Shown: piece by piece, positions 1 through 64,000 of the stretch
Layout of the letters: each line of letters opens with the position of its first letter
Position numbering within the stretch: position 1 is the first letter of the stretch
From: a virus
DNA length: 64,000 bases
IMG/VR virus record: IMGVR_UViG_3300045988_115074
Location: 173,303-237,302 of that record
Direction: 5' to 3' (one strand)
Made by a program: the position numbers and the translations under genes
The notes under the pieces: generated by a model
The model's database searches: none
Told to the model about the DNA's origin: nothing
Seen by the model: only the letters and a program-made list of their open reading frames with translations

Positions 1-1196
1 AATTTCCAGAAGCCATCGTTACTTACGCTATCTAGAGTTGGTGTATCACCGATATCGCCAGTTTTAGCTTTTTCGTTTTCATCTTGTTGTGGTTCACCAT
101 CTTTACTAGGTTTATCTGCATTATACATAGCACCACCACCATCTGTTGACATAGAAGTCCATTTAGCAATATAATCAGCTAGTTTAAATGATGTTCTACC
201 ATTTCTATTACGATAAGAAGTATGGAGCATTTGTCTTAGGTCTAGTTTAGTACCTGTAGCCATTTGAATTTCTTCTAATGTTTTATAACGCGCATGTGCT
301 AATCGCTGAGCGCGTGTAGCTACGGCAAATACATCAAACTGAGCGCCTGCTTCGTAACCGGTAATTTTACCTAACGCACCATCTAAGAATTGGTTAATGT
401 GACCATTACCACCGAATGTATTAGGCCATAATGCTTTCATGGCTTTAACATTATTTTCATCCCACTTCAAGTCATCTTCACCAAGAGTTAGGTCATTACC
501 ATTCTCATCTTCACCTGTACCACGATGAATCAAACCTAAGTCTACTAAGAAGTGGTTACAAATGGTTTGTACAGATGACCAATATAATGGCATGTTTGGT
601 TTTAGATAAGCATATTTAGAAGTCGGTACACGTAGGAAGAAATTCTTTGCTTTACCTACCATGCTAATTAAAGCTAGAGGCCAAGCAACAATAGAGACAG
701 CATGTCCAACTAAACGACCTAATTTAAACAATAAAGTATTAATCAAACCTTTATTAATAAATGCTGCTGCGCCTGGGTGGAACATACTAAACAAATAACC
801 AGTTAATGAGTTAAAGGCTAATGTACCAAACCTAAATGTTACTTGTCTATAGTTATCATCAAATGTTTCTGAAAAGTATGGACTTAGACCATCATCGTTT
901 GCACCTTTTCTTGCTTTTAACCAATGTGTATCTGACATAGGGTCTGTAAACAAACAAGGTTGTGGTAAAGGATTAATCACCAAAGAACCACCTGGTGCAG
1001 TATCTTGGAATTTAGAATCTGATGTACTCCATGTCCTTGTCTCTAGTGAAGCACCATCTAATGTTTCTTGGTTAATCATGAAGATACTACGTACCCAGTT
1101 TTTATCGTTAAAATAGCTGGATTTACTGGGTTCTATCTTTCCATCTATTTCACGTACTCTCTTTTGTACGTCCTTATAAGGATTCATGTTACTCAT
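1..1196 (-). CDS. hypothetical protein, C-terminus cut by window edge (downstream of tape-measure gene, probably tail module)
   Basis: Own reading of minus strand: ATG at 1196-1194 with AGGAG 6 nt upstream; frame stays open to nt 1 (MSNMNPYKDVQKRVREIDGK...); absent from ORF track because no stop lies inside the window. Confidence 0.7.
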   Translation of the reverse strand, partial: MSNMNPYKDVQKRVREIDGKIEPSKSSYFNDKNWVRSIFMINQETLDGASLETRTWSTSDSKFQDTAPGGSLVINPLPQPCLFTDPMSDTHWLKARKGANDDGLSPYFSETFDDNYRQVTFRFGTLAFNSLTGYLFSMFHPGAAAFINKGLINTLLFKLGRLVGHAVSIVAWPLALISMVGKAKNFFLRVPTSKYAYLKPNMPLYWSSVQTICNHFLVDLGLIHRGTGEDENGNDLTLGEDDLKWDENNVKAMKALWPNTFGGNGHINQFLDGALGKITGYEAGAQFDVFAVATRAQRLAHARYKTLEEIQMATGTKLDLRQMLHTSYRNRNGRTSFKLADYIAKWTSMSTDGGGAMYNADKPSKDGEPQQDENEKAKTGDIGDTPTLDSVSNDGFWK

Positions 1197-1267
1197 GTTT
1201 TACTCCTATTTATCAATCATAGAAAATAATAGACTACCAGTGTGTAAACACTGGCAGTCTGATTACT

Positions 1268-4200
1268 TTATTGGTTACCTTTTCTCATGTTCACTGGAGA
1301 TTCAGCTAAGTTTGGATTAGTTCTAAACTCATTAGAATAATTCACTTTATCTCTAGCAGTGATTTTAGAATCATTAGAAGAAATTTCTTTCTTGCCTTTC
1401 CTTAATTCATCTAAAATATCTGTCAAGAGTTTGGTTTGTTTCTTATTCTCTTTAAGGATATCTTCTGCAACATTGTTAATGGTTTTAGAATGTTCTACTG
1501 ATTTCTTAGTAGCTTGTTCAGAAACATTCTTCATTTCAGATACATTAACTTTATCCAGTTCAGCTTTAGCTGTTTTCAATGCAGTATCCAGAACAGAATG
1601 GTTATCCATTTGTTCTTTATATTTTCTACGAGCCTCTTTGGTTTTATTCAAAGTAGTTTCTACCATGGTAGAATCACTTCTTTCACCAAAGTGTTTTAGA
1701 ATATTTCGGATAGAAGCTTGAAGTTTTGCTACATTGTCTTCTGGTTGGTTTGCTGAAGTACCGTCTTGGTTTAGATGTCCATTGGTTAACGTACTAAGGT
1801 CTGTTACCATACCTGTTAAATCGGATATGTCACCTGTATTAGTGGATTTAGTAATGTGTACTTCATTCTCACCTGACTGTGATTTAGCCAAAGCATTTTT
1901 CAATGAAGTCTTAGCATCTAAACCTTTTAAATCACCTGTAGATTTAGAACCAGTTTGTATTTTAGGAATACTTGGGTTATTACTACTGGTTGAACCACTA
2001 GCTGCTTTTAGTTTGGCAGCAGCTGAGTTATTACCAGATACTGCTGCTGGTTTTGGAGTAGATTTTGGTAATGATACCATGCTGTTAGCAGAGCCATTAT
2101 AGCTTGCTCCAGCAGGTGCTTTCGCACTACCGTTATAACCTGGTGCTAACCTAACTGCAACAACCATGTTTTTAGTACAACTAGATTCAGTTACAGCACC
2201 ACCTTGGTTACCAGCTTTAGCACCACCTTGGTTACCACCAATGTATCGTACTTTACCACCTTGTTCACCTAAACAGAAGGCAACATGGAAACCATTGTGG
2301 AATTTAATTACCACAACAGCACCATATGGATATGTTCCTGGCATAGCTGGCTGACCCCAGTTTTTATAGGAAACCGCAGCAGCACTTTTTGTAGAACGAA
2401 TACCTACAGACTCTAAGATGTAACTTACGAAAGAAGCACACCATGTTGTTTTACCACCGGCTTTTAAACCACAGACTGCATGGAATTGTCTTACTGTACT
2501 ATCGCCACTAACTTCATTCAAACCAAGGTATTTATAAGCTGCCGCCATCCATGGAGTACTACCATTACCTTGTGGTTTACCGGCATTTTCTGGTACACCA
2601 TTAGCTGTCGCCCATTGTCTACCATATTCGTTAGCTTCGTTATTAATTCTAACTAATGCGGCTTGCTTTTCAGATGCTGATAATGTTTTGTTTTCATTAA
2701 CCATCTTACGAGCAAGATTAAATGAGCGCATCTTATCCATGTACTCTTTATCTGGAGCCATTGTACTCTTACTAAAGCCAGAGTTAGCCCAATCGTATCT
2801 AGTAGATTTACCAGCTACATTAGGATTAACACCTCCGCTAGGCATTGAACCAGCGGTAGTATTTGTACCACCAATAGGAACGTCTACACCAAATGAACGG
2901 TGTTTAGCAAACATGTTATTAGTAAGTTGTGCACGTACTTGACCAATTGTACCAGAATAAGAAGGATTAGCTCTTGCTGCTTGTGGGAACAATGAAGCAA
3001 ATGAAGCATTATCACCAGCTTGTAGGGCTTTTCTTGCACCACCTAATCCTAGGAAGTGTGCTAAGTAAGCATCACCTGGTTGAACGTTATTGGTTACTTT
3101 TCTCAATGCTTCAATATTATCCTTAACATATTGGGCACCTAAGATGGCATTCGCTGCACCATTAGTAGCAGGAGTACCAGCAGGGATATTATATTTAGGA
3201 CCATATTGTTTTAACATTTGTTTCCAAGTACCATCAATGAATTGGAACAAACCAGTTGCACTAGAACCTTTTGCTCTAATACCAGGTTGGAAACCAGACT
3301 CTTGTGCTGCCATACCTGCTAACAAACCAGGGTCTACACCTACTACTTTAGCAGCTGCAACAATGGTGTCTTTTACAGCAGCCCAGCTACCAGAACCAGT
3401 AGGTTGAGGTACATTGGCTAAACTACCGCCAGCACCATCACCAGTTAATGCTTGTATGTTTGCCATAGTACCATTAGCTAAGTTAGATGCAAAATCGCCA
3501 GCAGCTTCTAGGGCTGATTTATCACCGTTCCACCAGTCTGAGACATTTTGTTTAAAACTATCCCAAGCATTGCCTGCTGTATTCTTAAATGTATTCCAAA
3601 GATTAGAACCGTAATTTTTTACCTTATCCATGGCACTAGATAGTTGACCCATGGTAGTAGACTCGTTAGCTTGTTCAATGGCTTTAATCTTACCTTCGGA
3701 ACTACCTTTAGATTCTACATCTTTTTTCAGATAATTAACATCAGCATCGGCAGATGCTTTATTGGTATTTAGTGTATAACCTTCCCATGGTGAAACAGTA
3801 CATGACCATACGGAACCGTATTTACCTTCACTGTTCATCATGGTAGTCGCAATAGCCATTTGTTCAGATGGTCTAGCACGTGAAATAACAAAGATATCTG
3901 TAGTATCCAATACTGAACGTACACCATTCATTAAGTTTAAGAATGCTGGTAAGAAACGACCACCAATATACATGGTGAGGCGTTGTAAACCAGAAGTATC
4001 GTTTTTATCAATACCAAATAAACCACAAGCTTTAATGACTAATTCTGCTATATCACCTTTATAGGTTGCTTTGCCTTGAGAAATAGTTACGTTTTCTTTC
4101 ACCATTAATTCTAAACGAGCTAATGTACTAATACGGTCTGATTCGCTTAAGCTAGATAAACCATATGTTTTATAACGAATAGCGTTAAATGGGTCGTAAC

Positions 4201-7200
4201 CTTCTTGCTGAGTAGGTGCAGTTTCAGCACTGTCTGATTCAAATAAACCAAAACTACTCGCTAAACCAGTAATAATACCAATACCAGGAACAGCAGCAAA
4301 TAAACTAAACTTACCAGCACCTTTAATAAAGTCTGTAACAGGTTTACTCTCAGTCGCACTGGCTGCTAATGCACCACCTGCGGCGGCTGCTGCTACACCT
4401 ACACCCATTGTACCAATATCTTTAGCTTTTGACTTATCTAAGCCAGCTTCTATTTTAGCAGTTTCAGCATCTTTCTTAGATTGCTCTTGTAATCCATTTG
4501 CCATTGCAGCGCCTTGTGCAAACTTAGCACCTTCTGGAGTGGATTTAATCTTAGCTAAAATATTATCAATAAAGCTAATTGCTTGGTCACCTGAACTGTT
4601 AACAGCAGCGTCTTTAAATGGAGATTGTGTAGAATTATATTCGCCTGGTTTTGGTTTAATACCTACGTAGTATTTGTATTCTTCTTGGTCTTTTAAATCA
4701 TAAGCATCTTCAGCACTATACTTAGGATTAATACCTTTTAATACACTCATGGTTTTTGTAAACACAGGTTTAAACCTAGAGTTATACCAGTACATCCAGT
4801 TAGCTGTATGTTCTTGATCCTCTTTATCGACATCGAATAGTTCCATTACATCTTCAATGTCTAATTTAGATTCATCGATGGAAATCTGTCCATTTACATA
4901 ACGAACAGCTTCGTCTAACATATTCTCAAACTTCAGAATAATCTTAGCTTTCTTCTCATCTTCATCTGGATTAAAACCATACATTAACAAACGTGCTTTT
5001 ACTTTGTCATTGATTTTGGTATCATTTTTCAGTAGTTTATAAAGACCATAACCTACTGCACCTACAGCGGCTGTACCTAAGATAGCCCAACCAATTGGGT
5101 TAGTAGCTAAGAATGTAGCTGCGGTACCTAGACCACTGGCTAAGCCACCTAAACCAATACCTGGAGTCATTGCAGCAGATAAAGCTAAACCACCCGCATC
5201 CCATGCAGCATCACCAAAGTTACCTTGAGCAAGATTACTTGCCATGGATACACCAGAAGTTACCATACCTAGACCACCTAGGAGTTTACCACCTAGTTTA
5301 GCAGAACCACCCATGAGTTTACCGGCTATACCACCTGCTTTTGTACCTCCAAATAAACCACCAGCAGCTTTTCCTATAATGCCTGCACCTGGTATCTTAG
5401 ATGCTACTTTACCTAAAAAGCCACCAGCTGCTTTACCACCTACCGATGCCGCTTTACCGCCACCTTTCAAACCCATTAAGCCTAATACACCAGCACCTAC
5501 GGTTTTAGCACCATCCCAAAGTGTACTTAACAAACCACCACTTTCTTCCTCTTCACCTTCTTTATCACCTTTCTTTTTACCTTTGCCAAAACCAAATGGT
5601 AAAAGACTTGCAATCATAGAGGCTAATCGGAAATCTCGCTTAGCTTGTTTTTCGTCTTCAGCTTTTTCTTTCTTCTCTTCTGCTCGTTTCTTACGGTTAT
5701 CAGCCATGCCATTTTCACGTAAACCATCACCATCTACATCACCTAAAGTGCCTGCAGGTAATGGGATACGTTTATCTAAGAGATTATAAATAGCATAGAG
5801 GTATCGATTGGTATCGTTAACTAAAGCAAGATTCAGGAACATACCATCCATTGCTGATTTTACTTTACCAATACCTTTATCGAAACCAGATTTAAATCCA
5901 GAAGCGGCACCTGATAGTACAGCCCAACCAATCTTAGCTGCACCTACAGCTAAGTTAAAACCAAATCGAGCTAATTTAAAACCACCGACTACAGTTTTAA
6001 CACCTAAGTTCACACCTTTAGAAACTAAGGTACCAGCCATGTTGGATAGTTTCTTAGCTACTAATTTACCCATTGTACCAATCTTGTTACCATTTTTATC
6101 TACTAAACCTTTTTCGATTTCTTCTTGGGTAACAATGATAGTAGGTGTACCAGTTTCTTGCATTTGTCTGATATCGTAAATAGGCCCTACCATTTTACGA
6201 GCATCAGTTACGTAGTCATTTGTACCTTCATCGTAATACATTCTATCTTTAATATCACGAGCTAACATTACTGGGTTTTTCAAGTCACTAGGTAAGTATA
6301 CGTCTACTTGTAAAGCATTAGCATAACCTTCTTTTACTCTTCCGTAAAGATTATGTTTCTTAGCTAACATATGTCCTGCTGCTAATATAACACCGGCTGG
6401 GCCTAATAGTGCTGCGCCTACTGCTAAGCCACCTAATTTACGAAGTACTTTTTTCTCTTTAAACCAATTCATTGCTTTTACAACAGTTGGTTTATTCTTA
6501 AACATTACAATAGAATCTTTAAACTCATCGTAGGTTAATAAGAGATTACCTTCTTCATCGTAAATTGAACCTTGGATGTCTTCCCATTTTTTAATGACTT
6601 TACCTTCAGCTGTACGGTATTTACCCATCATGAAATCTTTGGCTTTTAAGATAGGCTCAGGTGTGCCTTGTCTATAGACATCCATGAATTTATCTTTAAG
6701 TTTATTTGATTTATCGTTATAAAAATCTTGTACATTCTTCATGTACTTATCTTTATTATCTCTAAATAAATCAATAGCACCACCAACAACACTAGCACCC
6801 ATACCAAAGGCTGCAGGTATACCTGTTCTAAATGGCCATGTACCAATACCCCAAAGGAACTCTGCATTTTGTCTAAGCAAAGATTTCTTTTGGTCTTCTA
6901 TTGATTCATTCGGTTTAGGGGGACCCATTACTTGGCGTTTACGTCTAAAGATATTATTAGCAAACTGCCACCAACGCTTACCTGTTTGTGTGGTAGGGTC
7001 ACTATTCTCTACTTTATCTGAAATAGCTAATGAACTTAAAGTATCCAATTTCTGTACAGCTACTTTTAAATACAGATTGGTTAGAGTTGTATTATCAGCA
7101 ATGATTTCTAAATTAGATTTACCTTCTTTGTTGCTACCGATTTGGGTATTAAGTGTATTCTTAATAGAATCAAATGCATCCGTAGATTTTTCAGCAGTTC

Positions 7201-9721
7201 TTCTGAACATATTGATAAATTTTTGGATAGCTGAAGGACCACCCATTTTCTCAACATCTTCTTGATTGATGACATATTCGTCTTTATGGACTACACCAGC
7301 CAATTCGTCTTCTGAATTACCAGAAGTAGATTTACCTGTATAACCACCAGATGCAAAGCTACCCATTTTCTCTAATTCACGTACTGTCATTGAATCAGTA
7401 TTATTAGGAAGATAAGGTAATAGTTTTCTATTCGGATCGTATCTACCTGATAAATAACTATCTGAAATTGTTCTACCTAATGCTGTATTACCAAAACCAC
7501 TTCTTGTTCTGTTGTTTTGATAAGCCAATGCTGATGCGGCATTATGTCCAGAATTTCTATATGCTAACTTATTATCGTATTCATCTGTATAATAATCGCG
7601 CATGACATTTCTAAAGTCATCACGTGACATTTTATTCAGATTAGACATGAAACTATTATAGCCAATTTTACCATCAACTGTAACTACACCACTTCGTTTT
7701 AGATAATCTAACTGACCTGTTGCAGATAAATTATTAATTAAATCAATGTCTGGTTCTAAGCCTCTAGTAGCTGAATTAATACTGTCAGCAATTTCTGCGA
7801 AGTTCTCTTCATCTTCTTCGTGATCTCGTCTATTAAGTTCTTTAAACTTCTTAGCGACTATCTCTGCTTTTTCTTTACCTAATAGTGTAGCAAATGTATC
7901 TGGGTTAGAAAGTAATTCTGGTGTTAATGGTTTACCAGATTTACTATAAGAAATTAATATCTGACCAATTAGATTAGAATCTTCTTTGGTAAATCCATTT
8001 TTATATTCTAATTTACCAATCTTATTGTAACCGTGTAAATCCAATTTACCCATTACATTTAAACCAGCTGAACTATATGTGTTTGCAGCACTCGCACCTA
8101 ATGCTCTAACTGTTAAATCTTTCTGCATCTCTGAACTTTTTTGGAATCGTCCTGATGCATGGTTATAGTCTAAAAGTTCTGCAGGTGAGCCTGTTCTTAG
8201 CATAGTAATTTCACGCAGGATTCTAGATAAGTATCCTGGGATAATAACATTGACTGATTTATTCATCAGTCTTTGTTGTCCTTCTGGTGTATTAAAATCT
8301 TTATAACCATTAAGATTATCTACATGAATTGCTTTTGCTTTATCTGTAGCTTCATCTACGTGCATTTTTAACCAATCTACAGCACCAAGCATCCAGTCGG
8401 TTATTGTGTTAGATTGTTTATCACCAAGAGAACCATCTGCTTGCTTATCTCTGGTACCTAAGTATTTAACCAAGAATTTCTCAATTTCTTTACTACCTAA
8501 CATCTTAGATAATTCAGGCCCCATGTTATTCTTAAAGCGATTTAATGCAACACCACCTTTAAGAATTTTATCACCGTACTTAGTACCTTTCATGTGTTTT
8601 CTAAGTGATTTACCTATTCTACCGCCTACTAGAGATAACAATGAACCAGAAGCTGCGCCTGCTAGTTTTCTAGTATCAGATCGACCGTCATCAAACATAT
8701 CGTCGGCTTCGTTATCCAGCATGGTTTCAGCCATTGGGAAAATAGCTTCAGTAAGATCACTTAAAGTACCAACATGTTGTGCAATATTTTCACCAATATT
8801 CTTGGTAAGTTTCTCCATGAAACTAGAAGAAATACCACCAAAGAATTTCTGTTTAACCTGTTGTTTTATTGCTTCTGTATTTTTCATCTTAACATAATCA
8901 GGTAAACCAGTATTTAATTTAATATCATTTAATGTTTTCAGTAAAGTAACATTAGATGTCGATTGGTTATGGTAAATATCACTTAACACATGTAATTGTC
9001 TAATACCTAATTCAATCGATTTACGATAATAATTAAATGTATTAGTATTACTAAATAATACAGATTGACGCAATGAAGCATCTACTGATGCGAGTACTCG
9101 GTACTGACCTTCAAAACGCGTTGTTTCAACAGCGTCTTTAGCCAGTTCTTTTTTCTCATCGATTGCTCTTTGTTTTTGTTGGACTTTAGATTGTAAACTA
9201 AACAACTCTCCAAGTGTTTGGTTTATAGAGTTATTTCTTCTGGTTTCCTCAGACTCCTCTCCGCTATCGTATGAATCATCATCACTACCAGCTACTTTAT
9301 TTAATAGATTGGTTACTTTAGTTAGACCATTTCTATCTGCGATAGGGATTACTTTACGCAATAAGCTTTGAGTTTGTTTTTTAACTGAATTGAGTGATTC
9401 TAATGATTCACCAATTGTATAACCTAAGTTATCTTTAGCGTTAGATACTTCATCAAACACTTCACCATATGCTTTAGGAAGTACTTTATTTAATACAGTC
9501 TTCATTCCTTGTTTAGAAATGATACCGTCTGAAATACCTTTAGCTACCTCAGCTGTAGCATTTAATGCAGGAGAACGATTGGATTTATTCTTTTCAAAAT
9601 CCATTGATTCCCCACCACCAAAGAAATCAGCATCATTCATTTCTTTTTCGAAATCAAAGTCGAAGTCGAATTCATTATCCATTGCCATTGCTTTTTGGAT
9701 ATTCTTCTTTTTTCCAAACAT
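1268..9721 (-). CDS. giant tail tape-measure protein (2817 aa) with SLT lytic transglycosylase and CHAP/NlpC-P60-like domains
   Basis: ORF track; lambda-H-type tape-measure motif SGGYTGKSTSG..AGVVHKDEYVINQEDV (nt ~7260-7360); Gly-rich hydrophobic block; SLT block AAQESGFQPG..TGLFQFIDGTW (nt ~2950-3330); Cys/His peptidase block TTWCASFVSY..GFHVAFCLG (nt ~2200-2520); AGGAG SD. Confidence 0.85.
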   Translation of the reverse strand: MFGKKKNIQKAMAMDNEFDFDFDFEKEMNDADFFGGGESMDFEKNKSNRSPALNATAEVAKGISDGIISKQGMKTVLNKVLPKAYGEVFDEVSNAKDNLGYTIGESLESLNSVKKQTQSLLRKVIPIADRNGLTKVTNLLNKVAGSDDDSYDSGEESEETRRNNSINQTLGELFSLQSKVQQKQRAIDEKKELAKDAVETTRFEGQYRVLASVDASLRQSVLFSNTNTFNYYRKSIELGIRQLHVLSDIYHNQSTSNVTLLKTLNDIKLNTGLPDYVKMKNTEAIKQQVKQKFFGGISSSFMEKLTKNIGENIAQHVGTLSDLTEAIFPMAETMLDNEADDMFDDGRSDTRKLAGAASGSLLSLVGGRIGKSLRKHMKGTKYGDKILKGGVALNRFKNNMGPELSKMLGSKEIEKFLVKYLGTRDKQADGSLGDKQSNTITDWMLGAVDWLKMHVDEATDKAKAIHVDNLNGYKDFNTPEGQQRLMNKSVNVIIPGYLSRILREITMLRTGSPAELLDYNHASGRFQKSSEMQKDLTVRALGASAANTYSSAGLNVMGKLDLHGYNKIGKLEYKNGFTKEDSNLIGQILISYSKSGKPLTPELLSNPDTFATLLGKEKAEIVAKKFKELNRRDHEEDEENFAEIADSINSATRGLEPDIDLINNLSATGQLDYLKRSGVVTVDGKIGYNSFMSNLNKMSRDDFRNVMRDYYTDEYDNKLAYRNSGHNAASALAYQNNRTRSGFGNTALGRTISDSYLSGRYDPNRKLLPYLPNNTDSMTVRELEKMGSFASGGYTGKSTSGNSEDELAGVVHKDEYVINQEDVEKMGGPSAIQKFINMFRRTAEKSTDAFDSIKNTLNTQIGSNKEGKSNLEIIADNTTLTNLYLKVAVQKLDTLSSLAISDKVENSDPTTQTGKRWWQFANNIFRRKRQVMGPPKPNESIEDQKKSLLRQNAEFLWGIGTWPFRTGIPAAFGMGASVVGGAIDLFRDNKDKYMKNVQDFYNDKSNKLKDKFMDVYRQGTPEPILKAKDFMMGKYRTAEGKVIKKWEDIQGSIYDEEGNLLLTYDEFKDSIVMFKNKPTVVKAMNWFKEKKVLRKLGGLAVGAALLGPAGVILAAGHMLAKKHNLYGRVKEGYANALQVDVYLPSDLKNPVMLARDIKDRMYYDEGTNDYVTDARKMVGPIYDIRQMQETGTPTIIVTQEEIEKGLVDKNGNKIGTMGKLVAKKLSNMAGTLVSKGVNLGVKTVVGGFKLARFGFNLAVGAAKIGWAVLSGAASGFKSGFDKGIGKVKSAMDGMFLNLALVNDTNRYLYAIYNLLDKRIPLPAGTLGDVDGDGLRENGMADNRKKRAEEKKEKAEDEKQAKRDFRLASMIASLLPFGFGKGKKKGDKEGEEEESGGLLSTLWDGAKTVGAGVLGLMGLKGGGKAASVGGKAAGGFLGKVASKIPGAGIIGKAAGGLFGGTKAGGIAGKLMGGSAKLGGKLLGGLGMVTSGVSMASNLAQGNFGDAAWDAGGLALSAAMTPGIGLGGLASGLGTAATFLATNPIGWAILGTAAVGAVGYGLYKLLKNDTKINDKVKARLLMYGFNPDEDEKKAKIILKFENMLDEAVRYVNGQISIDESKLDIEDVMELFDVDKEDQEHTANWMYWYNSRFKPVFTKTMSVLKGINPKYSAEDAYDLKDQEEYKYYVGIKPKPGEYNSTQSPFKDAAVNSSGDQAISFIDNILAKIKSTPEGAKFAQGAAMANGLQEQSKKDAETAKIEAGLDKSKAKDIGTMGVGVAAAAAGGALAASATESKPVTDFIKGAGKFSLFAAVPGIGIITGLASSFGLFESDSAETAPTQQEGYDPFNAIRYKTYGLSSLSESDRISTLARLELMVKENVTISQGKATYKGDIAELVIKACGLFGIDKNDTSGLQRLTMYIGGRFLPAFLNLMNGVRSVLDTTDIFVISRARPSEQMAIATTMMNSEGKYGSVWSCTVSPWEGYTLNTNKASADADVNYLKKDVESKGSSEGKIKAIEQANESTTMGQLSSAMDKVKNYGSNLWNTFKNTAGNAWDSFKQNVSDWWNGDKSALEAAGDFASNLANGTMANIQALTGDGAGGSLANVPQPTGSGSWAAVKDTIVAAAKVVGVDPGLLAGMAAQESGFQPGIRAKGSSATGLFQFIDGTWKQMLKQYGPKYNIPAGTPATNGAANAILGAQYVKDNIEALRKVTNNVQPGDAYLAHFLGLGGARKALQAGDNASFASLFPQAARANPSYSGTIGQVRAQLTNNMFAKHRSFGVDVPIGGTNTTAGSMPSGGVNPNVAGKSTRYDWANSGFSKSTMAPDKEYMDKMRSFNLARKMVNENKTLSASEKQAALVRINNEANEYGRQWATANGVPENAGKPQGNGSTPWMAAAYKYLGLNEVSGDSTVRQFHAVCGLKAGGKTTWCASFVSYILESVGIRSTKSAAAVSYKNWGQPAMPGTYPYGAVVVIKFHNGFHVAFCLGEQGGKVRYIGGNQGGAKAGNQGGAVTESSCTKNMVVAVRLAPGYNGSAKAPAGASYNGSANSMVSLPKSTPKPAAVSGNNSAAAKLKAASGSTSSNNPSIPKIQTGSKSTGDLKGLDAKTSLKNALAKSQSGENEVHITKSTNTGDISDLTGMVTDLSTLTNGHLNQDGTSANQPEDNVAKLQASIRNILKHFGERSDSTMVETTLNKTKEARRKYKEQMDNHSVLDTALKTAKAELDKVNVSEMKNVSEQATKKSVEHSKTINNVAEDILKENKKQTKLLTDILDELRKGKKEISSNDSKITARDKVNYSNEFRTNPNLAESPVNMRKGNQ

Positions 9722-9841
9722 GATATAATGCTCCTGTTTGTATTTTATTAAAAATTTATATACTCCAATTATATTATTGGGATTTCATAACTTTACGCCT
9801 AGCTTAGTGTTAGGCTACTCTCATTATAAGGAATAATTCTT

Positions 9842-11317
9842 ATGGATGAAAATTACAATAAGAAAGTAAAGGCCAGAACACCTTTTAATCTTTCTTTACT
9901 TAATCTAGATTCTGGAAATATTTATAAACAATTAGGCAAAGTTACTTCTGGTAATATGTTCGATGGTGCTAACTATAACTTGCACCCAGAAGGTCTTTGG
10001 TCTAATGAAATCTTTGGGCCTGTAGGCGACCCATTGCGTTTAAAGAAACAAGCCTATATGGATTTAAATGTAGAGATTCTACATCCTTTAGTTTATCGTG
10101 AATTGATTTCAGCAAATAGATTGTTAGATGAGATTATGGCTGGTACTACATTTGCTGTTTTTGACGAAGAAACGAAACAGTTTGTTCGCTCTAATGCAAT
10201 TGATGGTGAAACTGGTTATGATTTCTTCTTTAGAAATTTTGATAAGTATCAATTACCAGATACTGGTTCACCAAAAAGACGTGAGACTATTAAATTAATT
10301 GAAAAGAATAAAGACATTCTTAAGATTAATAAATTCATTATTCTACAAGCTGGTTATCGTGATGTAGAATTTAAAGATGGTCAGATTTCCCATGATGAAG
10401 TAAACCAAATTTATCGTGAGTTATTGTCTTTAGCTTCTTCGATTGGTAGTACTTCGCATAAATCAAACATGGCTTTATTAAATAATACGCGATATGCTAT
10501 TCAGAAGACAGCTTTAAAACTGTTTATGTACCTAGGTGAAATTACAGGTCATGGTAAGAAGAAATTAATCCAAGGTAAATGGGCTTCACGTAACGTATTC
10601 CAAACTACTCGTAACGTGATTACAGCTCCTAAAGCATCTGGTCGTTTTGCACACGATAAAGATAACCAAGGCTATAATAATATTGTCGTTGGTTTATACC
10701 AGCAATTGGTATCTTGTTTACCATTTGCTATTCGTGGTATTAAAAACAGTTTCTTAAAAGATAAGTTTTCAGACCCTTTGCATCCAGTTAAATTGGTTAA
10801 TAAGAAAACACTAAAAGAAGAAGATGTCTATCTTAATCAAGATTGGTTTGATGTATTCCAATCTGATGAAGGTATTCGTAAACTTATCCATCGTTTTAAA
10901 CCTGATGCTGTTAGACATAAAGCCATTGAAGTAGATGGTTATTATCTTGCGTTAATTTATAAAGGTCCTGATAATACTTTTAAAATCATGAATAGTATTA
11001 CAGAATTACCACCTGGTAGAAGTAAGGAAGATGTACACCCATTAACATTTATCGAATTACTTTATATTTGTACTTACCATGAAATTAACAATACTCCAGG
11101 TTTTGCTACACGATATCCTATTACAGGTATTGGTAGTAATGTTCCTGGTAATACAATTGTCATGACAACTACTAAGACCGAAAAACGTAAGATGTTAAAC
11201 GATAATTGGGAGATAGACGATAATAGTCTAGAGTTTTTAAAATTTCCTGTATACGGAATGGATTTTTTCAATTCCATGAGTCCGCCAGTGACAGCGTATA
11301 AAGGGATGGGCGCGGAT
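9842..11317 (+). CDS. RNA polymerase beta'-like subunit, N-terminal fragment, exon 1
   Basis: GKKKLIQGKWASRNVFQTTRNVITAP resembles beta' [34 protein letters not shown] resembles NRAPTLHRLGIQ; ends ..SPPVTAYKGMGAD, the first half of the NADFDGD Mg site; the stop 2 codons later is read as intronic. Exon end is inferred. Confidence 0.75.
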
Positions 11318-12922
11318 AAATGACCATAAAAAATAGCAATTTATGGACATTTAGTACTAACCACCTATTTATGAATTATGTTCAAGTTTTTGAATAACTT
11401 TATAGATAGGTAATTAAAATGTTAAGAAGACACAATGATAAAACCGATGATATCTTTCTGGAAACAGATAAAGACTATTACACAGTAAATATTCAAGGTG
11501 ATATTTTCCATGTAGAAAAATCAGTACCACCATCTGTTAAGCAAGTATTGCCTTTTGAAAAAGAAGGTGAATTCTTTGTAAATATTGAAGGCAAAGAAGT
11601 AAGAATTGCTAATATTGTTAATTTTGTATTTAAGAATACTAATCCTGATTTCTTTTGGGAAATAATGGATTGGGATATAATCTACGTTGATGGTAATAAA
11701 GGTAATCTATATCCATTTAATCTTAGTTGGAATAATACCAATATTAAAGACGATGAAGATGGATTTAGATTAATTCCTGGATTTACTAGATATAAAATTA
11801 ATAGAGAAGGTGTGATTAAAAAAATAAGCAATGGTAGGATAATATCTGACACTCTAGATAAATCATTACGTGTAAAAGCACCTTATGTAAAAAACACCAT
11901 ATGTAGGGATTATGATTTAGTATATAGAAAATGTGGTAAACATAGACTACTAGCATACGCTTATTTACCAATGCCTAATAACTTTTTTGAATTAGATGTT
12001 AGTCACTTAGATTGTAATCCACAGAACAATGACTTATCTAACCTGAGATGGCAAAGTCGTAGAGAAAATAACCTACAGACTGCCAAACAATATCTAATTA
12101 TGGTGCAACAACCCATGTTGGTTTATAACTGCGATACTAAGGAAATTAAAGAATACTTTAGTATTGGAGAGATGCAAAGGCAATTAGGTATCGGTAAAGG
12201 TGTGGGTGAGATGAGATTATTATCTAGAGGCACTGTTAGATATCCAGATGGTTATGCTTATATGTTAAAAAGTGATTTTAATGGTGAATGGCCTGAAGTT
12301 AAATACAATAACAGAAGACCTATTATTAGTTATCCTATTAAAGTTACTATTAAAAAGACTGGTGAAGTAATAACATACAATGGTCTTAATAATTTAGCAA
12401 AAGCACTTGGTACTGGTATAGATAGGTGGCAGCATCGATTGCGTAGACCACCGTTTAAGTGGGAAGATGAGTCTATCATTGTAGAAAAAGATATCGCTAA
12501 TGGTAAACATATCTGTAATTAACATTTTAATACTGGTATAGTATTAAAATCGTTGTCCGCTTCTCTTAGAAATAAGAGAATAGCAAACCCCTCTAATTGA
12601 CGGGAAAACTGTAAAAAGGCTAATACACTAACTATAGGTAGTAATACACTATAGGGCTTAATCTAACCAATTAAGAGATAGTAAAAGAGATTAGTCAATA
12701 CAATAACCCGCAGCGAAGCGCCCTTAGTATTAAGGGTGAACGTTCAGAGACCAGTCGAAAGACGTAGGACTCAAGTGAGTCCCAAATGGGGGGCAGATAC
12801 AGTGGATTTGTAATAAAATACAAATCCTCTATGTATCCTCCTTAGTAGCTTTATAGTTACTTTGGAGTCTTAGCAAGTAATGTTGAAGATGATGATATGG
12901 TCCACTTTCTAGTCCCCGAAAA
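11318..12922 (+). mobile_element. group I intron carrying an HNH homing endonuclease gene, inserted in the beta' DxDGD motif
   Basis: Splits the catalytic motif; 3' part has the group I R-like element GTTCAGAGACCAGTCGAAAGACG and blocks shared with the nrdA intron; 5' junction GAT|AAATG is identical to the beta intron at 17708/17709. The 3' junction is not resolved (no terminal G at the frame-restoring site). Confidence 0.65.
11419..12522 (+). CDS. intron-encoded HNH homing endonuclease
   Basis: ORF track; HLDCNPQNNDLSNLRWQSRRENN is an HNH_3-type H-N-N motif; IPGFTRYKINREGVIKKISNGRII is a NUMOD4-like N-terminal motif; lies wholly inside the interruption of the beta' gene. Confidence 0.8.
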   Translation: MLRRHNDKTDDIFLETDKDYYTVNIQGDIFHVEKSVPPSVKQVLPFEKEGEFFVNIEGKEVRIANIVNFVFKNTNPDFFWEIMDWDIIYVDGNKGNLYPFNLSWNNTNIKDDEDGFRLIPGFTRYKINREGVIKKISNGRIISDTLDKSLRVKAPYVKNTICRDYDLVYRKCGKHRLLAYAYLPMPNNFFELDVSHLDCNPQNNDLSNLRWQSRRENNLQTAKQYLIMVQQPMLVYNCDTKEIKEYFSIGEMQRQLGIGKGVGEMRLLSRGTVRYPDGYAYMLKSDFNGEWPEVKYNNRRPIISYPIKVTIKKTGEVITYNGLNNLAKALGTGIDRWQHRLRRPPFKWEDESIIVEKDIANGKHICN

Positions 12923-13108
12923 AACGATGGGGATATGTGTAACCTTATTTGTTCATTTACTGAGGAATCTAAAAATGAGATTAAACAGTATAAAAAAGAG
13001 AAAAAAGCTTACCTTGATAGCGACGGCAGGATTCGTTATCCCTTGGGCTTTGACACGATTAACTTTGTTTGCCATAATCTTGGTACTTTTGAGGAAAGTG
13101 TGAAATGA
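12923..13108 (+). CDS. RNA polymerase beta'-like N fragment, exon 2
   Basis: Own translation: NDGDMCNLICSFTEESKNEIKQYKKEKKAYLDSDGRIRYPLGFDTINFVCHNLGTFEESVK*. It aligns residue for residue with E. coli [47 protein letters not shown]. The stop overlaps the next ATG (ATGA). Not in ORF track (no ATG). Confidence 0.7.
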   Translation, partial: NDGDMCNLICSFTEESKNEIKQYKKEKKAYLDSDGRIRYPLGFDTINFVCHNLGTFEESVK

Positions 13109-16100
13109 GAATAAACTACAATAACTTTTATCTTAAATTCGGTAATCGAACTGTAGATAAATTACAAGCTCCTAGGATTTTTAATTTATCTAAATTTATT
13201 TTACCGAAACAAAATGCTTTTCATTACTTTGGTAGTACCAGTGATGATGTAGGGCCGAGTAAAACTAACCCTATGTTTGCGGAAACTGTACAGCGTATTC
13301 CTATTTATTTTTACCAAGACTTAATTACGCGTTTAGGTAACATGAATGTACGTGCGTTTATGCCTTTGGAAGTTATTCGTAAATATATTAAACAAAACCA
13401 TAAGTTTATCCCTTGTTACGATTTAAGTAAAGTAAAACCTAATCCTTTAGTACCTGTTATTTTAAACTACGCTATCTGCGATAAAAGATATAAATACTTA
13501 GGTAATGAAATTCGTATTCCTTATTATAAGAATACGAATATTATTAATACCTTTATTAAAGGGATGAAAGACATTTACGATGCCCATGGTGATTATTATA
13601 ATCAGTTTATTTTCTTAAATGTACCTGATTTAAAAGACTTACCAAAAGTATCTGAGATGAAGATGGCTGCGAATGTTACTACTAACGCATTCTTCACTCG
13701 TTTTAATACATTTGAAAAACTCATTATTTTCGAATTGTGGAAATGGTTGGGTTTAAATCGTAATAAGTCTATCTTTAAAAACATTCCTTTAAAAATTCTA
13801 GATAAGATTAACTTTGTTTTTATTAGTAATAATGTCTTTACTTATTATTCTTTAGGTCAATTAGACAGATGGCGTAAATCTGATGAAAATAAATCAGGTA
13901 AACTAGATCCGACTAATATGTCTAAAAACTTTGTTAAAATGCTTATTCAATTAAACAAAGCTTCTATAGATTCTAGTTTGATTGAATTAACTGAAGAAGA
14001 AGTAGTAGAACAAGAAGCTAAAGAGACTGAAGACTTTAAAGGTTCTGATGACGAATCTAATAAAGATAAACAAAGTAAATCATTTACAGATACTAAGGTA
14101 AATGAAAAACCAGTAGATGTAGACGATGTAGATGATACAACTGATGGTACTGATGAATCTGATGTAGAAGAGAATGAAGAAGATAATCTGGATATTAGTG
14201 AAAACATTATCACAGATGATTCTGCTGACTTGACTGTTCAAAAAGATTTAGATATCATTGGCGATATTATCGACGACGAGGATGATACTGACTATTCAGA
14301 ATCTCTTGAATCTAAAGAACAAGAGAAGAAAAGTAATATTAATATTAGCCGAGTAGTCTCTATACCTACTGAGCAAGAAGAGGAATTTAACGATAAGATT
14401 GATACTAATTTAGATGTGTCTGATATCTTAAATGTATCTAAATTACCTATTGAAGAAATTCCTGTCTTAGTAACTAAACCTAAAGAGACAAAAACAGCTG
14501 AAGAGAAAGCCAAAGCTGCTTTAGATTATATTGCCAAAAACCAAAACATGACAGTATCTAAATACGATGGTATTCGTAAATCTATTGGTAAGTATCGTAA
14601 TTTGAAATTAACCAATGACAGTAAAATGACCGTCGGTGAAATGGTTAATACTAAACCTGAAGAATTAGAAATTTCAAATGAAGATAAAGAAGTTTCTACT
14701 TTAAATGTAATGGGTAAGCGCTACATTGAGAAACACTTGGAACGAGATGTAGCAGCAATGATGGTAGGTATTCAAGGTGGTGGTGCGATTGTACACGATA
14801 TACGTAAGCAAACTCATGAAAACATCATGGGTGGTTACGATGTATACTCCATGAAGATTAAACCCATCGAAGGTGAGCAATCTACCATTCGTGTTAAACT
14901 ACCTAGAGTAAACAGCGATGGTAAGTTTAAGGTCAGCGGAGTCGATTACGTACTTAGAAATCAAAGACGAGATCTTCCCATTCGTAAAATTAACGATAGT
15001 ACTGTGGCATTGACTTCTTACTTTGGTAAAACATTTGCTAAACGTGATACTACTCGTCAGTTTAATTACGAGAAATGGTTAATTGGACAAATACGCGCTA
15101 TAGCATTTAATCCAGAATTAGATTCAGTAAAAGAAACACGCAGTGGTGATGTATTTGATAATAATGTAAAAGCTCCAGATATTTACTCTTTATTATCCAT
15201 GCACTTTAGGGCAGTAACCACAAAAGACGCTTTTATCTATTTTGATTATCACAAAGCCAATGAACGTTTTGGTAATGACTTAGTTAGAAGTGTAGAATCT
15301 AAAGGATTATTCTTTGCTGGTAGTTATAAAGGTAAATTTGGCTTAGGTGTTAATGAAGACGGTATTTTCTATTCTGTTATTGGTAATGAAGTAACGGAAC
15401 TAGGTGATATCGAATCCATGTGTGGTATTGATTCATCTAAAGCACCTGTAGAATCAGTAACTATTGATATCATGGGTAAGCCTTTGCCAATTGGTTTAGT
15501 ATTGGGTTATAAACTTGGTCTAACTAAACTGATTGCTGCTTTAAAACCAAAATACTATAAAACAGTCAAAACAGGTACACGTGTTAAATTAGAAAGTCAT
15601 GAATACATGATTAAGTTTTCTGATTTCTCTTTAGTATTATCTCGTAAAGACAGAATGGCTTCATTAATCTTATCTGGTTTAAGTAAGTGTGATACCAGTG
15701 ATACTGCAATAACCCTATTAGATAGAAAAGAAATCTATTTTAATCTATTAGAGTCTATTAAAATTCCAGGACGATATGTTAAAGAAATTGATTTATACAA
15801 CAACATGTTTGTAGACCCGATTACTGAACGTATCTTGATTGAAATGAATGAGCCTACTGATTTTACTGGTTTATTAATTCGTTCTGTTGAATTGTTATTA
15901 ACTCGCTATCATGCTGATGAAGTAGACATGACTGGTCAACGTATTGCCGGTTATGAAAGAATGGCTGGTGAAGTATATAAAGCTATTGTTAATTCATTGC
16001 GTGAGCATAATCGTCATGGTATTAAAGCAAACTATCCAATTGAACTTAACCCTGAAGCAGTATGGATGTCTATCTTAAAAGATACATCTAAACAGACTGT

Positions 16101-16413
16101 AGAGAACTTAAATCCAATTCAAGATTTAAAACAACAAGAAGTAACGACATTTAGTGGTAATGGTGGTCGTGGTAAGAAAAGTATGGTTAAACGTACACGT
16201 ATTCACCACAAGACTTCTATAGGTGTTATTTCAGAAGCTACTGTCGATAGTAGTGATGCTGGTGTAACCACTTATATGTCTGCTAATCCTAAGTTTAAAT
16301 CATTATACGGTTTACCTGAAAATTCTGGTACCGAAGAAGTGAATAAGGATTTAAAACCTGAAAACGTATTCTCTACAGCAATGATGATGTATCCATGCTC
16401 TGATACAGACGAT
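13105..16413 (+). CDS. RNA polymerase beta-like subunit, exon 1
   Basis: ORF track; TFSGNGGRGKKSMVKRTRIHHKTSIGVISEATVDSSDAGV resembles beta [40 protein letters not shown]; ends ..YPCSDTDD (compare FLEHDD|ANRALMG). Confidence 0.85.
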
Positions 16414-16796
16414 TGATTAAATATAAAGATTGGGTCGTCTCTAAACCGTTTGAATTGCGGGGACCTCTCGCTAAGTACTTTGTACCAACCCAGGGTAGCG
16501 ATATACTTGGGGGCAGCTCTAATCAAGCTGATACGGTAAAAAGCAAAGTAATAGAGAAAATCCGCAGCCAAGATTCTGCTTTTGTATATAGTAGAATAAG
16601 GTTCAACGACTATCGAAAGCACGCTTGTTAGTAAATTAGGATTAACAAGTGGAAGTGAGTAGAGTAGGGGGTCTGCACAACGTAGACTCTCCCAAGCTGA
16701 CGGGCCGTAGGTCTAACCAACCTGCGGTATGATATAGTCTACTTAAGAAACGATTAAGCATGAAATACTTTCATATGCGTAATTCGTTCATATGTG
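16414..16796 (+). mobile_element. ORF-less group I intron in beta gene
   Basis: Follows exon U (GAT|); ends ..ATATGTG|; contains the R element GGTTCAACGACTATCGAAAG and the S element GATATAGTCTAC. Removing it restores DTDD-PKRSVFLGTQINHS (compare EHDDANRALMGANMQRQ) in frame. Confidence 0.8.
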
Positions 16797-17708
16797 CCCA
16801 AACGTAGCGTTTTTCTAGGGACTCAGATTAATCACAGCCTATCTACCTCTAATGGTCAGGTAATGCCTCTGCGTACTGGCTATGATGAAAAACTAGTAGA
16901 GCGTTGTAGTGATATGTACGCTTCTACTGCTGAACAAGATGGTGTCGTCACTGATGTTAATGATTTCGGTATTACTGTTACTTATAGAGACGGTAGTACG
17001 AAACAAGTAGAAATCGGTAGACGTTATGGTTCTAGTGGTGGTTTCAATACTGCTCACGATATTACTACTCATTTGAAGAAAGGTGATAAAGTTAAGAAAG
17101 GTGACGCGATAGCGTATAACTCTGACTTCTTTACATCTGACCCAATGAAGCCTGGTAAATTAGCAATGAAAACTGGTGTATTAGGTAAAGTGGCATTGAT
17201 TGAGCATCCATATACTTTTGAAGACTCTACCGCTATTACTCGTAAGTTTGGTGAAAATACCCGTGTAAAAACTGTAGTGAAAAAAGAAGTAGTAGTAAAC
17301 TTTGACCAAAGTATCCATAGACTGGCTAAACCTGGTACTGTAGTTAAGATTGATGACCCATTATGTTATATTGAAGATAGTATTACTCACGATGGTAGTC
17401 TATTTGATGAAAACAGTATTGACTTGTTAAGAAACTTAAGTAAGTCAGCTCCTAAAAGTAGCATTAATGGTGTTATTGATAAAGTAGAAGTATTCTATAA
17501 TGGTGATAAAGAAGATATGTCTGAATCACTAATGAAGATTGCTAATGCTTCTGATAATAAATTGGTTGCTCTACAAAAAGCTTTAGGTAAAAAACCATAT
17601 ACTGGTGAAGTAGATGACACCTATCGCGTAGATGGTAATCCATTACTTGTAGATACTGCTGTAATTGTATTTACTATCAGCAGTAACCAAGGTATTAGTG
17701 TCGGCGAT
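16797..17708 (+). CDS. RNA polymerase beta-like subunit, exon 2
   Basis: PKRSVFLGTQINHS..; VALIEHPYTFEDSTAITRKF resembles [32 protein letters not shown] resembles VSGTVIDVQVF; ends ..ISVGD. Length 912 nt keeps the frame. Confidence 0.85.
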
Positions 17709-18078
17709 AAATGTTAACTTTAATAAAGTGAGTTAACTTGTCCTTCTAGGTAGTAATACCTAGTCGAATGTCCTCTAATTGCTGGAAGTCCCTTAGAGTC
17801 TATTTAACCACAACGTAATTAGAAATAATAAGCGTGAGGGTTTGAGAATAAATAGAATTGGGTAATCAGCAGCTAAGCAGCTAAGTGTTTATTGTTTAAT
17901 TAACATAAGCTGAAAGTTCAACGACTAACCGCTTGCCACGGTGTACATTCAAGTGAATGAAAACGGGGACTTCCCTATAACTGGTAGTTATTGTTATAGG
18001 GAAAAGATATAGTCTTGTCTTACATGAAAGTGTAAGCAGTGTGTAATACACACGGGTAAGAGCTAACGACTCTTATTG
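17709..18078 (+). mobile_element. ORF-less group I intron in beta gene
   Basis: GAT|AAATG 5' junction; ends ..CTTATTG|; R element AGTTCAACGACTAACCGC and S element AAGATATAGTCTTG. Splicing gives VGD-KMSKLVYGCQLKATV (compare [14 protein letters not shown]). Confidence 0.8.
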
Positions 18079-18318
18079 AAAATGTCGAAACTGGTCTATG
18101 GATGCCAGCTCAAGGCCACTGTGGGCTATGTGTATGATGATCCGCCACGTCTTGCTAATAAGGATGGTTCTATGGGTATGGAACTTGATGCTATCTTTGG
18201 TAGCAACAGCGTTTATAATAGGATCGTCAATAGTCCTTTCCTAATGGGTATGACAAATATGTTGTTAGTAGAGATGAGTAAAAAGGTAGCGGATACCTAC
18301 TTTAATAGTAAAAATTAG
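18079..18318 (+). CDS. RNA polymerase beta-like subunit, exon 3 (polypeptide ends here)
   Basis: KMSKLVYGCQLKATVGYVYDDPPRLANKDGSMGMELDAIFGSNSVYNRIVNSPFLMGM aligns with [55 protein letters not shown]; followed by a hairpin. Confidence 0.75.
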   Translation, partial: KMSKLVYGCQLKATVGYVYDDPPRLANKDGSMGMELDAIFGSNSVYNRIVNSPFLMGMTNMLLVEMSKKVADTYFNSKN

Positions 18319-18336
18319 CTGTATTTGTGACTAGAG

Positions 18337-18362
18337 GGGCTACTTCCTTAGGGGAGTAGTCT
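18337..18362 (+). terminator. hairpin after beta gene
   Basis: CTACTTCC-loop-GGGAGTAG stem followed by a pyrimidine run. Confidence 0.45.
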
Positions 18363-18415
18363 CTCTTCTTATTAAACGTTTAATGAATTTATTTAATAAC
18401 CTCGAGGTATTTAAA

Positions 18416-18625
18416 ATGAATAAAGAAATACTCGTCGATTCAGAAAACGCATTGGTGTTAGCCAGTGCTGCTTTTCTAGTGAGTCGTTTATCACTGCATG
18501 TAATTAATAATGTCATCGGTACTCTTCCTGAGAAAGATGGCGATGTTTTGACAACAGACGTCGTTGAAGAATTGGCATTAGCCGACTTACAACGTCGTAT
18601 TATTTCTAAAGGAGATTCTAAATGA
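18416..18625 (+). CDS. hypothetical small protein
   Basis: ORF track frame 18383..18625; the ATG at 18416 is preferred because GAGGT lies 8 nt upstream. Confidence 0.55.
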   Translation: MNKEILVDSENALVLASAAFLVSRLSLHVINNVIGTLPEKDGDVLTTDVVEELALADLQRRIISKGDSK

Positions 18626-20091
18626 TTAGCACTCGTTTATTGGCTCTCTCTTCACAAACTGCTAAAGCCTCTTTACTCCCACGTCAAAAACTAAAATGTC
18701 AAGCAAACAGTCCTTTGGAATACGTCTTTAAAAACTGTATGCCTGAAGAAGAAATTATTACTTCTACTGAAAGTGTTAACCAAAGTCTGAGTTTGATTTC
18801 TGACAAAGCAAATACTCCATTTGCTCTAAGTGGTAATTTTGCTTTAGGTGTTGCTCTGGATGAGATGGATAAAACTTATGTTAAACCTCTTATTAATCAA
18901 GTAAACTTTGTTCGTAATGTAGTTAATCCGATTGTTGAAGAATTACACAACCGAGTAGAGGCTACTTTAAAAGAAAAAGAACAACGTGGTGCGGTAATTA
19001 ATATTAAGAAATTAGACATTCCTGATTTCTTATACGGTCCTTTAGGTCAATATATTAATACTTTTGCCATTGTAGAACGTGTACAAAAAGGCCCTAGCTT
19101 TAAACCTACTTTCCCAGATAACTTAAACCGTGACCAATTAATTGAAATGTGTCGCACCAGCAATGATGATGTTAATGCTGGTATTATGGAATTAGCTACT
19201 ATTTGGAATAATTCATTTGAAGGTGATTTATTCGATACTGCTTATAATGAATTGATTCTCGGTACTAATGAGAAAGTCGGTGGTTTGGTTCAGTCTTATC
19301 GCAATATGTTATTGTCTGTTATTGGTTTCTTAATTGTAGACAAGATTGCGAAAGAACCTACTAAAGGTTTGAATTTGGATAATGTTAACCTGACTGTATG
19401 GTGTAACTTCTTCCGTTCTGCATGTGCTCGTGTTATTCAATCTAATGTAAACCAAATTGCTAATGCTATTTCTGGTAAAATCCTTATCCAAGGTATTAAT
19501 CCAGATACTACTAAAAAAGAAATCACTGTATATGGTAAAGTATACGATGAATGGGAAAACCCAGATAAAATTGAAGTAATGGTAGGTATTCTAAACACTG
19601 CTAATAATACTTATTATCGTTCTATTGCTAGTATTGTTGAAAACTTAGATAAACTAAAAGACCGTGGCTCTGTTGTTTTATCAAGTGAAGTACGTGTAGA
19701 GAAAAGTCGTAAAATTTCTCGTTTGTTAGATGCAATCCAAGGTAATATTATTAACTTGGTTCAAGAAACCATTGACAGCGAAGAGACTTCTGATTTACGT
19801 AGTTTCATTCCGGACAATAAAATGTCTGTAGAATACCGTGGTGAAATCAATAAGTTTATTAATGCACACTATCCAGGCTCACGTCTATTGGAAACTCCAT
19901 TGCGAATGGTTATTGCTCAACTTATTTGCAAACTATTCTTCCATGAGACTATGGCCGGTGTCATCATTCAACGTATCAACCAATTAGAAATTAAAAACCC
20001 TAATGCTACTCCAGCTTCATTGATTTCTAACACCATGATTGATTTACTGATTGAATGGGTAGCTGGTCAAATTGAACTGGTAGACTATTAA
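18622..20091 (+). CDS. hypothetical protein (489 aa)
   Basis: ORF track; start overlaps the previous stop (ATGA); no motif recognised. Confidence 0.7.
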   Translation: MISTRLLALSSQTAKASLLPRQKLKCQANSPLEYVFKNCMPEEEIITSTESVNQSLSLISDKANTPFALSGNFALGVALDEMDKTYVKPLINQVNFVRNVVNPIVEELHNRVEATLKEKEQRGAVINIKKLDIPDFLYGPLGQYINTFAIVERVQKGPSFKPTFPDNLNRDQLIEMCRTSNDDVNAGIMELATIWNNSFEGDLFDTAYNELILGTNEKVGGLVQSYRNMLLSVIGFLIVDKIAKEPTKGLNLDNVNLTVWCNFFRSACARVIQSNVNQIANAISGKILIQGINPDTTKKEITVYGKVYDEWENPDKIEVMVGILNTANNTYYRSIASIVENLDKLKDRGSVVLSSEVRVEKSRKISRLLDAIQGNIINLVQETIDSEETSDLRSFIPDNKMSVEYRGEINKFINAHYPGSRLLETPLRMVIAQLICKLFFHETMAGVIIQRINQLEIKNPNATPASLISNTMIDLLIEWVAGQIELVDY

Positions 20092-20108
20092 TCTATAAGG
20101 ACCAACTG

Positions 20109-20834
20109 ATGAATAATCTGTCACAGCGTGATGCTGATAAAATCAAAGATATTTTAAAAGAAGTAGACAACCAAGTAATTACTACTAAAGGTTGTAAAAT
20201 CATTTTCCCTGTACGTTTTGAAACAGTTGGTCTGGCTACTGTTGGTGTAGATACTTCATTCTACGGTTTGTTTAAAATAGAGACTTTAGATGGTAACTAT
20301 TACGCAATCCACAACATGATGGGGTATCTACATTCAGACCCAGATTCTGTAGATATTGTTACACATGAGGAAACACAAGAACCGTATTATGTGTTAACTT
20401 ATCAACCTGGTTCTGTGGTTATTAAAACAACGGATATTTTGAAAGATAATAACATTATCGTAAAAGTATTTAAGGAATTTATTAGTAGGGGTAAGGTTCC
20501 TTATTACGTAACGTATATGGATATTAATAAGATATTCGATACGTGTAATGAGTTTGCAGGTGCTTCGTTATCTGATACCATGGAAGCACCTACTGTACCT
20601 ATCAGTATTATTGCAAGGAACCCAAATGACATTAACCAGTATTATCGGGAAATTATTAATGAAGTTGATGTGGTTAATACACCACCTGTGTATGTTCCAG
20701 CCTCATCTGTAAACTTTAGTGCTACTAGTGCATTAACTAAAATTACTGGTAGTTATTTCTACACTGGTGTCGTTTCCGCTATTAATAATCCTACTAACCA
20801 AACAGAAACTATTGATTACATCTTAAGATATTAA
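20109..20834 (+). CDS. hypothetical protein (241 aa)
   Basis: ORF track; AAGGA SD. Confidence 0.7.
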   Translation: MNNLSQRDADKIKDILKEVDNQVITTKGCKIIFPVRFETVGLATVGVDTSFYGLFKIETLDGNYYAIHNMMGYLHSDPDSVDIVTHEETQEPYYVLTYQPGSVVIKTTDILKDNNIIVKVFKEFISRGKVPYYVTYMDINKIFDTCNEFAGASLSDTMEAPTVPISIIARNPNDINQYYREIINEVDVVNTPPVYVPASSVNFSATSALTKITGSYFYTGVVSAINNPTNQTETIDYILRY

Positions 20835-20854
20835 AAAGAAATGGATATTTAATT

Positions 20855-21676
20855 ATGTTAAGTTACGACATGAAAGATTCTAATTTTGTCTATAAAATGT
20901 CAAGATTAGATGGTACAGATAAACAAGGTATCCTACGACCAGATGAAGGTGGTTGGTATACTATCTGTATCGGTGCGTTAGACCACGCATCTAAGAATGT
21001 AAATAAATCAGGTCAAAATGAATACTATTCTTCAGAAGGTGCTGAAAGCTTCTTTGCTCCAGGTACTCTGTTTAATGATAGAATTCAAGGTGGTTTCGTT
21101 AAAGCTGAGTATGGTCATCCTAAACGTGAAGCTGGTATGACTGATATCCAGTTCTTAGAACGAAACATGCAAATTGAAGAAACTAAAGTATGTGCTACTT
21201 TTGGTGCAATTTGGTTGGTACCAGGTTATATCGATCCATTGACTAAAGAGAAATGTGTTGGTATCTTTGCTAAGATTAAACCAAGTGGCCCTTATGGTAA
21301 GTTCTTAGAACAAGACTTGCAAGAAAAAGGTTTCAATGTTTGCTTTAGTATTCGTAGTTTGACTACTCGTAAGAACATGGGTGGTCGCAATGTTAAAGTA
21401 TTACACACTGTAATTACATTTGACTATGTAACTGAACCAGGTATTACTTGTGCTGAAAAACTAATCAGCCCATCCTGTGAATCTGTTAACCATGTTAATT
21501 CTATTGATACTTGTGATGTTGAAGTTACAGCTGAATCTGCTAAACGTGTGGTAGAACGTGCTGAAGCAGGTATGGTATCTGTAGAATCTTCTACTTTGTC
21601 TATTCTATCTGATATCTTTAAAAAATCTTCTGATAAACCAGTTAAACAAACTTTATCTAAATCGTTTAGTTGGTAA
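20855..21676 (+). CDS. prohead core protease, T4 gp21-like
   Basis: GGFVKAEYGHPKRE resembles T4 gp21 ALGELNHPPRA (catalytic His); GFNVCFSIRSLT resembles WIPGVSSRGLGSL (catalytic Ser); the spacing is similar. Recalled from memory, not searched. Confidence 0.6.
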   Translation: MLSYDMKDSNFVYKMSRLDGTDKQGILRPDEGGWYTICIGALDHASKNVNKSGQNEYYSSEGAESFFAPGTLFNDRIQGGFVKAEYGHPKREAGMTDIQFLERNMQIEETKVCATFGAIWLVPGYIDPLTKEKCVGIFAKIKPSGPYGKFLEQDLQEKGFNVCFSIRSLTTRKNMGGRNVKVLHTVITFDYVTEPGITCAEKLISPSCESVNHVNSIDTCDVEVTAESAKRVVERAEAGMVSVESSTLSILSDIFKKSSDKPVKQTLSKSFSW

Positions 21677-21697
21677 TTCTGTAATAAGGAGATTGAA

Positions 21698-22309
21698 ATG
21701 AGAGTCAATCCAAATATTTCAGAAGAACAAAACCTACTTAACCACATTAATGAAATCAATGAGTTTCCTTTAAAGCTCAATGAGATAGAATTTGGTACGC
21801 CACGTTCTAAAGTGAATCTACCTAATAGTTTTACTAGAGACCAGTTTAATGCATCTGAGGAATTTCGTAATAAATTCTTGAAAGAAAAGAATACAGCTGT
21901 TAAAATTACGGCAAAAGATAATAGTGAAAGATGGGAAGGTTCTAGCACCATTCGTTCTTACAGAAGGATTCACGTAGGTGCTCAATGGTTAATCTATAAC
22001 ATTGATGGTGATAACTCAGATGGTTCATTTAGTATTACTACTGATAGTTGGAAGTATAGTACTCCTAAAGTAAAAGAAGTATTTGATGCTATTAGAAGTA
22101 GAGCTAACTTTAGAATGGATTCCTTGAAAGTAACAGTGGTTAAATATAGCCAGAATGGTTATAACTACGATACTGGTAAAATTAGGATTACTGCTAATCC
22201 AGATTCTTTAATCTATATTGGTTACTTTGACATGGATGTCATCTTTAAACCAATATCGTTTTTACCTATTACTTTGGATGGTTTCCATGGGGTTAAACCA
22301 ACTAGATAG
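21698..22309 (+). CDS. hypothetical protein (203 aa)
   Basis: ORF track; AAGGAG SD. Confidence 0.7.
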   Translation: MRVNPNISEEQNLLNHINEINEFPLKLNEIEFGTPRSKVNLPNSFTRDQFNASEEFRNKFLKEKNTAVKITAKDNSERWEGSSTIRSYRRIHVGAQWLIYNIDGDNSDGSFSITTDSWKYSTPKVKEVFDAIRSRANFRMDSLKVTVVKYSQNGYNYDTGKIRITANPDSLIYIGYFDMDVIFKPISFLPITLDGFHGVKPTR

Positions 22310-22348
22310 CAACCAGATATCAACTAGATAATTATATATTACTTAATA

Positions 22349-22380
22349 ATATACTGAAGAGGATATCCTCTTCAGTATAT
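22349..22380. terminator. perfect palindromic hairpin ATATACTGAAGAGGATATCCTCTTCAGTATAT
   Basis: Read directly; intergenic; the arms ATACTGAAGAGG/CCTCTTCAGTAT recur at 23086-23118. Confidence 0.7.
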
Positions 22381-22407
22381 TATTTCTATTATTAAAGGAG
22401 TATCTCT

Positions 22408-23067
22408 ATGGATAAAGATAACGAATATGATGAATACGAAGATATGTTAGGATATAAGAAAGAGTATCTGGTTAAAGCTATTATTGGTGTAGTAGTTAAC
22501 CAAAATGGTTATTATATCTATTCTTTAAATGATAAACTACCTATTAAGAATAAAGCTGACTTACAGTATTTTAGAAAACTAACTGTAGGTCATCCTGTTA
22601 TCATGGGTAGGAAGACATGGGAAACATTAAAAGGCCCATTACCTAATCGAACTAATTACATTATTAGTCGTAAGAATTCAAGAGAGTTTCTTAATGAAGA
22701 CCAAATGGTAGACCCTTCTATTGTCCATATTTATAATATCGATAATAAGAAAAAGTTATTAAGTGATATTGCTGAACTACATGATAGTGATGTTTGGATT
22801 ATCGGTGGTGAGGAAATATATAAAGAATTCATTGATGAGATTGATGAATTTCATTTATGTCGTCAGAAAGAAGTTATTCAAACTACTGATGAAGATAACT
22901 TTAGAAGTTTAAATACAGCAGATACTATTCTAAGATTTAGTCAATCTAGTACTAAAGATATCCCTAATAGTAATGGTGAATTAGAGGATGTTATTTATAT
23001 TAATGATGAATCTGCTTCTATTTATTTCGAGAGATATCAAAAAGAATTAGAGAAAAACTGTAAATAA
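22408..23067 (+). CDS. folA: dihydrofolate reductase
   Basis: ADLQYFRKLTVGHPVIMGRKTWETLKGPLPNRTNYIISR and VWIIGGEEIYKEFI match the DHFR core (E. coli [41 protein letters not shown]). Confidence 0.85.
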   Translation: MDKDNEYDEYEDMLGYKKEYLVKAIIGVVVNQNGYYIYSLNDKLPIKNKADLQYFRKLTVGHPVIMGRKTWETLKGPLPNRTNYIISRKNSREFLNEDQMVDPSIVHIYNIDNKKKLLSDIAELHDSDVWIIGGEEIYKEFIDEIDEFHLCRQKEVIQTTDEDNFRSLNTADTILRFSQSSTKDIPNSNGELEDVIYINDESASIYFERYQKELEKNCK

Positions 23068-23085
23068 GATTAAACATATATTATT

Positions 23086-23118
23086 ATACTGAAGAGGGTT
23101 ATTTATCCTCTTCAGTAT
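23086..23118. terminator. hairpin with the same arms as 22349-22380
   Basis: ATACTGAAGAGG-GTTATTTAT-CCTCTTCAGTAT followed by a T-rich run. Confidence 0.7.
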
Positions 23119-23137
23119 TTATATAAAGGAATTTAAA

Positions 23138-23578
23138 ATGGATAAATATATTATTCCACTTAACATTATTCACATATTAAGTTATCGATTCACCTTAGAT
23201 GAAATTAACGAACTTAATAATTATTTTATTAACAATTTTGATTTAACTTTACATGATGTATTTGTATTCATGTTAGAAGATTTGGATATCTTTAAACTAG
23301 ATAATGAAATCGAACTAATTAGTAACTTTATCGATAATTCATTAAAGGTAACTGATGGTATCGACATTAAGTATAAGGACATTAATGGAAATGAAACATA
23401 TGTAGCAGAGTCTGTTTATCTAGATAATGACTTAGAAGAAAGGATAATGGTTATTGTCGATTGTATTACTACATTTCTCTATTTTGTACCTAGAGATTTT
23501 GATTACTACTTTACAACAGTAGATTTAGATAAACGACATAATCCAAATATGTTGTTTTTAGAAGTACGCGGGGATTGA
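23138..23578 (+). CDS. hypothetical acidic protein (146 aa)
   Basis: ORF track; TATATAAAGGAATTTAAAATG box. Confidence 0.7.
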   Translation: MDKYIIPLNIIHILSYRFTLDEINELNNYFINNFDLTLHDVFVFMLEDLDIFKLDNEIELISNFIDNSLKVTDGIDIKYKDINGNETYVAESVYLDNDLEERIMVIVDCITTFLYFVPRDFDYYFTTVDLDKRHNPNMLFLEVRGD

Positions 23579-23579
23579 A

Positions 23580-24341
23580 ATGTATGTGAATTTTAATGAT
23601 GTCTCTAGATTAGAGATGAGTGTCAATATTCGAGAGATATATAATAGATGTGTTGATGCCATGGGGTATGATGCTATTGATTTGTGTTATAACGATGTTA
23701 TTGATGGGGTATACGATGACAGTAAACAATACTTCCCATTTAATACAGAGACTATTATTGAACATATATTCATGACCATGATAATTGATAAAGGATCATT
23801 GGAAGTATCTCAAATGATTTTAACAGATGAAGTATTAGGTTATTATATTAATAACAATGGTATTTCAACAATAGATTCAATAGCCCAGCAAATGGATGCG
23901 ATGATTAACGATGCAATTGATGACAACGAACTTGTAGACGATGGTGATAAATTAGTAGATAGATTCGGTAATGAGTTAAATGTAGCTATTTCTACTCCTG
24001 TAGAGATTATAGACTTTATTGCTTATTTCTTGTATTTCTTTAATCAATACTTTTACGCGTCATTTACAGAACTATGTGATTACATTATCGATAATGGACA
24101 ACTCTGTATGTCTGTAGTTGTATCTAATGTAGAGACATATACCGATATATTCTATCGACACAGTAATCCTTCTCCTATTCTAGGTAATATTCTGGAGAAT
24201 AATATGTTGTGTAACATCTATTTTGATTTTGATAATGACTCAGTTAAATTACCTGGTTTCAATAACAATGATGTTATTTACGATGGTTCTGTTTCTAATG
24301 AGATTGTGCAATCTGGAGATATTTCGTGGCAAGACATCTGA
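23580..24341 (+). CDS. hypothetical strongly acidic protein (253 aa)
   Basis: ORF track; tightly packed after the previous gene. Confidence 0.7.
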   Translation: MYVNFNDVSRLEMSVNIREIYNRCVDAMGYDAIDLCYNDVIDGVYDDSKQYFPFNTETIIEHIFMTMIIDKGSLEVSQMILTDEVLGYYINNNGISTIDSIAQQMDAMINDAIDDNELVDDGDKLVDRFGNELNVAISTPVEIIDFIAYFLYFFNQYFYASFTELCDYIIDNGQLCMSVVVSNVETYTDIFYRHSNPSPILGNILENNMLCNIYFDFDNDSVKLPGFNNNDVIYDGSVSNEIVQSGDISWQDI

Positions 24342-24814
24342 TTAATATTGAAAGTCTCTATGGGTTTTCTGCTGATGAATTAGGTAAACTAATTTATAAG
24401 AAAGATACCAAAGAAGATATTCAATTTATTCTAGAAGTAGCTATTAGTGGTACTTATATTTTCAATAAAGCTTTAACTATTGAAGATGCTGAATACTTAA
24501 GCGATGTTGCTTATAAGAAGTATTTAGATAGAATCAGTATTCAAGATACAAATGGTTTAGATGAATCTTATCTTTACTCAATGTATAAAGAAAACATACC
24601 TACTACTAATGGCGAACTTTATATTAAAAATTTATTAAGGAACGTATTTGCTGAGATTATCTGCAATGGAATGTTTGATGTAATAGGAACTGTTCTAGTG
24701 GGATTTGAACAAGTCCTTAACTCACAACTGAGTTGGAATAAAACTCGAGTTATCCATTCAGGTATATTTGAGCTTAGTGTTGAGGTGATAGACAATGGAC
24801 AGAAATCTGGTTGA
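24326..24814 (+). CDS. hypothetical protein (162 aa)
   Basis: ORF track; GTG start with GGAG 7 nt upstream; overlaps its neighbours. Confidence 0.6.
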   Translation: MARHLINIESLYGFSADELGKLIYKKDTKEDIQFILEVAISGTYIFNKALTIEDAEYLSDVAYKKYLDRISIQDTNGLDESYLYSMYKENIPTTNGELYIKNLLRNVFAEIICNGMFDVIGTVLVGFEQVLNSQLSWNKTRVIHSGIFELSVEVIDNGQKSG

Positions 24815-25364
24815 GTTTCATTTTGGTGTCCCTGTTGATTTTAGGATAGCTGCTAATTTAATCTTTGGATATGGTAATCTTAAATTTAAACAAACCAATA
24901 TCCCTTCTCTGTATAAATTAAACTTTGATGTAATTGTTAATGATTTCCTTCGTAATCTATTTAATAGTCAAACTAGAATGATGAATCCTACATTTGAGCA
25001 TGATTTAGATAATCCTCATTTAGATGATTTATCTTACGAAATGACTTTATCTAGTTTACAAGCTTGTCTGTTAAATACGCTATATGTAGATGAGCAAACA
25101 ACTTATACTATTTGCAGACATGTCGCTAATGGCTTATTTGAGTTATCTACATGGATATCTAAAGAGATAAATGATTTAAGATTTATCGATGTAAATAATA
25201 ATGCTACTTCAATACCTTATCAAGATTTGATTAAGTTTAATCTATCTGTATCGTATATAAACGATGATGAAATAGTATTATGCGAAAACCCTCCTGGTTA
25301 CGATTGTAATGCAGAATATGGTTTTTACCAAATGGCTGAAATCATTTATAATTTACCTTATTAG
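24795..25364 (+). CDS. hypothetical protein (189 aa)
   Basis: ORF track; GAGGTG SD. Confidence 0.7.
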   Translation: MDRNLVEFHFGVPVDFRIAANLIFGYGNLKFKQTNIPSLYKLNFDVIVNDFLRNLFNSQTRMMNPTFEHDLDNPHLDDLSYEMTLSSLQACLLNTLYVDEQTTYTICRHVANGLFELSTWISKEINDLRFIDVNNNATSIPYQDLIKFNLSVSYINDDEIVLCENPPGYDCNAEYGFYQMAEIIYNLPY

Positions 25365-25370
25365 ATACAT

Positions 25371-25398
25371 ACCACTACTACCAATCGGTAGTAGTGGT
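25371..25398. terminator. bidirectional hairpin between convergent genes
   Basis: ACCACTACTACC-AATC-GGTAGTAGTGGT. Confidence 0.7.
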
Positions 25399-25404
25399 AT
25401 ATTA

Positions 25405-25923
25405 TCAATGTTGTTTATTTTTTTCTGCTTGAGCGGCGGATTCTTTTAATCCATTAACTAGATTATCAGTAGCAGCTGCTTCCATTCGTTTACGCTTATC
25501 TACTGTCTCTCTTATCATCTTTTGTTCGTGATAAGTTAAAGACATCCACTGTTGTAAATTCATGTTAGTAAACTTACCAATATCTAGTAAAATGAATTCT
25601 TCTATTGCTGTTTGTAACAGACTACCTTCACCATGAATATTATAGGCTTTCTTCATGGCTACAGGGTATAATGAGGAATGACATACTTTAACCACATTCT
25701 CTTTATCACTTGTCATTGGTTCTAGATTATAACAAGAATCATGTAACGACATTATCGAAAGTTTTTTCAACACATCGTCTTTAATAGGGTCCGCCTTACC
25801 AGAAGCAATTACAGTATTAAACTCTTCATTGCCTTTGTTATGGCGTATCTCTTCATTACCATAATCTGTACCAGCAGTATCTTCCAGTATATCAGAACGT
25901 TTAACAAACTCAATACCAAACAA
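25405..25923 (-). CDS. hypothetical protein (172 aa); start uncertain
   Basis: ORF track; the start is TTG without a clear SD. Confidence 0.5.
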   Translation of the reverse strand: MFGIEFVKRSDILEDTAGTDYGNEEIRHNKGNEEFNTVIASGKADPIKDDVLKKLSIMSLHDSCYNLEPMTSDKENVVKVCHSSLYPVAMKKAYNIHGEGSLLQTAIEEFILLDIGKFTNMNLQQWMSLTYHEQKMIRETVDKRKRMEAAATDNLVNGLKESAAQAEKNKQH

Positions 25924-25970
25924 CGGGTCTTTGATAGCACCCGTTGCATTCGGTATTACTCGTCTATTGT

Positions 25971-27935
25971 CTAGTTCCCGAGTGACTGATAAATCCGACC
26001 GGTCAGAATAAAAAAAAGCATCACCGGATTGATTGGAACAATAGAGTTACTGAGTTCATGTGTTTCCTCTGTTTCATTTGCTACAGGGACACCATAAACA
26101 ATCTTGGTTTGCTGGTTAATAAACTCAATTACTGCTTCACGGAATTTCTTAATCAAATTAATGTCATTTGCAGAAATGTCAATGAAGTCCATAATGTCTT
26201 TATGGCTAGTAATAGTCGTAACGATGGATTTATCTGGCTCACCATAATCGTTAGTAATAATAATTGATTTAATCAAATGACTATACTCACGCATTGATGT
26301 AGCTGTAATCTTACGAGCTAGATATTCAGAACGAACATTTTCATCTGGAACCATAGCCAATGTTTCATTAATGGCTTCACGCAGATATACATCCCATGCT
26401 GTACCATGTTCAACGTAATTATCTACATTGGTAGGTGCAAAAGTAATCTCTACTTTCTTAGTTACAGGATGGCCATTCTGAACAACAGAACGTTCACTAA
26501 TGATTCGTTTGAATTCTTCTACTTCTTCTTTAGATTTCCAATCTCGTTTATAAGATTCAATCTCTTCTACTGAATGCATAATGTTGTCAGCATTGCCAAG
26601 ATGTTGTTTTTGGCGAATAGACAATTTAGAATTCAGAGGGAATGAAATATCGTTAAGATTGATGGTACCAATTACAGACTCAGTACGGCCTTCTTTACCC
26701 AATACCAGTCGGCTATAAGTATAACCATCTGGATACTTAGTACATGCTAATGCCCATGCAATAGTAGGAATATCCATTGGGTCAATCAGAGTACGAAGTA
26801 ATTCTGGAGTATAGTTTTTCACATTGATTCGTTCAATTTTCTTAATAAACAAATCAACCAATTTATTACCAATAAACCAAGTAGCTGTACCGTAGTTAGA
26901 GCCACCAATAGAACGACCTAGATTAATCTTAGAGGTATCGATTGATGTTTGCAAATCTACTAACTCATGTACCAATGGTGCGGAGATTACTGCTACTAAA
27001 CCTGAGTGTGGTAATACTACTTCGAAGAATGTAGACAAACCTAATGAGTCCATAATCGCAGCACGTGCGCGAATACCAGTAACATTACCAGTTTCCAAAC
27101 GCATCATGGAACGATGTGAAGCTACTTTCTTTTCAGAACCTTCACGAGTATATGCTGTAGAGATTTCTACATCTTTATCGTTAAGCGTTTTGTTTACAAA
27201 CTCTTCTTCACCAGAAATCAGTTCCATACCAGTAGTGAGCTGGTAAAGTTTAGTAGAACCAAAATCACCTTCTACTGAGTGTGGATTTTCTGTAACATAT
27301 CGTAGAATATTTTCTCGAGAATCTGGTGGGATAGAGATAGAATCATTAAATTTCTCTAAATCTTCACGTTTCTTAAAGTCCACTACTTTTTCATCACCAT
27401 TAGCTAAGCTACGATTAGCGATAGCTGTAGGAATTGGTTTAGAAGCAGGTTTCTTTTCTTCATTCAGTGAGCTACTAGGTACCCAGTGTTTAACACCTGA
27501 TTTATCAATCGCACCTACACGTGATTGAACATTGTGAAGAATCTTAGCAGCAGATTGTTTTTTATCTTCTGTTGGTTTTGGTTCTTCTTTAGGTGCTTCA
27601 AAATCAATCTTAGCAATTTCTGGTGTATCTGCTTTCAATGATTCAAACAAAGAAGGATCCATAATTCGTGATTCTTCAACTACAGTTTCTTTTTTCGGTT
27701 GGTTCTCTGACAACTCACCATTTTGAATCATTTCTTCAATAGTCATTGAATCGACATGTTCAGTACTATCGTCACGATGAGCATATTCAGCAAGATTACC
27801 TACTTTATCAATGTCAATTGTATCGTGCATTGAATCAACATTTTCAGTATTACTACGTTGTGCGTGTTCAGTAGTATTACCTACTTTTTCAATATCGATA
27901 GTATCGTGTAATTTAACTTCGTTTTGGTCGCTCAT
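25971..27935 (-). CDS. hypothetical protein (654 aa) with an N-terminal tandem 28-aa repeat
   Basis: ORF track; its ATG directly abuts the stop of the upstream gene (TAAATG). Confidence 0.75.
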   Translation of the reverse strand: MSDQNEVKLHDTIDIEKVGNTTEHAQRSNTENVDSMHDTIDIDKVGNLAEYAHRDDSTEHVDSMTIEEMIQNGELSENQPKKETVVEESRIMDPSLFESLKADTPEIAKIDFEAPKEEPKPTEDKKQSAAKILHNVQSRVGAIDKSGVKHWVPSSSLNEEKKPASKPIPTAIANRSLANGDEKVVDFKKREDLEKFNDSISIPPDSRENILRYVTENPHSVEGDFGSTKLYQLTTGMELISGEEEFVNKTLNDKDVEISTAYTREGSEKKVASHRSMMRLETGNVTGIRARAAIMDSLGLSTFFEVVLPHSGLVAVISAPLVHELVDLQTSIDTSKINLGRSIGGSNYGTATWFIGNKLVDLFIKKIERINVKNYTPELLRTLIDPMDIPTIAWALACTKYPDGYTYSRLVLGKEGRTESVIGTINLNDISFPLNSKLSIRQKQHLGNADNIMHSVEEIESYKRDWKSKEEVEEFKRIISERSVVQNGHPVTKKVEITFAPTNVDNYVEHGTAWDVYLREAINETLAMVPDENVRSEYLARKITATSMREYSHLIKSIIITNDYGEPDKSIVTTITSHKDIMDFIDISANDINLIKKFREAVIEFINQQTKIVYGVPVANETEETHELSNSIVPINPVMLFFILTGRIYQSLGN

Positions 27936-28712
27936 TTAGTTTCCTTCTTTAACAGGTGCTGGATTAGCAGCATTTAAATTAGGGTTTGTATATTTATACA
28001 ATTCTTCAGAGATAAATTTCTTAATATCTTCTGGAGCTTCTTCTGGGTGTTGGTGGTAATAGTTAATTACCATGGTAGTATAGAAGTCGCTAATGTGTTG
28101 TACTTCAGACAACAATGTATTACGAATACGGTTTGCACACACTACATAGCGTAGTTTGATATCTGTAATCAATTCCAAGAAGTAAGCATCTTCTTGATCT
28201 ACTTCTTTCTTAACAGTATTGTCTGCATTCAAGTATTTAGAATAAAGCTTACGAATAGAGTTAAGCTCACGTTCCATGTCAGACATGTCAGATATGGTCA
28301 TATTCGCCAATAGCTTGAATTTATCACGCTCTGGAAGGTAAGGTAACATCTTTTCCTTATCCTCTGCGCCAAAGGCCTCTAGGGCGCGTTTAGGGGCAAG
28401 GATTTGCTCATTCAGATGCTTATGGATTTCCACACAAGATTCAAATGTGGTATCTACCAAAGTAGAGTATTCTTCTTGAGTCATCATGCCTTTTAAATCT
28501 TCAGGCATTTTGCGAACACGTTCAATTGGTTTTAATTCACCATCACGTGCTTTAACATAAGGTTTCTTAGGGTTAAGCAATAATACTTTTTCACGGAAGT
28601 GTTTATCATTTGTTTTCAAACGCAAACGACCACTACTATATTTATCACCATTAAATGTAGTTTTGATTTGTTGGCCATTTTTTAAATTGAAAGGGAGGAT
28701 TACATCAGTCAT
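27936..28712 (-). CDS. hypothetical protein (258 aa)
   Basis: ORF track; ATAAGGAAATCAAAAATG box. Confidence 0.75.
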   Translation of the reverse strand: MTDVILPFNLKNGQQIKTTFNGDKYSSGRLRLKTNDKHFREKVLLLNPKKPYVKARDGELKPIERVRKMPEDLKGMMTQEEYSTLVDTTFESCVEIHKHLNEQILAPKRALEAFGAEDKEKMLPYLPERDKFKLLANMTISDMSDMERELNSIRKLYSKYLNADNTVKKEVDQEDAYFLELITDIKLRYVVCANRIRNTLLSEVQHISDFYTTMVINYYHQHPEEAPEDIKKFISEELYKYTNPNLNAANPAPVKEGN

Positions 28713-28858
28713 TTTTGATTTCCTTATTTAAATGAATCTAGTAAATCGATTAATGTATATTTATTAACATTCTTCGATTTATGTTATGAATTTAAAGATT
28801 ATCACATATGTAGCTAGTCTTTAACTATTTACTAACTTTATTATAAGGTAGATTTATA

Positions 28859-29698
28859 ATGGGTAATTTAATGTTAAATTACATTACCAGTACATGGGAA
28901 AAAGAAGATGTTGCCCTATATACTGATATAATGGAACTCGTAACAGGTGTACGAGATGATTATGGTGATAACATAGATTATATCATCCAAAACTGTAATG
29001 ACGATGTTACAATGAGTCAGTTAGATGACTTAATCAAAAGCTCTGTTCAAGGAATGTTAATTGAACTATTAGGAGAAATTGGTTTCTTTGTTTCTGATGA
29101 TTATTATTTAGATAACGAGATACTGTATAAGATTTATAAAGAAGCTATCTATATTGAAGCCAATGAGCAATTAGATTTCTCACTCTCTATTTTAGAGTCA
29201 GATAGAGATATTATTGTTACATTCTACGAATTACTAAATGTTGTTGGTTCTTTAGATATTGATGAATCAGACTTCAATAACCATATTGTTAAAATATTAC
29301 CAATGACTAAAGAGAAATTAGTTAACTATTTGCGTTCTAAAAAAGAAACTCAACCAGAAGAGCCTAAAGACTTAACTAAGATAGCTTTGCGTGTTAAAGA
29401 GTTTTGTAAAGCTGTTAACGATGAATCGTTTATGGTTATTGATTTAATTAGAAATGGTGTTAACTTAGGTTTACCATTTCGTAGTTATTTAAATATCTAT
29501 TCTACTGCTCTATTTGATTTAGATTTAAAAGAACAGTGTTATAACTTATACTTATTCGCACTGATTAGTGAAGATGGTACAGACGAGCCTGCTGAATGTG
29601 TAGAAGATAATATCGGCGATTATGTATTTGATTTCGGTGTTGTTGATTCTATCTTAAGAGCAGTACGTGAAATTCAAGTAAAAACAAGGACTATTTAA
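28859..29698 (+). CDS. hypothetical acidic protein (279 aa)
   Basis: ORF track; ends 2 nt before the beta' C fragment gene. Confidence 0.7.
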   Translation: MGNLMLNYITSTWEKEDVALYTDIMELVTGVRDDYGDNIDYIIQNCNDDVTMSQLDDLIKSSVQGMLIELLGEIGFFVSDDYYLDNEILYKIYKEAIYIEANEQLDFSLSILESDRDIIVTFYELLNVVGSLDIDESDFNNHIVKILPMTKEKLVNYLRSKKETQPEEPKDLTKIALRVKEFCKAVNDESFMVIDLIRNGVNLGLPFRSYLNIYSTALFDLDLKEQCYNLYLFALISEDGTDEPAECVEDNIGDYVFDFGVVDSILRAVREIQVKTRTI

Positions 29699-29700
29699 AA

Positions 29701-30999
29701 ATGAAAGAAATGAATAAATATAGTTATTTCATCATGGGTTTGAAAAACAGATGGTTCTTAGATTCATATTGGATTAAAAGCTGTTTCTCTGTATTTAAAA
29801 CCAAAGATACCACACCTTATTTGGTTAAGACAAATAGTAATGGTTTTTACTTTATACAAGATGGTGAAGAAGTACTGATTACAGGTACTAAAGATATCAC
29901 TAAACCATTACTTAGAGTAGGTGAAATGATTACTGTACCAATGGGTACGTTCCCTGGTCAAAAAGAAGAGATTAAGACTTCTTGTGGTGTTCTATTTCAA
30001 AACTACTTAATGGTTATTGACCCATTTAATGGTAAAGTACCCTTTATTAATAAACGTTTCTTCCCTAGTGATGTAGAGAAGTATTTCTTACACAAATGGG
30101 AGCGTTCACGTGATGATATTAGTGAAGATAAACCAGAAAAACCAGATGAAGTATTTACTGAAGAGTTTTTAAAATATACAGAAAATACTCTACACTTAGT
30201 AAACTATACTCAAACCTTTGTTCCTTCTATTACCGAGAGGTCTTTAACGACTAATCCGCTATTAGAGAAACGTAGAAAAGAACTCTATGCTGAATATGGT
30301 GATAGATTAAACGACCCTGTTATTGCTGCTAAGGTAGATGCTGAATTAGTAGCTATCGATAAGGAATTCATGAAAGGTGATGATTCCATGGGTTTCTTAA
30401 TCAGTGGTAAAGCATTTAACAATACTCGTAAACGTTTGAATAATAACTTTGGTACACCATCTACTCTGGACGATAAACCAGGTCAATTCATTACACGTAG
30501 TTTAAAAGAAGGTGTGGATTATAAGAATCTATCTGTCTATGTAAATGACGCGTATAATGGTTCTATTGGTCGTGGTCTAGAAACACAAGAAGGTGGTGTA
30601 TTGGTTAAAGACGCATTGCGTTCTGCTGCTAACTTAAAAGTAGAAGGTGATGACTGTGGTAGTACACATGGTGTATTATATAAGATGCCAGATGATGTAG
30701 ATAAGTGTCTTAAATATATTGGTTACTGGTATATTGTTAAAGGTACTTCCCACAAGATTACTAATGAGAATATTAAAGACTTAGCAGGTAAATACTTATT
30801 GTTTAGAGCACCTAGTATGTGTACTTCTAAGAATAATAGTTACTGTAGAAAATGTGTAGGTCCTAATATTTCAAATTATGAAAATGGTATTGCTACAGTT
30901 AACTCTAGCTTAGGTAGTGTCATTATGGGTCTATCCATGGCCGTAATGCACAATAAAACCGTATCCACCAATAGGTGGAGGAATTCTTTATTATCTTAA
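29701..30999 (+). CDS. RNA polymerase beta'-like subunit, C-terminal fragment (bridge helix to trigger loop)
   Basis: [60 protein letters not shown] aligns with [82 protein letters not shown] aligns with GVCAHCYGRD..GTQLTMRTFH. Confidence 0.85.
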   Translation: [432 protein letters not shown]

Positions 31000-31069
31000 T
31001 GTATTTTAGAATAGCTTTAGAACATACCCGTATATGAAATATTTATTAGTTTAAGAAGGATAACTAGAA

Positions 31070-32131
31070 ATGAATAAAGTAATATACGGCATTACTGCAA
31101 ATACTAAAGTATTAACGACAGATGGTTTTAAGGAGGTAATTAACTTATCTAAAGATGATATTATTATATCAGAAAACAGTGTAGATGCTACTGTATTGGA
31201 TATCCAACAGGAAGGTTATAATAACACACATTATGTTATTCTAGAAGATGGTAGAGGTGTTGAATTAGGTGATAACTATCAGTTAGATTACATAATTGCC
31301 AAGTCTAGAATCAAACTACGCACTAGTCCAATATCTTCTATCAATATTCCTGATAATACTTTTATCAAGTTAAAGTTAATTGATAGTCCTTATAGAACCA
31401 CTGTGAATGATACTGACTTAATTCCACCTTACACAATGGGCGTATTACTAGGTAATGGCTATTGTAACAATTATAACTTAGAATTAAGTTCTCCTTACGA
31501 TGAGTTATTTGAAAAAGTAAGTAATGAATTAACCGATGATAATCTAAGAGTATCTATGGTTAAAGAGTTACAAGGTACTAAGAGAGCTTTAATTGTAAGG
31601 AAAAAAGAGTATAACCATAATCATGATATTAAGAACAGTTATCGAGAGAAGTATTTGTCGTATGGATTAGGTGGTTTACTAGCTAATAGTAAGTTTATTC
31701 CTGATGAATACCTTTATAAGATTAACTTAAAACAAAGAATAGAATTAATTAGAGGACTATTAGATACAGATGGTAATGTCTCTCCTTCTAAGAGTATTAG
31801 ATTTAATACTGTAAGCCATAGGTTAGCTAAAGGGTTACAATATCTAGTTTGGTCTATTGGTGGTAGATGTGCCACGAGGAAAGAGATTATGGCACCACAC
31901 AGAGTAACACATCAAGACGTATATTGGGTATATATTAACTATGTCGATTTTATTAAGTTATTTACTGTAGGTAAGAAATTGAATAGATTGAAAGATAGAA
32001 GATATTTACCTAATAAAGATAAATGGATTAAAGTATCTTCTATTGAGAAATCAAATAGAGAAGTACTTACTTATAGTATTACTTTAGATAAAGATGTTAG
32101 GTTAATTACTGATACGTATATAGGAATTTAA
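31070..32131 (+). CDS. free-standing LAGLIDADG homing endonuclease with intein-like (Hint) flanks
   Basis: Two LAGLIDADG motifs (MGVLLGNGYC, LIRGLLDTDGNV); N-terminus GITANTKVLTTDGFKEVINL and NNTHYVILEDG look like intein blocks A and B; C-terminus VLTYSITLDKDVRLITDTYIGI looks like blocks F and G but lacks the terminal HN; own SD and ATG. Confidence 0.8.
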   Translation: MNKVIYGITANTKVLTTDGFKEVINLSKDDIIISENSVDATVLDIQQEGYNNTHYVILEDGRGVELGDNYQLDYIIAKSRIKLRTSPISSINIPDNTFIKLKLIDSPYRTTVNDTDLIPPYTMGVLLGNGYCNNYNLELSSPYDELFEKVSNELTDDNLRVSMVKELQGTKRALIVRKKEYNHNHDIKNSYREKYLSYGLGGLLANSKFIPDEYLYKINLKQRIELIRGLLDTDGNVSPSKSIRFNTVSHRLAKGLQYLVWSIGGRCATRKEIMAPHRVTHQDVYWVYINYVDFIKLFTVGKKLNRLKDRRYLPNKDKWIKVSSIEKSNREVLTYSITLDKDVRLITDTYIGI

Positions 32132-32133
32132 TA

Positions 32134-32187
32134 ATGCATAATAAGACTGTATCAACTGCACCATGGCGTAAAGACCTATTATCTTAA
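32134..32187 (+). pseudogene. displaced original 3' end of the beta' C-fragment gene
   Basis: ATGCATAATAAGACTGTATCAACT...TAA encodes [17 protein letters not shown], a synonymously diverged copy of the [17 protein letters not shown] at 30946-30999; followed by a terminator. Confidence 0.7.
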
Positions 32188-32198
32188 AATCTATTTGT

Positions 32199-32228
32199 AT
32201 TAGAGTGTGTCGCAAGATGCACTCTAAT
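32199..32228 (+). terminator. hairpin plus T-rich run after the relic 3' end
   Basis: ATTAGAGTG-N12-CACTCTAAT then ATATTTTATTTT. Confidence 0.6.
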
Positions 32229-32317
32229 ATATTTTATTTTAAACATATACTACTAAACTGAAAGAGAAGAGCCTTCTTCTAATAATTTAATTTATAGTTA
32301 ATTAACGGAGTATTACC

Positions 32318-32581
32318 ATGATTGAATTACTAAAACCAATAGATAACCAAAAAGAATGTGACAACCTTAGGCGACAATTGATAAAAGATATTGTCTCTGA
32401 TTTTGAGTATCGTATCGGATTACAAGATAAGCTATTAAAACAAGCTATTGCATTTCGTGAAGAATGTGTAGCAAAGGGTTTAATTTCTCTTATTCCTGAT
32501 ACCGATAAGAAGATTGATTATCTTCGTGAGGATATCGCGTGGCTTAGTGAGAATGTGATTCAAGGAATTGAATCATTGTAA
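32318..32581 (+). CDS. hypothetical protein (87 aa)
   Basis: ORF track; GGAG SD. Confidence 0.65.
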   Translation: MIELLKPIDNQKECDNLRRQLIKDIVSDFEYRIGLQDKLLKQAIAFREECVAKGLISLIPDTDKKIDYLREDIAWLSENVIQGIESL

Positions 32582-32586
32582 GATAC

Positions 32587-32622
32587 TACTACAGTAGATA
32601 GGGATACCTATCTACTGTAGTA
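32587..32622. terminator. bidirectional hairpin between convergent genes
   Basis: TACTACAGTAGATAGG-GATA-CCTATCTACTGTAGTA. Confidence 0.7.
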
Positions 32623-32623
32623 T

Positions 32624-33049
32624 TTATCCTAATACAATATATAATTTTTTTTCTTTAAATACTTTAGTTAAGTACTCTCTAACCAATCTATTATACTTAA
32701 TTGGATTACTGGACTTATGTGTCGTTTGTCCTTTAACACTAATCCAAGCATTGATTGGGTTATCTGAAATGAAAGTATTTACAGCTTCATCCAATGTTTC
32801 AAATAACACACCACTATTGTTATAGTCTTTAACGTATACAGTAGGTGTATATTTTGGATGAATATTAAAATAGATAAAATCTTTATCTTTAGATAAACAA
32901 TATTTAGTAATGTTTAAATTAGCATGTTTTCTATTTAGCCAATCAACAATTAATTCGTTATCACTAACATTTTCTTGTTGTTCCCATACCCATTCAGGTA
33001 CTTCTAATCTTTCTTTATAGAGAGTTAAACTAGAGAGAGATTGAGTCAT
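32624..33049 (-). CDS. hypothetical protein (141 aa)
   Basis: ORF track; GAGGA SD. Confidence 0.7.
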   Translation of the reverse strand: MTQSLSSLTLYKERLEVPEWVWEQQENVSDNELIVDWLNRKHANLNITKYCLSKDKDFIYFNIHPKYTPTVYVKDYNNSGVLFETLDEAVNTFISDNPINAWISVKGQTTHKSSNPIKYNRLVREYLTKVFKEKKLYIVLG

Positions 33050-33144
33050 TTTAATTCCTCATTGCGTTAAAGACAAGATAAATCAGTGCTAAAACTGCAA
33101 TTAGACTAATAACAATTGTAATTAGCTGTTCTGTTGTAACCATT

Positions 33145-33354
33145 TTATTTTCCCAATAAAAAATAAAAAATATAAATTAATACTAATACCAATAGGAACT
33201 TAATCCCATAGTATACGTCATCACCTACTTTACTTTTAAAAGCAATTCTTTTGTCTTTTAGATATTCTAATGTAGGTGCTACTGTTACTACTACTGTTTC
33301 TATACCAGAATAGAGTTTACGAATAACCTTTTTAAATAGTTTTTTATAATCCAT
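33145..33354 (-). CDS. hypothetical small membrane protein (69 aa)
   Basis: ORF track; C-terminal hydrophobic helix; weak SD. Confidence 0.5.
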   Translation of the reverse strand: MDYKKLFKKVIRKLYSGIETVVVTVAPTLEYLKDKRIAFKSKVGDDVYYGIKFLLVLVLIYIFYFLLGK

Positions 33355-33385
33355 TTTATTTTACCCAGCAAAAAGCATAAGTAAC

Positions 33386-33415
33386 TAGATAGGACACATT
33401 ATAGTGTCCTATCTA
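33386..33415 (-). terminator. hairpin downstream of the tRNA cluster
   Basis: TAGATAGGACAC-N6-GTGTCCTATCTA. Confidence 0.55.
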
Positions 33416-33431
33416 ATATACTCTATTGAAT

Positions 33432-33842
33432 TGGTCCGCGAGGTGGGACTCGAACCCACACGACCTATGGTCGAAAGATTTTCTTACTACTCTTGCTTTC
33501 ACAAGCCTGGTATAGTTATCAGTTGTAGTCTGGACTATATCATTACCTTCAACTTTACTTGCTAAGGTATCCTGAGCGTAGTCTCTGAACCTTCCTCTTA
33601 TCCTACTTAAAGACTTAGAGGCTCGGCTGCTGATTGACCAATTTCCGATATTCTTATAACTTTCGTATTCGTCGTTTCCAACCACACTGTAGTCATCGGA
33701 ACTATAAGGTTATTCCAGCAGTTTCCAGGATTCTCATCTATATATTTCTATATAGCGGCTCTATGTTCATCTAAATATCAGTTAAGATATTAAGACTACT
33801 ATACTAAAGTCTTTTATGTCTACCCAATTCCATCACTCGCGG
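33432..33842 (-). tRNA. tRNA-Leu: tRNA-Leu(UAA) interrupted by a group I intron (exons 33842-33807 and 33482-33432)
   Basis: The joined exons give an 87-nt class II tRNA: acceptor CCGCGAG/CTCGCGG, D arm ATGGAATTGGGTAGACAT, anticodon stem AAAGA/TCTTT, loop CT-TAA-AA, long variable arm CGACCATAGGTCG, T arm GTGGGTTCGAGTCCCAC, encoded CCA. Confidence 0.8.
33483..33806 (-). mobile_element. group I intron in the tRNA-Leu(UAA) anticodon loop (between nt 34 and 35)
   Basis: 324 nt; follows an exon U and ends in G; R element GGTTCAGAGACTACGC and S element ATGATATAGTCCAGAC; the first 15 nt can pair with exon AAGACT (P1). Confidence 0.75.
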
Positions 33843-33965
33843 AAAAATCGGTTTAAACTAGTTTCATCACCGAAAGTTTTTTATCACACTAGTACTTTGC
33901 CTATTCATTACATTTTAAAGCAGCACCGTACGTCAGAATAGGAATTGAGTACGAGTACTTCTATT

Positions 33966-34049
33966 TGGTGGAGGGAGTAGGATTTGAACCTACGAACCTT
34001 TCGGGGCGGATTTACAGTCCGCTGGATTTAACCACTCTCCAATCCCTCC
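33966..34049 (-). tRNA. tRNA-Tyr: tRNA-Tyr(GUA)
   Basis: Folded by hand: acceptor GGAGGGA/TCCCTCC, anticodon arm GCGGA-CTGTAAA-TCCGC, long variable arm, T arm GTAGGTTCAAATCCTAC, CCA. Confidence 0.85.
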
Positions 34050-34257
34050 AGTTAATTTAATAACCCCATCCTTCAGTACATATAATAGAATTCATGGTAT
34101 TATCTCCTAATTGGGTATACTCTTACAGGATTTACCTGCATCTACCACCGTAGGTTACGTTTGTCCGAAAGCATTGATACAAGCGGTTTGAAGTAGAAGA
34201 TGTGCTTTTACGTAACTATTGGTGATTGTTTTATTTTAAACTAAAGAGTACATTAAC

Positions 34258-34332
34258 TGGCGCACCTAGAAAGATTCGAACTCTCACTAAAGGTATAGAA
34301 CACCCTTGTGCTATCCATTACACTATAGATGC
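34258..34332 (-). tRNA. tRNA-Arg: tRNA-Arg(UCU)
   Basis: Folded by hand: acceptor GCATCTA/TAGGTGC (one G-U), anticodon arm AGGGT-GTTCTAT-ACCTT, T arm GAGAGTTCGAATCTTTC, CCA; 75 nt. Confidence 0.8.
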
Positions 34333-34339
34333 TAATAAC

Positions 34340-34425
34340 TGGTGCGTGAGGAGAGACTCGAACTCTCACTCCTTTCGGAACAAGGACCTAAACCTTGCGT
34401 GGCTGCCTGATTTCACCACTCACGC
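34340..34425 (-). tRNA. tRNA-Leu: tRNA-Leu(UAG)
   Basis: Folded by hand: acceptor GCGTGAG/CTCACGC, anticodon arm CAAGG-TTTAGGT-CCTTG, long variable arm, T arm GAGAGTTCGAGTCTCTC, CCA. Confidence 0.85.
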
Positions 34426-34585
34426 TCATTTTCATATATAGAGAAGATATAGAAAATATTATTTAGTTTTTAAAAATAGCTCTTCAACATATATTCTAGA
34501 ATAATTCAGATATATACTACTATAGTGAAAGAGAAGAGTAAACTTCTTATTTAACTATTTTACTATTTATATAAAGGAAATTACT

Positions 34586-34913
34586 ATGTTGACTTTTAAA
34601 CAAAAATCCGCTTGGATTCTCCGTAACCAAGGTCGTGTTATCCGTTTTGCTAAAGCTATTGAAGCTTTGGAAAACACTGTATCTAAAAACAAAGCTCACA
34701 AACAGTGCGTGGAGTACAACTTCCACCGTACTGAAATTATTCGTTGGTTCTCCTAGCGAATACAATTCTTTATTTGCTAAATACGAGAACGATATCGCTA
34801 CCATCGATACCAGCATTGAATCTGGTGAACGTAAAGTGAATCGTATGAAATCTGTTGCACAAAAATTACGTGCACATGAGAAAGTAATCTATACTTTACC
34901 ACACACTTGGTAA
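34586..34913 (+). CDS. hypothetical protein encoded in two frames (56-aa frame 0 to TAG at 34754, continuing in +1 frame to 34913)
   Basis: TATATAAAGGAAATTACTATG box at 34586; frame 0 gives MLTFKQKSAWILRNQGRVIRFAKAIEALENTVSKNKAHKQCVEYNFHRTEIIRWFS*; the +1 frame from 34755 gives SEYNSLFAKYENDIATIDTSIESGERKVNRMKSVAQKLRAHEKVIYTLPHTW*; a terminator follows. Confidence 0.5.
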
Positions 34914-34929
34914 GGTGTAGATCAAAAAA

Positions 34930-34960
34930 GAAACCCCTTAATCGGGATTTCTTTTTTTTT
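34930..34960. terminator. hairpin plus T9 run between convergent genes
   Basis: GAAACCCC-TTAATC-GGGATTTC then TTTTTTTTT. Confidence 0.75.
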
Positions 34961-34965
34961 GCTTT

Positions 34966-35526
34966 TTATTTCTTTTCTTCAAATGATTTCCAAATACCAA
35001 TAGATGTAGCAATCATCATCATCTTGTCAGAACCTACTACAGTGTCATCTAACTTCCAACCTAATCTAATTCTAAGGCATTTATCTTTTCTAAATGGATA
35101 ACGGTAGATTAAATAGAATTCCCAAACACCATTTTCATTATATTGGAATAATACACCTTCACAACCGTGGTCTGAAGTATCTGGATTACCATGATTAATT
35201 AAACATTTACCGATTGGTCTACCTAGGTAATAGTAATCAAACCAATAGCCTTTATTGCGCCATAACCATGCTGTACGACGTTTAAACTTAATAAAGGTAG
35301 TATCACCAGGCCATCTCTCTAAATGCCATTGATCACCGTCTATAGGGTTATCGTGAGTTAACCAAGGTGTAAAGACTTTAGGTACGTTACCTTCTTTATT
35401 GGTTAAACTAAATAAAGCAATAATAGGCCCTAATGGATAAGAGAGTAGACTTACTACTGTAGAGATAATAAACAAAGGAATAAAAAGAATAAGGTTCTTA
35501 ATGAGTTTAAAATAAATGTGATTCAT
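34966..35526 (-). CDS. hypothetical membrane-anchored protein (186 aa)
   Basis: ORF track; two N-terminal hydrophobic helices. Confidence 0.7.
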   Translation of the reverse strand: MNHIYFKLIKNLILFIPLFIISTVVSLLSYPLGPIIALFSLTNKEGNVPKVFTPWLTHDNPIDGDQWHLERWPGDTTFIKFKRRTAWLWRNKGYWFDYYYLGRPIGKCLINHGNPDTSDHGCEGVLFQYNENGVWEFYLIYRYPFRKDKCLRIRLGWKLDDTVVGSDKMMMIATSIGIWKSFEEKK

Positions 35527-35600
35527 ATTTTGTCTTTCTTAACTGTTAATAGATAGTGTGAATAATCATACAAATTAAAAAAGAAACATAAGGAAATACT

Positions 35601-35630
35601 ACTCTCTACTCCTATTTTGGAGTAGAGAGT
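35601..35630. terminator. hairpin ACTCTCTACTCC-TATTTT-GGAGTAGAGAGT
   Basis: Read directly; lies between the tRNA-like element and the gene start at 35526. Confidence 0.6.
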
Positions 35631-35865
35631 AATACTTAAGAATAGGGGTGAAACAAAACCACCGAGTCACCAGCCTCTAGGAAATGAAAGGATATACACT
35701 ACTATCCTATATAACCTTTAGTAGAGGGTTTGAATTAACTTTAGTCTTTCAACTTTCTATCTTTAATTCGTATAAATAATCTTTAAGCTTTAGTATCTTT
35801 CGAACTTTAAACTTTTAGCTTTTATCCATTCGCTATTGGGCAATCTCTATTTACCCAAATATATA

Positions 35866-35937
35866 TTTCCTTAGGGTGAGTCGAACACCCGACACACTGT
35901 TTAACTGACAGTTGCTCTACCACTGAGCCATAAGGGG
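35866..35937 (-). tRNA. aberrant tRNA-like element (Asn GUU-like)
   Basis: Canonical D arm GCTCAGTGGTAGAGC, anticodon arm ACTGT-CAGTTAA-ACAGT, T arm GGGTGTTCGACTCACCC; but position 33 is A rather than U, and acceptor pairs 1-72 and 2-71 are C-A mismatches. Confidence 0.4.
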
Positions 35938-36129
35938 TCGTATGCTAATTGGTTGTAAGCACTTAGATTATTCCGAATCTAAGACGGAGTGTATTGGATT
36001 TATCATTATTCGATAACCAATGGTTTTGTTTCTTTTTAACAAAATCAATAAGTCCAAGCCTTCATTTAAGAAGAAATGAAATGAAAGAAGAATAGAAAAA
36101 TTTGCAAAAACTATACTTCTTTCATATAA

Positions 36130-36169
36130 AGAACTACTTCTAAATTTTAATTTATTCAAAAGTAGTTCT
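36130..36169 (-). terminator. hairpin downstream of 36200 gene
   Basis: AGAACTACTT-N20-AAGTAGTTCT; no strong U run. Confidence 0.35.
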
Positions 36170-36199
36170 CTATTCTTTACATAACTCTAATCATTAGAA

Positions 36200-36838
36200 T
36201 TAGAATTCAATAATGGTAGTGGCATTAGATTCAGACAAAACGTAGTCTACTTCTTCGATAAAAGTATCAATACGTTTACGTTCTGCTTCGATGTATTCAT
36301 TTACATCTTTAATACCAGATACTTTAACTTCTACAATCGCTTTTTTCAAACGACGTTCTTCTTCAGTCAATACAGTTTTTAGATAGTCTTCTGAAACATC
36401 TTGACCTTGTGAATTTTTAATCAGGTTTTCACGTACAGAAGCAAACTTAGTATCAGCACTGATTTTACTTTGTTCTACACGAGATTCAGCATTACGGTTT
36501 TCACGAGTAATGCGGTCCAAGAAGTTATTGCGGTAAACAATAGTGTTTTTGTATACCAATGCGTCAGCTACGGATAGCTCTTCACCACCAATAACTACTT
36601 TGGTTACTTCGTTAGACTTACGAACTGCTGCTTTAATGTTATTCAGTTCAGCGAACAAATCATTAAATTGGTCGAAGTTAGATTTGGTCATTTTCAGATT
36701 ATCTTTAAAGACATCTGATTCATCATCTACTTCACGTTTCATCAAAGTAACAACAAATTGGCTTTCTACCAGTCGAGCCAGTTGTTTTTCAATGGTTTTA
36801 GCACGAGTCAGTGCACGAGTAATAGACATTGTAGTCAT
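36200..36838 (-). CDS. hypothetical coiled-coil protein (212 aa)
   Basis: ORF track; AAAGGAAATCAAAATG box. Confidence 0.75.
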   Translation of the reverse strand: MTTMSITRALTRAKTIEKQLARLVESQFVVTLMKREVDDESDVFKDNLKMTKSNFDQFNDLFAELNNIKAAVRKSNEVTKVVIGGEELSVADALVYKNTIVYRNNFLDRITRENRNAESRVEQSKISADTKFASVRENLIKNSQGQDVSEDYLKTVLTEEERRLKKAIVEVKVSGIKDVNEYIEAERKRIDTFIEEVDYVLSESNATTIIEF

Positions 36839-36933
36839 TTTGATTTCCTTTTAACTAAATTGAGATTTAAACTTTAAAAAAATAGGAGAGAGAGCGAAAT
36901 GAGTTACATTTCAATAATTAGGTAATACTAAAA

Positions 36934-37563
36934 CTATTTTGTTTTAGCATGAGTAATACCTGTTTGGTCTTGGTATACACCATTGTATCCTGTATTGTTT
37001 TCATCAGGAGTATGTCTAGTGAAGTAGATTGTACCAATACCTTCATTTGCATATACACGCATGTGGATATTGGTTTGGTTATAAATCTCCAATACCAGTT
37101 GTCCTGACCATCCTGACTTCAATGTAGTCGGTGCCATATTCATTCCTACACGAGCATAAGAGGATTTACAGTACAATACACCACTGATGTCATTAGGGAT
37201 GTTAAATCGCTCTACAGTGTGTGCCAATACCATGGTTTTAGGTGGAATTAGGAAATATACTGTACCATCTCTTTCTCGAATAGGTTCAATAAAGAGTTTA
37301 GTTAACTCTTTTTGCTCACTCAAGTCTTTCTTAATATCCAATACTGGATGGGCATGATTATCTTTATTAGGATTAATCTTAGCAGTAGGAACTACCAATT
37401 CCAATGGTGTTTCAGCAATACGGGCATCGTAGCAGTTCTCCGCTAATCCGTAAGAAGCTACAATACGTCCATCCACCATATGTACTTTTTTATTCACAAA
37501 ATCAGTAATTACAGGAAAATCAGCATAAGCTAATTCCTTAATCTCTTTGCTATTCAAATACAT
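36934..37563 (-). CDS. dcd: dCTP deaminase family protein
   Basis: CKSSYARVGMNMAPTTLKSGWSGQLVLEIYN matches Dcd [33 protein letters not shown]; C-terminal YNGVYQDQTG matches the Y.G.YQ.Q motif. Confidence 0.85.
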   Translation of the reverse strand: MYLNSKEIKELAYADFPVITDFVNKKVHMVDGRIVASYGLAENCYDARIAETPLELVVPTAKINPNKDNHAHPVLDIKKDLSEQKELTKLFIEPIRERDGTVYFLIPPKTMVLAHTVERFNIPNDISGVLYCKSSYARVGMNMAPTTLKSGWSGQLVLEIYNQTNIHMRVYANEGIGTIYFTRHTPDENNTGYNGVYQDQTGITHAKTK

Positions 37564-37578
37564 TTATCTTTTTCCTTT

Positions 37579-38604
37579 TTAAGTATACAAGTATTCTGTT
37601 AAAATATTACCTAGAAGATTACGACACTTAATCTCTACATTACTTACATCGTAACTTAGTTCAGACATATCCAAGTCAACACCTAACAGTCTAGGGAATT
37701 CACATCCACAGTAATAGATTTGGTTGACTCTTTGTCTTTTCAATTCTTCAATTTGTTCTTTAAACTTCTCGTCTTGATTATAACGAGAAGCAATACCTGT
37801 TTTAACTACGTAAGAAACAATATCAAATAACTTCTTACCACTAGGTAATACGTTAGTGCGTTTAGTAGTAATGTACTCTATCAAATCTTTTTTAGTCGAT
37901 TCTATAAAACCATTATAGTCTCTTGGTCTTACTGTGTCACTCATTAGGTTAAAATCTACATAATCGTAAATGGCTTCTAGTACATTGGTATATTGTTTTA
38001 ATTCACCTAAAGGAGAGTCCATAAGTACTGGTCTCTCACCTACAATACCTAATGGGCTAGAGCCTTTAAACCAATAAGCATTACCATGTACCTTATCTTC
38101 TGTAAACATAGCATTAAATCGATTAGGACACTTACTGGAGTCAATACAGAACGTAAATAGTACTTTGGTATTAAATAACTCTTTCTCTATTCTTTCTTGA
38201 AATTCTAACCAAGATTGTTCATTTAAAAAACAATTGACGATAGGGATTCTTAATTCGTCAATACAATGTCCAATTCCATTGTCTTCAAAATAACCTTTTT
38301 CAAACTTTTTTAAAGCATGGATAAATACATCCATGTTAAACTCAAATGGTTTATCGACAATAGCATAAGGAATGCTCACTAGATTCACATTCTCAGTACT
38401 AAAACACCAATAACCATTTTCACTAAAGTAATCATCTTCTAGTTCTTTAAACATACCATACCAAAGAGGATACATTTCTTTAAAGACTTCTGTAACTCTT
38501 ACTGAATTCTCATCAGGTAATCCTTCGTAACATACTGGTACTGCTAAGTTTGTTAAACTAACATCACAATCGAATAAACTTCGCTCTATAAATCGGACAG
38601 ACAT
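37579..38604 (-). CDS. hypothetical protein (341 aa)
   Basis: ORF track; AAGGTAG SD; no motif recognised. Confidence 0.7.
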   Translation of the reverse strand: MSVRFIERSLFDCDVSLTNLAVPVCYEGLPDENSVRVTEVFKEMYPLWYGMFKELEDDYFSENGYWCFSTENVNLVSIPYAIVDKPFEFNMDVFIHALKKFEKGYFEDNGIGHCIDELRIPIVNCFLNEQSWLEFQERIEKELFNTKVLFTFCIDSSKCPNRFNAMFTEDKVHGNAYWFKGSSPLGIVGERPVLMDSPLGELKQYTNVLEAIYDYVDFNLMSDTVRPRDYNGFIESTKKDLIEYITTKRTNVLPSGKKLFDIVSYVVKTGIASRYNQDEKFKEQIEELKRQRVNQIYYCGCEFPRLLGVDLDMSELSYDVSNVEIKCRNLLGNILTEYLYT

Positions 38605-38660
38605 ATCTTCTACCTTCTTAAGTTATGTTTTCATTGATAAGCAAAAGAACATAAAAAATA

Positions 38661-38692
38661 CACTATACTCAGGTGGCCACCTGAGTATAGTG
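38661..38692. terminator. 32-bp perfect palindrome CACTATACTCAGGTGGCCACCTGAGTATAGTG
   Basis: Read directly; on the minus strand it is followed by TATTTTTTAT, so it is the better terminator for leftward transcripts from the gene-free region. Confidence 0.6.
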
Positions 38693-39286
38693 TTTATAAA
38701 ATCAACTTTAGGATTAACAAAATCAAAAATACTAATTCAATACTTTACTAAGCACGTCTTATCCCATAATTTGCTTTTAAGAAACATTCTCCACATAACG
38801 TGCGTTTACAAACGAGTTAAGACTTATTCTCAAGACCGGTATTTATAAGGTTCTTAACCTGAGTTAGATTAACCATCAAAAGGACACTATTTAGGTTTAC
38901 TATCGTATCCTTGTGGTTTAAACCCTAATCACCTTATAACGAGCCTTAATCAAAATCTTTCAATCGTTATCTTTACGTTTAGGTTAGTAAAGGATTAAAC
39001 TTTCATAGAGATTCATAAAAAAGGATTGTTCAATTTCATTACTTAGTTTTTAGTTTCAGTATTCAAAATTATGTTTAAGCATATATATAGACCTACAAAT
39101 AAAAATAAAATCGCGCGAAACATACTTGGGTAGCTGCGCGATACAGGAGCGCCGTGCATCATGGTGGATACCAGACTTGTGTATCTTTGTTACCTATCTT
39201 AAGCGAACGCTTGTTGGATTTATCCTGTTATTGATTCTCTTATCCTCACCTGTTGCCTAGCAACCATCTTCTAAGTACGAATAACA

Positions 39287-39330
39287 CTATCCTCTTTATC
39301 GCCTCTTTAGGCGTATGCTAAAGAGGATAG
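39287..39330. other. nested perfect hairpin CTATCCTCTTTA-TCGCCT-CTTT-AGGCGTA-TGC-TAAAGAGGATAG
   Basis: Read directly; part of a GC-richer hairpin cluster at ~39100-39335. Confidence 0.6.
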
Positions 39331-39360
39331 GGTTAAGAGGATTAGAAGATATTAAAAACC

Positions 39361-39445
39361 CATACTCACTCACGGATACTAACGTCGTAGACAGAATAAT
39401 GGATACTACCACTTGTAATTCATTTATTCGAGTGAGTGAGTATAG
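39361..39445. repeat. structured unit 1 of a tandem pair
   Basis: Closing stem ATACTCACTCAC/GTGAGTGAGTAT around a core beginning GGATACTA and ending CATTTATTCGA. Confidence 0.65.
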
Positions 39446-39468
39446 CATTAGTTGTACAACTCAAGAAA

Positions 39469-39553
39469 CCAAATACCACTACGGATACTAGTGCCACAGG
39501 CGAATAGAGGTATACCTTCTTGGATATACCATTTATTCGAGTAGTGGGATTTG
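39469..39553. repeat. structured unit 2 of a tandem pair
   Basis: Same core ends (GGATACTA ... CATTTATTCGA) but a different self-complementary closing stem CAAATACCACTAC/GTAGTGGGATTTG. Confidence 0.65.
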
Positions 39554-39741
39554 TGTAATGGTTGTAAACCTTTTACAAATAGTCTTTGGTTTATCCAAAG
39601 ACGTTAGTAACGTGCGTTGCTTCATTTGTCTTTTTATATCCTTTTATATCTTCTTGTTTAAGCAACGTAGTTACAAGAGAAAGCTTATGCTTTCTCTCTT
39701 TACTTATTTTTTATTTGTTTTTTATTTTTTTCTTTCTTTTT

Positions 39742-39833
39742 AGACTACTATATTATGAAACGAAGAGTGACCTTTCGAATGAAGTGATAACGGAATGAGG
39801 CGGGGAGCGATGAGTGGAATAATATAGTAGTCT
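39742..39833. other. 15-bp stem AGACTACTATATTAT/ATAATATAGTAGTCT closing a 62-nt loop, flanked on both sides by TTTCTTTCTTTTT
   Basis: Read directly. Confidence 0.6.
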
Positions 39834-39848
39834 TTTTCTTTCTTTTTT

Positions 39849-39907
39849 GGGGGGAAAGGGGGGTGGAGGAGGAAGAGGGTTGTTAGGGAGAAGGAGGAGG
39901 AGGGGGG
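39849..39907 (+). repeat. 59-nt purine/G-rich tract with G6, G6, G3, G3, G6 runs and repeated GGAGG
   Basis: GGGGGGAAAGGGGGGTGGAGGAGGAAGAGGGTTGTTAGGGAGAAGGAGGAGGAGGGGGG, unique in this AT-rich window. Confidence 0.8.
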
Positions 39908-39920
39908 AAAACCCCCCTTT
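39902..39920 (+). terminator. GGGGGG-AAAA-CCCCCC hairpin followed by TTT
   Basis: Read directly; only the plus-strand version is followed by U residues. Confidence 0.5.
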
Positions 39921-39938
39921 AAAATTTAACATAAAACC

Positions 39939-40003
39939 ATACGCTACAGCGTAGGGTTTACCCATTCCTTAATATACGCTCTAGCGTAGGGTATAATTAC
40001 CCC
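39939..40003 (+). promoter_or_regulatory. two tandem copies of ATACGCT-NN-AGCGTAGGGT-N3-7-ACCC upstream of the 40087 gene
   Basis: 39939-39963 and 39974-40003; each holds a TACGC/GCGTA palindrome plus a GGGT/ACCC pair. Confidence 0.5.
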
Positions 40004-40086
40004 TATTATCCATTCTAGCTAAGCTTATGAATGATTACTTTATAGTCGTTCTAATGTACATTTAACCCCTATAAGGAATATTAAAG

Positions 40087-40827
40087 ATGTCTAACCGTCA
40101 AAAACAACGCGGTAATAACCGCAATGGTATGAATCCTGCTAATGCAGAACCTATCCAGCTAGAAGAAGCAGAAGACTTGGAAGTATCTACTGAGGACTCT
40201 CCTTCCATTGAAGAAGGTCGTGAATACACTACCAATGATATTCTTCTACCAGATGCTACTGAGGAAATCCACAATCCTTCTGTAGACTTAGAACAAGAGC
40301 AAGAAGCAGACCGCCTTCGCCATGTAAAAGGTGAACTAGATGTAGATGAAGTACTAGGTTTAGTAAGCCTTACTGCTCGTATGTCTTTACTTGGCATTAT
40401 CGACTATATCGATAAGATGAATTCTTTCAAAGGCGTTATTCGTGTCCTAATGAATGATAAAGGTTTTGTGACTAATCAAGGCCCTATCATGCAAGCAGAA
40501 CTCTTCCGTAACATTATGGACATTATCACTAAGACTTCAGACTTAGATTTCCGCTACTCTATGGACTTACTGATGCAGTTGTTCGTAAAACATGGTAAAG
40601 AAGGTCAACCTCTTAACATCTTCTCTCTCATGCGTTTCCAAGAGAACATTCGTCTTGACTTAGTAGAACAGCAATGTTATCCTAACTTAATGACCATGCT
40701 ATCTGTATTAGCAGACCCTACTACTCGTAGTAGCAAAATCAATAAAGAAATTGATATGGGTCGTGCATTGCAATACGGCTTTAGTGAAATGGCTCGTAAT
40801 CGTCTTTTGGCTTACTTCGGACGCTAA
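40087..40827 (+). CDS. hypothetical protein (246 aa) with an acidic N-terminal third
   Basis: ORF track; AAGGA SD. Confidence 0.75.
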   Translation: MSNRQKQRGNNRNGMNPANAEPIQLEEAEDLEVSTEDSPSIEEGREYTTNDILLPDATEEIHNPSVDLEQEQEADRLRHVKGELDVDEVLGLVSLTARMSLLGIIDYIDKMNSFKGVIRVLMNDKGFVTNQGPIMQAELFRNIMDIITKTSDLDFRYSMDLLMQLFVKHGKEGQPLNIFSLMRFQENIRLDLVEQQCYPNLMTMLSVLADPTTRSSKINKEIDMGRALQYGFSEMARNRLLAYFGR

Positions 40828-40847
40828 TCTAGGTATAATAGACTTAT

Positions 40848-40877
40848 CTACACTAGAGGAATATTCCTCTAGTGTAG
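40848..40877 (+). terminator. hairpin CTACACTAGAGGA-ATAT-TCCTCTAGTGTAG
   Basis: Read directly. Confidence 0.65.
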
Positions 40878-40935
40878 TGAGTCGTTATTTAATGACTATT
40901 AATGGCTTATTTTTAACCAATAACAAGGAGTCCAC

Positions 40936-41742
40936 ATGAACATCAATGAATGGAACAAACTATTAATCAAAGCTGGTTGTAAGACAGCTGTAGCCCACCA
41001 ATGGGCACCTTACTTTGCTAAGCATTGTAATACCTTTAAAATCAACACACCTAAGCGTATAGCCTCATTCCTAGCCAATGTAATGGTAGAGTCTATCTTC
41101 CTAACTACCATGCGTGAGAACTTACGCTATTCAGCAAAAGGTTTAGCTAATACATGGCCTAACCGTTATTCTCAAACAGGTAAGAAAGGTGGTTTACCTA
41201 ATGCTAAAGCAAATGCTATTGCTGGTAATCCTATGGCCATTGCTAACCACTGTTATGCTAACCGTATGGGTAATGGTTCTGAAGCTTCTGGAGATGGATG
41301 GAAACATGCTGGTAAAGGCCCTATTCAATTAACTGGTAAAGACAATTACATTCGTTTCTTTAAGGAGAATAACCTACCCCTTAACACAGACACTGATAAG
41401 CTTCTAGAGCCTGATTTAGGCGCATTAGCAGCTTGTTGGTTCTGGAGTAAAGCCAATATTAACGCTAGTGCTGATGCAGGTGATTTTGATGGTTGTTGTG
41501 ATAGGGTAAATATTGGTCGTAAGACTAAACCTATTGGTGATGCTCATGGTTATACTAACCGTAAGAAGGTCTATAATGTTCTTTTACCTTACTTAGAGAA
41601 TAATCTTTCTAACTTACTAAAAGATGGTGGTACTATTCCTAACGTACCTGCTATGGAGATTATCAGTAACATTCAAGAGATTGAAGAAGCTGAATATAAT
41701 GGTGAGATAGAAGAATCTGTAGAGACTTTTGAAGAACTGTAA
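40936..41742 (+). CDS. endolysin, glycoside hydrolase family 19 type
   Basis: ASFLANVMVESIFLTTMRENLRYS and YANRMGNGSEASGDGWKHAGKGPIQLTGKDNYIRF match GH19 catalytic-region motifs (FLAQ..HES, GDG..GRG.IQLTG..NY). Confidence 0.8.
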   Translation: MNINEWNKLLIKAGCKTAVAHQWAPYFAKHCNTFKINTPKRIASFLANVMVESIFLTTMRENLRYSAKGLANTWPNRYSQTGKKGGLPNAKANAIAGNPMAIANHCYANRMGNGSEASGDGWKHAGKGPIQLTGKDNYIRFFKENNLPLNTDTDKLLEPDLGALAACWFWSKANINASADAGDFDGCCDRVNIGRKTKPIGDAHGYTNRKKVYNVLLPYLENNLSNLLKDGGTIPNVPAMEIISNIQEIEEAEYNGEIEESVETFEEL

Positions 41743-41781
41743 TTTTTAAAATATAATTTTTTTATTATAGTTTACTCTATA

Positions 41782-42273
41782 TGAAAGAAGTAGTAACAAA
41801 TAGCAATCCGAACCGTAAATGCTTTTCCCCTTTCGTTTGTCATTTACCAGAGGAGATTGCTATCTTGGTGGAATATAGGACGAATTAGTCTTTTGATATT
41901 GTTAACTTGGGTGATTTACTTAAGTAATTGGTTGGGTAAGTCCTAATACATTCCTTTATACTACTTCTTTCAACCTTATTCTAAATAAGGGTTTGTTACC
42001 TTAACAACACGTATCATCCGTGGTGTACGTAATAAGCAAAGCTTCAGAGTAGTACGGGGCCTTAGGGAAACGAGAAGTAGACACGTCCTTCCTGTCGGGG
42101 ATCGGCAGGCGCTGAGCATGACCAGAGCGTAGTCCATACATTAACATCATTAACAAAAACAACACCTTTAACAAAAAAATCATCATCAAAAAAATCAAAA
42201 TTATCATCTTTAACAATAAAATTAGCAGTATAATGTTTTTGGTCGGCTCAGGGGTGGTGTCCCTGGGTCGGCC
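41782..42273 (+). ncRNA. candidate large structured non-coding RNA (function unknown)
   Basis: No credible ORF; 14-bp long-range stem 41782-41795/41959-41972 enclosing the 9-bp stem 41800-41808/41855-41863; GC-rich block 42050-42135; ~95-nt G-free tract 42127-42225; 13-bp hairpin 42241-42273 with three G-U pairs valid only in plus-strand RNA. Confidence 0.45.
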
Positions 42274-42377
42274 TCCGGCAACGGATATGAAAAATAACTA
42301 TAAATTAAAAATATAGAAACATATACAATTATGGTGTAAAGACACAATAGTCTTTATTTTATATAAAGGAATTACCG

Positions 42378-42455
42378 ATGGAAAATGTAGGTGAAGTGTT
42401 TTCTACGGTAGTAGTCATTATCTTAATTGTATTGATGGTGATTAGCCGTGAATGA
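42378..42455 (+). CDS. micro-ORF, 25-aa hydrophobic peptide
   Basis: TTATATAAAGGAATTACCGATG box; MENVGEVFSTVVVIILIVLMVISRE. Confidence 0.45.
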   Translation: MENVGEVFSTVVVIILIVLMVISRE

Positions 42456-42459
42456 CATC

Positions 42460-42555
42460 ATGACCATCTTAATTTATATTATCCTGATTGCCTATTTCTT
42501 GGTAACAGGATACTTATTTTATAAACTCTATATCCCAAAAAGGAAAGACAAATGA
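42460..42555 (+). CDS. micro-ORF, 31-aa hydrophobic peptide
   Basis: MTILIYIILIAYFLVTGYLFYKLYIPKRKDK; its stop overlaps the ATG of the next gene (ATGA). Confidence 0.45.
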   Translation: MTILIYIILIAYFLVTGYLFYKLYIPKRKDK

Positions 42556-42944
42556 AAACCCTATTTCAAAACTTATTCCGATTGTTTTCTAAAAAACACC
42601 ACTTCGATGATATCAATAAACTCGAAGAAATCGATAGAATCTTAACTCGAGCTAATAAATTGGATAAAACAGAAGATAGCTTTACTCTGTCTAATGGCGA
42701 TACCCTTGTTGATAACGACAATGTTATCGTAATGGGTTGGCACATCTACTGTAACCCTCAGCAACTCAAAGAAGTCTTAGAAGGTGTTCCTAAATATTTG
42801 GCTCGTATTCGTGTTGAATCTACCACCGATATTGATGTATATGGAAATGAAATTGAGTATTTCCGTGAAGAATATCGTTTTACCATTGAATCTGATAAAA
42901 CAAATGTATTTATCTTTACATTTGAAACTGCTGAAATGGTGTAA
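42552..42944 (+). CDS. hypothetical protein (130 aa)
   Basis: ORF track. Confidence 0.7.
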   Translation: MKTLFQNLFRLFSKKHHFDDINKLEEIDRILTRANKLDKTEDSFTLSNGDTLVDNDNVIVMGWHIYCNPQQLKEVLEGVPKYLARIRVESTTDIDVYGNEIEYFREEYRFTIESDKTNVFIFTFETAEMV

Positions 42945-42946
42945 CC

Positions 42947-43225
42947 ATGATTAAAGAAGTATTGATTAAAAATCGTTTACAAGAGTGTGCTTTTGTAGAC
43001 GATAATTTAGAAGAAATCGAAACATGGTTATTGAAACATGGAGTAGAATCTTCTATCTGTAATACAGAAAATAACATTTATGTTGATTCTTATTACGGAG
43101 AATTGAAAGCGGTCAAAGGCGATGTGATTGCATTTGTTGATGACCACAAGACAGGTGAAATCATTAAGAAACCTATTGTCTTCTCCAAACGTGGCTTTGA
43201 ACTACTCTTAGAACAAACCCGTTAA
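42947..43225 (+). CDS. hypothetical protein (92 aa)
   Basis: ORF track. Confidence 0.65.
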   Translation: MIKEVLIKNRLQECAFVDDNLEEIETWLLKHGVESSICNTENNIYVDSYYGELKAVKGDVIAFVDDHKTGEIIKKPIVFSKRGFELLLEQTR

Positions 43226-43254
43226 TCTTAAATCTTATATAAAGGAAATTAAAC

Positions 43255-43572
43255 ATGTTTACTAACTTGAAATCTATCTACACTGACGCATTGGGTTATG
43301 AACTCAATGACCTCTACAGACTCTGTAAAGAGAAAGGATACAAAGAATATCCTGACTCTAAGGAGCACACACATCCACAAGGTTACGGCGTGTATAAAAC
43401 AGATAACCAAGAATTTATTGTACCACTTTACAGCCATTGTACCATTGACCCAATTACTATCGAAAACGGTATCCCTACATTGAATATTGGTAGTACATTG
43501 GCTGAATACTCTACCAAACATGGTTTTGTAAGTACTTTTGGTAATGACTCTTTATTCGTTATCAAAGACTAA
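43255..43572 (+). CDS. hypothetical protein (105 aa)
   Basis: ORF track; TATATAAAGGAAATTAAACATG box. Confidence 0.7.
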   Translation: MFTNLKSIYTDALGYELNDLYRLCKEKGYKEYPDSKEHTHPQGYGVYKTDNQEFIVPLYSHCTIDPITIENGIPTLNIGSTLAEYSTKHGFVSTFGNDSLFVIKD

Positions 43573-43664
43573 TTCTATTAACCTTCTGTTTAGGGTTTAA
43601 CAGAAGTAAATAACTTAAACCCATTCTTTAATTCAAACTAAATACTTTAAAAAGGAAATCAAAA

Positions 43665-45074
43665 ATGACTAAAATGACTAACATTGCCCTGGCCGTAATT
43701 GCTGCTGCTGCATCTACTACTGTGTTGGCAGACAATTCAGTAACAGGTACCTACCATGTTACTCAAGGTGATAAAATCACTGTAACTGGTAGTGGTAATA
43801 CCACCGTAGGTACAGACCTGGTAAACAAAGGTCTCTCCAATACCGCATTCGGTATCCATAACACTGTCGAAGGTAAAGACAGTGTAGTAGGTGGCCAACG
43901 TGCACAAGTGAAAGGCGATATGTCTGTTGCCATTGGCCATCACGCACAAGCTCTGGAATCAATGAATACAGCCATTGGTTCCGAAGCTTCTGCTATTGCT
44001 CAATCCTCTACCGCTATTGGTAAAGGTACCCGTACTTTAGGTATTGCCTCTACTGCCGTAGGTGCTCATGCTACTGCTGAACAAAATTCTGATGTAGCCA
44101 TGGGTTTGCACGCTAATGCCAAGGGTGGTCAATCAACCGCTATCGGTCAATCTACTACTGCTGAAGGTGGTCAGTCTACCGCGATTGGTTCAGGTGCTAC
44201 CTCTACTGGTCGTTTTTCTGTGGCTGTAGGCACAAATGCTAAAGCCAATAATGAGCATGATGTAGCTATTGGCTCTTTCTCTACTACAGAGAAAGCCGTA
44301 GGTACTTCTAGCGCCATTATTAATGGTGTAGAATACGGTACATTCAAAGGTCATAAACCTGTAGCTACTGTATCTGTAGGTAAAGAAGGTAGCGAGCGTA
44401 CCATTACCAATGTAGCTGCCGGTCGCGTTTCTGCCGAATCTACTGATGCAATCAATGGTTCTCAACTCTATTCTGTTGCTACTAAAGTAAGTGACAACAC
44501 AGCTTCTGTTGAAATCCTGAAAGAAGCAGTAGCAAGCAATGAAAGCAGTATCGCTGTTAATGCTAACCGCATTACTAGTAACACTCAAGCAATCCAAGGT
44601 ATTAACAACACCATTAACCAACACACTACTTGGAACGAAGCTCAAGATGACCAAATCGCTGAGCTGCGTAAACTCGTGAATGGTTTGCATGGTGACAATG
44701 CCGAAATCCGTAAAGAGCTTCACGATAACCGACGCGAAGCACGTGCAGGTATTGCTGGCGCTAACGCAATCGCTGCTATCCCACAACCTCACGCCCCTGG
44801 TCAAACGGCTATCGGTGTCGGTGCAGGCTACTTCAAAAACGAGGGTGCCGCAGCTGTTGGTGTTTCCCATATTTCTGATTCTGGTAAATGGGTATCTAAA
44901 GCTGGTATCAACGTAGACACTCGCCGTAACATTGGTATTGGTCTTGGCCTCTCTTATGTATTCGGTGGCGTAAAAGTACCTGTACAAACCAAAGAAGTGG
45001 TACATGAAGTAGTGCGTGAAGTGATTGTACGTGAAGTACCAGCACAACCTACTACTAAACGTATTCGTGGTTAA
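43665..45074 (+). CDS. YadA-type trimeric autotransporter adhesin-like protein with signal peptide
   Basis: Signal peptide MTKMTNIALAVIAAAASTTVLA; repeated S.A.G..A.A...S.A.G head motifs; neck ERTITNVAAGRVSAESTDAINGSQLYSV; coiled stalk; anchor GQTAIGVGAGYFKNEGAAAVGVSHISDSGKWVSKAGINVD..IGIGLGLSYVF. Confidence 0.85.
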   Translation: MTKMTNIALAVIAAAASTTVLADNSVTGTYHVTQGDKITVTGSGNTTVGTDLVNKGLSNTAFGIHNTVEGKDSVVGGQRAQVKGDMSVAIGHHAQALESMNTAIGSEASAIAQSSTAIGKGTRTLGIASTAVGAHATAEQNSDVAMGLHANAKGGQSTAIGQSTTAEGGQSTAIGSGATSTGRFSVAVGTNAKANNEHDVAIGSFSTTEKAVGTSSAIINGVEYGTFKGHKPVATVSVGKEGSERTITNVAAGRVSAESTDAINGSQLYSVATKVSDNTASVEILKEAVASNESSIAVNANRITSNTQAIQGINNTINQHTTWNEAQDDQIAELRKLVNGLHGDNAEIRKELHDNRREARAGIAGANAIAAIPQPHAPGQTAIGVGAGYFKNEGAAAVGVSHISDSGKWVSKAGINVDTRRNIGIGLGLSYVFGGVKVPVQTKEVVHEVVREVIVREVPAQPTTKRIRG

Positions 45075-45090
45075 TTAATATACTAACATC

Positions 45091-45123
45091 TATACTCCTG
45101 TCCTTTAATAGGGCAGGAGTATA
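45091..45123 (+). terminator. hairpin TATACTCCTG-N13-CAGGAGTATA
   Basis: Read directly. Confidence 0.6.
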
Positions 45124-45188
45124 GCTATGTTTAAGTATATTTTTTTAATTAATATTGTGATAGTTAATAGTTAATAAAGGAATATAAA

Positions 45189-47531
45189 ATGATTATTGGT
45201 TATAATAATATATTACAAACTAAGTACGAGAAACATTTTCACAGAAGACAAGACTCTAGAAGTTACTTGAACGAACAATTTAGATTAAATGTAGACACCG
45301 TATACGATAAAGAAACTGATGACTTTATCATGAAATTTGTCGATGAAAGTATGCCTATTATAGATACAGTAGCAAAACAGATAGAATATGGTAAGAGAAT
45401 ATCTAAAGAAATCTTACCTAAAGTACTAAGACATTATTTAAATAGCTATATCTTTAGATTAAATGATTTTAATATTTACAGAAATGATGATTTGAACTTT
45501 GAACGTAATAGGGATATTATTTCTATTCGTGATCAAATCTACGAACCACTTGTTTATAAAAGCACTGGTATAATAGGTGCAGGTAGTAATGCACCCTATG
45601 CACCAATTGGGTTCTTTGGATATAATTTTGCTGATTATAAAATTAAAGAAGAAGCCATTGATCAAGGTAGAATGACAGACTCTGAAAAACTAAAACCAAG
45701 TTATCGAGATGCTGTTAAAGAGTTTGGTTTTAGAGTTAACTCTATGTTATTTCCAATTAATGAACAATTTAAACAAGATTTAAATTCTTATAAGAATCGA
45801 CTAGAAGCCAATAAAACTAAACCAGCTATAGAATATACTCCTGAGTTCTTTGATTTAGTTAAACTACTAAATACCAATAGTGCCATTAATAATGAATATT
45901 GTAAGTCAGAAAGAACCATGCCTGATGGTATTATTGATAATATGGATGATTTAGTGGTTACTTGTAATCCTATTGTTTATTTTAGTTATTTTGACATTCT
46001 CAAAATGTCTTATAATCAGTTTAAAAATAAGATATTAGAACAAGCTAAGAAGTTTAAAAATAGAAATCCTAAAGTAGTTGAGTCTGAAGTAGATACAAGA
46101 CTAGCTCGTCCTGATAAAATCGCTAATAGAGATAATATATTAGTGGATTATGTTCCTAATAATATTTATATTAGAAAGAACAATGGTTGGAATGAACTTA
46201 ATATCGCATTCTGTAAATTAGCTGTTTATGTATCTAGTACTTATTTAGCATGGTATGGTTTTGGTACAGCTGACGCTGATGTACAAAGGTCTGTAGAAAA
46301 TAGAATATTTATTAATCAAGTGAATAAATTAAAAGAATTAATTAGAAATTTTATTACTATTAGAAAACGTACTTCTAGTTATTTAGCTAGTTCTAGTGAT
46401 AGTTATCCCAATCCTTGGTTTAAAGCAGTAGACTATACTAATCCAAGTGCAGGACATCGTATAAATACAGATAATGTAATTACGAATAAAGACATTGGCG
46501 AATATATCTTTAATTCATTAAGTCGAAAGATTAGTAATTTAGTATCTCTAACACCTACTGCACCTGATGGTAGTATTTTCCTTCCAATATTTTACTGCGG
46601 TAATGAGTTAAATGAAAATCAAGTAAGATTAATGGATAATGGTATGAATGATTATAATTTTACCTTATTGTCTAAAGAATTATATTACTATAGCGGTGAT
46701 AGTTTAAATGTAGCTAATAGAGACATACGACCAGAATCAATAAGTCAGGATAAATTTAATAATAGGTTTCATGTCGAATATGGTTTTGTAGAAGAGCCAG
46801 GGTATATGACAAGTATTTGGAACTGGAATGAACCAGTAAAAGGTGAATATCTAGAATCATTTGATGAAGAAATTTATGGTTTTAGAAATGGTTATACTTG
46901 GTTTATGCGTGAATTTAACATGCGTTATTCTGTAGAGCAACATAAGTACAAAACATTACTTAATGCAATGTTTGATATTGTTAAAATGTCTGCTTTGAAT
47001 AATTTACACTATGGTGTATTAAAAGGAAATGCATTAAAACAATTAAAGACCAAACTCAATATTACACAAGACGATGAGTTTAAAGTATTTTACATATTAA
47101 CTAAAACCATGGATAAGAATGGAAATACACATAATATTCCATTGTCTGATTTCTATAATCTTATAACAGATGATAAGTATACTGAACACAGGTATAAAAA
47201 TAAAGTATCTGATAAAAATGCTTTGATGTTTAGAGGTGAGAATTGGCGCAATAAACTTTCTTATGCTGATTACATGACTGATTTAAGAAAGAAAGTAGAA
47301 GCCTTACCAGACCATGTAATTGATAGAGAGAGTATTGAGTTAATTGTTAAATATGTATTTTTCTCAGTATTACACAACATATGTACATCTGAAAGTGAAT
47401 CTACCCTACCAGATAAAATCATTACTACAGATACAGTCGATGAAGCTTTAGATAAATACTATCGAGCTAATCTATTAGAAAATATTTATACTTGGACAGG
47501 TAATTTGGATTTATCTTATAAGTATATTTAG
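45189..47531 (+). CDS. hypothetical protein (780 aa)
   Basis: ORF track; AAAGGAATATAAAATG box. Confidence 0.8.
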   Translation: MIIGYNNILQTKYEKHFHRRQDSRSYLNEQFRLNVDTVYDKETDDFIMKFVDESMPIIDTVAKQIEYGKRISKEILPKVLRHYLNSYIFRLNDFNIYRNDDLNFERNRDIISIRDQIYEPLVYKSTGIIGAGSNAPYAPIGFFGYNFADYKIKEEAIDQGRMTDSEKLKPSYRDAVKEFGFRVNSMLFPINEQFKQDLNSYKNRLEANKTKPAIEYTPEFFDLVKLLNTNSAINNEYCKSERTMPDGIIDNMDDLVVTCNPIVYFSYFDILKMSYNQFKNKILEQAKKFKNRNPKVVESEVDTRLARPDKIANRDNILVDYVPNNIYIRKNNGWNELNIAFCKLAVYVSSTYLAWYGFGTADADVQRSVENRIFINQVNKLKELIRNFITIRKRTSSYLASSSDSYPNPWFKAVDYTNPSAGHRINTDNVITNKDIGEYIFNSLSRKISNLVSLTPTAPDGSIFLPIFYCGNELNENQVRLMDNGMNDYNFTLLSKELYYYSGDSLNVANRDIRPESISQDKFNNRFHVEYGFVEEPGYMTSIWNWNEPVKGEYLESFDEEIYGFRNGYTWFMREFNMRYSVEQHKYKTLLNAMFDIVKMSALNNLHYGVLKGNALKQLKTKLNITQDDEFKVFYILTKTMDKNGNTHNIPLSDFYNLITDDKYTEHRYKNKVSDKNALMFRGENWRNKLSYADYMTDLRKKVEALPDHVIDRESIELIVKYVFFSVLHNICTSESESTLPDKIITTDTVDEALDKYYRANLLENIYTWTGNLDLSYKYI

Positions 47532-47545
47532 AAAAGGATATTAAA

Positions 47546-47638
47546 TTGGAACACGGTATAATGTTTAATTTCATTCTTAGTATTCTATTGGTGTTAGCAA
47601 TAGGCATAATTTGGACACTAATATGTAAACTACCATAA
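47546..47638 (+). CDS. micro-ORF, hydrophobic peptide (TTG start, or ATG at 47561)
   Basis: AAGGA 6 nt before the TTG; ..MFNFILSILLVLAIGIIWTLICKLP. Confidence 0.4.
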   Translation: MEHGIMFNFILSILLVLAIGIIWTLICKLP

Positions 47639-47648
47639 GGAATAAAAA

Positions 47649-47741
47649 ATGGAATTGATAGCAAATATTACGTTAGTATCTTCACTGGTACTGACTTTTG
47701 TAGCATTTATCGCTACATGCGTTGTTGATTTTCAAAATTAA
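47649..47741 (+). CDS. micro-ORF, 30-aa hydrophobic peptide
   Basis: AAGGA SD; MELIANITLVSSLVLTFVAFIATCVVDFQN. Confidence 0.4.
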   Translation: MELIANITLVSSLVLTFVAFIATCVVDFQN

Positions 47742-47751
47742 TATAACTAAT

Positions 47752-47781
47752 AAAGAGATATGGTGTAACCCATATCTCTTT
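47752..47781 (+). terminator. hairpin AAAGAGATATGG-N6-CCATATCTCTTT
   Basis: Read directly. Confidence 0.65.
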
Positions 47782-47810
47782 ATTTTAATTTAACATATAA
47801 GGAGCACGAA

Positions 47811-48935
47811 ATGATTTGCAAAGAAATTAAGCATACAAAAGATTCTACCAATATACTGGTAGACTTATTGAATAGTTCAAAAGTAATTACCAAAATTAGA
47901 GAAAATTACTTACAAGAATATAATAGTTACTTGAAGTTAGCTGAAGCACCAAATTACCCTGGAGTATACCATATAGAGATGTATCGTGATTATATTGACG
48001 AAACCATTAAAACTAAACTCTCTAGAATATTCTCTTTCATTAAACCAAGTGTCTATAGAAAATATCTCAATATGGTTAATATTGGTTTAAGTGAATTAAC
48101 CAAGTATTTAACCCTGTATGGCGAGGAACTGGAACAATTTAGAGAAGAAATATTATTAAACTTAGGATTTCTATTAATCTTAGAAATGGATTTTGATAAT
48201 CCATTATCATTACGCGATACAGTTATAAATAATCATTTTGATGAAGTTGCAGAGTTTAAATTAAACTGTTTGTTATATTGTCTTTTAAATAGGGATGGAG
48301 CACCTAAAGATAAGCTAGTTACCTTATTAGATAATCTTACAAATAAAGATGCATTACCTAAAGAGAACGATGGTAAGTATGCTATTAGAGATTTATTTGG
48401 ACTAGATTTCTTTGATGTAATAAAATTCGCAGGTAAATATAAATTAAAATTTTATGTTACAAATATTGTAGATAATAAATTAAGTTGTAAGTTTATTCTA
48501 TCTAAATATACTTTTTCAAATAAAGAAAAAGCATTTGAAATTGAATTAGATTTAAATAGTAATAAAGAAACTATTTTTCTTAATCAGTTGAAAATTATAG
48601 CTAAAGATAAAAGGAAACTTGATTACAAATTACAAAAACTTAATCCTAAATTAGGTGTTATTAACGAGGATTATCACTTAGATACAGATATTAGGAATCT
48701 AAGAGACCGACATAATCCTAGACCCTATATTGAGTTTGATATGGGTAATAATTGGTTTATCAGAGTAAATGATTTTACTGATCCTAAGCTATATTGTATT
48801 CAAGATAACAATATAGAAACAACTGAAGTAAAGGAAGATGGAGTTATTTATACCATTATTAAATTCTTGGATAACAGTCGAGAAATTAAACTAATGTGTA
48901 GAATGGCTGATATTCCTTTCTTAAATATCAAATAA
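47811..48935 (+). CDS. hypothetical protein (374 aa)
   Basis: ORF track; AAGGAG SD. Confidence 0.75.
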   Translation: MICKEIKHTKDSTNILVDLLNSSKVITKIRENYLQEYNSYLKLAEAPNYPGVYHIEMYRDYIDETIKTKLSRIFSFIKPSVYRKYLNMVNIGLSELTKYLTLYGEELEQFREEILLNLGFLLILEMDFDNPLSLRDTVINNHFDEVAEFKLNCLLYCLLNRDGAPKDKLVTLLDNLTNKDALPKENDGKYAIRDLFGLDFFDVIKFAGKYKLKFYVTNIVDNKLSCKFILSKYTFSNKEKAFEIELDLNSNKETIFLNQLKIIAKDKRKLDYKLQKLNPKLGVINEDYHLDTDIRNLRDRHNPRPYIEFDMGNNWFIRVNDFTDPKLYCIQDNNIETTEVKEDGVIYTIIKFLDNSREIKLMCRMADIPFLNIK

Positions 48936-48949
48936 ATATATACTATTAC

Positions 48950-48977
48950 AGTGAGAGATATGTAAATATCTCTCACT
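48950..48977 (+). terminator. hairpin AGTGAGAGATA-N6-TATCTCTCACT
   Basis: Read directly. Confidence 0.65.
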
Positions 48978-49007
48978 ATTTCTTAACTCTTATAAAGGAA
49001 ACTCAAA

Positions 49008-50033
49008 ATGATTATTCTTACAAAACAACGCGATGAAATGATTGAAATCATTAAAGAAATGTACAATGAGATTTTTAAAGATTATAAAAAGATTTCAGAT
49101 TCTAAAGAATTTAAATTAGAATTTGATTACTATTTTAAAGACTGTATTCGTATTTACATTAGTAAATTAACAGAGAAAACTGGTTTATTTACTAGTGAAA
49201 TAGGTGTATTTAGTACCAAATCTAAATACGAACATTTTGCATATACCCAAGTAGGAATGGATTTATTAAATTCATTTGATAAACTAAGTATTGAGAATTT
49301 CGATTACGAAGTATTCAGAAAAGTATTTGTATATGCTATCTGTTTATATCGTGAATATCAAGGTTCTGCCAGAGAAGATATTGTAGATGCTCTATTATAC
49401 GAAGGCGATAAGCTAGAACGCTTAGAATATTACAAGAAGTTCGTTAATATTTGTACTATGTTCTATCTCACTACCATAGAGTTTAAACTAGCTAATGTTG
49501 ACGATATTGATAGTAATAGTGGGTATAAACTTAAGAACCTATTTAAAGCATACGTCCCTTCTGATTTAGGTGAATTTATCAAATTAGGTATAGATACAGA
49601 AGACTATAAAACATTCACATTTACTATCGATACTATTAAAGGTGATTGTACATTTGGTTTATCTTTCCAAGCTAAAGGAGATGATAAAATTAAACATATT
49701 CTAATGTCGATGGTAAATAAACAAATCAAATGGGTAGAAGAAGGTATTACTAATACATTAATTGGTTTCGATACTAATGTACGTGACTTCTTACTAAATG
49801 ATAATGAGAGAGCACTTACTATCAAATACAGTAAGAAAAAACACGGTATAGAAATTACCTTTAATCACTCGAATGGTGCGGTGTATTATTTTATCCCATC
49901 TAATCTTATAAAAGCATACAGTGAGAAAGAAAATACTTTCCCAGGTGGTTTACCTCGTACTACTGTCGAATTAAAAGACGAAGGTATAATTGAATTACCG
50001 TGTACTGTATACGAATTAGCTCTTGCTGATTAA
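49008..50033 (+). CDS. hypothetical protein (341 aa)
   Basis: ORF track; CTTATAAAGGAAACTCAAAATG box. Confidence 0.75.
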   Translation: MIILTKQRDEMIEIIKEMYNEIFKDYKKISDSKEFKLEFDYYFKDCIRIYISKLTEKTGLFTSEIGVFSTKSKYEHFAYTQVGMDLLNSFDKLSIENFDYEVFRKVFVYAICLYREYQGSAREDIVDALLYEGDKLERLEYYKKFVNICTMFYLTTIEFKLANVDDIDSNSGYKLKNLFKAYVPSDLGEFIKLGIDTEDYKTFTFTIDTIKGDCTFGLSFQAKGDDKIKHILMSMVNKQIKWVEEGITNTLIGFDTNVRDFLLNDNERALTIKYSKKKHGIEITFNHSNGAVYYFIPSNLIKAYSEKENTFPGGLPRTTVELKDEGIIELPCTVYELALAD

Positions 50034-50066
50034 AAATATAGTAGTTGAAAATATTATGGATTAAGT

Positions 50067-50096
50067 GAGTATACACTGGATTAATCCAGTGTATAC
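50067..50096 (+). terminator. hairpin AGTATACACTGGATT/AATCCAGTGTATACT
   Basis: Read directly. Confidence 0.65.
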
Positions 50097-50131
50097 TTAT
50101 CTTTTATTTTTTACTTAATAGGAGTTCAGAA

Positions 50132-51256
50132 ATGGAAAATACTTTCTTAGAAAAATTAAATAATACTAAGTTATTCAAACTTATGTCAATTGAGAAAAGT
50201 ATAGTAGAAGGTAAATTGGTTGAATTTACAGAATCTGATATATCAGACTACAATACTAAAATGCTACATGAATTAAAAGATTTAGTCGAGTATTTAAATG
50301 CAAATACCGACCCTAATCAAGATGTTGAATCAGACATCGTTATTGAGGAAAACCCAGGTTTTAATATTCCTACAGTTAAAGTAAATAAATTACTAGGTAA
50401 AGAAAACGAATTTACTTATACAGATGATTATCTTCTTGAAGTAGGTGATGTATTTGGTGAATTCTCTGGTATTTTTATTTTTATTAAAGAATTAGAGAGC
50501 CTAGAATATTCTATTCGTGATTTATATCGTAATGGGATTTCTAAAAAGATTAAAGCACTTTTAAAATGGACAGCTAACAATATCGTTTTCTCTATTGCTA
50601 ATACAACTTGCAAAACATGGAGTAAAATAATCAGATATAACTTAGATAATAATCAACTAAGTAATATTGGTCAATTATTGGGTGTGAGTAATCTTAAATC
50701 TAGTAGGATAGATTACTATTTAAAGAAAGATTCTAATTACCATAAACTTAATACCAGTTGTAAACAAGAGAGTTTTGTATGTTTAGGTGATTACATTTTA
50801 AAAATTAATTCCGATGAGATTTCGTCTTATTTGAATAATGCTTCTAGATTAGGTTTTAATAAATCGGAGTCAGAGTATTTTTATACAATGGAATCTGATT
50901 TAAGAGAACTAATGAAATTTGTAGATAAAGTAGTTATCAATAACATTATACCAGTTACATTGTTAGGCGATCCAATTGACAGATATAATGGCTCACTCAA
51001 AACAACAACAATCTATGGTAATTCTGGTCGAACTTTACAAGTAAATACATCAAAAACGCTTTCTCTGATAGATGAAGTAGTATTTATTAAGAAATCTAAT
51101 GTCCTTGGGTTTACGTATTATAAAACAGGGATAGACTATACTAATAGGATTAGACTTATCCCTGAGGTAGCTATTAAATATCTAGTCGGTAATGAAACCA
51201 TTAACATTAGATTAAATATCCAACCAAATACAATTAGAGACTTTTTACTTGGTTAA
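50132..51256 (+). CDS. hypothetical protein (374 aa)
   Basis: ORF track; AGGAG SD. Confidence 0.75.
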   Translation: MENTFLEKLNNTKLFKLMSIEKSIVEGKLVEFTESDISDYNTKMLHELKDLVEYLNANTDPNQDVESDIVIEENPGFNIPTVKVNKLLGKENEFTYTDDYLLEVGDVFGEFSGIFIFIKELESLEYSIRDLYRNGISKKIKALLKWTANNIVFSIANTTCKTWSKIIRYNLDNNQLSNIGQLLGVSNLKSSRIDYYLKKDSNYHKLNTSCKQESFVCLGDYILKINSDEISSYLNNASRLGFNKSESEYFYTMESDLRELMKFVDKVVINNIIPVTLLGDPIDRYNGSLKTTTIYGNSGRTLQVNTSKTLSLIDEVVFIKKSNVLGFTYYKTGIDYTNRIRLIPEVAIKYLVGNETINIRLNIQPNTIRDFLLG

Positions 51257-51275
51257 ACAACGAAAGGAAGACATA

Positions 51276-52058
51276 ATGAATTATCTAAATAACATATATT
51301 TAGAACCATCAGATGCATCTAAATATAAAATAATGGATAGTTATTACACAGGAATGACTAATAATATTTTAGAGAAACTAAGAGAACAACCGTATAATTT
51401 AAAAATAGACCAATCTCCATATGCGGAAGATTTGAATAAAATCAAGTATTCTTTTATTATACCTGGGTTAGATGAAGTAATTGAAGGTGATTATTTAATT
51501 AGTAATAAGTTAGCATTTAATTCCAAACTTGGTAATCTATTGTCTAAGATACATTTTAATAATTTGTTATCTACTGATTTGATGAAAAGATTACGTAAAG
51601 TAAAAAACGATATTATTTTATCAAGTAATATGGAAGCTATCTATAATACTACAATACTAATGGATTTAGTAGAGAAAGTTCATGTTAGCGAATATATTCC
51701 TCCATCGGATGATTATTCTATATACATGGGTTTTATTCATCAGATGGCATTCTTACAGGAATTTGATACAAGTAATCTTATTGATATATGTAAAGTATCT
51801 GGTTATAAATACAAACCACCAATGGTGAGAGTAAGTGATTTAAAGTTTAGTCCACCTAAGGTACTTTACAATTTAGATGAAAATAAAATTGAAAAAGTAA
51901 TACCTAGTAAGTATATTACTATATTTTTAAAAGATGATAAGTCTGATAATAAAATTAGCTTCTATTTAACTACTACAGAATTCCCAGATGGGGTATATAA
52001 AAACATAGAAGTTAAAAAAGGTCGCATTACAGCTAAACATAGTTGTATTTTTAAATAA
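51276..52058 (+). CDS. hypothetical protein (260 aa)
   Basis: ORF track frame 51249..52058; the ATG at 51276 is preferred (AAAGGAAG SD). Confidence 0.7.
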   Translation: MNYLNNIYLEPSDASKYKIMDSYYTGMTNNILEKLREQPYNLKIDQSPYAEDLNKIKYSFIIPGLDEVIEGDYLISNKLAFNSKLGNLLSKIHFNNLLSTDLMKRLRKVKNDIILSSNMEAIYNTTILMDLVEKVHVSEYIPPSDDYSIYMGFIHQMAFLQEFDTSNLIDICKVSGYKYKPPMVRVSDLKFSPPKVLYNLDENKIEKVIPSKYITIFLKDDKSDNKISFYLTTTEFPDGVYKNIEVKKGRITAKHSCIFK

Positions 52059-52078
52059 ACAAATTAAAGGAAACTGCA

Positions 52079-52408
52079 ATGGGTACAGAAATAGATAGAT
52101 TTACAGATTTAGAGTCAAGTCTACTGACCCAGTTAAAAAACACTGAGTCTGAATATGCTACTTATAAATTCATATGGGAAAATTGTTTAATTAACGTTGA
52201 GAATTGTAGAAAAGAATACTTCTCAAAGAAACCAAGAGACCCAGAATATAAGAAAGTATTTCTTAAATCACTGGAAGAAGAACAAAGAGCCAGAGACAAA
52301 TTTGATCAGTCATATACAAAAATTGTTACGATTAGACTTAAACTAAGTGAAGTTAGAGAAGTATTAGATCGTAAAAGAAATCATCAATCCATTTTAAGGA
52401 GGATTTAA
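52079..52408 (+). CDS. hypothetical protein (109 aa)
   Basis: ORF track; AAAGGAAACTGCAATG box. Confidence 0.7.
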   Translation: MGTEIDRFTDLESSLLTQLKNTESEYATYKFIWENCLINVENCRKEYFSKKPRDPEYKKVFLKSLEEEQRARDKFDQSYTKIVTIRLKLSEVREVLDRKRNHQSILRRI

Positions 52409-52409
52409 C

Positions 52410-52490
52410 ATGGGTACAGTAGTAGAAGAAGTATTGCCTCGTTTTGGCGAAGAAGCCGAACAAAATCAACAGCAAGATAGTGAGGAATAA
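52410..52490 (+). CDS. micro-ORF, 26-aa acidic peptide directly upstream of nrdB
   Basis: Strong AAGGAGG SD 7 nt before the ATG; MGTVVEEVLPRFGEEAEQNQQQDSEE. Confidence 0.4.
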   Translation: MGTVVEEVLPRFGEEAEQNQQQDSEE

Positions 52491-52493
52491 ATA

Positions 52494-53240
52494 ATGAGTG
52501 AACAAGTAAAACATCAATATTCGGTATTTGATAAGACTCTCAACGATGCTACTAAGGAAGCAATGTTCTTAGGCCAACCAGTAAACGTGCAACGTTACGA
52601 CCAATCCAAATATCAAATTTTCAATGATTTGACAGAGAAGCAAAAATCATTCTTCTGGCGTCCCGAAGAAGTAGATGTATCTCGAGATAGAATGGATTTT
52701 GCTAATCTTCCAGAACATGAGAGACATATTTTCTTAAGTAATTTAAAATATCAAATTTTGATGGATTCGGTGCAAGGCCGCGCGCCAGCTATTGCATTTC
52801 TACCAGTCATTTCTATTCCTGAATTAGAACACTGGACAGTATGGTGGACCAGTATAGAAGCTCTGCATTCTTTCTCTTATACCCATATTATCCGAAATGT
52901 GGTTAACGACCCAAGTGAAGTATTTGATGACATCGTAGTCAATGAAGCTATTTTGAAACGAGCTGATGAAATTTCGAAATATTACGATGACTTACTTGAA
53001 CTTCAGAAGTACTACGATCTTTTGGGTGAAGGTGAGTTTGAAATTAAGAATAAGAAAACAGGCGAAGTAAAAGAAATCATCGTTAGTAAAAAAGAACTAA
53101 TGAAGAAAATCTATCTTTGCATGTTCTCTGTAAATGCATTAGAAGCTATTCGTTTTTATATCTCATTTGCCTGCTCATTCGGATTTGCCGAACGAAAACT
53201 CATGGAAGGTAATGCCAAAATCATTAAATTCATTTCCCGT
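52494..53240 (+). CDS. nrdB: ribonucleotide reductase class Ia beta subunit, exon 1
   Basis: Very close to E. coli NrdB ([63 protein letters not shown]); ends ..[10 protein letters not shown] just before the RDEALH iron-ligand motif. Confidence 0.9.
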
Positions 53241-53550
53241 AAACTTCATTGCGGCTTCTACCAGTGATGGTAGTCGAATAACTCTGTTAAACGGGGAAAC
53301 TCTATTATAGACAATCCCGTAGTAAAGACGTTTAAATTATGTAGTTTTATTTAAACTGACAAACTCTAACGACTATCGAAATCCTAATATTTTATTAGAG
53401 AGAGTAGAGTAGTGGACAATTGTTTAGTCCGCCAAACGCAGAGGGTCTATTTTAATAAATAGATCGTGATATAGTCTGACCCCAATAGTGATATTGGGCG
53501 GGTGTCTTAAGCACACCGGCTACGATTAACGACCGTAGTGGACAGCTTCG
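53241..53550 (+). mobile_element. ORF-less group I intron in nrdB
   Basis: 310 nt; follows an exon U (CGT|) and ends ..GCTTCG|; R element CTCTAACGACTATCGAAAT, GAGTAGAGTAGTGGAC, S element GTGATATAGTCTGACC; removing it restores [14 protein letters not shown] in frame. Confidence 0.85.
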
Positions 53551-53970
53551 GATGAAGCACTTCACTTAACTGTAACACAACATATTATCAACATCTTGAA
53601 ATCAGGCAAAGAAGGCCAACTCTGGAAAGAAGTAACAGAAGAATGTGAAGCAGAAACTTACGATATCTTTAAAACAGTAGTAGACCAAGAAAAAGAATGG
53701 TGTAAATACTTGTTTAAAGATGGTAGTATGATTGGTTTGAATGAAGCTATTTTGAATCAATATCTGGAGTACATTGCTAATGCACGTATGCGTGCTATTG
53801 GTATGGAACCATTCTTCCCAGAAGTAAAAAGTAATCCTATCCCATGGATTAACGCATGGTTGACTTCTGATAATGTCCAAGTAGCACCACAAGAGGTAGA
53901 GATCTCATCCTACCTTGTTAGCCAAGTGGACACTCAAATCCAAGATGGTGATTTAGATATGGAACTTTAA
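53551..53970 (+). CDS. nrdB: ribonucleotide reductase beta subunit, exon 2
   Basis: [52 protein letters not shown] matches the E. coli NrdB C-terminal half. Confidence 0.9.
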
Positions 53971-53978
53971 TGTAAGGT

Positions 53979-54014
53979 AATTAAGATAGAGGGAATATTC
54001 CCTCTATCTTAATT
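53979..54014 (+). terminator. hairpin AATTAAGATAGAGGG-N6-CCCTCTATCTTAATT
   Basis: Read directly. Confidence 0.7.
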
Positions 54015-54107
54015 TTTATTAGTTATATATTATTTAAATGAGTAGTGAAAGAAGACTACTTTAAATAAACTTCTTATTTTTATATTTAACCGAAAAGGAA
54101 ATTTAAA

Positions 54108-55031
54108 ATGGCTAAAACTACTAAAGAGTTAGGTTATAAACGTATCGCTATTGTGTTATCAGAAATCACAAGAAGAAAAGCCATAGCATCAACGCTATAT
54201 GATAATTACATCCATAAAGATGAATTACCAAAGATCGTGGTTAGAATTAATGGTACACCGGTATTGAGTACTCTTAGCAAACTGGCAATAGATTGGATTA
54301 ACTATTTAAACCAAGTATCAGAAAATAAAGATTGGGTAGAAACTGTAGATAAGATTTTCAAAAAGCAGAGCATTACTTACATTCCTTTATTCTTCTGGTA
54401 TATTCAGAATCCAAGTAAAATCCATCCTCAATACTACGATGATGTAGTTGCTTTTAAGGATTTCTTACGTAGTTTTTACGAGATTGAAACAAAAGAAGAA
54501 TTCATTGTATTCTTAAATAATGTTTTCAGAGAAACTTATAATTACACAATGAAGTCGCTCCATTCTAGTAAAGGCATTAGTGACAGAGCACGTCTTAAAA
54601 ATATCCCAGTTGAAGATGTAGATGATTTTAACCATTTCTTCTATAGTGAAGATATAGATGCATTAAATAAAGAAGTACCTGTGTATTACTATACAGAACA
54701 TTTAGGTGATATTGATAAATTTATTCATTTACCTGAAGAAGAGTTAAGTAAGCACAAGATTGGTGTATCTAATGGTTTTGTTTCAATGACTGTGGTTCGA
54801 GATGATGTGTTTATAGGAGCTAAATTTAAACCAGATACAGAGAGTTTAGCGTACTTGATTTTCAAGAATCATTACAACGAGCTTGAAAAGCTTGGTAAAG
54901 TTAAACTGTATTCTAAGAAGGATACTACACTATTTACCCACAAAGACAACGTTGTGGTACTCACTCCAATTTTTGAAACCAAAGAAGGTAAAAAGGTTTT
55001 GAAAATGTTGTTGTTTAAATTGGTAGTATAA
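54108..55031 (+). CDS. hypothetical protein, paralog family A member 1 (307 aa)
   Basis: ORF track; shares blocks with 55143, 59997 and 60887 (W-I/L-x-x-L, F-x-x-F/Y-Y-x-x-E/D.....F, L-x-P-I/V-F/Y near the C-terminus). Confidence 0.8.
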   Translation: MAKTTKELGYKRIAIVLSEITRRKAIASTLYDNYIHKDELPKIVVRINGTPVLSTLSKLAIDWINYLNQVSENKDWVETVDKIFKKQSITYIPLFFWYIQNPSKIHPQYYDDVVAFKDFLRSFYEIETKEEFIVFLNNVFRETYNYTMKSLHSSKGISDRARLKNIPVEDVDDFNHFFYSEDIDALNKEVPVYYYTEHLGDIDKFIHLPEEELSKHKIGVSNGFVSMTVVRDDVFIGAKFKPDTESLAYLIFKNHYNELEKLGKVKLYSKKDTTLFTHKDNVVVLTPIFETKEGKKVLKMLLFKLVV

Positions 55032-55041
55032 TACGCAATAC

Positions 55042-55074
55042 AATTAGGATAGGGAAAATATCCCTATCCTAATT
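55042..55074 (+). terminator. hairpin AATTAGGATAGGGA-N5-TCCCTATCCTAATT
   Basis: Read directly. Confidence 0.7.
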
Positions 55075-55142
55075 AAAGTAGGTAACGAGCTACTATAAAA
55101 AATCGTTAGTATATTTAATTTATTTTTGAAAAGGACTTTAAG

Positions 55143-56105
55143 ATGTCAACATTAAACGAAGAAAACAAAATTGTTTTGGTAACCGAAGCTAACAAGTTAG
55201 CTGATTTCATTTCCCTAACAATTAGTCAAACACCTAAGGGTGTTTCATTGTCCTGTTGGACAAACAAGAAATTCTTTAAAGAAGAAACTGTTTGCTCAAC
55301 TACCCAGATTAAGTTTGCAGAAAACTGGATTCATCACCTCATTGGTAAAAACAATATTACCGAAGAGGCGTGGATTATTTTACAAAAAATCTTCTTTAAA
55401 TTAGACGTAAGCGATCTTTGTTATTTAGTAGTTAGGACATCATCTGCTTCTGAAGTTAACGATAGTTATTTAACATCTCTTAAAGAATTCATTATGGATT
55501 ATTATAACCTTGATGGTGAAGAAAGTTTTAAAGTATTTATCGATAAGGTTAAGAATAATTTACTCTATGATTTTATCTCTAATAGTACTTTAATCAAGGA
55601 TAAAAATTCCCCAATTAGACTTAATGGTTTAAGAATTGCCGATACTAAGGTTAAGTTTAATGATAAAATTATTGATTTTAGTGATTTTATTTCAGATGAC
55701 CTTTTATTTAGTAATCGAGAAAATGTCTCTATCCCAGTATATTTTAAAGAAGATAAAGACCTGTCCATTTTTGACTTTGCTAATTCAAAAGATATTGAAC
55801 AATACAGAATTGGTAGTGTAAAAAGTATCTCACTTAGCATTAGTCGAAATAATTTCTTTAATGGTACTAAATGTTTTGCTAGTGTTGCTGAGGATGACAA
55901 AGAGAAACGTACTGTACGTAAGTATGTGGCTGATTCTATCAAGGATTTTCGTTTTACTTCTCCTGGTAGATACATTGACAAAACTAAACTTGACCCTAGT
56001 TTGTACAACGGTTTACGTGAAACACCTGTTGAGTTAATTCCTATCTTCGAGAATAAACCTGGTTTACCAGTTATTACTAAGTTTATTCTTAACATCTTAT
56101 TTTAA
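55143..56105 (+). CDS. hypothetical protein, paralog family A member 2 (320 aa)
   Basis: ORF track; FAENWIHHLIGK, LKEFIMDYYNLDGEESFKVFIDKV and VELIPIFENKPGLPVITKFILNILF parallel member 1. Confidence 0.8.
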   Translation: MSTLNEENKIVLVTEANKLADFISLTISQTPKGVSLSCWTNKKFFKEETVCSTTQIKFAENWIHHLIGKNNITEEAWIILQKIFFKLDVSDLCYLVVRTSSASEVNDSYLTSLKEFIMDYYNLDGEESFKVFIDKVKNNLLYDFISNSTLIKDKNSPIRLNGLRIADTKVKFNDKIIDFSDFISDDLLFSNRENVSIPVYFKEDKDLSIFDFANSKDIEQYRIGSVKSISLSISRNNFFNGTKCFASVAEDDKEKRTVRKYVADSIKDFRFTSPGRYIDKTKLDPSLYNGLRETPVELIPIFENKPGLPVITKFILNILF

Positions 56106-56114
56106 TTAACCATG

Positions 56115-56142
56115 TACTAGGGTAGTTAATTCTACCCTAGTA
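56115..56142 (+). terminator. hairpin TACTAGGGTAG-N6-CTACCCTAGTA
   Basis: Read directly. Confidence 0.7.
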
Positions 56143-56161
56143 TTTTTATAAAGGAAATATC

Positions 56162-56359
56162 GTGTCTAAATCTAAAAGATTTTATGCTTATACACCTAAA
56201 GCTAAATATTTTCCTATCACTGAAGACCCAGATGATGGATATCTGTATTTAAAACCTATTTACCTTAAATCTAGAAGAACTAGAAGAAAAAGTGTTCTAA
56301 CAAGAAATAAGGTAAAGAGAGATATTGAAAAACTTAAAGAATCATTCGATAAAGAATAA
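56162..56359 (+). CDS. small basic protein (65 aa), paralog of 59770..59976
   Basis: ORF track (GTG start after TTTATAAAGGAAATATC); LKPIYLKSRRTRRKSVLTRNKVKRDIEKL parallels IKKPMYKSKRAKRRSVIARAKIKKFSKFI. Confidence 0.65.
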   Translation: MSKSKRFYAYTPKAKYFPITEDPDDGYLYLKPIYLKSRRTRRKSVLTRNKVKRDIEKLKESFDKE

Positions 56360-56385
56360 ACCATATTAATTTAATTGTAAATTAT

Positions 56386-56415
56386 TAGTGAGAGTAGTAT
56401 ATACTACTCTCACTA
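56386..56415 (+). terminator. hairpin TAGTGAGAGTAGTAT/ATACTACTCTCACTA
   Basis: Read directly. Confidence 0.7.
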
Positions 56416-56448
56416 GTATTATTTTATTTTTTGTAAAGGAAACTGAAA

Positions 56449-56868
56449 ATGGATAATGAAGTACCATTTAGAACAATGAATTCAGAATATTTGGATAAAG
56501 ATATATTTGTATTAAATCCAATCAATAAATTCTTAATTAAGAAATACCCTAGAGAAGATTTAGGTTGTTATTGGGATACTTATCTATTTACATTAAGTTT
56601 AGTTCAAGAAAGTGATGGTTTAAATGATGTATCTGTAATTATTACACCTGAGGAATACTATAATATCCCTAACCCAAGTATCAGTAATTGTTTTAATAAG
56701 TGGTTAGAGATGTTTAAAAAAGACAATGTATCTGAGTATATTATTCTAGATGGTATTCCAGGTAAATCAGAACCTTTGTCTATTGAATTTAAAGGTATTC
56801 CAGAAGATGTTAAGATAGCACTTAATGAAGGACTAGCTAGGATAACTAAGGAATCAATAGAAAGATAA
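56449..56868 (+). CDS. hypothetical protein (139 aa)
   Basis: ORF track; GTAAAGGAAACTGAAAATG box. Confidence 0.7.
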   Translation: MDNEVPFRTMNSEYLDKDIFVLNPINKFLIKKYPREDLGCYWDTYLFTLSLVQESDGLNDVSVIITPEEYYNIPNPSISNCFNKWLEMFKKDNVSEYIILDGIPGKSEPLSIEFKGIPEDVKIALNEGLARITKESIER

Positions 56869-56890
56869 ATACATATTATTAAAATGGTAA

Positions 56891-56917
56891 TAGAGAAAGA
56901 GTTTAACTCTTTCTCTA
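56891..56917 (+). terminator. hairpin TAGAGAAAGAG-TTTAA-CTCTTTCTCTA
   Basis: Read directly. Confidence 0.65.
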
Positions 56918-56950
56918 TTTTGGTTTTATTAACATAATCAAAAAACAAAA

Positions 56951-57000
56951 CGACAATCCTCTATTCCTGTTAGCGCAGGAATAGAGGGTTAATCATGTCG
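56951..57000 (+). promoter_or_regulatory. conserved 50-nt leader hairpin of micro-ORF cassette E1
   Basis: CGACA-ATCCTCTATTCCTG-TTAGCG-CAGGAATAGAGGGTTAATCA-TGTCG, then GAAAGGAGGTGA; near-identical copy at 62087-62136. Confidence 0.6.
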
Positions 57001-57019
57001 CAGAAAGGAGGTGATTTAT

Positions 57020-57160
57020 ATGGATTTACACCTAATCCAGGTTCTACAGAACAAAGTTCTCTGTGGAATCGAGCTTTCAGAAAATGAAAAGCAGTACCTA
57101 AAGAAATACGAACAGTCGCAAAACACCGCGCTCGACAAATGGTTAGCAAATAATTACTAA
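57020..57160 (+). CDS. micro-ORF E1 (46 aa)
   Basis: Full-length SD AAGGAGGTGA 6 nt upstream; MDLHLIQVLQNKVLCGIELSENEKQYLKKYEQSQNTALDKWLANNY; paralog at 62156-62302; below the ORF-track size cutoff. Confidence 0.6.
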   Translation: MDLHLIQVLQNKVLCGIELSENEKQYLKKYEQSQNTALDKWLANNY

Positions 57161-57170
57161 CCCAAATCAC

Positions 57171-57205
57171 AAAGAAAGACAGTGTAGCAAGCATTGTCTT
57201 TCTTT
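57171..57205 (+). terminator. hairpin AAAGAAAGACA-N13-TGTCTTTCTTT
   Basis: Read directly. Confidence 0.6.
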
Positions 57206-57252
57206 TCCCTTCATATAAGGGATAGAAAATATTTTATATAAAGGAAATTGAA

Positions 57253-58281
57253 ATGAGTAATTACGTTTGGAAACAAGTAGAGAGTATTCGTCAGGATATG
57301 GTGTCTGTATTAAAAGACTCCGGCTTTGAAGTGATGTTGATGCCCAGCAAACTCACTATCAACCGTGGTAGTGAGAAAGTAGTAGAAGTCAATACGAAGA
57401 GTACAGCACCGAAAGAGTTGGTGGATGCAGCTACTGATAGCCTGTATTATCGCCAAAATATCGCCATGATGATAACTACCATAAATGCCGTTATCTATCT
57501 AAAAGGCAATATTACTAATGCAGTTAAGGGTAAGGCACATCGTGGGTTTGGTCTGTACGTGAAGATGATTGATTATCTACGTAAGCATCCTACTTCTCGT
57601 AATATACCTGTTTACTCAGACGAGGAACTCATTGAAGAAGGCGAGAAGTTCTTGAATGAGACTGAAACTGAGATCACTTGTCCTAAGCGTTTTATGGATA
57701 TTATTCCTGACGGCTATCCTTACCCAGATATTCACACACCTAAAGTGAACAAAGAGGACGAGCCTGAAAAGCCTAAAGAAGTAGAAGTCACTGACGCTAC
57801 TGTCGGTAAATACTGTAAGAAGGTAATAGAAGCTTTGGATGATGTCGCTTGGAAGTACAGTGACATTACGTATAAGTGGCGTTATGGCGACGGCCCTTAT
57901 CAAGAAGACAGTGTGCCTGGTTTGTGGTTTACTGTAAAGTTTGGTTATGCTAAATACAGATTCAAGTATACCTTGCCTTTACAAATGTGGGCTAAGTTGC
58001 AAAACCACACTGAAAAGTTTGTTGAAGAATATGGTTTGGATAAGAAACTCACCAAGAAACTCATCAAGACAGTATTGGTTAGGATGGGTCTGGACTATCT
58101 TTTCAATAACATTACCATAGTGGATGAGGTTACTGCTAAATTCACTAAGGACAATATCCGTAAAGCATGGAAAGTGATCGAAAGTGATATTGGTAAAGTA
58201 TACATGCCGAATGGTAAGTATAATACAATATTTACCCACAATATCTCCAATGATCGCACAGTGTACATCGTTAATCGATAG
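57253..58281 (+). CDS. hypothetical protein (342 aa)
   Basis: ORF track; TATATAAAGGAAATTGAAATG box. Confidence 0.8.
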   Translation: MSNYVWKQVESIRQDMVSVLKDSGFEVMLMPSKLTINRGSEKVVEVNTKSTAPKELVDAATDSLYYRQNIAMMITTINAVIYLKGNITNAVKGKAHRGFGLYVKMIDYLRKHPTSRNIPVYSDEELIEEGEKFLNETETEITCPKRFMDIIPDGYPYPDIHTPKVNKEDEPEKPKEVEVTDATVGKYCKKVIEALDDVAWKYSDITYKWRYGDGPYQEDSVPGLWFTVKFGYAKYRFKYTLPLQMWAKLQNHTEKFVEEYGLDKKLTKKLIKTVLVRMGLDYLFNNITIVDEVTAKFTKDNIRKAWKVIESDIGKVYMPNGKYNTIFTHNISNDRTVYIVNR

Positions 58282-58294
58282 GAAGGAATTTAAA

Positions 58295-58702
58295 ATGAGT
58301 ATTTTATCTTATTTGTTATTATTCAAACGACCTAAACAAATGTGTTATAAAAGTCATTTGGATATAGGAAACTATGGTTTAGATGAGTATACTAAATATA
58401 TAGAAAAGCTCAAAAGAGATTTAACCAAGATTGACTTTATTAAAGAAGTTAATGTTGGTAGAGCTGCTTCTTCAGACGATGTAGCAATCTATATTAAAAC
58501 CAATGTAGATGTACACCATATTGACTTGGATTTCACTGAGAAATACTCAAATAAAGACATCATTATCGCAGAAGCTGAATATTTCACTATTTATTCAGAT
58601 GGTAAGAAAGTGTATTTCTTTTCAACTTACAATCGTGATTTAAACAATAAATTCATGTACGCAGTTAAACGAGGTAATGTAATATGCTTAAAGAAAAAAT
58701 AA
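58295..58702 (+). CDS. hypothetical protein (135 aa)
   Basis: ORF track frame 58184..58702; the ATG at 58295 is preferred (GGAAGGAATTTAAAATG). Confidence 0.7.
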   Translation: MSILSYLLLFKRPKQMCYKSHLDIGNYGLDEYTKYIEKLKRDLTKIDFIKEVNVGRAASSDDVAIYIKTNVDVHHIDLDFTEKYSNKDIIIAEAEYFTIYSDGKKVYFFSTYNRDLNNKFMYAVKRGNVICLKKK

Positions 58703-59280
58703 TCTTCCTAGACATCGATGGTGTTCTTAACCATACAGCATTTCGTGGTGCTTGTAATATGTTAGGAACCTATTTTCATGATAAAGTAGACCCATCTAAC
58801 CTGATTATTCTTAAAGACTTACTCAGACAACATCCAGATATCAAGTTTGTAATCTCTTCATCATGGCGACGTTGTAATAAAGTCGAAGATATATCGAAAG
58901 TGTTTGAGAATTCTGGTTTTAAATTACCTATCCATGAGCGATGGCGCACTCCTGTTTACATTGATGAAGCTACTCGATATAAGATTAATCGTGATTATAT
59001 TCAGTATAATTTAGACATTGTAGAAGGAGTGGATAAGGAAGAAATTCCTAAACTATGTCGTGGTCATGAAGTATGGAAATGGTTAATGGACCAACCAGAA
59101 GGTAGTGAGACACAATATCTTATCATCGATGACGATAGAGATTTCATGAAAGCAATGAATTTATTGTGGATTAGAAATGGTGAGAATCAAGGTGGGATTA
59201 ACTTACGTTATCTTACTGAAAACATTATACCATTCTTTAATAGTGAACCTACTGGTGTAGGAATGTATCGTAAAGAATAA
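58684..59280 (+). CDS. HAD-superfamily hydrolase-like protein
   Basis: N-terminal IFLDIDGVLNH (DxDG motif I) and VISSSWR (motif II-like), as in small phage/RNA-repair-associated HAD proteins. Confidence 0.6.
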   Translation: MLKEKIIFLDIDGVLNHTAFRGACNMLGTYFHDKVDPSNLIILKDLLRQHPDIKFVISSSWRRCNKVEDISKVFENSGFKLPIHERWRTPVYIDEATRYKINRDYIQYNLDIVEGVDKEEIPKLCRGHEVWKWLMDQPEGSETQYLIIDDDRDFMKAMNLLWIRNGENQGGINLRYLTENIIPFFNSEPTGVGMYRKE

Positions 59281-59295
59281 TTTATTTAATAGCTA

Positions 59296-59327
59296 GGATT
59301 ACACTATGGAAAACCATAGTGTAATCT
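59296..59327 (+). terminator. hairpin GGATTACACTATGG-AAAA-CCATAGTGTAATCT plus T run
   Basis: Read directly. Confidence 0.75.
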
Positions 59328-59351
59328 TATTTTTTATAAAGGAAACAAAAA

Positions 59352-59768
59352 ATGTCTAGGAAAACACAGTATTTAAATGTAGACCAAAAGCTTTATAATG
59401 ATATCATTGGTGACATGAAATCATTTTTTAAACTACATAAAGCTAAATGGGATAAAAGTCAAGATATACTGACTACATACGAAGGAGATAAGGAATTAGT
59501 TAATCTAGGTTCTGTAGCTATTACAGCAGAAGTTACTTTAGACGAATATGCTAAATGGGCTGAATTCTACAATATGGTCGCATATGGTTTGTGTAGTTTA
59601 GCAGCATGTAAACTACCGAATCACTATTTTAATACTAACACCACGTATGGCCCTAACAAAGGGTTTATTACCAATATAAACAATATGGATGTAAATATTG
59701 GTTTTGTCACTACTGATGGGATAAAATATACCTATCGAGTTAAAATCAATTTTGATAAAGGAAACTAG
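59352..59768 (+). CDS. hypothetical protein (138 aa)
   Basis: ORF track; TTTATAAAGGAAACAAAAAATG box. Confidence 0.7.
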   Translation: MSRKTQYLNVDQKLYNDIIGDMKSFFKLHKAKWDKSQDILTTYEGDKELVNLGSVAITAEVTLDEYAKWAEFYNMVAYGLCSLAACKLPNHYFNTNTTYGPNKGFITNINNMDVNIGFVTTDGIKYTYRVKINFDKGN

Positions 59769-59769
59769 A

Positions 59770-59976
59770 ATGTCTATACGTAAGAAAGTTAGATTAAGTT
59801 ACCGTTACGAATTTGGAATTGGTGACTTATACATTGTTATTAAAAAACCCATGTATAAATCTAAACGTGCAAAACGCCGTTCTGTAATAGCTAGAGCAAA
59901 AATTAAAAAATTCTCAAAATTTATAAGTGAATCGGAATCGTTTCCTGAATTACTTGTCGAATTTGAATCAAAATAA
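59770..59976 (+). CDS. small basic protein (68 aa), paralog of 56162..56359
   Basis: ORF track frame 59752..59976; the ATG at 59770 is preferred (GATAAAGGAAACTAGAATG). Confidence 0.65.
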   Translation: MSIRKKVRLSYRYEFGIGDLYIVIKKPMYKSKRAKRRSVIARAKIKKFSKFISESESFPELLVEFESK

Positions 59977-59996
59977 CTTTTATAAAGGAAATCAAA

Positions 59997-60875
59997 ATGA
60001 ACAAAGTAAATAGTTTGGCAGCATATGTAACCTTAAATAATAAACACAACGAAAGTGTTCGTGAGTTGAGTATATTTTTAGGTTCGATTACATTACGTAA
60101 AGATACACTGGTTAAACATACCGTGTATTCTCTTTCATTTGGTTCAGACGATATCTACCATAATGAACTAGCACCATTTTGTAAGAAACTGATAGAACAC
60201 TGCATGTGGACTTATTCCGAAAATGAAGTCTATAAACAAAACCTATTCTCAAATAAAATTACAGTCTTACCATACATCATTATCAACTCATTGATTGGTA
60301 AGTGTGATATGTATCGCTTTATTAAATCTCTCTATAATGTAGAAGATAACGAAATGGATGACTTCGTACGTGCTACAGTATTTAACTATACAAGCACTAC
60401 ACTCAAACGTGAATCTTTAAATAACGCTGTTATTGATAAGCGTAAGAAAGATTTCTTAATCGGAGATGGTTTTAACATCATTGAACCATTATTGTTTAAT
60501 GACCCTATGGTAACTAGTACATGGAAACTAACAAGAAATCTTGAAGGTATTCCTGTAGTAGTAAACATAAATCTTAATCAACCATTATCCAATATAGAAG
60601 AAGACGTAGCTAAGTCTACAGCTTATCAGATTAAACATATCTTCATGGATTGTGGTGAATTACGTGCTACGATTGAACAAACCCAACAAGGTTTCTTCAA
60701 TGATATCGAGCGTGGTGTGATTAACTCTCTTATTAACCATCGTACTTATGGTAACTTCGATGATGTTATTTTAACTCCAGTCTATATTCACTCAGCAGGT
60801 GCTAATGACCCTAAAGGTGAAGATGTAGTTAAAATCATTTGTTTTAAATTAGTTAAAAAGACTGATATTATTTAA
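59997..60875 (+). CDS. hypothetical protein, paralog family A member 3 (292 aa)
   Basis: ORF track; FIKSLYNVEDNEMDDFVRATVFNY and VILTPVYIHS..VKIICFKLV parallel members 1 and 2. Confidence 0.8.
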   Translation: MNKVNSLAAYVTLNNKHNESVRELSIFLGSITLRKDTLVKHTVYSLSFGSDDIYHNELAPFCKKLIEHCMWTYSENEVYKQNLFSNKITVLPYIIINSLIGKCDMYRFIKSLYNVEDNEMDDFVRATVFNYTSTTLKRESLNNAVIDKRKKDFLIGDGFNIIEPLLFNDPMVTSTWKLTRNLEGIPVVVNINLNQPLSNIEEDVAKSTAYQIKHIFMDCGELRATIEQTQQGFFNDIERGVINSLINHRTYGNFDDVILTPVYIHSAGANDPKGEDVVKIICFKLVKKTDII

Positions 60876-60886
60876 AGGAAATTAAA

Positions 60887-61816
60887 ATGGAACGTATTGA
60901 ACAAAAAGCATTTGAATTGGCTTCAGCTATTGCTGAATTGAGAGAAAATAGTGGTTATCATGATTACACAAGTACCATGGTATCTATTTACACCCCACCT
61001 GAAAAACTAGCTAAACCAGTTTCTAAATTGGGTAAAATCTCTCAACAATGGCTTAGCCGCTTAGGTGAAATGAAGAAATCTAAAGACTTAGATGTAGATA
61101 AGTTAAAACGATACTTCTACGGTACTTCAGTCTACGCACTTGCAACAGATATTGCAAATATCATGTTTAAAGAAGACGAAGATACTACTGTGGTGGCTGA
61201 CTTTATTAAGTTTATCTATAATTTAGATACAGATGATAAATTTAATAGGTTCATGACCTATTTCTATCGATACTATGCTCGTGTGAATACATCTAACACC
61301 TATAGAAATCGTAGAGATACTGCTAAATGGTATTCTGAAATTGCTGATATTATGTTTACAGGTAAAAGTGACCGTGAGGCACTTGAAAATATCTATAAAC
61401 ATTGTATCACTAGAACAGATGGTGATACATTGGTTAGTAGTGTTTCAGATAGCAATATGCATAAACCTAAGAAAGCAAAGATACCTGTAATCACTAAACC
61501 AGATATCATTAATTTTAATGTAAATAAAGTTAAGTTAAGTGAAATCAAAGAAATGGTTATAGGTACAGTAGATTACTTCTTAGAAGAAATCATCGCAGGT
61601 AAACCTACTTTGAGAGCATGTGGTATAGAATTAGCTGGTGCATATGGTGTACATGGTAAAGGTAAACTAGAAAGTTACAGAGACAGAAAAAACAAAAAGC
61701 AATACGTGTTATATCCGATTTTCATCGATGATGACACATTAGCTCACCCTTATGTGTCTTTAGAAATCTTTAAAGAGCTTAAGACTAAAGTAGTCTTTAT
61801 TTTAGAAATTGTTTAA
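60887..61816 (+). CDS. hypothetical protein, paralog family A member 4 (309 aa)
   Basis: ORF track; ISQQWLSRLGEM, FIKFIYNLDTDDKFNRFMTYFYRYY, YVLYPIFIDDD. Confidence 0.8.
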   Translation: MERIEQKAFELASAIAELRENSGYHDYTSTMVSIYTPPEKLAKPVSKLGKISQQWLSRLGEMKKSKDLDVDKLKRYFYGTSVYALATDIANIMFKEDEDTTVVADFIKFIYNLDTDDKFNRFMTYFYRYYARVNTSNTYRNRRDTAKWYSEIADIMFTGKSDREALENIYKHCITRTDGDTLVSSVSDSNMHKPKKAKIPVITKPDIINFNVNKVKLSEIKEMVIGTVDYFLEEIIAGKPTLRACGIELAGAYGVHGKGKLESYRDRKNKKQYVLYPIFIDDDTLAHPYVSLEIFKELKTKVVFILEIV

Positions 61817-61830
61817 GAAAGGATAGTAAA

Positions 61831-62070
61831 ATGAAACCAAAGAAAACCTGTAAAAAGAAAATCGTTAAAAGGCCAGAGACTTTCCTCGTTGGGTTTAATA
61901 GTAACTTCAAATCTGATTTTAAAAGTAATTTTAATAATGGTAAAGAACCTAAAATTACTAGGTCAGATGTTGAAGAGCTTTGTGATGCAATGGTTCCAGA
62001 ACTTAAGAGAAGAGTGCGCAAACTCTATTATAAAGAGCTGGCTAAAAGTATTAGACGGCCTATATTATAA
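61831..62070 (+). CDS. small basic protein (79 aa)
   Basis: ORF track; AAGAAAGGATAGTAAAATG. Confidence 0.65.
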   Translation: MKPKKTCKKKIVKRPETFLVGFNSNFKSDFKSNFNNGKEPKITRSDVEELCDAMVPELKRRVRKLYYKELAKSIRRPIL

Positions 62071-62086
62071 AAATTAAATCATAAAA

Positions 62087-62136
62087 CGACAATCCTCTAC
62101 TCCTGCGCTAACAGGAGTAGAGGATTAATTATGTCG
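62087..62136 (+). promoter_or_regulatory. conserved leader hairpin of micro-ORF cassette E2
   Basis: CGACA-ATCCTCTACTCCTG-CGCTAA-CAGGAGTAGAGGATTAATTA-TGTCG, then GAAAGGAGGTGA. Confidence 0.6.
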
Positions 62137-62155
62137 TAGAAAGGAGGTGAGAATA

Positions 62156-62302
62156 ATGGATTCAAGTTATCTTATCCAAACTCTTCAAATCAAGAAGATG
62201 ATGGGCACTATAACAAAAGAAGAAAATGAGTGGTTAGAATCAGCCCTAGCCACAGAGAAACAATCGTTAGATTCTTGGTTACAGAACTGTCATCACTATT
62301 AA
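62156..62302 (+). CDS. micro-ORF E2 (48 aa)
   Basis: AAGGAGGTGA SD; MDSSYLIQTLQIKKMMGTITKEENEWLESALATEKQSLDSWLQNCHHY; shares L-I-Q-x-L-Q, E-N-E-x-x-L and L-D-x-W-L-x-N with E1. Confidence 0.6.
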   Translation: MDSSYLIQTLQIKKMMGTITKEENEWLESALATEKQSLDSWLQNCHHY

Positions 62303-62344
62303 GAAGATACCATCTTCATTTCGTCCCTTCATATAAAGAAAGGA

Positions 62345-62362
62345 CTAAGGATAATTCCTTAG
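62345..62362. terminator. hairpin CTAAGGA-TAAT-TCCTTAG between convergent micro-ORF E2 and nrdA
   Basis: Followed by a T run on the plus strand and a U-rich run on the minus strand. Confidence 0.55.
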
Positions 62363-62377
62363 CCCATTCTTTTTTAG

Positions 62378-63769
62378 TTAGATTTTACAAGCACCACCGG
62401 CACAACCATCATCTAGACTATCTTGAGTGTCATCAGAACCATCGTTAGTGTGGTGATAGTATAAAGTCTTAACACCATACTTATACGCAAGCAATAGCTC
62501 TTTTAACATCTCTTTCATCGGTACTTTACCATTTGGATAGTTAGCTGGATTATAGCGTGTATTTGTAGAAATAGATTGGTCTACAAACTTCTGCATAATA
62601 GCCACCAGTTTCAACATACCCATATTATTACTATCGTACCACAAGTATTCGTAATCGTATCCTAATTTATCATATTCAGGTACGACTTGTTTCAAAATAC
62701 CGTCTTTAGAAGCCTTAACAGTAATAGGACCACGAGGTAAGTCAATACCATTAGTCGCATTACTAACTTGACTACTGCTCTCTGATGGCATCAAACTAGT
62801 CAATGTAGCATTACGCAAACCATGTTCTACAATCTCTTTACGTAAACCTTCCCAATCTAACTTATACTCAAATGAAGCAAATTCATCAATAGACTTCTTA
62901 TAAGTATCAATTGGTAAAATACCTTTAGAGTATTTAGTGTTTTCAAATGCCTTACATTTACCTTTTTCTTTAGCTAATTGTACAGATGATTTTAAAGCAT
63001 AGTATTGAATAGCTTCAAACAATTCATGAGTTAGCTTATGTCCACTAGCATTACTATAACGAGCACCATTTTTAGCTAAGTAATAAGCATAGTTAATTAC
63101 ACCAATACCTAATGGACGATATTTATCTACAGAATTACGAGCTGCTTTAACAGGATAGTTTTGATAATCTAATACAGAATCAAGAGCACGTACAATTAAA
63201 TCCATAGACTCTTCAATATCTTCTAGCTTATCTTTATCTACCATACCTAGGTTTAAAGCGCCTAGTGTACATAAAGCAATCTCACCTTCTTCATCTAAGA
63301 TATTATTCAAAGGCTTAATAGGTAGGGTTATTTCGAGGCAAAGATTGCTAGTATAAATCGTAGCTTCTTTTTCAATGAATGAAGAATGTGTGTTTGCATG
63401 GTCTACGTTCATGATGTAAATACGACCAGTGTTAGCACGTTCTGACATCAACAGTGTAAATAACTCAGTAGCTTTAATAGTTTTCTTAGGAATCAGATGA
63501 TTATTTTCAGCTTCTAAATACAATTTCTCAAACAACTCTTGATCGTTAAAGTAAGCATCGTATAAACCTTCTACAGAATGCGGTGACAGTAAAGTAATGT
63601 CTTTATCTTCAATTAAACGTTGATACATTAATTTATTAATCTGCACACCGTAGTCTAATTGACGAATACGGTTGTCTTCTACACCACGGTTATTTTTTAA
63701 TACTAATAGTGATTCTACTTCCAAATGCCAAATAGGATAAAATAAAGTCGCTGCACCACCACGAATTCC
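62378..63769 (-). CDS. nrdA: ribonucleotide reductase class Ia alpha subunit, 3' exon
   Basis: GIRGGAATLFYPIWHLEVESLLVLKNNRGVEDNRIRQLDYGVQINKLMY is near-identical to E. coli NrdA ..GGVRGGAATLFYPMWHLEVESLLVLKNNRGVEGNRVRHMDYGVQINKLMY; ends DDGCAGGACKI (E. coli DDGCESGACKI). The coding similarity stops abruptly at 63769. Confidence 0.9.
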   Translation of the reverse strand, partial: GIRGGAATLFYPIWHLEVESLLVLKNNRGVEDNRIRQLDYGVQINKLMYQRLIEDKDITLLSPHSVEGLYDAYFNDQELFEKLYLEAENNHLIPKKTIKATELFTLLMSERANTGRIYIMNVDHANTHSSFIEKEATIYTSNLCLEITLPIKPLNNILDEEGEIALCTLGALNLGMVDKDKLEDIEESMDLIVRALDSVLDYQNYPVKAARNSVDKYRPLGIGVINYAYYLAKNGARYSNASGHKLTHELFEAIQYYALKSSVQLAKEKGKCKAFENTKYSKGILPIDTYKKSIDEFASFEYKLDWEGLRKEIVEHGLRNATLTSLMPSESSSQVSNATNGIDLPRGPITVKASKDGILKQVVPEYDKLGYDYEYLWYDSNNMGMLKLVAIMQKFVDQSISTNTRYNPANYPNGKVPMKEMLKELLLAYKYGVKTLYYHHTNDGSDDTQDSLDDGCAGGACKI

Positions 63770-64000
63770 CAAATATCTTCAATACGGGTCGTTAATCCAT
63801 ATTCTGTCTATCTAAGACAGCTCTATGTTACCATAGACGTTGAGACTATATCTTCTTCTCCAGCATTACCTGGTAAGATTCCTAATATAAGGAAACCACA
63901 TAGAGGATTACATTAATCCACTGTGGTAGTCACTCTATTTCCCCAAACTCCGTTACAGAGACCTCACTTGAGTGGTACGTCTTTCGACTAGTCGTTGAAC
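63770..64000 (-). mobile_element. 3' part of a group I intron in nrdA (runs off the window)
   Basis: Minus strand reads GTTCAACGACTAGTCGAAAGACGTACCACTCAAGTGAGG ... GAAGATATAGTCTCAACG ... TGAAGATATTTG|GGAATTCGT; the R and S elements are present, it ends in G, and it shares sequence blocks with the beta' intron. Confidence 0.75.

What the first reader, a model, noticed from the sequence alone, without database searches (positions are those of the whole stretch)
39691..39925. Pyrimidine tract, 15-bp clamp hairpin, repeated pyrimidine tract and a 59-nt G/purine tract full of GGAGG words
The sequence order is as follows. First comes a T/C-rich run ending TTTCTTTCTTTTT. Then the stem AGACTACTATATTAT closes a 62-nt loop with ATAATATAGTAGTCT. 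The same TTTCTTTCTTTTT motif follows again. Then comes GGGGGGAAAGGGGGGTGGAGGAGGAAGAGGGTTGTTAGGGAGAAGGAGGAGGAGGGGGG, closing into GGGGGG-AAAA-CCCCCC-UUU. In this AT-rich genome such a tract is a strong outlier. Five G runs of 3 or more could form a G-quadruplex. The homopurine/homopyrimidine mirror could form triplex/H-DNA or an RNA triple helix with the two U/C tracts. As RNA, the tract would display about six Shine-Dalgarno-like GGAGG sites, so it could be an anti-SD/30S sponge. All three functional ideas are inference only.
Basis: partly seen in the sequence, partly recalled or inferred. Interest (0 to 1): 0.65.

Follow-up and report, generated by a model that had tools for sequence, protein, structure and literature searches.

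The report
Structured phage RNA with G-rich tail
An uncultivated giant phage from the human mouth carries a conserved, non-coding module: a 92-base rod-shaped hairpin built from ordinary base pairs alternating with G·A pairs, followed by a G-rich stretch that can form a four-stranded (G-quadruplex) fold. It matches no known RNA family and its function is unknown.

Summary
The sequence is as described and is far from chance. It holds the only perfect inverted repeat of at least 15 nt with a 20-100 nt spacer in 64 kb. It also has 39 G in 59 nt and is the only G4Hunter peak in the window.

The "62-nt loop" is not a loop. It continues the helix, with Watson-Crick or G·U pairs alternating with tandem 5'-GA/AG-3' mismatches, capped by GAUA. 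All six loop substitutions seen in the close relatives are three compensatory pairs. The three invariant U·G pairs and the G·A pairs work only on the + strand.

Fourteen full-length close relatives keep the inner helix, the 3' U/C tract and the G tract better than codon position 3 (0.94-0.98 against 0.86). The clamp arms vary but stay paired.

Two other lineages have the same plan with different sequences: T run, AT clamp plus GA rod, T run, then G5-6 AAA G5-6, a GGAG word and more G runs. Sister phages have an HNH endonuclease gene or nothing at that site, so the module is accessory.

Four contigs end inside the G tract at different bases, while genome-length contigs read through it. That points to an assembly break, not a genome end.

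Best reading: a rightward-transcribed accessory structured RNA of unknown function. G4 potential is supported; the triplex and terminus ideas are not; the Shine-Dalgarno sponge idea is untested.

The parts
39676..39697 (+). Upstream hairpin AGAGAAAGC-TTAT-GCTTTCTCT with a T-rich tail. It looks like a terminator on the + strand only. It may end the upstream non-coding unit or be the first domain of the same RNA.
   Evidence: Listed as terminator-like on the + strand. It is single or tandemly duplicated in the close clade, with fully paired variants such as GGGAAAGT/ACTTTCCC. An equivalent hairpin plus T run precedes the rod in L015 and L008.
39698..39741 (+). T/C-rich tract. The distal part varies in length. 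The last 16 nt (TTTTTTCTTTCTTTTT) are conserved and mirror the 3' tract.
   Evidence: Sequence. Indels in the ATTTTT units, with the stem-proximal part invariant in all clade A sequences. Mean pairwise identity 0.82.
39742..39833 (+). 92-nt rod hairpin. It has a 15-bp AT-rich clamp (39742-39756 / 39819-39833) and an inner helix (39757-39818) in which one to three standard pairs alternate with tandem 5'-GA-3'/3'-AG-5' oppositions. The apical loop is GAUA (39786-39789).
   Evidence: Inverted repeat I6 is 15 of 15 complementary. 44 stacked positions: 26 Watson-Crick, 3 G·U, 14 G·A/A·G, 1 other. Over the clamp, the inner helix and the terminal hairpin together, 11 pairs have changes on both sides, 96.4% of cells are paired, and 0 of 500 shuffles reach the observed pairing or covariation score; slid controls give 42-69% paired. 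The inner helix is 100% paired, and all six substitutions in it form three compensatory pairs. The G·A positions are invariant apart from one cell. Identity is 0.96 for the inner part and 0.72-0.74 for the clamp arms. The same pattern of 2x2 internal loops appears in the minimum-energy folds of L008 and L015.
39834..39848 (+). 3' U/C tract TTTTTCTTTCTTTTTT, the mirror of the 5' tract. Together with the rod it resembles an intrinsic terminator with an oversized hairpin.
   Evidence: Sequence. Identity 0.98 in clade A against 0.86 at codon position 3. A run of 6-8 T sits at the same place in lineage B and L015.
39849..39907 (+). G-rich tail: G6 AAA G6 T (GGA-type repeats) GGG TTGTTA GGG (GGA-type repeats) G6. 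It is prone to form a G-quadruplex and carries 5 GGAGG words.
   Evidence: Composition and shuffles. G4Hunter and GGAGG counts. Identity 0.94 in clade A, with indels only in GGA units or single G. Best non-coding match between clades A and B: 49 nt at 80% identity, E = 7e-6 in that small search. G4 appears in the minimum-energy fold. One-nucleotide indels rule out coding.
39902..39920 (+). Terminal hairpin GGGGGG-AAAA-CCCCCC followed by TTT. It is a possible 3' end or weak terminator and is specific to clade A.
   Evidence: Sequence. Identity 0.985. One both-sided change, G-C to A-U, in L047. The terminator scan does not call it, because only 3 T follow. It is absent from lineage B and L015.

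Best explanation
The module (about 39676-39920) is an accessory, structured non-coding RNA domain. It belongs to an uncultivated phiKZ-like jumbo phage from the human mouth and is read from the + strand (rightward).

Shown:
- A 92-nt rod hairpin forms on the + strand.
- Its AT-rich clamp is free to change as long as it stays paired.
- Its inner helix of standard pairs alternating with tandem G·A pairs is fixed in sequence.
- It is bracketed by U runs and followed by a run-rich G tail.
- The inner helix, the 3' U/C tract and the G tail are under purifying selection where the module is present.
- The same plan recurs with different sequences in two other phage lineages.
- Sister phages do without it.

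Inferred:
- It is transcribed, either by read-through of the upstream hairpin or as one unit with it. L015 has a near-consensus host-type promoter upstream on the same strand.
- The transcript ends after the U tract or at G6-A4-C6-U3.
- The rod acts as a protein-binding or stabilising platform.
- The tail folds into an RNA G-quadruplex and/or displays GGA/GGAGG words.
- The RNA therefore most likely works as a stable decoy that titrates a host nucleic-acid-binding factor (30S subunit, helicase, RNase or a defence protein), giving a conditional benefit rather than an essential function.
For: Structure and strand:
- Clamp: 7 of 15 pairs have changes on both sides.
- Inner helix: 14 of 14 standard pairs are intact in all 8 distinct sequences. 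All six substitutions form three compensatory pairs (A-U to G-C, G-C to A-U, A-U to G-C).
- Three invariant U·G pairs and 14 G·A oppositions would become C·A and C·U on the other strand.

Selection (mean pairwise identity in 14 clade A sequences):
- Inner helix 0.96, U tract 0.98, G tract 0.94, terminal hairpin 0.985.
- Third codon positions of both flanking genes: 0.86.
- Clamp arms: 0.72-0.74, but still paired.

Cross-lineage plan:
- T run, AT clamp, 2x2 GA loops, small apical loop, T run, then TTTTG5-6AAAG5-6 with a GGAG word and more G runs.
- Seen in lineage B, where the flanking protein is 46-52% identical, and in L015, whose local genes show no protein similarity to the window or the other loci.

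Orientation:
- Hairpin-plus-T-run features occur only on the + strand.
- L015 has a + strand TTGCCT-16-TATAAT promoter upstream of the module, while its flanking genes are on the other strand.

Other points:
- Not coding: 1-nt and 3-nt indels.
- One copy in the 64-kb window, and one motif match per matching viral contig.
- Accessory: an HNH endonuclease gene (phrog_959) or nothing occupies the same site in sister phages, with sharp borders.
Against: - No transcription data exist. No promoter was identified for the window's own copy.
- The clamp alone does not reveal the strand: one U·G pair favours +, one A·C mismatch favours -.
- Tandem G·A and G·T pairs can also form in single-stranded DNA, so a DNA hairpin is not excluded.
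- The close clade is shallow: 8 distinct sequences and essentially two haplotypes for the inner helix. The three inner compensatory pairs may therefore reflect a single lineage split.
- The decoy function is pure inference. No partner was identified and the host is unknown (one MAG bin is labelled Gemella; this is weak evidence).
- No Rfam family matches, so there is no precedent for the mechanism.
Confidence: 0.45

Rival explanations
1. The module is a DNA-level element. When transcribed or unwound, the G-rich non-template strand forms a G-quadruplex or R-loop, helped by the adjacent + strand hairpin and the easily melted T tracts. It then serves as one of several redundant replication origins or as a recombination hot spot. 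Analogues are ColE1 RNA II, phage T4 oriF/oriG, mitochondrial CSB II and the Neisseria pilE G4.
For: - G clusters are followed by G-dense sequence, and this is the only G4Hunter peak in the window.
- The G-run pairs are the most conserved non-coding bases between clades.
- The module lies at a point where gene orientation diverges, at a local minimum of cumulative GC skew near 39 kb.
- The surrounding region varies in sister clades, with an HNH endonuclease gene or nothing at the same site.
- It is single-copy.
- Dispensability is compatible with redundant origins.
Against: - The rod's G·U and G·A pairs and its strict + strand asymmetry fit an RNA more naturally than duplex DNA.
- Sister phages with nearly identical flanks lack the module, so it cannot be a unique origin.
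- The GC-skew minimum coincides with the switch in gene orientation, so it is uninformative.
- No iterons or initiator gene are linked to the module.
Confidence: 0.2
2. The module is a terminator and insulator stack. It has three successive + strand stop or stability elements: the upstream hairpin with its T tail, the rod with its U tract, and G6-A4-C6-U3. Together they end the upstream non-coding transcription unit, protect its 3' end from exonucleases, and shield the downstream late virion gene. The G tract has no role of its own.
For: - All three hairpins are followed by T runs on the + strand only.
- The position lies between a highly conserved ORF-free block (39280-39680, identity 0.94) and the virion-type gene at 40087.
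- Other intergenic terminators in this phage are also long perfect hairpins.
Against: - A terminator does not need a sequence-invariant 62-nt inner helix with fixed G·A pairs, nor a 59-nt G tract kept above the neutral rate and shared across lineages.
- In L015 the module sits among genes on the opposite strand, behind its own promoter-like site.
- In lineage B the downstream neighbour is a different gene.
- The scan did not call the rod or the G6/C6 hairpin as terminators.
Confidence: 0.15
3. The tail acts as a sponge for the anti-Shine-Dalgarno sequence of 30S subunits, or for another protein that reads GGA (a CsrA-like protein, or the distal face of Hfq), through its GGAGG/GGA words.
For: - 5 of the 12 + strand GGAGG words in 64 kb lie in the tract.
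- Each lineage keeps at least one AGGAG(G) in the tail or the rod.
- Phage genes themselves use the weaker AAAGGAA.
Against: - The number and position of GGAGG words are not conserved: lineage B has one in the tail.
- What is conserved is the G runs.
- If the tail folds into a quadruplex, the words are not displayed.
- The host, and whether it has CsrA or Hfq, is unknown.
Confidence: 0.1
4. The module is a selfish or neutral cassette, or a physical genome end or pac site.
For: - The three states of the locus in sister clades (module, HNH gene, empty) resemble a mobile cassette.
- Direct repeats flank an element bounded by inverted repeats.
- Four contigs end in the tract.
Against: - It is single-copy, with no transposase nearby.
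- The 13-16-nt flanking repeat is long for a target-site duplication (my own knowledge of insertion-sequence families), and T runs flank the rod in all lineages.
- It is under purifying selection above the neutral proxy.
- The contig ends fall at four different bases (about 39863-39892), and ten contigs of 205-244 kb read through.
- Unrelated contigs also stop at G5-6AAAG5-6 motifs (L020, L021, L026). This points to a sequencing or assembly break.
Confidence: 0.07

Closest known systems
Orphan stable small RNAs of large lytic phages, such as T4 rnaC/rnaD (species 1 and 2 RNAs). From my own knowledge; not tested here.
   Same: Phage-encoded and non-coding. Close to a tRNA cluster (tRNAs at 33966-35937). 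Paired ends, dispensable, function unknown.
   Different: No sequence or model match to anything in Rfam. The GA-rod plus G-run tail architecture is not described for those RNAs.
Tandem sheared G·A internal loops and the kink-turn family
   Same: Repeated 5'-GA-3'/3'-AG-5' oppositions closed by C-G or G-C pairs, for example CGAG over CGAG. This is the most stable context known for tandem G·A (established thermodynamics).
   Different: Kink-turns need a 3-nt bulge next to the G·A pairs. Here all the loops are symmetric 2x2 (or 3x3) and repeat two to six times along a straight rod.
Functional G-quadruplex or R-loop elements: Neisseria pilE G4 with its sRNA, mitochondrial CSB II, ColE1 RNA II (from my own knowledge)
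   Same: Clustered G runs on one strand next to a transcribed region. A G6-A-G8-like core (here G5-6 AAA G5-6). The element is cis-acting and single-copy.
   Different: No link to replication or recombination has been shown. The element is dispensable in sister phages. An adjacent sequence-conserved rod hairpin is not part of those systems.
CsrB/RsmZ-type protein-sponge RNAs
   Same: Many GGA words in a non-coding RNA that ends in a terminator-like hairpin.
   Different: The GGA words here lie in a continuous purine tract, not in hairpin loops. Their number is not conserved between lineages. No CsrA is known for the (unknown) host.
ENE/MALAT1-type RNA triple-helix clamps and H-DNA
   Same: Two mirror-symmetric U/C tracts face each other across a stem. 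G5-6AAAG5-6 is a homopurine mirror repeat.
   Different: There is no lower stem. No A-rich partner exists on the same strand. The homopurine character is not kept in lineage B.
Rho-independent terminators
   Same: Hairpins followed by U runs on the + strand.
   Different: The hairpin is 92 nt long with a sequence-invariant interior. There is also a U run upstream. The terminal G6/C6 hairpin has only 3 U after it.

Membership tests
Any Rfam 15 family | Covariance-model score at or above the family's gathering threshold | tested here: not met
   No hit in 38550-40150 better than E = 0.15, and all hits are far below gathering. The whole window gave only tRNAs and group I introns. Relatives gave nothing.
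Canonical G-quadruplex motif (G3+ N1-7, four runs) | Four runs of at least 3 G with all loops of 1-7 nt | tested here: not met
   Window: G6-AAA-G6-(13 nt)-GGG-TTGTTA-GGG-(13 nt)-G6, so the central loops exceed 7 nt. Lineage B has loops of 3, 11 and 6 nt.
Extended G-quadruplex propensity | G4Hunter score of 1.5 or more, or a quadruplex in the minimum-energy fold with long loops allowed | tested here: met
   G4Hunter maximum 2.40, and the only such region in 64 kb. ViennaRNA gquad gives -45.9 against -21.4 kcal/mol for L008 (5 layers). Quadruplexes also appear in the window, L007, L012 and L015, but only 2-layer ones in L012 and L015.
G-quadruplex as a functional element | Formation in vitro or in vivo, with a phenotype | not testable with these tools
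   Needs K+/Li+ dependent probing, CD, or polymerase or RT stop assays.
H-DNA / intramolecular triplex | A long homopurine-homopyrimidine mirror repeat with a short spacer, conserved as such | tested here: not met
   The mirror Py tracts are separated by a 92-nt hairpin. The purine tract has 5 T and loses its homopurine character in lineage B.
ENE/MALAT1-type RNA triple helix | A U-rich internal loop closed by stems on both sides, plus an A-rich strand in cis or a poly(A) tail | tested here: not met
   The upper stem is present. No lower stem is conserved. No + strand AAAAAGAAAGAAAAA-like sequence was found with up to 2 mismatches, apart from one weak site at 42538.
Kink-turn | A 3-nt bulge followed by tandem sheared G·A and A·G pairs | tested here: not met
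   Tandem G·A pairs are present, but every loop is symmetric and no bulge exists.
Rho-independent terminator | A G+C-rich stem, a loop of 3-8 nt, and at least 5 U within 8 nt after the stem | tested here: inconclusive
   The upstream hairpin 39676-39697 is called. The rod (oversized hairpin) and G6-A4-C6 (3 U) are not called by the scan. U runs follow both on the + strand.
MITE or insertion sequence with terminal inverted repeats and target-site duplication | Multiple copies, terminal inverted repeats, a short target duplication, and no selection on the interior | tested here: not met
   The window holds one G tract and one such inverted repeat, and each matching viral contig has one motif match. 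The interior is more conserved than codon position 3. The arms co-vary.
Genome terminus or pac site | A fixed physical end, or a packaging start at one position | tested here: not met
   Four contigs end at four different bases within about 30 nt. Ten contigs of 205-244 kb span the site, with the gene at varying internal positions. Raw reads were not available.
CsrB/RsmZ-type sponge | Repeated A(N)GGA in hairpin loops, and a host CsrA/RsmA | not testable with these tools
   The GGA words lie in an unstructured or G4-prone tract and their number is not conserved. The host is unknown.
Protein-coding gene | An open frame conserved among relatives | tested here: not met
   1-nt and 3-nt indels in the tract, and an 11-nt indel inside the only overlapping ORF, 39753-39965 on the - strand.

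The most novel reading that the evidence does not exclude
The GA-rod plus G-quadruplex tail is a new class of phage-encoded decoy RNA. The rod recruits or resists a host protein. The quadruplex or GGAGG-bearing tail sequesters a host factor such as the 30S subunit, a G4 or RNA helicase, an RNase, or a nucleic-acid-sensing defence protein. This gives a conditional advantage, which would explain why the module is kept by some jumbo-phage lineages and swapped for a homing endonuclease gene, or lost, in others.
Probability: 0.15. Interest if true: 0.8.

Novelty: new member of a known kind. Interest (0 to 1): 0.55.

Why it matters
If it is transcribed, this is an undescribed structured RNA motif with unusually clean comparative support. 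It comes from jumbo phages of the human mouth, a group with no cultured member and almost no known non-coding biology.

A helix made of regularly repeated tandem G·A pairs, joined to a conserved quadruplex-prone tail, is a concrete and small target of about 180 nt. It could be taken directly to structure probing and pull-downs.

There is also a practical point. The tract is a reproducible break point in short-read metagenome assemblies of these phages. Contig ends there should not be read as genome termini.

Tried and rejected
- Rfam at gathering and at permissive E-values, on the window and on relatives: nothing.
- blastn and megablast against GenBank phages: no match. The nearest cultured relatives are Burkholderia FLC9 and Ralstonia RP12, at no more than 41% amino-acid identity in an RNA polymerase subunit. 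RP12 has no comparable non-coding region next to its homologue of the flanking gene.
- Coding potential: rejected because of frame-breaking indels.
- The 5' clamp arm as a promoter (it contains TATATTAT, which recurs upstream of several genes): rejected as the constraint. The arm changes to GTATATATATAT in half of the clade, and only the pairing is kept.
- Strand inference from the clamp alone: inconclusive (one U·G against one A·C). The inner helix settled it.
- A long-range Py/Pu 'lower stem' predicted in the minimum-energy fold: no co-variation between variants of the upstream hairpin and variants of the tract, and not predicted in lineage B.
- Triplex partner search: none found.
- Contig starts clustering upstream in the distant relatives looked like a terminus. 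They are explained by a 78-nt inverted repeat 1253 nt apart in those genomes. The window has no such repeat.
- Most other viral contigs carrying TTTTG5-6AAAG5-6 (L016-L036) are in unrelated contexts. About 15 such matches are expected by chance (my rough estimate, assuming a collection of about 100 Gb).
- Pfam found nothing for the replacing ORF. PHROGs identified it as an HNH endonuclease.
- Literature searches on jumbo-phage G-quadruplexes, phiKZ non-coding RNAs and tandem-GA phage RNAs gave no precedent.

Full report
CONTEXT

The window comes from a phiKZ-like jumbo phage.
- It has split multisubunit RNA polymerase genes (phrog_2986, 3148, 2962), three group I introns and four tRNAs.
- There is no nucleotide match in GenBank phages. 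The best match to cultured phages is 41% amino-acid identity or less.
- The same protein sequence occurs on a 237-kb contig from a human oral metagenome. One relative sits in a MAG bin labelled Gemella, which is only a weak hint at the host.

The finding lies in a 1.48-kb ORF-free gap. The gap separates a leftward gene (37579-38604) from a rightward virion-type gene (40087-40827).

Every element is at the stated place.
- The 15-nt perfect inverted repeat is the only one of that length with a 20-100-nt spacer in 64 kb. Shuffles gave a mean of 0.04.
- The 59-nt tract has 39 G, 15 A, 5 T and no C. No shuffle exceeded 27 G in 59 nt.
- It is the only G4Hunter peak in the window (2.40), and it holds 5 of the 12 + strand GGAGG words.

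THE "LOOP" IS A HELIX

The 62 nt between the arms pair with each other in register (positions i + j = 63).
- Fourteen further standard pairs are interrupted by symmetric 5'-GA-3'/3'-AG-5' oppositions, with an apical GAUA loop.
- Of 44 stacked positions, 26 are Watson-Crick, 3 are G·U, 14 are G·A or A·G, and 1 is U·C.

Evidence from 8 distinct sequences of the close clade:
- The inner helix is 100% paired.
- All six substitutions in it are three compensatory doubles.
- The G·A positions are invariant apart from one cell.
- The clamp has 7 of 15 pairs with changes on both sides.
- For the structure as a whole (clamp, inner helix and terminal hairpin), 0 of 500 shuffles reach the observed pairing or covariation score. 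Slid controls give 42-69% paired, against 96% observed.

The U·G and G·A pairs become C·A and C·U on the complementary strand. So the + strand is the one that folds.

SELECTION

I aligned 14 full-length close relatives, which are 93-98% identical in the flanking protein. Mean pairwise identities:
- third codon positions of both flanking genes: 0.86
- inner helix: 0.96
- 3' U/C tract: 0.98
- G tract: 0.94
- terminal hairpin: 0.985
- clamp arms: 0.72-0.74

The arms change freely but remain complementary. Indels in the G tract are single G or GGA units, which excludes coding.

OTHER LINEAGES

Relatives whose flanking protein is only 46-52% identical (lineage B: L007, L008, L012-L014, L070) have the same plan with different sequences:
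- T run
- 13-bp AT clamp, with one compensatory T-A to A-T change
- two tandem-GA loops and a 3-nt apical loop
- T7-8
- GGGGGAAAGGGGG TTAAGGAG.. GGGG(G) TTCTTA GGGG(G)

The G-tract core is the best non-coding match between the two clades: 49 nt at 80% identity.

A 165-kb contig (L015), whose local genes show no protein similarity to the window or the other loci, has the same plan again:
- a clamp with two tandem-GA loops, capped by GAAA
- T6
- then TTTTGGGGGAAAGGGGGTTAA..AGGAGGAG..GGGG TCT GGGG

In L015 the neighbouring genes are on the opposite strand. A TTGCCT-16-TATAAT site lies upstream on the module's strand. This suggests an independent transcription unit.

In all three lineages a hairpin followed by a T run precedes the rod on the + strand.

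THE MODULE IS ACCESSORY

In lineage B and its sister lineage the same site exists in three states, with sharp borders:
- the module
- a 117-aa HNH endonuclease gene (phrog_959, E = 1e-9 to 8e-11)
- neither

The module is single-copy: one G tract in the window, and one motif match per matching viral contig. So it cannot be a unique essential cis element such as the only origin or a pac site. It does not behave like a proliferating mobile element either.

GENOME ENDS

Four contigs of the close clade, one of them 238,650 nt long, end inside the G tract. They end at four different bases corresponding to about 39863-39892. Ten contigs of 205-244 kb read through the tract. Unrelated viral contigs also stop at G5-6AAAG5-6 motifs. 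I read this as a sequencing or assembly break caused by the G-rich, slippery tract.

In the distant relatives, contig starts also cluster, about 750 nt upstream of the module. These fall at the edge of a 78-nt inverted repeat (96% complementary) whose arms are 1253 nt apart. The window has no such repeat.

FUNCTION

What is shown is a + strand fold, purifying selection, a recurring architecture and dispensability. What is inferred is that the folded molecule is RNA and that it acts in trans.

- G-quadruplex potential is high. The part best kept between lineages A and B is the G runs. However, L012-L014 have lost two of the four runs, and only weak two-layer quadruplexes are then predicted.
- The homopurine character and the number of GGAGG words are not kept between lineages. 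The triplex idea fails and the Shine-Dalgarno sponge idea stays open.

I commit, at moderate confidence, to an accessory structured RNA that acts as a stable decoy or binding platform. The rivals are:
- a DNA-level G4 or R-loop site (a redundant origin or recombination hot spot)
- a mere terminator and insulator stack
- the specific 30S sponge
- a selfish cassette or a genome terminus

NOVELTY

No Rfam family matches, and my literature searches found no description. In kind it is another orphan structured phage RNA. In form, a rod of repeated tandem G·A pairs joined to a quadruplex-prone tail appears to be undescribed.

Noticed in passing
window 39362-39443 and 39468-39552: Two paralogous hairpins with 12-13-bp stems of different sequence. 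Their 58-nt interiors both start GGATACTA and end CATTTATTCGA. They lie in a block (39280-39680) that is 0.94 identical across the close clade, more than codon position 3. ATGGATACT also occurs in the equivalent hairpin of lineage B (L008, about 4975). All three perfect inverted repeats of at least 12 nt with large spacers in the window lie in this one gap. This is probably a further non-coding RNA unit.
   Followed up: partly
L008 1856-3320 (also L004, L005, L013): The distant relatives have a 3-3.7-kb ORF-free region upstream of the module. A 1.5-kb block of it is 83% identical between L008 and L004, while the adjacent 281-aa gene is 74.6% identical. L008 1900-2750 is G+C-rich and C-rich on the + strand in a genome of 34% G+C. 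There is no Rfam hit at E of 1 or less. This is a candidate large non-coding RNA. Nothing similar was found in the window.
   Followed up: partly
L008 3105-3182 and 4436-4513: A 78-nt inverted repeat (96% complementary) flanks a 1253-nt non-coding segment. Contigs of several relatives start at the outer edge of the right arm. This is either an assembly-graph break or an invertible segment.
   Followed up: partly
window 39939-39995: Two copies of TACGCTNNAGCGTAGGGT, each a small hairpin, unique to this spot in the window. In L038, L039 and L075 the first copy is exactly reverse-complemented (CCCTACGCTGTAGCGTATGG), which is a 20-bp inversion. The second copy overlaps a sigma-70-like TTAATA-17-TATAAT site.
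   Followed up: partly
window 39863-39892; L041, L044, L045, L049; also L020, L021, L026: Short-read metagenome contigs repeatedly end inside the G tract or at G5-6AAAG5-6 motifs. This is a practical warning for calling termini in these phages.
   Followed up: yes
L009 787-1140, L011 415-768, L006 587-940: A free-standing 117-aa HNH endonuclease gene occupies the site of the module in sister phages. The L009 copy has an in-frame stop codon.
   Followed up: yes
window 16373-16757, 17720-18036, 33512-33778: Three group I introns. Two lie within or next to the RNA polymerase subunit genes and one is close to the tRNA cluster.
   Followed up: no
window 42210-42300: An isolated G+C-rich segment (GGTCGGCTCAGGGGTGGTGTCCCTGGGTCGGCCTCCGGCAACGG) in an otherwise A+T-rich intergenic region.
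   Followed up: no
window 43665-45074: A phage protein with YadA head, stalk and membrane-anchor domains (E = 8e-16 for the anchor). This hints at a host with an outer membrane, which conflicts with the Gemella label of one MAG bin.
   Followed up: no
window 38660-38693: A perfect 34-nt palindrome (17 + 17, no spacer) just upstream of the start of the leftward gene. It looks like a terminator on the - strand.
   Followed up: no
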